The notes: generated by a model from the letters alone, not told the origin. A DNA stretch of 24,904 nucleotides from Promethearchaeota archaeon (GCA_029838195.1 JALGVJ010000047.1:1-24904), one strand, 5' to 3'; counted from the first letter of the stretch, positions 1 to 24,904 are shown. A program made the numbers and translations.

Positions 1-1
1 A

Positions 2-82
2 AGTCAAATTCCGCCTTTTTCTATGTCCGTAGCTCAAGAGCTTGATAAGGTATTAATTCAAGGAAAAAATTTTAGTGATTAG
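2..82 (+). mobile_element. 3' end of an IS110-family transposase gene (truncated by window start)
   Basis: Frame +2 reads SQIPPFSMSVAQELDKVLIQGKNFSD*, which aligns with the C-terminus IGSFSEQLTLQLELTLQGKKLGD* of the IS110 ORF ending at 24225. The DNA around and after the stop is also near-identical: GATTAGAAGCGAACTTTAGTTCGCAAGGA vs GATTAGAAGCGAACGTTAGTTCACAAAGA. Confidence 0.75.
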
Positions 83-84
83 AA

Positions 85-100
85 GCGAACTTTAGTTCGC
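85..100. repeat. Palindrome GCGAAC-TTTA-GTTCGC (copy 1 of 4), followed by a T-tract
   Basis: Perfect 6-bp inverted repeat starting 3 nt after the IS110 stop. The same core occurs at 5120, 18556 and 24209. Confidence 0.8.
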
Positions 101-196
101 AAGGAATTTTTTTTATATTTTATTGAGTAAAATTTAAAAAATTATTGTAAATAAATTAGCCATATTAAATCATTTTTAAGAGTTAATAAGTAAGTA

Positions 197-1042
197 ATGA
201 TCATTTGGATAATTGATAGTTTTTCAGGAGTTAAATTGCTCTATAAGTCCTTTCTGATGATAAACACAGATGAAGACTTAATTTCCGGATTATTAACAGC
301 ATTTCATCAATTTTCCATGGTAGAATTTCAACAAAAAATCGAATCTATTGAAATGGCGGGATTAAAATGGATTTATGAATTAGATACGGAACATCATGTT
401 ATTTTCGTGATCGCAGATATTAAACATGTCAATACTGAAATTTTGGCAGGAAGATTAGTAATTATAAAAAAAGTATTTCTTGAAATGTATGGAGACGTGT
501 TTATTCGACGAGGAAATAATTGGGAAGGAGATATTAATGTCTTTAATCCTTTTCTGGACATCCTTGAAAAATATCATGCTCAATGGGAAGAAGTAGATGA
601 TTTAGACCAATTTGCAGAACTATATGATGTAATCCATATATTCGAACAAATTTTAATCCTATTAGGCAACATTATTAATACCCGCCTATATCAAAAAATT
701 CGAACTCGCATTTTAAATGAAATAGATAAGAGATTTAATGCTTTAATCCATCAAGAACGATATGTTAGGGAACTTCCCTTGCATGATTTCACGTTTTCAA
801 AAAATTCATGGTTTAATTTAATGGATGCATCGCTTGTTCAATCGAAAAAGTTCGTGGTAATTGATTTTTTAAAAAAATTAACAGAGATTATTATTGAATC
901 GTTAAAAAAATTTAAGGGAACTACTTCGTGTTATAAGTATTTTAATGAAGAAGGCATTTTCAGGTATCTTTATAAAAACATGGGGTTATTGAAAGAATTA
1001 AATTTGGATTTGGCTTTGTTGAAACTTTTCTTGTTATTATGA
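197..1042 (+). CDS. Longin-like domain protein with helical C-terminal extension (Asgard-type)
   Basis: N-terminal pattern IWIID..SG..L.YKSF ... DEDLISGLLTAFHQFS ... IESIEMAG.KWIY ... IFVIAD ... L..IKKVF...YG resembles the longin/sigma-adaptin fold proteins expanded in Asgard archaea. Confidence 0.55.
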   Translation: MIIWIIDSFSGVKLLYKSFLMINTDEDLISGLLTAFHQFSMVEFQQKIESIEMAGLKWIYELDTEHHVIFVIADIKHVNTEILAGRLVIIKKVFLEMYGDVFIRRGNNWEGDINVFNPFLDILEKYHAQWEEVDDLDQFAELYDVIHIFEQILILLGNIINTRLYQKIRTRILNEIDKRFNALIHQERYVRELPLHDFTFSKNSWFNLMDASLVQSKKFVVIDFLKKLTEIIIESLKKFKGTTSCYKYFNEEGIFRYLYKNMGLLKELNLDLALLKLFLLL

Positions 1043-1176
1043 AAAAGCCTATTATTAAATTACGAATTGGAGTTTAATCGAGAAAGAGCCATGGCCGATT
1101 CTAAATTGCGCGGGTAGGAGCGCCACCAAGCTAGGAAGATTCAAATCAAACGTTAAGTACAATTAAATGAGTCAAT

Positions 1177-1653
1177 TTAATAAAAACAAGAATGCCTACC
1201 GCCATGTTTTTCGTAGTATTGTTGATGATAGTCTTCTGCCTCGTAAAATTCTTGAGCGGGTTCAATAGCCGTAACGATTTTTCTTTTATACTTGCCATTA
1301 TTTTCGAGTTGTTTTAAAGAGTTCAAGGCAATCTTTTTCTGTTCTTCTGAAAGATAAAATATGACCGATCGATATTGTCTTCCTACATCGGGGCCTTGTC
1401 TATTTAAGGTCGTGGGATCGTGAATGTTCCAAAAAACATTTAATAATTGTTCATAAGAGATTTCTTGCGGATTAAATGTAATTTCCACGACTTCTGCATA
1501 TCCGGTTTTATCATTATCACATACCTCTTCATAAGTAGGATTTTTCGTGGTTCCTCCGCTATATCCCACGCGCGTGGATAGAACGCCTTTTATCTTTCGG
1601 AAAGCGGCCTCAACGCCCCAAAAACATCCAGCACCAAAAATTACTTTTTCCAT
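1177..1653 (-). CDS. msrA: Peptide-methionine (S)-S-oxide reductase
   Basis: GAGCFWGVE, NPTYEEVC, HDPTTLNRQGPDVGRQYRS and FYEAEDYHQQY motifs. The catalytic residue is Cys, not Sec. Confidence 0.97.
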   Translation of the reverse strand: MEKVIFGAGCFWGVEAAFRKIKGVLSTRVGYSGGTTKNPTYEEVCDNDKTGYAEVVEITFNPQEISYEQLLNVFWNIHDPTTLNRQGPDVGRQYRSVIFYLSEEQKKIALNSLKQLENNGKYKRKIVTAIEPAQEFYEAEDYHQQYYEKHGGRHSCFY

Positions 1654-1850
1654 TTTCTATTTACTTGATATCATACCATGATAAAAAGGTTATTTTTAAT
1701 GTTTCATAAATTCTCAAGAGAAAACTGCTAAAAAAATAAAAGGTACCAAGCAAATTTTTAATAAATTATCTATCATCCAATACTTCATCATACTAAACAA
1801 TTATATTTTAATTATCATTTTATAGCCATGAAAAAAATTAAGCGGTAAAA

Positions 1851-2879
1851 ATGTCTCCACGATTTCTTGTTCCCACGCCATTTTCTGGAGGGTTAATTCT
1901 CTCGTATCAATGTAGTTGCGAGTGCAAGCACTGCATGTATTTTGGTACCCCCGCCTGGAAAGATGGGTGGATAAAGGAAAAAAACCTTCGAGAGATTCTT
2001 TCCTTGCTTTCGAAAGTGATAAAGCCTTCTCCATTAGGGAAAGATCGCGTGAGTTTGAATCACGGATTACATTTTACAGGCGGAGAGCCTTTTTTAAACT
2101 ATAAAATCTTGCTGAAAAGCATCGAAATTGCAAGTGAACTAGAAATTCCCTCTTTATTTGTTGAAACGAATTGTTATTGGTGTAAAAATGATAAAATAAC
2201 TGAAAAACGGTTACTAGAGTTAAAGAATAAAGGGCTACAAGGAATATTAATAAGCGTGAATCCTTTTATTCTTGAACACGTTCCTTTTGAAAGAATCGAA
2301 CGAGCGATAAAGATTAGTAATCAATTATTTGAGGATAATTTAATGATATATCAACTTTATTATTATGTCCAATTCAAGAACATGAAGATTAAAGGAATCT
2401 TAAATTTTGATGATTATTTAAAATTGGTAAAAATTGAAGAGGTTAAAAGACGGGTGGAGCTTTTTAAAATGGGACGAGCTGCTCATGAACTATCCTTTTT
2501 ATACGAGAGATTTCCTCTCAAAGTTTTTTTAAATGAAAATTGTAAGATGGAGTTAGTTAGAAATTGGCATTGTCATTTTGATCTTCATGGAAATTACATG
2601 CCAGGATATTGCGGAGGGTTTTCATGGGGAGATGTTAGGAATTTAGATCTCTTATCTAAAAAAGGGATAGAATTAGAAAAATATCCCATTTTTAATGCAC
2701 TAATAAATGGAAAGCTAAAAGATCTCCATGAATTAGCCGTCAAGAATTTCAATTATCAAGAACTTCGAACGGGTTATGTATCAAAATGTCACGCTTGTTT
2801 TGATATTAGAAAACATTTAGCATTAAAAACTAACGTATATAAAGAACTTCAACCCCGAGAATTTTATTTTCATTCTTGA
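1851..2879 (+). CDS. Radical SAM protein with Cys-rich C-terminal (twitch/SPASM-like) region
   Basis: CSCECKHC (CxxxCxxC), FTGGEPF and VETN motifs. Additional Cys residues in ENC, GYCGG and KCHAC. Confidence 0.85.
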   Translation: MSPRFLVPTPFSGGLILSYQCSCECKHCMYFGTPAWKDGWIKEKNLREILSLLSKVIKPSPLGKDRVSLNHGLHFTGGEPFLNYKILLKSIEIASELEIPSLFVETNCYWCKNDKITEKRLLELKNKGLQGILISVNPFILEHVPFERIERAIKISNQLFEDNLMIYQLYYYVQFKNMKIKGILNFDDYLKLVKIEEVKRRVELFKMGRAAHELSFLYERFPLKVFLNENCKMELVRNWHCHFDLHGNYMPGYCGGFSWGDVRNLDLLSKKGIELEKYPIFNALINGKLKDLHELAVKNFNYQELRTGYVSKCHACFDIRKHLALKTNVYKELQPREFYFHS

Positions 2880-2960
2880 TTTTTAGATAAAGGCTGAATT
2901 GTAAAGCATTAATTAAAAAAACGGGTTTTTAATAGGATTGAAAGGGATTTAAATTTATAA

Positions 2961-3773
2961 TTATCGATTTCGATACCCATGAATCGCTTCAGCCATTCTT
3001 AACAATGATTTATCATCTTTTTTCTTTTTTATTTTTCCAACGCGAGCCGTGTATATAGCAAATTCTTCTTCGCCGTCTATTGAAAGATAATTATCCAGTA
3101 ATTCTTGATCATAAGCTCCAACGGCACAAATACCTGCTCCAATCGCTTCCGTTGCGAGATAAAGATTTTGGCAAATATGGCCGGTTTCTTGAGCGATGGT
3201 TTTATAAGAAAATGTTCCATAACGCCATTCCGTGCGATAAGGAATGACGGTCCAAATAAAAACGATAGGTGCTTTAAAAATTAATGTTTTATCAAGAGGA
3301 TAAGGTTCTTCCAAATTTTCTCTTATAAAGCAGAGTTTATGTTCAAGACTGAGATATCGATAAAGTCCCGATTTTATATCTTCAACTTGATAAAGACAGA
3401 GGTAAGTTTCAAAAGGGTGTCGAGCTCCACCAGAAGGAACAGTTCTCCAGGTGGCAGATTTATTACCAATAATTCGCTGAACTCCTTGTGTACACCACAA
3501 TAAAAAGGAAATTTCTTCCAAATTAAATGGTTCTTTCGTGAATTTTCTACGGCTTCTTCTTTTATTAATCACGTCGATTAGAGGCATTTTTCCAATGGTA
3601 AATTGTTCTGGTGGGATGAGATCGATTAAAACGGCATTTTTAGAATAAGGTTTTTGAAGAGGGGGTGGAGGTATTTTTTTGAGTTGATCACTTTCAAATT
3701 TAACTTTGCTACTCCATGCTAAAGATTTTAGAAAATTTCTTCCTTTGATTTTTTCTTCTTCTAACATTATCAA
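2961..3773 (-). CDS. SagB/ThcOx-family nitroreductase-fold dehydrogenase
   Basis: RRSRRKF FMN motif, RTVPSGGARHPFETY, EWRYG, ETGHICQNLYL and G.CAVGAYD. Confidence 0.9.
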   Translation of the reverse strand: MIMLEEEKIKGRNFLKSLAWSSKVKFESDQLKKIPPPPLQKPYSKNAVLIDLIPPEQFTIGKMPLIDVINKRRSRRKFTKEPFNLEEISFLLWCTQGVQRIIGNKSATWRTVPSGGARHPFETYLCLYQVEDIKSGLYRYLSLEHKLCFIRENLEEPYPLDKTLIFKAPIVFIWTVIPYRTEWRYGTFSYKTIAQETGHICQNLYLATEAIGAGICAVGAYDQELLDNYLSIDGEEEFAIYTARVGKIKKKKDDKSLLRMAEAIHGYRNR

Positions 3774-3908
3774 TTAATGCAATAAGTGTTAATTAATTAT
3801 CCATTTTAGATATTAAATCAATACCATTTAATTAATGAGGGGTAAGAAAAAGATTTAATGTTAATTATCCATATTCGAAATTTCAATAAAAAATTACTTA
3901 AAAAAAAA

Positions 3909-5063
3909 TTAACGAGATAATTTTCCTGATAGTACAATCTCATCTGAAAATTTGACCATATCAGCTTTTTCTTGAAGATAAGGAACCAATTTTTCACGCG
4001 TGATATCTTGTTTTAGCAATTCTTTAGCATTAAAAAAATTACTTAGCTGAAGAATGAGCTCATAACAATCCATTCCAAAATACCACGCTCCAACAATATT
4101 TAGATTACATTTTTCAAAAGCCGTGGCAAGAGAGGAATCGGTGAATACATGAAGGTGTCCGAGAGGATCTAAGTGCCTGATAATAGAATCCGAAAATAAT
4201 TGTTGAACTGCCGTGCTTAAACAATTCCATCTTGGAACTTCCACGATGATCATACCCTTTTTATTGAGGAGAGATGTTGCCCTTCTTAGCAGCATTATGG
4301 GATAATTATAATGCTCAATAACACCCCAAAAGGTAATTAAGTCGTATTTTTCTTGAAACTCAAGACATTGAAGTATATCTTGATTGATTAACTCAACATC
4401 AAAAATATCCTTAGCAAATTGACATCCAGTTTTACTAATTTCAATTCCATTCGCTCGATAGCCCATTTTTCTACAAGCATGTATAAAATGTCCACTACCA
4501 GCACCTACATCCAAAATTGAGTTTGGTTGTCTTTCATATTCTCTCTGGAATTCACGAATGGCCCATTTAAGTTTAGGCATTGCAACTTGTTCAACTCTAA
4601 GCATTGCATTTTTTTTATCGGTATAAGTTTTTTGATACGTTTCATTAGTTGAATAAAACTCTTTAAAAACTTTTAATGTTGGTCTCTTGTTAACAAACAC
4701 GTGAGTACATTCTTTACATTGGATATATTCCGTTATATCAAGGGATAAAACCGGATTAAATTGGGATCCTTCACATATGGGGCACCTTGAAACTTCTTCT
4801 AAGTTTTTAGAATATAATTTATCTCGTATTTTTTTGTTAATTACTAATTTTTCTTTAAATTTTTCAATAATATCGCTCTTTAGGGAAAAAAGATTTATCG
4901 GTTTTCCCAACCGTACGTGAACCTTATAGTCCTTCTTTGTATGGGGAGAAATCCAAAGTTCTTCTTGAACCGCATTCGCTTCAAATGAGGTTACCCTATA
5001 CCAAGCTTTAGTTCTTTCTTTTTTAAGTAATTTTTTCTCATAAGGATCTGGTATTAATTCTAT
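3909..5063 (-). CDS. Class I SAM-dependent methyltransferase with Zn-ribbon (track start TTG 4910; probable true start ATA 5063)
   Basis: CPIC...CKEC, motif I ILDVGAGSG, YDLITFWGVIEH and IIVEVP. The frame stays open to 5075, and GAGGTGA lies 7 nt before the ATA at 5063. Confidence 0.8.
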   Translation of the reverse strand: MELIPDPYEKKLLKKERTKAWYRVTSFEANAVQEELWISPHTKKDYKVHVRLGKPINLFSLKSDIIEKFKEKLVINKKIRDKLYSKNLEEVSRCPICEGSQFNPVLSLDITEYIQCKECTHVFVNKRPTLKVFKEFYSTNETYQKTYTDKKNAMLRVEQVAMPKLKWAIREFQREYERQPNSILDVGAGSGHFIHACRKMGYRANGIEISKTGCQFAKDIFDVELINQDILQCLEFQEKYDLITFWGVIEHYNYPIMLLRRATSLLNKKGMIIVEVPRWNCLSTAVQQLFSDSIIRHLDPLGHLHVFTDSSLATAFEKCNLNIVGAWYFGMDCYELILQLSNFFNAKELLKQDITREKLVPYLQEKADMVKFSDEIVLSGKLSR

Positions 5064-5070
5064 TTGAAAT

Positions 5071-5116
5071 TCACCTCATTTTATTTACTATATATCCTTA
5101 TATAAAAATTTATTGT
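5071..5116 (-). promoter_or_regulatory. Putative BRE/TATA box and Shine-Dalgarno for the methyltransferase
   Basis: Minus strand reads an A-rich BRE-like stretch, then TTTTTATATA, then GAGGTGA (5071-5077). Confidence 0.5.
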
Positions 5117-5117
5117 T

Positions 5118-5133
5118 ATGAACTAAAGTTCGA
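5118..5133. repeat. Palindrome ATGAAC-TAAA-GTTCGA (copy 2 of 4)
   Basis: The core GAACTAAAGTTC (5120-5131) is the exact reverse complement of 87-98. It lies in the divergent methyltransferase/AOR intergenic region. Confidence 0.75.
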
Positions 5134-5435
5134 CAACTTGATGTATTTTAGAACCTTTATTAATCCTTATAGCTCTCTTTCGGCATGAGGGAGGTTTACG
5201 TGTAAAAAGCATAACATTTCATCCTTATCCTACACGTTTTTATAAGAAAAGAGAGCCCTTTATGTAATTTACTTTTATTGAAAAAAATTTTAACAAGATT
5301 TTCTGATTAAAAATCATGTTTTTTTTATTAATTCAATATATATCCCTTTTTCAACTAAACAATAATAATTAGTAAGATTAATAATCAATCACTTCATTTT
5401 TCATTATCAAAATAAAATGAGTGTGAAGAATTCAT

Positions 5436-7298
5436 ATGGAATTAAATACCGTAAAAATTCTCGAAATTAACTTGGCTCATGAACACGTGAAAGAAAAAAA
5501 ATGGGATTCAAGTGATGTAAAAAAATATTTGGGAGGACCTGGCTTTACTATTAAGTACTTATTAGAAAGCAAGGCTTACGAGTATGAACCCTTGAATGAA
5601 AAGAGCCCCCTCATTTTCATGACCGGCCTTCTCACGGGGACATCTTACCCTTGCTCTGGATTTTATTCGGTTTCCGCAAGATCACCCCAAACAAATATCT
5701 ATGGGGAAGGGCTTTCTGGTGGTTTTTTTGGAGCAGAGCTCAGAAAGATTTTTAATGGGTTTATTTTTATCAATAAAGCAACAACTCCAGTTTATATAGT
5801 TCTTGATGAAAATAATGTTGAGATCAAGGATGCATCTGAAATATGGGGACTTACCACCGATAAAACAATTAAAACTCTTCAAGATAAGCTTGGAAAGCAT
5901 TTCAAAATAGCTTGCATTGGCCCTGCGGGAGAACATTCAGTTCCTTTATCTTCCATCATGAATGACCATTTTAGAGCCGTAGGAAGAACAGGAATGGGCG
6001 CTGTAATGGGCTCTAAAAATCTAAAAGCCATTGCCGTGAATGGCGGTAAAAAGAAAATAGAATATTATAATAAAGAAAAATTCAATGAGATTTCCAAGAA
6101 ATTATTTAAAGCTTTTAAAGATTCCCCCATGGCGGGCGTTCTTAAAAATTTTGGGACTAATAATATTGATTATTTTGAACGGTTAAATGATGTTCCCCAT
6201 AAAAATTGGACCTTACACAAATTTAGGGGAGTTAACGAGATTTCTGGAGCCGTAGTCTTAGAAAAATTACATGCACGGAGTGCTCCTTGCTTCTCTTGTC
6301 CTTTTTCATGTGGGCGCGTGATTGAAGTTAAGGAAGGACCTTACAAAATTGAAAATGCAGCTGGAGCGGAATACGAAACTACCGCTGCTTTTGGAAGCAT
6401 GTGTTTGATTGATAACGTGGAAGCCATAGCATATCTCAATCATTTATGCAATACATTAGGGCTTGACACGATTTCTACTGGATGCACTATTGCCTTTGCC
6501 ATGGACTGCCATGAAAATGGAATATTAACTCAAGATAATATCGGTTTTTCCCTTAATTGGGGAGATGTTGATGCCGTCATCAAAATCGTGGAATTAATGG
6601 CTAAAAACGAGGGAATTGGAAAAATTCTTGGAAAGGGCTCAAGAAAGGCTGCCGAACTCATTAATAAAGGGGCAGAACAATATTTAGCGGAAATCAAGGG
6701 ATTAGAAGTACCTATGCACGATCCTCGGGCCATATTTCCCTTAGGTTTACAATACGCAACTTCTAACAGGGGTGCATGTCATTTAAGAGGATTCGCAAAT
6801 GATTCCTATTCAGGATTCACGGGTTTCAATGACGCCTTAGGGATTACTAAAGAACTCCCCATTAGGAAAAGGACAATAGATGATCCTGCTTTTGCTAAAG
6901 ATGTTGTCCTCACGCAAAATTTGTCAGAAATTAATAATGCATTAGGAATCTGCCGTCAAACCATCTCATCAGGCACCCAAATTGTCAATAATTTATTTGA
7001 CTTATTAACTAAAGCCATGTATTATTTAACGGGGATGGAATTTACTTTAAAAGAATTGCTTAAAATCGGCGAGCGAATTTTTACCATGAAACGATTGTTT
7101 AATGTAAAATGTGGAATTTCAAGAAAAGATGATAACCTCCCGCCAAGATTACAATATCCTTTAGAGAAAGGAGTGACCAAGAATAAAATCCTTAAGATCG
7201 ATGCCATGCTCGAAAAATATTATAAGATAAGAGGATGGGATGAAAACGGCATTCCGAAAGAAGAAACTTTAAAAAACTTGGAAATTAGGATAACATAA
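5436..7298 (+). CDS. aor: Tungsten-containing aldehyde:ferredoxin oxidoreductase (AOR family)
   Basis: YLGG.G, ARSPQT, GRTGMGAVMGSKNLKA, CFSCPFSC [4Fe-4S] motif, EYET, LGLDTISTG, RGACH and YYKIRGWDENGIP; 620 aa. Confidence 0.93.
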   Translation: MELNTVKILEINLAHEHVKEKKWDSSDVKKYLGGPGFTIKYLLESKAYEYEPLNEKSPLIFMTGLLTGTSYPCSGFYSVSARSPQTNIYGEGLSGGFFGAELRKIFNGFIFINKATTPVYIVLDENNVEIKDASEIWGLTTDKTIKTLQDKLGKHFKIACIGPAGEHSVPLSSIMNDHFRAVGRTGMGAVMGSKNLKAIAVNGGKKKIEYYNKEKFNEISKKLFKAFKDSPMAGVLKNFGTNNIDYFERLNDVPHKNWTLHKFRGVNEISGAVVLEKLHARSAPCFSCPFSCGRVIEVKEGPYKIENAAGAEYETTAAFGSMCLIDNVEAIAYLNHLCNTLGLDTISTGCTIAFAMDCHENGILTQDNIGFSLNWGDVDAVIKIVELMAKNEGIGKILGKGSRKAAELINKGAEQYLAEIKGLEVPMHDPRAIFPLGLQYATSNRGACHLRGFANDSYSGFTGFNDALGITKELPIRKRTIDDPAFAKDVVLTQNLSEINNALGICRQTISSGTQIVNNLFDLLTKAMYYLTGMEFTLKELLKIGERIFTMKRLFNVKCGISRKDDNLPPRLQYPLEKGVTKNKILKIDAMLEKYYKIRGWDENGIPKEETLKNLEIRIT

Positions 7299-7611
7299 AA
7301 AGTAATATCACTTTATCATCTTTTTCAAATCATATTTAATCATGATTAAAAAAAAAAAATAGTGCGTGAACATAAAGAATTCTTCAGAATATCAATATTC
7401 AAATAAAGATGCCATTGCATGCTGTTTCGGCCAAATTTTTTTAATATTCGACTAAAAATTGGTACGATTTCCAAACTAAATTAGATCAATTAAATCTATT
7501 TCTTCTATTCGAAAGAAAATGAGTAATACTATTAGAATTAGGATAAGAATTTTAATTAACCTCATTTTTAAAGAATACAACGTTGAAACCAATATTACAT
7601 GAAAATTTATC

Positions 7612-9609
7612 ATGAGCTATTTTAAAAATATTGTATTATTTAAAGCGGAAGGAGATTATTTTGATGTAAGCTTTTTCGAAGCCAATATTCCTCTATGTTA
7701 TCTTAGCGCCGTCGTGAAAAACCACGTTAATACCGTCCAAATGCCCGTAGACATGCGCATAGATCAAGAGCCTTTCAGAAAATTGGAAGAACACTTAATT
7801 TCAATGAAAAAAAATGGCATGAAATGCGATCTCATGGGAATATCCACCATGACCGCTTCGTTTCCTAATGCCATAAAAGCGGCTCGAATTGCCAAGAAGC
7901 ATGGTGCTTACGTAGTAATGGGAGGATATCATTCTTCGGCTCTCCCAGAGGCAGTCCTGCAGCATCCCGAAGTGGATGCCGTGATCCGCGGAGAGGGAGA
8001 GCTTACCTTTAAAGAATTCGTTCTTAAAGGGCCCTCTAATGAAATAAAAGGATTAAGCTTTAAAGATGAGAAGGGCATCATCCATCATAATCCCGATCGA
8101 GAAAAGATAATGGATCTTGATTCCTTACCTTTTCCAGACCGGAGCCTCCGACCTCCAAATCCCATTTTTAAAAAGCATGATGTAATCGTGACGTCAAGAG
8201 GATGTAATGGAATATGCACGTTTTGTGCTAATAAAGCGGTTCACGGTCGTTGGCGGGGACGCTCACCGGAAAATGTCGTTGAAGAATTAGAAATATTATA
8301 TAATAATAATCCAGATCTTATGGTTCACATTTGGGACGCAAATTTCATGCAAGATCCTGACCGCGTGGCTAAAATAATTGAACTCATTGAGCAGAAAAAC
8401 ATTCGTTTAAAATATTTTTGCGAAATGCGAGTAGATCCTATCGTGAAATATCCCCATCTCATAGAAGGATTGAATCGTATTGGGATGGAATGGATTGCCA
8501 TAGGAATAGAAAGTCCGAATGATGAAAGGTTGAGGCGATTAAAGAAGGGAATAACGAGTAGTACGGTGGAAAAAGCCGTTCAAATATTAAAAAAAAATAA
8601 CATCAAGATTATTGGATATCTAATGATAGGAGATCCCGAAGAGACGGAGCAAGACATGAAAGGATATCCGGTTTATGCTACAGAATTGGGCATTGATAAA
8701 ATCATGCTAGCGATTCAAACACCGCATCCGGGAAGTCGGCTTTTTGAAGAAATGGAAAAAAATGGAGCTATTACTTCTTATGAGTGGGAGAAATATGACA
8801 TTGGGCATTCTGTAGCTCGATTAAACCACATGACTAATGAGCAATGTGAACTTTTAATGGATTGGGGCTGGGGTAAATATTATACGCCCCTATGGGCATT
8901 TTCTCGTAAAAAAACCATGAAAGAAGCTCTATATTTATATTTGTCTTATGCGTGGATTGGATATCCCGGTTTTTTCATACATGCGAGGCAAAAAGAAAAC
9001 GTGGAGGAAAATCTCAAAGCTTATATTTCTGCCATGAGAGGATATTACGACTTGAGTTCTTTCTCTTTTGAAGATTCTGAATATTTAGACGTGTTTAGAG
9101 GATGTGATTTTCAAATTACCTTTGAATTTTCTGATGGAAATGAGATTTCCCTTTTATTCACGATTACGGACGATAAGAAATTTATTATAGAAATTTTTAA
9201 TGGAAGACGACCGAACGTATTACTAAATTACGTGCTTTCCACTAAGGATTATATTAATATCATAAAATCCTTATCTTTACAAACGTGTACTCTTGTTCAG
9301 TGGGGAGGATATAATTTTGGAAACGTGAAAGCAAACATGAGGGTATTTTGGGCATTCTCCCAAATGGTGATGAAGGCCATGCATCTAGATACCTTCAATT
9401 ACCGAAAAATATTTAGATATCTCATGCTTGGAATAAAATTTATCCCCAGAAAGATATATGAAGTGCTCATGGAGGAAAAAATAACTTTTAACAAGCAAGC
9501 TAAATGGATTGATAAGATTTCAGAAATTGGAAAAAATATATTATATAAAACCATGTTTTTTCCCTATGTCACATTGATTCCGGTAAATAAAAGCAATATC
9601 ATCATTTAA
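7612..9609 (+). CDS. Cobalamin-binding radical SAM protein (BchE/HpnP/Grs-like architecture) with extra C-terminal domain
   Basis: B12 domain (MGIS, VVMGGYH, VIRGEGE), TSRGCNGICTFC, GIES and TPHPGS motifs, then about 200 aa of extension. Confidence 0.9.
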   Translation: MSYFKNIVLFKAEGDYFDVSFFEANIPLCYLSAVVKNHVNTVQMPVDMRIDQEPFRKLEEHLISMKKNGMKCDLMGISTMTASFPNAIKAARIAKKHGAYVVMGGYHSSALPEAVLQHPEVDAVIRGEGELTFKEFVLKGPSNEIKGLSFKDEKGIIHHNPDREKIMDLDSLPFPDRSLRPPNPIFKKHDVIVTSRGCNGICTFCANKAVHGRWRGRSPENVVEELEILYNNNPDLMVHIWDANFMQDPDRVAKIIELIEQKNIRLKYFCEMRVDPIVKYPHLIEGLNRIGMEWIAIGIESPNDERLRRLKKGITSSTVEKAVQILKKNNIKIIGYLMIGDPEETEQDMKGYPVYATELGIDKIMLAIQTPHPGSRLFEEMEKNGAITSYEWEKYDIGHSVARLNHMTNEQCELLMDWGWGKYYTPLWAFSRKKTMKEALYLYLSYAWIGYPGFFIHARQKENVEENLKAYISAMRGYYDLSSFSFEDSEYLDVFRGCDFQITFEFSDGNEISLLFTITDDKKFIIEIFNGRRPNVLLNYVLSTKDYINIIKSLSLQTCTLVQWGGYNFGNVKANMRVFWAFSQMVMKAMHLDTFNYRKIFRYLMLGIKFIPRKIYEVLMEEKITFNKQAKWIDKISEIGKNILYKTMFFPYVTLIPVNKSNIII

Positions 9610-9730
9610 ATTAGTATTTTAATCCTTTTTAATTGGCCATGAAAGTAATCATAGAAAAGAAAATTTTTTATGAATTTACTGATGTATAACATTAAAAATT
9701 AAAACAAATAGAAGAAAAATTGTTAATATT

Positions 9731-11401
9731 TTAATATTTCAAGATAGTACCACTTGCTGCTGAAGAAACTAATGCTTTATATTTCAATAAGGCCTTGCTT
9801 TTGGTTTCTTTTTCAATAGGGTGCCATTTTTTAAAGCGATTTTTGATCTCCTCATCTGACACCTTAAAGTTTAAACTCTTGTTAGGAATGTCAATTTGGA
9901 TGATATCTCCATCTTGTACCACGGCAATGGGGCCACCCACATAAGCTTCTGGACTTACATGACCGATACAGGGTCCAGAAGTAGCACCTGAAAATCGTCC
10001 GTCAGTTATCAAGGCTACCTTGTCTAAATTTTTGCGTAACATTAAAGTTGCCGTAACTGCCAATAATTCGGGCATTCCCGGCGCTCCTTTAGGTCCTTCA
10101 TAGCGCATGATAATAACGGAACCGTTAGGGATTTTATTGGCAGCCAGGGCTTTAAGGACATCCCTCTCATAATCAAAACAATAAGCTGTTCCTTCAAATT
10201 TTAACATGGCGGGATCTTTTACTGCGGATTGTTTAACAACGGCGCCGTCAGGGGCTAAATTACCTTTCAAGACCACCGTACCTCCTTTAGGATAAACCGG
10301 ATCATGAAACGGTTTAATTACCTTGTCATCTAATACTTCCCTTTTACGAATGATTTTTTTCAAGGGAACTCCAGAAACCGTCATGCAATCTAAATGGAGG
10401 AATTCCTTTAATCTATTCATTACCGCAGGGATTCCTCCTGCTTTATATAAATCTACAATTCCAAAATCCCCCGAGGGCGAAACATTTACAATTGTGGGGA
10501 TTTTATCACTAAATTCATTGAATTTCTCCAAGTTCAACTCAATACCCATTTCATGGGCAATAGCTGGTAAATGTAGGGCAGAATTAGTCGACCCTCCAAT
10601 TGCCATATCTACCATCATAGCATTTTCCAGGGCTTCTGGTGTCATAATCATTGAGGGGGTAATCCCTTTTCGAAGTAATTCCATAATTTGGCGTCCAGAA
10701 TTCTTAGCAATAACGAATTTTTTCCTACTAACTGCCGGTGAAGTAGCGGCATCCGGTAATGTCATGCCAAAAGCTTCCATTAAACATTGAAAGGTATTAG
10801 CTGTTCCCATTATTTCACAAGCTCCATGGGTACCACATGTAATGCAATTTAATTTATGTTCAAAATCATCATAAATTCCTTGTTCAATTCCTTCATAATC
10901 GGACATGAATCTAATTTCATACATGTTAGGGCCTCCTGGCACGCAAATAGTAGGAATATCTAACCTGATGGCAGCCATTAAGACAGCAGGATTAATTTTA
11001 TCACAAGAAGATAGGGTTACCATAGCATCTAACCGATGTGCTTCCATCATCAATTCAATAGAGTCAGCAATCACTTCTCTTTGAGGTAAAATGTATTTCA
11101 TTCCCTCATTTCCATTAGCCCATCCATCACACGGTCCCACGGTGCAAAATTCAAAAGGAATGCCACCTGCTTCTATGATTCCATGCTTTACGGCTTCTGC
11201 TAATTGATTGAGATGTTTGTGGCCAGGATTCAGCTCATTCCATGTATTCACTATCCCAATAAATGGCTTGTTCTTGATTTCTTTATCTTCTAACCCTAAC
11301 CCTTTGAGGATGCCCAATGTTACATAATTAAATGGCGTCGTTTTTATAGTCTCAAAAATCGTATTGCTTTTTTCCTTCAAATTTTCCTTTTCCTTGCTCA
11401 T
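9731..11401 (-). CDS. ilvD: IlvD/Edd-family dihydroxy-acid or sugar-acid dehydratase
   Basis: NPGH.HL, PCDG, SCDK, GAC..MGTANT, GGSTN, GNLAPDGAVVKQSA, RYEGPKG.PGMPE, ITDGRFSGAT.G.CIGHVSPEA. Substrate is uncertain. Confidence 0.9.
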   Translation of the reverse strand: MSKEKENLKEKSNTIFETIKTTPFNYVTLGILKGLGLEDKEIKNKPFIGIVNTWNELNPGHKHLNQLAEAVKHGIIEAGGIPFEFCTVGPCDGWANGNEGMKYILPQREVIADSIELMMEAHRLDAMVTLSSCDKINPAVLMAAIRLDIPTICVPGGPNMYEIRFMSDYEGIEQGIYDDFEHKLNCITCGTHGACEIMGTANTFQCLMEAFGMTLPDAATSPAVSRKKFVIAKNSGRQIMELLRKGITPSMIMTPEALENAMMVDMAIGGSTNSALHLPAIAHEMGIELNLEKFNEFSDKIPTIVNVSPSGDFGIVDLYKAGGIPAVMNRLKEFLHLDCMTVSGVPLKKIIRKREVLDDKVIKPFHDPVYPKGGTVVLKGNLAPDGAVVKQSAVKDPAMLKFEGTAYCFDYERDVLKALAANKIPNGSVIIMRYEGPKGAPGMPELLAVTATLMLRKNLDKVALITDGRFSGATSGPCIGHVSPEAYVGGPIAVVQDGDIIQIDIPNKSLNFKVSDEEIKNRFKKWHPIEKETKSKALLKYKALVSSAASGTILKY

Positions 11402-11625
11402 TATTTCATTTCACTCTTTTTTAAATGAAGGTAATTCAATATTCTATTTGCGTAAATCGTGACTTCATGAATTAATTTATTTAACACGTTCTTCCATAAA
11501 CGGAGTTTTTTTTTCTTAAAAACAATCAGCTTATTTATTCTAATATTAACCAATTTTAAAACTATTTCAGTAAAGCTATTTATGTAATAAGATATTCAAA
11601 TAATTATTATTCTTTTGGTGAGAGT

Positions 11626-12297
11626 ATGGAAAAGAACAAAATTGAATTAATTCTAAAAGAGTTCTTCAAACTCTACACGTGCGCCGTTTCTGACGCCATT
11701 GATGAATTAGGCCTAGAACCGGGATTTTTAAATTACAAGATTAGACCCATTTGGCCCGGAGCTCGCATGGTAGGGCTTGCCGGCACCATGAAATGGGTGA
11801 AATCTGAAAAAGAACTCGATAGAAACATTGTTGCAAGATTAGTGAAATTCATGAAATTAGTGCCTCCTTTTCCCATCATGTGCGTTAACATGTCGGGAGA
11901 AATGATTGCAGCGGGATTAGGACAGAGCACTAGTCGCATGCTTCAAAAATTAGGTTTTCAAGGAGGGTTAGTAGATGGGCCCGTGCGAGATATTGCTCAA
12001 TTGATAGACATTAAGTTTCCTTTATTCGCTCGAGGAATTGTATGTTCTTCCGTTAGGGGGCGAATGGATGTAGATATGGATTCTCTGATGAAACCCATTG
12101 AATGTGGAGGGAGAATCATTAATCCAGGGGATCTAATCTTTGGAGATATTAACGGCGTGGTAGTAGTGCGATCTGAATCTATTGAACAAGTATTAGAAAA
12201 AGCCAAAGAAATCATTTCAACTGACAAATGGTGGTTTGAACAATTAGAGAAAGGTAGAGAGCCATCTGATATAGAAAAAGAACGACCCCTCCCTTAA
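11626..12297 (+). CDS. RraA/HMG-aldolase family protein
   Basis: AVSDA.D, MVG.A.T, G.LVDGPVRDI, FPLFARG, P..CGG..I.PGDLIFGD.NGVVVV. Confidence 0.88.
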   Translation: MEKNKIELILKEFFKLYTCAVSDAIDELGLEPGFLNYKIRPIWPGARMVGLAGTMKWVKSEKELDRNIVARLVKFMKLVPPFPIMCVNMSGEMIAAGLGQSTSRMLQKLGFQGGLVDGPVRDIAQLIDIKFPLFARGIVCSSVRGRMDVDMDSLMKPIECGGRIINPGDLIFGDINGVVVVRSESIEQVLEKAKEIISTDKWWFEQLEKGREPSDIEKERPLP

Positions 12298-12478
12298 GGA
12301 TAAACTCCTTTAGTGGAAAGTTCCTACTGAAAATAATCTTTTTTCCATTTTTCCAAGGTTCATGTCCCTTCATGACACTCCCACCATGCTCAAGAATTCA
12401 TGAAAAGATTAGTTTTAAATTAAATTCTGCTTAAATTTTAATTACTAATAATAGTTAAATGAGGTTTAACCAGAACTC

Positions 12479-13876
12479 ATGGTAAGCAATGAGCAAGAAT
12501 ATAAAATTACTAAAGGAACTACCATAGCCTATTGTTTTGCTAATTTTGCGGATAACTCCATCCAGCAAACGTTTAATTTCCTCTTATTTACTTTTTATTA
12601 CGCTGTTGTCGGATTGAACGTCAATTTAATCACTCTGGGATTCATATTATGGTCTGTATGGAATAGTATAAACGATCCTATTTTAGGAGCTTTATCTGAT
12701 CGCACGAAAACCAAATGGGGAAGGCGCAAACCTTATATAATCGCTGGAATCATCCCGACATGCATCATCATGATTCTATTATGGACACCACCCATAGGAG
12801 CTTCTCAAATTACGATTTTTCTATATTTCTTGATCATCATTATATTGTACGACACCTTTTATACGATGTTTAATTTAAATCAAATGAGCCTTTTCCCGGA
12901 AATGTACTTAGATTTAGAAGAGAGATCTAAAGCCAACACGGTATTACAAGTTGGAACCGTGTTGGCCTTAATTGTTGCATTCATTAGCCCCAGTATATTC
13001 ATTCCAAAATATGATGATCCCCAATATTTTTCTCGATACGCCCTTGCCGGTCTCTTCATTACGATCATAGTGGCAATTTCCATCATCATTTTTATCAAGT
13101 ATGGGCTGAAGGAACGGATTGAATTTTCAAAAGACCCTGAAAGTGCACCATCGTTTTTGAATTCCTTGAAGTATTCCATAAAAAATAAAGCATTCGTGAC
13201 CTACATCATTGCGAATTATGGCATGTGGTATTCTTTTGGTTTGCTAACAACCCTTACGCCGCTTTATGGAAGTTTTGTTTTAAATATCGATAACTCCCTC
13301 CTCGTTTCCATTTTACCCGGCTTTTCTTTCATATCGGCTATTTGTTTCATGATCATTTGGCAAAAAGTGTCGATCAAAATGGGAGTGAAGAAAGGTTTGA
13401 TGTTAGCGTTAAGCAGCTTATTAATCACTGCGTTGCCTTTCATGTTCATTTCAGATTTTATTTCCGGCATGATTGTTTTCATCATTGCAGGATTTACACT
13501 TTCTGGCATGCTTTTCTTCAGGAGGGTCACGCTTGCTGCGGTTATTGATGATGATGAGTTGAAAACGGGTGTGAGAAGGGAGGGTGGTTTTTATGGTATT
13601 GATGCATTAATTACAAAATTTTCGACGATAGCCATTTTCTTGACAATAAGTAGCGTGTTTAACAGTACGGGATGGGCGATTTTTGATCCGATTGGGACGA
13701 CGGAAGAGACGATATTTGGGCTAAGAAGTTTAATGTATATTTTCCCCGCAATAGCATCGGTCGTGGGGGTTATTGCCATGTATTTTTTCCCCATAACTAA
13801 AGAGAGATATGAACAGATTACTAAAGAAGGAGAGGCTTTACACGCGAAGAAAAAAGAAAAAGTACTAGGCGCTTGA
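12479..13876 (+). CDS. MFS transporter, glycoside-pentoside-hexuronide (MelB/MFS_2) family
   Basis: About 12 hydrophobic segments; NDP.LG.LSDRT.TKWGRRKPY and VID.DELKTG.RREG.FYG motifs. Confidence 0.92.
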   Translation: MVSNEQEYKITKGTTIAYCFANFADNSIQQTFNFLLFTFYYAVVGLNVNLITLGFILWSVWNSINDPILGALSDRTKTKWGRRKPYIIAGIIPTCIIMILLWTPPIGASQITIFLYFLIIIILYDTFYTMFNLNQMSLFPEMYLDLEERSKANTVLQVGTVLALIVAFISPSIFIPKYDDPQYFSRYALAGLFITIIVAISIIIFIKYGLKERIEFSKDPESAPSFLNSLKYSIKNKAFVTYIIANYGMWYSFGLLTTLTPLYGSFVLNIDNSLLVSILPGFSFISAICFMIIWQKVSIKMGVKKGLMLALSSLLITALPFMFISDFISGMIVFIIAGFTLSGMLFFRRVTLAAVIDDDELKTGVRREGGFYGIDALITKFSTIAIFLTISSVFNSTGWAIFDPIGTTEETIFGLRSLMYIFPAIASVVGVIAMYFFPITKERYEQITKEGEALHAKKKEKVLGA

Positions 13877-14163
13877 GAGGGAAGAATTGAAATAGTAAAC
13901 TCTAAAAATCCAATTATTATTTTTTTTCTTTTAATTGGCAACTATTATAAATCTAAAAGTGAAAAGCATTTTTTGTAATTAAAATTAGTATTGACCGTTA
14001 TTGTAGTGAAGAATTGAATAATGGTTAGTCTCTTTAGGAATTTTCTTTTTCAAGCATCTTATTAGTGTAATATTAATAATATCATTCAGAAAAAGAAAAA
14101 AAATTTTAAGTTTTAAAAAAAGATGTTTTAAAATAAATTTTAGTGAATCGTGTTTTTCATTTC

Positions 14164-14598
14164 TTATGGTGGTCCAAGTAATTTAACCTTTCTTTTCTCA
14201 TCTAAATGGCGCTTCATGGGTAAAAAATCCGTTTTAAGAATTGCAATTTCAGCAAGATAAGCTACTTCACTTTCGGGTTCCAAATGCCCTCCATATACTT
14301 GATCATCTTTACACGAAACTACAACATGAAGATTAGGTTCTTTATTTGCAATTATTCCACTGACGCTCAACAGTTCAAGAGGTTTTTCCAAATGGTAAAT
14401 GGAGTCGGAGGGAGGAAAATCCGTATGATTAATATAGTGCATATTGCACGTTTTTAACGTTCCAATACCAGATATTACAATGCCATTCTTAATATCGTAT
14501 TGCTCTATGGCATGAGTTATGCTTTCTAATAACATTTCTCCCGGTTCTATTCCTAACGTGAAAATTTCAGCCGTGCCTATCCCACTCATGACTTTCAT
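14164..14598 (-). CDS. PPC/DUF296 domain protein
   Basis: PGE.LLESI, SGIG.L, LELLS.SG.I, xLH and YGGHL motifs. AGGAG precedes the start. It lies 30 nt downstream of the second RraA gene. Confidence 0.85.
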   Translation of the reverse strand: MKVMSGIGTAEIFTLGIEPGEMLLESITHAIEQYDIKNGIVISGIGTLKTCNMHYINHTDFPPSDSIYHLEKPLELLSVSGIIANKEPNLHVVVSCKDDQVYGGHLEPESEVAYLAEIAILKTDFLPMKRHLDEKRKVKLLGPP

Positions 14599-14628
14599 AA
14601 ATTGTTCTCCTTTTTAATTATTTATTTT

Positions 14629-15300
14629 TTATATAGTATCATCGGGTTCCATGCTTAAAGTTTTATAATGCGATCTTCGTACTTTTTTATCTTGTTCATG
14701 TTCTTCATGAGCATATTTAGCTACATCAAGGGCTATTTCTTGAGGGCAAACAACAACACCGTCGCCATCTGCCACAATAACGTCTCCAGGATAGACTGTA
14801 ACACCGCCAACAGCTACAGGGATATCACAATCATCATATTGTAAGAGCCCTTGAACCATTTTCTGGCTAATCATTGCACTCCAAAAAGGGACTTTTTCCA
14901 ATATTATTTCATCCGTATCACGCACTCCTCTATTTGTAACATATCCTCTGGCTCCTTTAATTCTTCCCAGTAAAGAATTTTCTGATCCAAATAATCCAGC
15001 ATTTACTCCACTCGCATCGATTACGATAAAATCTCCTTCTTTAATAGTTGCCATCCAAGCATAGGAACATATTTCCCTATAATATTTGTTAGCCCATCTC
15101 ATGTATTTTTTGGGCTCAATTCCTGGAATATTCCCCCTATATGGGAGGTATCGCACGGTTTTTGCGATGCCATAAGCTCTAGTCCGAAAGAGAGGACGTA
15201 TATTAGGAACCATTGATCCATAATCATGATACATTAACGTGTCCAATCCATCTCTCACATCAGCAACGCGTAATTCTTCAAAAGCGTTTAATAATTCCAT
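14629..15300 (-). CDS. Second RraA/HMG-aldolase family protein
   Basis: LRVADVRDGLD, G.AKT, EGD.IVID, GVRD.DEI and PV.VGGV.V.PGD.IVADGDGVVV.P. Confidence 0.85.
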   Translation of the reverse strand: MELLNAFEELRVADVRDGLDTLMYHDYGSMVPNIRPLFRTRAYGIAKTVRYLPYRGNIPGIEPKKYMRWANKYYREICSYAWMATIKEGDFIVIDASGVNAGLFGSENSLLGRIKGARGYVTNRGVRDTDEIILEKVPFWSAMISQKMVQGLLQYDDCDIPVAVGGVTVYPGDVIVADGDGVVVCPQEIALDVAKYAHEEHEQDKKVRRSHYKTLSMEPDDTI

Positions 15301-15882
15301 TCTTTTTTAATTATCCATATTCGGACACAAACAACTTAATTTCTGTTTAAAAAAAATTTAAAAATAAGACAATAAAATTCTAAATTTTTAAAATAAATTT
15401 ATTAAGCATGAATTAATATTTTTTATCTTTAGAGAGTAAGAATATTATTCGTCTTTGACAAAAATCTTCATTAAGATTTTTTTTTTTAGGTGTGGATAGG
15501 TGCCCATATTCTTCATGGAATTGGATTTTAGGAAGATAATAGAAAATGTTTTACTACATAATTTGAGATATTTAAGAGAGATTTAACAAAAAGGTAAGGA
15601 AATAGATTGGTGAGAGTGGAAAACAAGATCAGCATCGATTAGAAAGTGCGATTGATTTTTTTAAATAGTTTTTCTCTAATAGAGTACTTTTATTGAGTTG
15701 TTTAGATATTTTCGGTTCCATATCATGTTTTTTCTCAATAATAAAAGAGAACTGCGAATAAGATATTAAGGAAGGAGGGATTTTAAACATAAGGAAAAAA
15801 ACGAAGAGGTTAAATGCGTGAAATCGAAATCGAAATAGATTATTCTTAAAATTCAAATAGGAGTTTTCCTTTTCTTTAAAAA

Positions 15883-18405
15883 ATGTCTATCAAGAAAAAC
15901 GAAAAAGTGAATCGTGGTTTAACTATAGAGGACATTAATGCTCTGGGGAAAGTTGTCGAGTTAGTAGAGATATTCATGAAAAAAAATCCATTGGAACTCG
16001 CTAGAAAAAAGCTTAAAAAAGTTGGCGAGCAGTTAGAAAAATTAAAGGCAATAGAAAGCAATCGGGAAAAATTATCCATATTTTATAATCGTCTCACGAA
16101 AAATTTACGTTCTATTATTAAAGCTGAAGTAACGCCCGACCTTTTCTTTATTATTGGAGGTCATGGAGGAATTATAATTAATGATAATGGATTTTGTGAA
16201 TTTGATTCACCAACTTTTGCGTTCGATCGCCTCATAGAACGCATGAAATTGGCAAAAGAAACAAACAATCCCTACAATATTGAGGTGGCCGTTTCATGTT
16301 TAGAGTGGTTGAATCGAAATGATTCCGATAAGTTCTTAAAATTCAAGAATATTTTTGAAACAGGAAAGTTTGAAATCATTAATCCGACATGGTCGCAACC
16401 CTATGCATTATTAATAGGAGCAGAATCGAATATCAAACAATTTGAAGTGGGTTTAAAAACCTTACGTGAATTAGAACTGCCATCCGAGCTCTATTATGCT
16501 TCAGAAAGTTCCTTGCATCCACAGATACCACAAATTCTGAAAAATTTTAATATTTCAAGAGTGTCCTTGCGTTCGCGATTATTAGGAGTAAATCCAGCTG
16601 CAATTTCTCCCCACATTACGTGGATTGGGTTAGACGATACGAAAATTGATGCTATTGTCGACCAGTCGGGATTATATAATGGTGAATTTTTTCACGGTAC
16701 TTTTTTTCAAGAACTTCCAAGCTTATTATTCCAAGCCGTTTCCCGCCCTTTTATAAAAGAAATATTATATTCTTCCTTAGAAGATTTTGTCATGCCTCTT
16801 CCCTATCAAGAAGAAATATGGAGAGTACAATCAAGGGAAGAAATTTTTGGAAAATTCATTACTTGCTCAGAAGCCTTTGAATTTCTCTTGTTAAATGGTG
16901 AATATAAATATAAAAGAGATGATTTCATGTTAGGGGATTATATTTTTAATACACCCGATTTACTACTTCAAAATAAAAATGCAGAAATTTCCTTGATTAC
17001 TGCTGAAATTGTCAATTGTTTAGCATGTTTTGAAGACTCTTCCGAAAACGCAGAAAATGATGTATTTCTTGAAAATTGTTGGAAGAATTTATTGCTCACG
17101 CAAGCCCATGATTGTCATGCCGTGCCATTCATTCGTACAGGAGATTATTCAAGCAGGCAATTAAGTAAAGAAGAATTTAATAAACTAGATTTGAATGCAT
17201 GTGAATATAACATTTCGCAATTAAGCATTAAAATTCTTGAAGAACTTCAAGAAAAATGCGGAAAATTCATAAAAAAAAATCTTAAAAAGATCATGAAAAG
17301 TGTTGAGGGAAGTAAAAGTTCAGATAAAAAATATCCCGATGTCATGGTTTTTAATCCTACCTCTATCTTTAGAAGAGAATTAGTTGAAATCGAGGCAGAT
17401 TTGGCCGGGGTGAAAGATCTTTCCTTGATAGGAGCAGATGAACCAATTCCTTTTGAACTCATGGAGGGTAAATTATATTTCTTAATAGAAGTTCCTGCAT
17501 TTGGATATACAATTTGTACATTTCAAGAAATAAAGGAAGAACAACCCATACTCATACCAGAATTTTATTATAAGGCGGAAATCTTAAAAGATGGAGAAAC
17601 AATTCAAATTAATTTTAAGAATAAACCAATCATTACCTTGAAATTTAATTCGGATCGTCCATACCAATTATCAATCCAGAAAGAATATTCAAATAAAGTC
17701 TTTCAATGCTTGGAAATTCTCGGAACATCTAACGATTCTAAACAACATTTTAAAATGTCCATTACTCAACAAGAAAAAGGCGAAAGATTAGAATTCCGTT
17801 TAGAAGCGTCTTTTCTTAAAGAATTGATTCTACAACCAGAAATTCAGATAAATGAAACTCATGTGAATTACCCTTTTGGGATTGAAAAAACGGGACGAAC
17901 AAAAATTCAAGCATTAGACTTCATGTGGTTAAAAGGAACAGATAAAGGCATTCTTTACATTCAAAAAAATAGCCCTCAATTCTTAATAAATCGAGAATCG
18001 TTTGAAGTAAGGAATGTTTTGAAGAAAGCAAGCGTTCATGAATTTTGTATTGCATGTACAGCCAATAACTCTCATGAATATCATGATTGCATGAATATCA
18101 TGCAATCTTATTATTATAAGGTTTTAACAACGATTAAGTACGATGATATTGATCATGCAATGAAAAAACATTCCTTTTTTCAGATTGAGCCTAATGTTTC
18201 TGTTATAAGTTTCTGGAGGCGAAAAAATAATATTTTCATTCGGTTTTTTAATCCTAGTGATAAAAAAGCTACAGTATCGATTCAAGGCGACATGATTTCT
18301 AATAAAATTGAAAAGGTAAATTTTCTTTTAGAAAAAATTGCTATTCTTGAAGAACCTACAATTATAATGGAACCTTGGAAAATCCTTACTTTCAAATTAA
18401 GTTAA
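15883..18405 (+). CDS. Glycoside hydrolase, GH38-like architecture with GH57-like catalytic barrel
   Basis: GKFEIINPTWSQPY..LIGAESNIKQF, YYASESSLHPQIPQIL, WIGLD, middle-domain WKNLLLTQAHD, and VFNP, EVPAFGY, IRFFNP, PWKILTF beta-domain motifs. Confidence 0.7.
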   Translation: MSIKKNEKVNRGLTIEDINALGKVVELVEIFMKKNPLELARKKLKKVGEQLEKLKAIESNREKLSIFYNRLTKNLRSIIKAEVTPDLFFIIGGHGGIIINDNGFCEFDSPTFAFDRLIERMKLAKETNNPYNIEVAVSCLEWLNRNDSDKFLKFKNIFETGKFEIINPTWSQPYALLIGAESNIKQFEVGLKTLRELELPSELYYASESSLHPQIPQILKNFNISRVSLRSRLLGVNPAAISPHITWIGLDDTKIDAIVDQSGLYNGEFFHGTFFQELPSLLFQAVSRPFIKEILYSSLEDFVMPLPYQEEIWRVQSREEIFGKFITCSEAFEFLLLNGEYKYKRDDFMLGDYIFNTPDLLLQNKNAEISLITAEIVNCLACFEDSSENAENDVFLENCWKNLLLTQAHDCHAVPFIRTGDYSSRQLSKEEFNKLDLNACEYNISQLSIKILEELQEKCGKFIKKNLKKIMKSVEGSKSSDKKYPDVMVFNPTSIFRRELVEIEADLAGVKDLSLIGADEPIPFELMEGKLYFLIEVPAFGYTICTFQEIKEEQPILIPEFYYKAEILKDGETIQINFKNKPIITLKFNSDRPYQLSIQKEYSNKVFQCLEILGTSNDSKQHFKMSITQQEKGERLEFRLEASFLKELILQPEIQINETHVNYPFGIEKTGRTKIQALDFMWLKGTDKGILYIQKNSPQFLINRESFEVRNVLKKASVHEFCIACTANNSHEYHDCMNIMQSYYYKVLTTIKYDDIDHAMKKHSFFQIEPNVSVISFWRRKNNIFIRFFNPSDKKATVSIQGDMISNKIEKVNFLLEKIAILEEPTIIMEPWKILTFKLS

Positions 18406-18553
18406 AAAATTTTATTTCTTTATCCCTTAATCTCCCACGGTTCTAAGAATATTATAACTCATGTCCTTGAGATTATCGATTTTTTTAGCATGAAATCGTT
18501 CATAAAACCATAACACGCATTTTATTCTCGTTCTAAATATTAATGAAGAATGT

Positions 18554-18569
18554 GTGAACTTAAGTTCAT
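18554..18569. repeat. Palindrome GTGAAC-TTAA-GTTCAT (copy 3 of 4)
   Basis: Perfect 14-bp palindrome TGAACTTAAGTTCA at 18555-18568, about 30 nt upstream of a TATA-like GATAAACCTTTAATTA. Confidence 0.75.
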
Positions 18570-18680
18570 TTTTACCAAGAGAAAGTAAAATAAGATAAAC
18601 CTTTAATTACAAACATGATAATTTTACTCATGAGTTTTTTAGTGTAATTCCATGAAAAGGATAAAAAAAAGTGAGAAAAG

Positions 18681-19637
18681 ATTCAAGTAATAAATGTGCA
18701 TGGGCATCTCTTCCATAAAAATCACGCGTCTGATAAGTTTTATGAAATATATGCTAAGTTAATCGCAAAACAAATGAATTTATCCATTGAACAAGTGCGG
18801 GAGCGCGTGATACCCATGTTATGGGCATGTGATATCAACGCTCATGTAGAAGCAATGGATGAGGCTGGAATTGATAAAGCTGTTGTCATGGCCGTTGATT
18901 GGGGCATGAATGAAGATGTGGGAGAAGCGCCTTGGTCTATTGAAGAAATAAATAAACAAGTATATGAACAAGTAAAGGAATATCCGGATAAAATACACGC
19001 TCTATGTGCGGTTGACCCTCGAAGGGGAGAAAAAGCCATTCAGTTGGTTGAAAAAGCAGTACAAGAATGGGATATGAAAGGCGTAAAATTCCATCCAACT
19101 GCGGGCTATTATCCCGATGATCCTGCTTTTTATCCTCTTTATGAAAAATGCGTGGAATTAGATATTCCCCTCTGTTCTCATACGGCTGCTACAATAAACG
19201 CTCCCTTCATGTCTAAATTTGCTAATCCGATTTACCTTGATACGGTGGCGGCAAAATTTCCAGATCTAAAAATATTAATGATCCATTTCGGAAGCCTTAG
19301 TTATACAATGAATTGTGTAGAGATCATGGCCTGTCGTCCAAATGTTCATACAGAATTTTCGGGATATCAAGCTCATGCCACGACCATGCCAGATTATTTT
19401 TTAAAGACATTAAGATATATTTTGGATGCTCCTACGCTCATTGGGCCCCCTATTCGCGAAAAATTAATGTTTGGTACGGATTGGCCTTATTTAGAAACAA
19501 TTATGGATCAAAAAACATGGGTGGAATGGTTTAACAACATTCCACAATTGGCTGAAACTCTAAATATTAAATTTAAGCAGAGAGAAATTAAATATATCTT
19601 AGCCAAGAATGCAGAGAAATTTTTTAATTTAAAGTGA
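18681..19637 (+). CDS. Amidohydrolase_2 family metallo-hydrolase/decarboxylase (track start GTG 18696; probable start ATT 18681 or ATA 18690)
   Basis: INVHGH, MDEAGIDKAVV, KGVKFHP, PLYEKC.EL.IP...H, FPDLKILMIH.G and LMFGTDWP motifs. Confidence 0.88.
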   Translation: MQVINVHGHLFHKNHASDKFYEIYAKLIAKQMNLSIEQVRERVIPMLWACDINAHVEAMDEAGIDKAVVMAVDWGMNEDVGEAPWSIEEINKQVYEQVKEYPDKIHALCAVDPRRGEKAIQLVEKAVQEWDMKGVKFHPTAGYYPDDPAFYPLYEKCVELDIPLCSHTAATINAPFMSKFANPIYLDTVAAKFPDLKILMIHFGSLSYTMNCVEIMACRPNVHTEFSGYQAHATTMPDYFLKTLRYILDAPTLIGPPIREKLMFGTDWPYLETIMDQKTWVEWFNNIPQLAETLNIKFKQREIKYILAKNAEKFFNLK

Positions 19638-19761
19638 AAACAATCAAGAAAGATTAACTTGATTTAAAACATGTGGCAAGAGATCCAATCTCTTTAAACG
19701 AGAATACATTTAGATTTTTAATTAAACGTGAATTAATTAAAAATAATGAGTAAATTAAACG

Positions 19762-21072
19762 ATGATAATTAAAATGCAGAAAATTGTATTAATAGGAGCA
19801 GGCTCATTGCAATTTGGATTGGGTTCAGTAGGAAGCATAATTGAAAGTAAAATATTAAAAGGCTCCACTATATGCTTACATGATATAAATGAGAAAAATT
19901 TAGAATTGGCAGCTGAAGCTTGCAGATCTGCGGTGGATAAAAAAGGCTTAGACTTCGAAATACAATCCACCACGAATAGAAAGGAGGCTTTAAAAGGGGC
20001 AACCTTTATTATAAATGCAATTGAAATCCCTCCTAGATTTGGATTGCTTAGATGGGATTTTGAATTTCCCATGATGTTTGGATCGACTCAGATCACGGGA
20101 GAGAACGGTGGACCGGGAGGATTATTTCATTCCTTAAGAGTAATTCCTCCCATATTAGAAATCTGTGAAGATATTCAAAGATTATGTCCCAATGCATTTT
20201 TTATTAATTATTCGAATCCCATGAGCAGGATTTGCTTAGCTATTCACAGGAAATTCCCTAAGATTAGATTTGTCGGGTTATGCCATGAAATAGCTCATGC
20301 GGAAATGCTACTTCCAAGAATCCTTGACACACCTCTAACGAACATTGAATTTAAAGCGGGAGGTTTAAATCATTTTGGCGTGATTTTAGAGGCAAGGTAT
20401 CGTGATACCGGTAAAGATGCTTATCCGGATATAAGGGCACGTGCCGTGCCCATTCTTGAGGAATTTGGTAAAGGAGAAGATTATGAATTAATAAAATTCA
20501 TTTTAAAGACCTATGATTACTTGCCCTACACTACGGACAATCACTATGGAGAATACATGTCTTGGGCTTGGGAAGTTGCAGATCTTCTTCATGGAAGGGA
20601 ATTTTGGGAAGGGTATGAAAAACTTTCCATGAAGCAATATGAAAGAATAAAAAGGTTCATTGAAAAAGGAAATGGAGATAAACTTGTAAAACCAGATGGC
20701 GAGCGAGCTATTCCAATAATAGAGGGAATTATAACGGACAGCCACCATGAGGAATTATCCGTAAATCTTCCTAACGACGACATCATTACAAATTTACCAA
20801 GAGATCTCGTAGTTGAATGTCCGGCAATCGTGACCAAAGATGGATTAGAACCCATTAAATTGGGAGATTATCCAAAAGGTTTGGCTGCCCTCTTGCGTAC
20901 ACAAGCATCCGTTCAAGATTTAGTGGTTGAAGCAATATTACAAAAATCCAAGAAACTTGCATATCAGGCATTATTAGCAGATCCAGTTATTAATAGCACG
21001 AGTCAGGCAGAAAAAATATTAAATTTCATGTTAGAATGGGAAAAAAAATACATTCAAATCAAGTTAGAATAA
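19762..21072 (+). CDS. GH4 NAD+/Mn2+-dependent glycosidase (alpha-glucosidase/alpha-galactosidase group)
   Basis: KIVLIGAGS..F, GE.GGPGG.F..LR.IP, INYSNPM, VGLCHE, GLNHF and VVECP motifs. The start may be ATG 19774. Confidence 0.93.
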   Translation: MIIKMQKIVLIGAGSLQFGLGSVGSIIESKILKGSTICLHDINEKNLELAAEACRSAVDKKGLDFEIQSTTNRKEALKGATFIINAIEIPPRFGLLRWDFEFPMMFGSTQITGENGGPGGLFHSLRVIPPILEICEDIQRLCPNAFFINYSNPMSRICLAIHRKFPKIRFVGLCHEIAHAEMLLPRILDTPLTNIEFKAGGLNHFGVILEARYRDTGKDAYPDIRARAVPILEEFGKGEDYELIKFILKTYDYLPYTTDNHYGEYMSWAWEVADLLHGREFWEGYEKLSMKQYERIKRFIEKGNGDKLVKPDGERAIPIIEGIITDSHHEELSVNLPNDDIITNLPRDLVVECPAIVTKDGLEPIKLGDYPKGLAALLRTQASVQDLVVEAILQKSKKLAYQALLADPVINSTSQAEKILNFMLEWEKKYIQIKLE

Positions 21073-21229
21073 CACGAGCATTATTTAATTCCGATTAAAA
21101 AATAAGATATATTTATTTTTTCTATTTCTTTTATTTTAGCAAGAGTCAATATGAGAATGTTCATAAATCTCATCCCTTTCAGTTACAATTAGAAAGAGCT
21201 GAAGCAAGTTAGAAAATTCAAGGATATTC

Positions 21230-21686
21230 TTGCACGGGAAGGAAACAGTTCTTGAATCCTCTTTTTTGATGGTGGGAATCATTGCCGCTAAAGCAGCCAT
21301 TGACGTCGTATTAAAAATTTTTGTCTTAACATGGATTTCATCCTTCCGAATGGGCCAAGGAGGATTTAATCAAGATGATGAACATTAGGATGAAAATCGA
21401 GCGGTAATTTTCACACAATATAGTGGAATACCATGCGAGAAGGGCAAACGTGCGTGGTCTTGAAATGGTATCCAAGCACCGCTATTTAATTTTAATTTTG
21501 GACCTTCTCAAGATCCTTGCGGCCTATAAAGTGGGCAGGCCTGACTTGATCGGCAAAACGCGCATTTTTACCATAACGAAGGGCGTGGATTTTTATTCGG
21601 TTTTTCCCGAGGTGGCCGTTAAGGATGGGTTTCAGATTCTTTTATCGGACTACAACCGGGAGCCGACAAACATGCGGTTGCTATGA
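21230..21686 (+). pseudogene. Decayed DDE transposase C-terminal fragment (IS4/IS5/IS1182-like)
   Basis: Reading through the TAA at 21405-21407 gives EDLIKMMNIRMKIER*FSHNIVEYHARRANVRGLEMVSKHRYL, which matches the R-x2-IER-x-F...VRG...V..H pattern around the DDE catalytic Glu. Further upstream is an LFFDGG-like remnant with several stops. The 5' boundary is approximate. Confidence 0.6.
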
Positions 21687-21865
21687 TCCCGATTTTTGTC
21701 GCCCTAAAAGTTAAAAGATTTAAAAACCAAGCAAAATTATAAACTTAAAAATACCCTCTTTATTATTTTTAGAGAAAATTTTTACAGGAAAATAATATTT
21801 TAGAGAATTAGTTCTTTTTCATTAACACCATCTAATAAAAAATACTTTTTAGGTTTAAGAATAAA

Positions 21866-22963
21866 ATGGTTAAGAAATCGAAAGAATTAACACCCATTCA
21901 AAGAATGCTAAAAGCTATGGCTTATCTCAAACCGGATAGAGTGCCAGTTTTATTTTTCCCCGAATTTGATTTAATGGCAGATCTTGCGGGTAAAAAGGTA
22001 AAAGAATATTTATCTGATGTGGATCTTCAAATTGAAACGGGTGAAAAATTCAAAGAACGTTTTCCAGACGCGTATTGTGCAGTTTCAATATATCAACCAT
22101 ATGCTGTGGCCCAAGCTCTTGGATGTAAACTCATGGAACCCGAAGATCTCATTCCTTCCGTGATTGAACGGGCACTTAAAAGTCCCGAAGATATAAGAAA
22201 ATTTAAAGTTCCGGAATCCGCTTGGGACGTACCCGGTACGAGAGATTGGTTAGAAAAAATTGAATATTCATTGGAATCAGGAATAAAACCATCGGGAACG
22301 GGAGAGTTCGGTCCGGTGGAAATTGCCGGATTAATTTATGGATATGATAAATTATTGTTTCACATAGTAAAAAAACCCGAATTAATTCATGAATTACTCA
22401 AGAAATGCACGGAATTCGTCATTCAATTTCAAAAAGAATGGATTGAGTTGATTGGGGGATATTCTACTATAATATTAATAGCGGACCATGCGAGTGGTTT
22501 CATGAACAAAAAGTTAATTGATGAATTCTTTGCTCCTTATCATACGAAAGTGTGTGCAGAATTAAAACCTTTAACAGGGGCCATGTTTTACCATTCCGAG
22601 AATAGAAGCGATCATTTTTTACATGAAATAGGAAATTGGGGCTATTCAATGTTTCACGGTCAAGAATGGGGAGATCATCGAAGAGCAAAAGAAATCGTGT
22701 CCAATTTAGAGAATAAATTCGCATTGGTAGGCCAAGTTCCTGGAAGAGATGTAATGTTGGTGGAACCGAATGATGAAATCGTAAAGCAAAAAATAATTGA
22801 AAATATTGAAATCTATGCTCCCGGAAGTGGCTATATTTTATCAACGGGGGGAGGTATAAATCGAGGAACTCCCTTTAAAAGATTAGACATGATGATCGAG
22901 TTAGCAAAAACACATGGAACGTATAAAACGAAAAATAAATTATTATCGCCGGAGGAGCAGTGA
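21866..22963 (+). CDS. UroD/MtaA(CmuA)-fold protein (uroporphyrinogen decarboxylase-like / corrinoid methyltransferase-like)
   Basis: LTP.QR..KA.....PDRVPV, A.ALGC, GP...A..I.G.D.L......KPE.IH.LL, EFF.PY, YH and APGSGYILSTG motifs. Confidence 0.85.
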   Translation: MVKKSKELTPIQRMLKAMAYLKPDRVPVLFFPEFDLMADLAGKKVKEYLSDVDLQIETGEKFKERFPDAYCAVSIYQPYAVAQALGCKLMEPEDLIPSVIERALKSPEDIRKFKVPESAWDVPGTRDWLEKIEYSLESGIKPSGTGEFGPVEIAGLIYGYDKLLFHIVKKPELIHELLKKCTEFVIQFQKEWIELIGGYSTIILIADHASGFMNKKLIDEFFAPYHTKVCAELKPLTGAMFYHSENRSDHFLHEIGNWGYSMFHGQEWGDHRRAKEIVSNLENKFALVGQVPGRDVMLVEPNDEIVKQKIIENIEIYAPGSGYILSTGGGINRGTPFKRLDMMIELAKTHGTYKTKNKLLSPEEQ

Positions 22964-23168
22964 GATCTATTCTTTAACTAAATATCGTTTGCCGTTTAAT
23001 CTCTCTTTTTTTATTTTAATTACTATCCTTTTCAATAATTATGTAATTTTCGAGCTTTATTATCCTCAAGAAGAAAAAATCTAAAATTTTTAAAAGAAAA
23101 AAAGTTGAAATTAGTATAATTCTCTTTATTTTTTCCTAGGAGTGAATTTTAAAACATTTAAGAAGGCA

Positions 23169-24065
23169 TTAACCTCGTGCTTTTGCGGCATTTCTTGCGA
23201 TGGCTTCAATTATTTGATCCCAGCATTCCACGGGCAGGCTATGTCCCATACCATCAATAATGATTAGTTCTGCTCCTTCAATCGCTTCTGCTGTATCCTT
23301 ACCACCCTCTACAGGAACTAAGGGATCATCTCCTCCATGAATTACCAGTGTCGGGCATTTAATTGTTGAAAGCATGCCTTTTCGATTACCTGCTGCTAAA
23401 ATGGCTGCCATTTGACGCATCATTCCTTGAGGGTAAAAGCAACGATCATACGAAAGCTCAGCAAATTTTCGTGCTTTTTCCTCATCAAATGGGAACCCCG
23501 AGCCATAAAGAATCCTTCTTCTTCCAATAGAATCCTCGATATAACCATCCCGGTCCGTTGGGGCGGGTTTCAGAAGGACTTGCATGGCTTCCGGTCTTGC
23601 TTGAGGGAGGTCAGGATTTCCCGTTGATCCCATTATTGAAGTAATGGATAATACTTTTTCAGGATGCCTGACCGCTAAAACTTGAGTTATCATGGCTCCC
23701 ATTGAAGCACCGCACACGTGTGCTTTCTCTATTCCGAGAGCCGTCAAGAGTCCCGCTGCATCATCGGCCATATCATCTAACGTATAAGGCGCTTCAATTT
23801 TCTCTCCGCTCCGTGCGGCTTGAATCAATTGCATAATATTAGGGACTCCCGCCTCTTCAAATTTTGTCGATAATCCTACATCTCGGTTATCAAATCGAAT
23901 CACGTAAAATCCCTTCTCAACAAGCATTTGACAAAATTCCGGATCCCAAGCAATCATTTGAGTTCCTAATCCCATTATCAAAAGCAAGGGTTCATTGGAA
24001 GGATCCCCGAAGGTATCGTATTCAATTTCAATATTATTGGCTTTTACTCTTGCCATCTTTCTCAC
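23169..24065 (-). CDS. Alpha/beta-fold hydrolase (esterase-like)
   Basis: LLIMGLG, RFDNRDVGLS, nucleophile elbow GASMG, HGGDDPLVP and GMGH. The start may be ATG 24056. Confidence 0.92.
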   Translation of the reverse strand: MRKMARVKANNIEIEYDTFGDPSNEPLLLIMGLGTQMIAWDPEFCQMLVEKGFYVIRFDNRDVGLSTKFEEAGVPNIMQLIQAARSGEKIEAPYTLDDMADDAAGLLTALGIEKAHVCGASMGAMITQVLAVRHPEKVLSITSIMGSTGNPDLPQARPEAMQVLLKPAPTDRDGYIEDSIGRRRILYGSGFPFDEEKARKFAELSYDRCFYPQGMMRQMAAILAAGNRKGMLSTIKCPTLVIHGGDDPLVPVEGGKDTAEAIEGAELIIIDGMGHSLPVECWDQIIEAIARNAAKARG

Positions 24066-24206
24066 AATAAGATGGAATTGGAATTATTTAATCGTTAATT
24101 AATTGTTTGTAATCATGATATTAATACATGATGATCAATTCCCATTTCTGATAAAATAAAATTTTAAAAAAGAAATGATAATAGGGGGAAAAAGAAAAAA
24201 ATCTTT

Positions 24207-24222
24207 GTGAACTAACGTTCGC
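24207..24222. repeat. Palindrome GTGAAC-TAAC-GTTCGC (copy 4 of 4)
   Basis: Same position relative to the IS110 stop codon as copy 1, and followed by a T-tract on the minus strand. Confidence 0.75.
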
Positions 24223-24224
24223 TT

Positions 24225-24904
24225 CTAATCACCAAGCTTTTTTCCTTGTAAGGTTAGCTCCAGTTGGAGTGTTAGCTGCTCTGAAAACGAGCCTATAACA
24301 CCAATATCTTCTATTGATGACACCCTTTTGAGACAGTTTCTCGCCCTCCGCAAAGTTTTGCGGTCCGAGACGGAGAAATTCTTTCCTGCCTCCTTTTTGG
24401 AGGAATGGGTTGAAATTCCATAAATTGGATGAAAACAAGTATTTTTCATAAGGAGCGAACATGCGATTTTCGCAATTTTTGATGTAACGATACAACACGC
24501 AAGCTTGGTGGAAAACTTTCCTTTTTGTCGCATCGTTCTCGTAGCGTATCTTTTTAACGTGGATTCTTGCTTGGTCAAATTACAAAGAACAACGGCGGCA
24601 TTATAAAAAATGGTCCTTAGGAACTTATTCGAATGTCGAGAAACATGAGCAGAATATTCCTTTCCCGCTGAAGATACGACTCTTGGACAACACCCGCAAC
24701 ATGCGGAAAAGGCTTCTCTTGATTTAAATCGCCAAATATCTTTTTTATACAAGCTCCTAACGTTTCCTTTTGCCCAATAAAATGAAGGAAAAATTCATTG
24801 ACCCATTGATAATTTAAATCCAGGGCTTTAGGGCGGATTCCGGCACGGTCTAAGGTTTTTTTAATGCGATTTTTCAAGGCAGTACGATCTTTTTCAAGCC
24901 TCGC
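24225..24904 (-). mobile_element. IS110-family (DEDD) transposase, frameshifted and probably internally deleted, truncated by window end
   Basis: Upstream frame RLEKDRTALKNRIKKTLDRAGI matches the IS110 coiled-coil. Downstream frame DIWRFKSREAFSACCGCCPRVVSSAGK...VSRHSNKFLRTIFYNAA matches the Transposase_20 region with its catalytic-Ser loop. The frames switch near 24740-24752. Confidence 0.85.

Follow-up and report, generated by a model that had tools for sequence, protein, structure and literature searches.

The 15.6-kb span at positions 5436-21072 of the DNA analysed here (the window, 24,904 nucleotides, which is the entire contig C60 of a 4.5-Mb genome placed in Promethearchaeota/Lokiarchaeia by the names of homologues) is made up of a conserved core of genes and of local passengers, and is not one pathway. 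The core comprises a GH38-fold protein, an IlvD/Edd dehydratase divergent from an RraA-fold protein (RraA1), one orthologue of the AOR family, a slot for a GPH transporter and, usually, a LarA epimerase/racemase. Judged by its gene families, it most likely breaks a sugar-bearing compound down to pyruvate without phosphorylation, as a variant of non-phosphorylative Entner-Doudoroff (npED) catabolism. Such a module would offer a testable catabolic route for about a quarter of Lokiarchaeia genomes, a defined metabolic context for one of the many Loki AORs, and three groups of uncharacterised enzymes: an IlvD/Edd clade, an RraA clade and a GH38-fold family whose active site has been rebuilt. A phosphate-free, ferredoxin-yielding breakdown of sugar acids would also bear on cell-free biocatalysis and on energy metabolism in syntrophic Asgard archaea. 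The present analysis adds counts across the class, sets the accessory genes apart and brings to light the alternation of AOR with an SDR and lactonase-like protein, a bacterial version of the cluster and fusions to SCP2 domains.

A conserved core in Lokiarchaeia

Every gene named in a first-pass annotation of this DNA was recovered as an open reading frame with the stated family and domains. The core genes are the AOR-family aldehyde:ferredoxin oxidoreductase (5436-7298, plus strand; PF02730 and PF01314), the dehydratase, which belongs to a group that we call clade A (9731-11401, minus strand; PF00920 and PF24877), RraA1 (11626-12297, plus strand; RraA/HMG-aldolase fold, PF03737) and the GH38-fold glycosidase-like protein, annotated at first as GH38/57-like (15883-18405, plus strand); the GPH/MFS_2 transporter (12479-13876, plus strand; PF13347) occupies the recurrent slot. 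The genes of the span fall into at least five blocks separated by gaps of 121-582 nt and do not form a single operon. Across 17 RraA1-IlvD intergenic regions, a search for a shared operator found AT-rich promoter-like sequence only and no conserved palindrome, and a sigma-70 scan, a model unsuited to archaea, stayed at chance level.

As the first-pass annotation had stated, the window holds no sugar kinase, NAD-dependent sugar dehydrogenase or DHDPS-type aldolase. This is true of the window and the cluster but not of the genome, which has 12 PfkB-family matches, a DUF4147 (MOFRL-type) glycerate kinase on contig C1 (gene presence only) and a DHDPS-like aldolase on contig C56. The genome also encodes 14 AOR, 77 GPH, 7 GH4, 5 amidohydrolase and 3 IlvD paralogues, so that the presence of these families alone means little. 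Its two RraA genes and its sole GH38-like gene all lie on the window, however, and the core recurs in relatives, which speaks against a chance co-occurrence.

Co-distribution was counted across 161 Lokiarchaeia genomes, which are related, so the counts overstate independence. RraA1 is present in 37 of them, and in 30 of these 37 the dehydratase lies within 6 kb of it; the GH38-like gene lies within 13 kb, likewise in 30 of 37. The AOR orthologue occurs in 27 genomes, all of which have RraA1, and is within 13 kb of it in 24. Roughly one Lokiarchaeia genome in four carries the GH38-like gene, dehydratase, RraA1 and AOR as a set; several gene orders occur, and the set is represented in five families, Helarchaeales-named lineages among them. 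Two Helarchaeales-type genomes (G057 and G326, 82% and 93% complete) have RraA1, AOR and GH38, with no clade-A dehydratase found.

LarA and an alternative to AOR had been overlooked in the first-pass annotation. LarA sits in the core cluster of at least 12 genomes; it is absent from this window, and the genome's own copy is on C56, with LarC also present in the genome. In three genomes and a bacterial contig an SDR, mostly together with a lactonase-like protein of the metallo-beta-lactamase (MBL) fold, replaces AOR: the SDR orthologue is found in 3 of 161 genomes, none of which has the AOR orthologue. This alternation suggests that AOR itself may make the aldonate. Six genomes lacking the SDR also lack AOR, though the contigs that carry their clusters are short or break off next to the dehydratase. 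In bacteria, one operon (L101) reads LarA-SDR-RraA-IlvD-MBL-GH38-like-DHDPS, and another (L198) reads IlvD-MBL-GH38-like. At locus L099 a relative of RraA1 adjoins an enolase-family acid-sugar dehydratase. In genomes with bacterial members of the dehydratase clade, no RraA1 partner was found in Desulfatibacillum or MAG105, and only a distant RraA in Solincola and Haliea.

The proposed route and its competitors

We consider it rather probable that the core, the GPH transporter and LarA together degrade one glycoside without phosphorylation, a reading of gene content that extends to all the reactions, their order and the substrate. The GPH transporter would import the glycoside and the GH38-fold enzyme would hydrolyse it; the freed aldose would be converted to the aldonic acid by AOR where present, and by the SDR and the lactonase-like MBL protein in AOR-less lineages. 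LarA would invert C2 if needed, the dehydratase would give the 2-keto-3-deoxy acid, RraA1 would cleave this to pyruvate and an aldehyde in a retro-aldol reaction, and AOR would use ferredoxin to turn the aldehyde into an acid. Since the preference of IlvD/Edd enzymes is for 2R acids, a manno-type 2S aldonate would give LarA a purpose. As to the substrate, an ordinary hexose, deoxyhexose or pentose glycoside is mildly favoured, followed at some distance by a lipid-linked polyol, then by a sulfonated sugar or uronate, with any other compound the least probable.

The archaeal npED branch of Thermoproteus, Sulfolobus and Thermoplasmatales (PMC2063504) and the Dahms pathway share with this scheme the dehydration of an aldonate, cleavage to pyruvate and an aldehyde, and oxidation of the aldehyde, which can be ferredoxin-dependent, as is glyceraldehyde oxidation in the archaeal branch (PMC2063504). 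The genes for their downstream aldehyde oxidoreductase and glycerate kinase are both present here, AOR being linked to the core and the MOFRL-type kinase lying on C1. In contrast to npED, the cluster has no glucose dehydrogenase, a new IlvD/Edd clade replaces the enolase-type gluconate dehydratase, an RraA fold stands in the slot of the DHDPS-type KD(P)G aldolase (no DHDPS- or HpcH-type 2-keto-3-deoxy-aldonate aldolase is in the cluster), and LarA and the GH38-fold enzyme are attached. The aldose dehydrogenase of npED and Dahms, with or without its lactonase, was found neither in the window nor in AOR-type clusters, the SDR being confined to 3 of 161 genomes and bacterial loci. A literature search found no paper joining RraA, IlvD, aldolase and dehydratase. 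The sulfo-Entner-Doudoroff pathway of sulfoquinovose uses a glycosidase, a dehydrogenase, a lactonase, an IlvD/Edd dehydratase, an aldolase and aldehyde oxidation; split SAF and UxaA genes close to sister paralogues of the dehydratase resemble SuyAB in their layout, but no family match to any enzyme of the pathway was found and the literature search returned no relevant paper, leaving sulfoquinovose a minor possibility.

The GH38-like model (pLDDT 77) matches GH38 structures with TM 0.6-0.69 and has the multi-domain GH38 fold (Foldseek E 1e-31 and TM 0.67 to SpGH38; Atlas TM 0.72-0.78). The family occurs in 32 of 301 Asgard genomes, here only in Lokiarchaeia/Helarchaeales, and E208, R232, D301, H409 and D410 are present in 120 of 120 homologues. 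Glu208 aligns to the nucleophile Asp of MngB, so the nucleophile position carries Glu and not Asp and resembles that of GH57, in which the nucleophile is Glu. With GH38 alpha-mannosidases (SpGH38, MngB; PMC2815779) the protein shares the whole architecture, the first His, an Arg beside the nucleophile (R232), a candidate acid/base Asp (D301, a role assigned by alignment only) and the middle-domain His-Asp (H409/D410), at 12-14% structural identity. It differs at the zinc site, the His13/Asp15 motif of GH38 (PMC2815779): His-x-Asp is replaced by His94-Gly-Gly in all 118 homologues that cover the region, the zinc-ligand Asp and stacking Trp giving way to GG plus a conserved CEFD loop.

The AOR protein carries AFOR_N and AFOR_C with the catalytic Glu/His motifs of the tungsten AOR family; its nearest structures are the tungsten AORs 9mqx and 1aor, with the EYE and RGxCH motifs aligned, and its metal is therefore presumably tungsten. 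Identity is 60-77% within the orthologue group and below 40% to other AORs. The transporters of the clusters come from different subfamilies, being 27-42% identical to the window GPH (85% in the same-genus genome G001). Among the homologues of LarA are gluconate/mannonate 2-epimerases (PMC7583248) and enzymes acting on glycerate (PMC11851776), and cluster LarA resembles the gluconate 2-epimerase GntE (PMC7583248) as a nickel-pincer enzyme beside sugar-acid genes. Unlike GntE, it falls outside the hexonate-epimerase group: LarA of G021 reaches 35.8 bits on the LarAH18-20 model against a cut-off of 500, and cluster LarA scores best on malate/lactate racemase models, with none above cut-off.

We propose that RraA1 is a keto-deoxy-acid aldolase (or dehydratase). 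Its Arg121-Asp122 and Asp200 are invariant in the alignment, the Arg-Asp pair being invariant in the second RraA of the window (RraA2) as well. Aldolases of this fold reportedly carry the motifs D-X20-R-D or G-X20-R-D-X2-E/D, as set out by Mazurkewich in 2014, whereas the RraA1 clade reads Q-X20-R-D-X2-Q/R and RraA2 reads S-X20-R-D-X2-E at this second metal site. RraA1 is less than 35% identical to anything solved; with the HMG/CHA aldolase (LigK/GalC, PDB 3NOJ) it shares the fold, the Arg-Asp pair and an acidic residue at the Glu199 position, but has Gln100 in place of the metal-binding Asp102. Since both the GH38-like protein and RraA1 miss canonical active-site motifs, the aldolase role, like any assignment of the substrate, is tentative.

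The earlier statement that RraA proteins are pyruvate aldolases went too far: most characterised homologues are (PMC5065237), but FlDet, an enzyme of the RraA family and fold whose substrate is a keto-deoxy sugar acid, works as a KDGR dehydratase/decarboxylase, with an aldehyde dehydrogenase next in its pathway (PMC8563752). RraA1 could accordingly be an FlDet-type 2-keto-3-deoxy-acid dehydratase(/decarboxylase) in a Weimberg-like route, in which a pentonate or hexarate would yield alpha-ketoglutaric semialdehyde and AOR would give 2-oxoglutarate. The loss of the HMG/CHA Asp fits this, as do genomes and loci in which RraA1 and AOR are immediate neighbours (G001, G057, G058, G325, G326 and L102). 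Sister clade-A dehydratases (G024:C3 and G001:C1) adjoin a DHDPS-like protein, a split UxaA (whose sole match, galactarate dehydratase, is below cut-off) and LarA, with no RraA. A second pyruvate-aldolase/dehydratase fold thus takes the place of RraA there, a point in favour of the glycoside route, but the DHDPS fold also includes dehydratases of the Weimberg type (PMC13398020). However, the Arg-Asp pair and the distal acid that belong to the aldolase site are retained in RraA1, and the characterised homologues are mostly pyruvate aldolases; we therefore hold the Weimberg-like route to be unlikely, if the best of the competitors. The contexts also differ, RraA1 lying with a glycosidase, dehydratase and AOR, and the HMG/CHA aldolase and FlDet in aromatic ring cleavage or alginate breakdown.

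Less probable again is that the same chemistry acts on a lipid-linked polyol, in which case the head of a glycolipid, or a side chain rich in hydroxyl groups (e.g. of the bacteriohopanepolyol type), would be cleaved to pyruvate and a long-chain aldehyde that AOR would oxidise to a fatty or hopanoic acid. Pointing this way are fusions of SCP2 lipid-carrier domains in bacterial relatives, one to RraA (P0244) and two to the clade dehydratase (P0413, P0472), bacterial clade members close to acyl-CoA dehydrogenases (in Desulfatibacillum alkenivorans, where an MMPL transporter and MBL are neighbours, and in Ca. Solincola, Haliea and Deltaproteobacteria), and SDRs that score best on HpnA/OleD/3-beta-HSD-like models, all far under cut-off. 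Yet there are only three such fusions in ~270 sequences, with similar domains that probably reflect one event in one lineage, and none in Lokiarchaeia; the SCP2-like tail of the window's radical SAM protein matched none of the three domains (in a shallow alignment), and the literature search found no paper tying these genes to hopanoid decay. Moreover, the sister paralogues have as neighbours UxaA and DHDPS-like genes, which usually go with sugar acids that are soluble. An Atlas feature search with the SCP2-RraA fusion gave no usable match.

A bolder version is conceivable though improbable: in addition to the cleavage product, AOR would directly oxidise the aldose set free (or a lipid-linked polyol aldehyde) and so take the place of the NAD dehydrogenase and lactonase, and a new Glu-nucleophile glycosidase family would feed a fully ferredoxin-linked, phosphate-free glycolysis. 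In its strongest form a bacteriohopanepolyol chain would be converted to pyruvate and C32 hopanoic acid in anoxic sediment. A phosphate-free ferredoxin-linked glycolysis was reportedly put forward for Pyrococcus at one time and then given up. Nothing examined here offers a precedent for aldose oxidation by an AOR, a point against the preferred route as well.

Passenger genes

The first-pass annotation had combined nine genes into one pathway, with an amidohydrolase as lactonase and GH4, RraA2 and a DUF296 protein as members; the dehydratase, RraA1, GH38-like gene and AOR hold together, and the others do not. Orthologues of the Amidohydro_2 gene (18696-19637, plus strand) occur in 20 genomes, 9 of them RraA1-positive, and lie elsewhere in every genome but this one, G001 included, which argues against the lactonase role. 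An alternative start of this gene is possible at an in-frame ATT at 18681. The MelA-like GH4 gene (19762-21072, plus strand; PF02056 and PF11975), one of seven paralogues, has core genes as neighbours in a single other genome, G001, out of ~60 loci mapped. RraA2 (14629-15300, minus strand), 26% identical to RraA1, is present in 5 of 161 genomes, in two of which (G039 and G041) it lies on other contigs without the core, near genes that we take, from reading the sequence, to be SIS-like and GH29-like; its pairing with the DUF296/PCC gene (14164-14598, minus strand; PF03479) is found again in G039, at a distance from the core, as a separate module. The adjacency of GH38-like, DUF296, RraA2 and GH4, shared with G001 alone, would allow a genus-specific extension, but synteny with this same-genus genome also takes in unrelated genes (URO-D-like, alpha/beta hydrolase), and the nine-gene pathway appears very improbable. 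A B12-binding radical SAM gene (7612-9609, plus strand; PF02310 and PF04055), missed earlier, reaches no NCBIfam cut-off, and its orthologue (74%) is beside the dehydratase only in G001.

The dehydratase clade

We propose that the dehydratase acts on aldonates or other 2,3-dihydroxy acids. In the maximum-likelihood tree it forms a separate clade (SH-aLRT 100) without any characterised member, apart from ilv-operon DHADs and AraD, although AU tests reject neither a grouping with the Loki ilv-operon DHAD (p 0.073) nor one with AraD (p 0.47). It passes the ilvD equivalog TIGR00110 (628.1 against a cut-off of 618.15), but a class B paralogue does so too, as does the copy in the bacterial operon, and the model therefore does not discriminate; AraD and Edd models score far lower, under their cut-offs. 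The protein is ~15 residues shorter than Mtb DHAD ahead of the third Cys motif.

That it is simply the branched-chain DHAD, with incidental neighbours, is the least credible reading: its best PDB matches are DHADs and neither of the two KARI genes of this genome has an ilvD next to it, but clade A is patchy (57 of 161 genomes) and comes on top of a class B copy that nearly all genomes have, the ilv-operon copies of other Lokiarchaeia belong to a different clade, no ilvB or ilvC adjoins any mapped clade-A copy, and the linkage to RraA1 and the GH38-like gene is conserved. The first-pass annotation had named grouping with the branched-chain DHAD, or a lack of co-location in relatives, as outcomes that would count against it; with the dehydratase outside the ilv-operon clade in the tree and the core co-located and co-distributed across Lokiarchaeia, neither was observed. 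The IlvD gene on contig C39 was considered as the housekeeping ilvD and rejected; it sits with Gfo/Idh/MocA and ThDP-enzyme genes and forms a clade of its own.

Conservation of the core genes

All of the genes named in the first-pass annotation were found in the window, with their families as stated, though a B12 radical SAM gene (7612-9609, +) had been missed. The genome (G000; 4.5 Mb, 97% complete), one contig of which the window spans entirely, encodes 14 AORs, 77 GPH transporters, 7 GH4s, 5 amidohydrolases and 3 IlvD/Edd proteins, and therefore an orthologue-level test was required; its 2 RraA proteins and its single GH38-like protein are all located in the window, whose genes occupy both strands and fall into five blocks or more. 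Homologues carry the database names Promethearchaeota, Lokiarchaeota and Helarchaeota.

We determined co-distribution across one constant set of 161 Lokiarchaeia genomes and, because these genomes are kin, read the counts as descriptive and not as independent trials. Orthologues of RraA1 (11626-12297, +) were found in 37 genomes, with the window-type dehydratase (9731-11401, -) within 6 kb in 30 of them, mostly divergent, and a GH38-like gene (15883-18405, +) within 13 kb, likewise in 30/37. The AOR (5436-7298, +), which retains the tungsten-AOR motifs, belongs to a distinct orthologue group (60-77% identity, versus <40% to other AORs) present in 27 genomes, every one of which carries RraA1, at up to 13 kb in 24. 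This linkage is kept in families f1, f5 and f6 despite varying gene order, and a GPH transporter (12479-13876, + in the window) is usual in the cluster, its subfamily differing between genomes.

Of the kinase-free, Entner-Doudoroff (ED)-like pathway proposed earlier, the co-location and co-distribution of a core are supported, whereas membership of the amidohydrolase, RraA2/DUF296 and GH4 is not. The first-pass observation is confirmed and its interpretation partly supported: the module is real and conserved, and is best read as non-phosphorylative ED-type catabolism in a variant form assembled from non-orthologous parts; no prior description of it was found in the literature searched. The window holds no sugar kinase, NAD-dependent sugar dehydrogenase or DHDPS-type gene, and the cluster likewise lacks kinases in the loci mapped, but the genome gives 12 matches to the PfkB family and encodes a glycerate kinase of the MOFRL type and, outside the window, a DHDPS-like protein, so the module's products may be phosphorylated at a later step, by analogy with archaeal npED (PMC2063504).

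In one genome an 807-aa protein with no family assignment sits between the dehydratase and GPH genes of a single cluster (L213, 9282-11705; G381), and in several, of genus g9 and others, the GH38-like gene is distant from the remaining module or occurs without it (L057-L059, L068, L069, L071, L074).

The dehydratase and the GH38-like protein

The IlvD proteins of relatives form three main types: clade A, which includes the window dehydratase (57/161 genomes), the near-universal class B, encoded beside Gfo/Idh/MocA and ThDP enzymes, and ilv-operon copies, with true ilvB-ilvH-ilvC-ilvD-leuCD operons in 2 genomes. In a tree of 85 sequences, clade A with its bacterial members (SH-aLRT 100) fell outside both the ilv-operon clade and the AraD/Edd/YjhG group. 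AU tests (40 rows, LG+G4, Edd and YjhG excluded) rejected neither of two candidate sister groups: forcing clade A with the Loki ilv-operon DHAD was 35 log units worse (p 0.073) and forcing it with AraD 1.7 log units worse (p 0.47). The ilvD HMM cut-off is exceeded by the window dehydratase, but also by class B and by the copy in the bacterial operon. Further clade-A copies have a split UxaA, a LarA gene or a DHDPS-like gene as neighbour. A separate ilvD next to ilvBC was looked for and none was found beside the genome's two KARI genes, so the window dehydratase may have some promiscuous DHAD activity.

A tandem pair of ketol-acid reductoisomerase genes lies among sugar-related genes, without adjoining ilvB or ilvD (G000:C67 18022-20237). 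Class B IlvD forms its own clade, and its neighbours are a Gfo/Idh/MocA dehydrogenase, or a pair of them, and a ThDP enzyme scoring below every acetolactate-synthase cut-off (G000:C39 11168-23666, L005; L077-L096); the locus is possibly another sugar-acid pathway rather than one of branched-chain synthesis.

The 840-aa GH38-like protein, whose family occurs in 32/301 Asgard genomes, every one in Lokiarchaeia, shares the full GH38 fold in its structure model but differs from GH38 alpha-mannosidase (ligand residues from PMC2815779) in having Glu208 in place of the nucleophile Asp and Gly-Gly in place of the zinc-ligand Asp. All 120 homologues compared share Glu208, Arg232, Asp301, His409 and Asp410, and from sequence and model the protein looks like an active glycosidase of changed specificity, not a canonical alpha-mannosidase. 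Bacterial GH38-like proteins belong to another subfamily, so what is conserved is the slot, not the orthologue.

RraA1, AOR and the candidate substrate

RraA1 retains the Arg-Asp and the distal acid, in keeping with the pyruvate aldolase first proposed, but carries a clade-specific Gln at the HMG/CHA aldolase Asp102 position. Because FlDet, of the RraA family, acts as a keto-deoxy-glucarate dehydratase/decarboxylase (PMC8563752), such a role is also a candidate for RraA1, with aldolase the likelier of the two. One of its nearest relatives lies in a bacterial operon, GntR-LarA-SDR-(SCP2)RraA-IlvD-MBL-GH38-like-DHDPS (L101), and the IlvD-MBL-GH38-like arrangement recurs in one deltaproteobacterial contig; the other nearest relatives are found in an AOR-RraA-LarA arrangement (L102), next to a dehydratase of the enolase family (L099) or next to an SDR (L100), while more distant ones (38-42%) have unrelated contexts. 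One distant relative, from an uncultured genome, lies near a KDPG-type aldolase, a PfkB kinase, a glycyl-radical enzyme and an SCP2 protein (L105 4597-10669). Relatives also commonly have a 440-470-aa RraA-domain protein (e.g., G036:C12 5404-5856), probably a hexulose-6-phosphate synthase/RraA fusion, which was not found in G000.

An aldose can be turned into an aldonate by a dehydrogenase with a lactonase or directly by an aldehyde oxidoreductase, so the AOR may perform this step; instead or in addition, it may clear the aldehyde that RraA1 would produce, the two genes often being adjacent. An SDR orthologue adjoins RraA1 in only three of the 161 genomes (G042, G046, G039), with an MBL-fold protein also adjoining where the contig extends. 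No AOR orthologue was found in these three and no genome of the 161 carries both, an alternation in which the SDR genomes represent only two lineages. The AOR is absent from six SDR-less genomes too, in which the cluster contigs are short or stop next to the dehydratase, and in a seventh genome there is a fragment.

A LarA-family protein (PF09861) lies within the cluster in at least 12 genomes; in G000 it is on contig C56, next to UxaA and a DHDPS-like gene, and LarC is also encoded. The closest models of the cluster LarA are small-hydroxy-acid racemases, with the hexonate epimerase model far off, so LarA may act on the AOR product rather than on the aldonate. The C56 locus (16014-26178) comprises LarA, the UxaA large part, the DHDPS-like protein, ECF-type transporter genes, GPH and a PdxA-like gene; this type of cluster includes a clade-A dehydratase in G024 and G001, missing from that of G000.

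We take a soluble sugar as the default substrate, because the clade's neighbours are GPH, UxaA and DHDPS. A lipid-linked polyol is suggested by the SCP2 domains fused to RraA and to the dehydratase in bacterial relatives, and by carriers such as Desulfatibacillum, but such fusions are rare and probably go back to a single event. For the sulfonated sugar raised earlier, nothing specific emerged from the family models or literature searched.

Genes that do not travel with the core

Orthologues of the amidohydrolase (18696-19637, +) occur in 20 genomes, 9 of them with RraA1, and lie near RraA1 in G000 only; RraA2 (14629-15300, -) is found in 5 of 161 genomes and in G039 makes up a module of its own together with DUF296 (14164-14598, -). 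These distributions leave the original scheme's lactonase and second aldolase unsupported. Membership of GH4 (19762-21072, +) in the pathway is likewise not supported: it and the radical SAM gene adjoin core genes only in G001, of the same genus, where synteny takes in unrelated genes too.

The amidohydrolase frame has no ATG ahead of the first His motif (18672-18700), and an in-frame ATT at 18681 would recover the first strand, pointing either to initiation at a non-AUG codon or to a single-base error beside an A run. The radical SAM protein, conserved only within the genus, has a 250-aa C-terminal extension without a Pfam family, and its top NCBIfam scores, HpnJ/BchE, are far below cut-off. 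The contig ends in a remnant of an IS110-family transposase (24225-24904).
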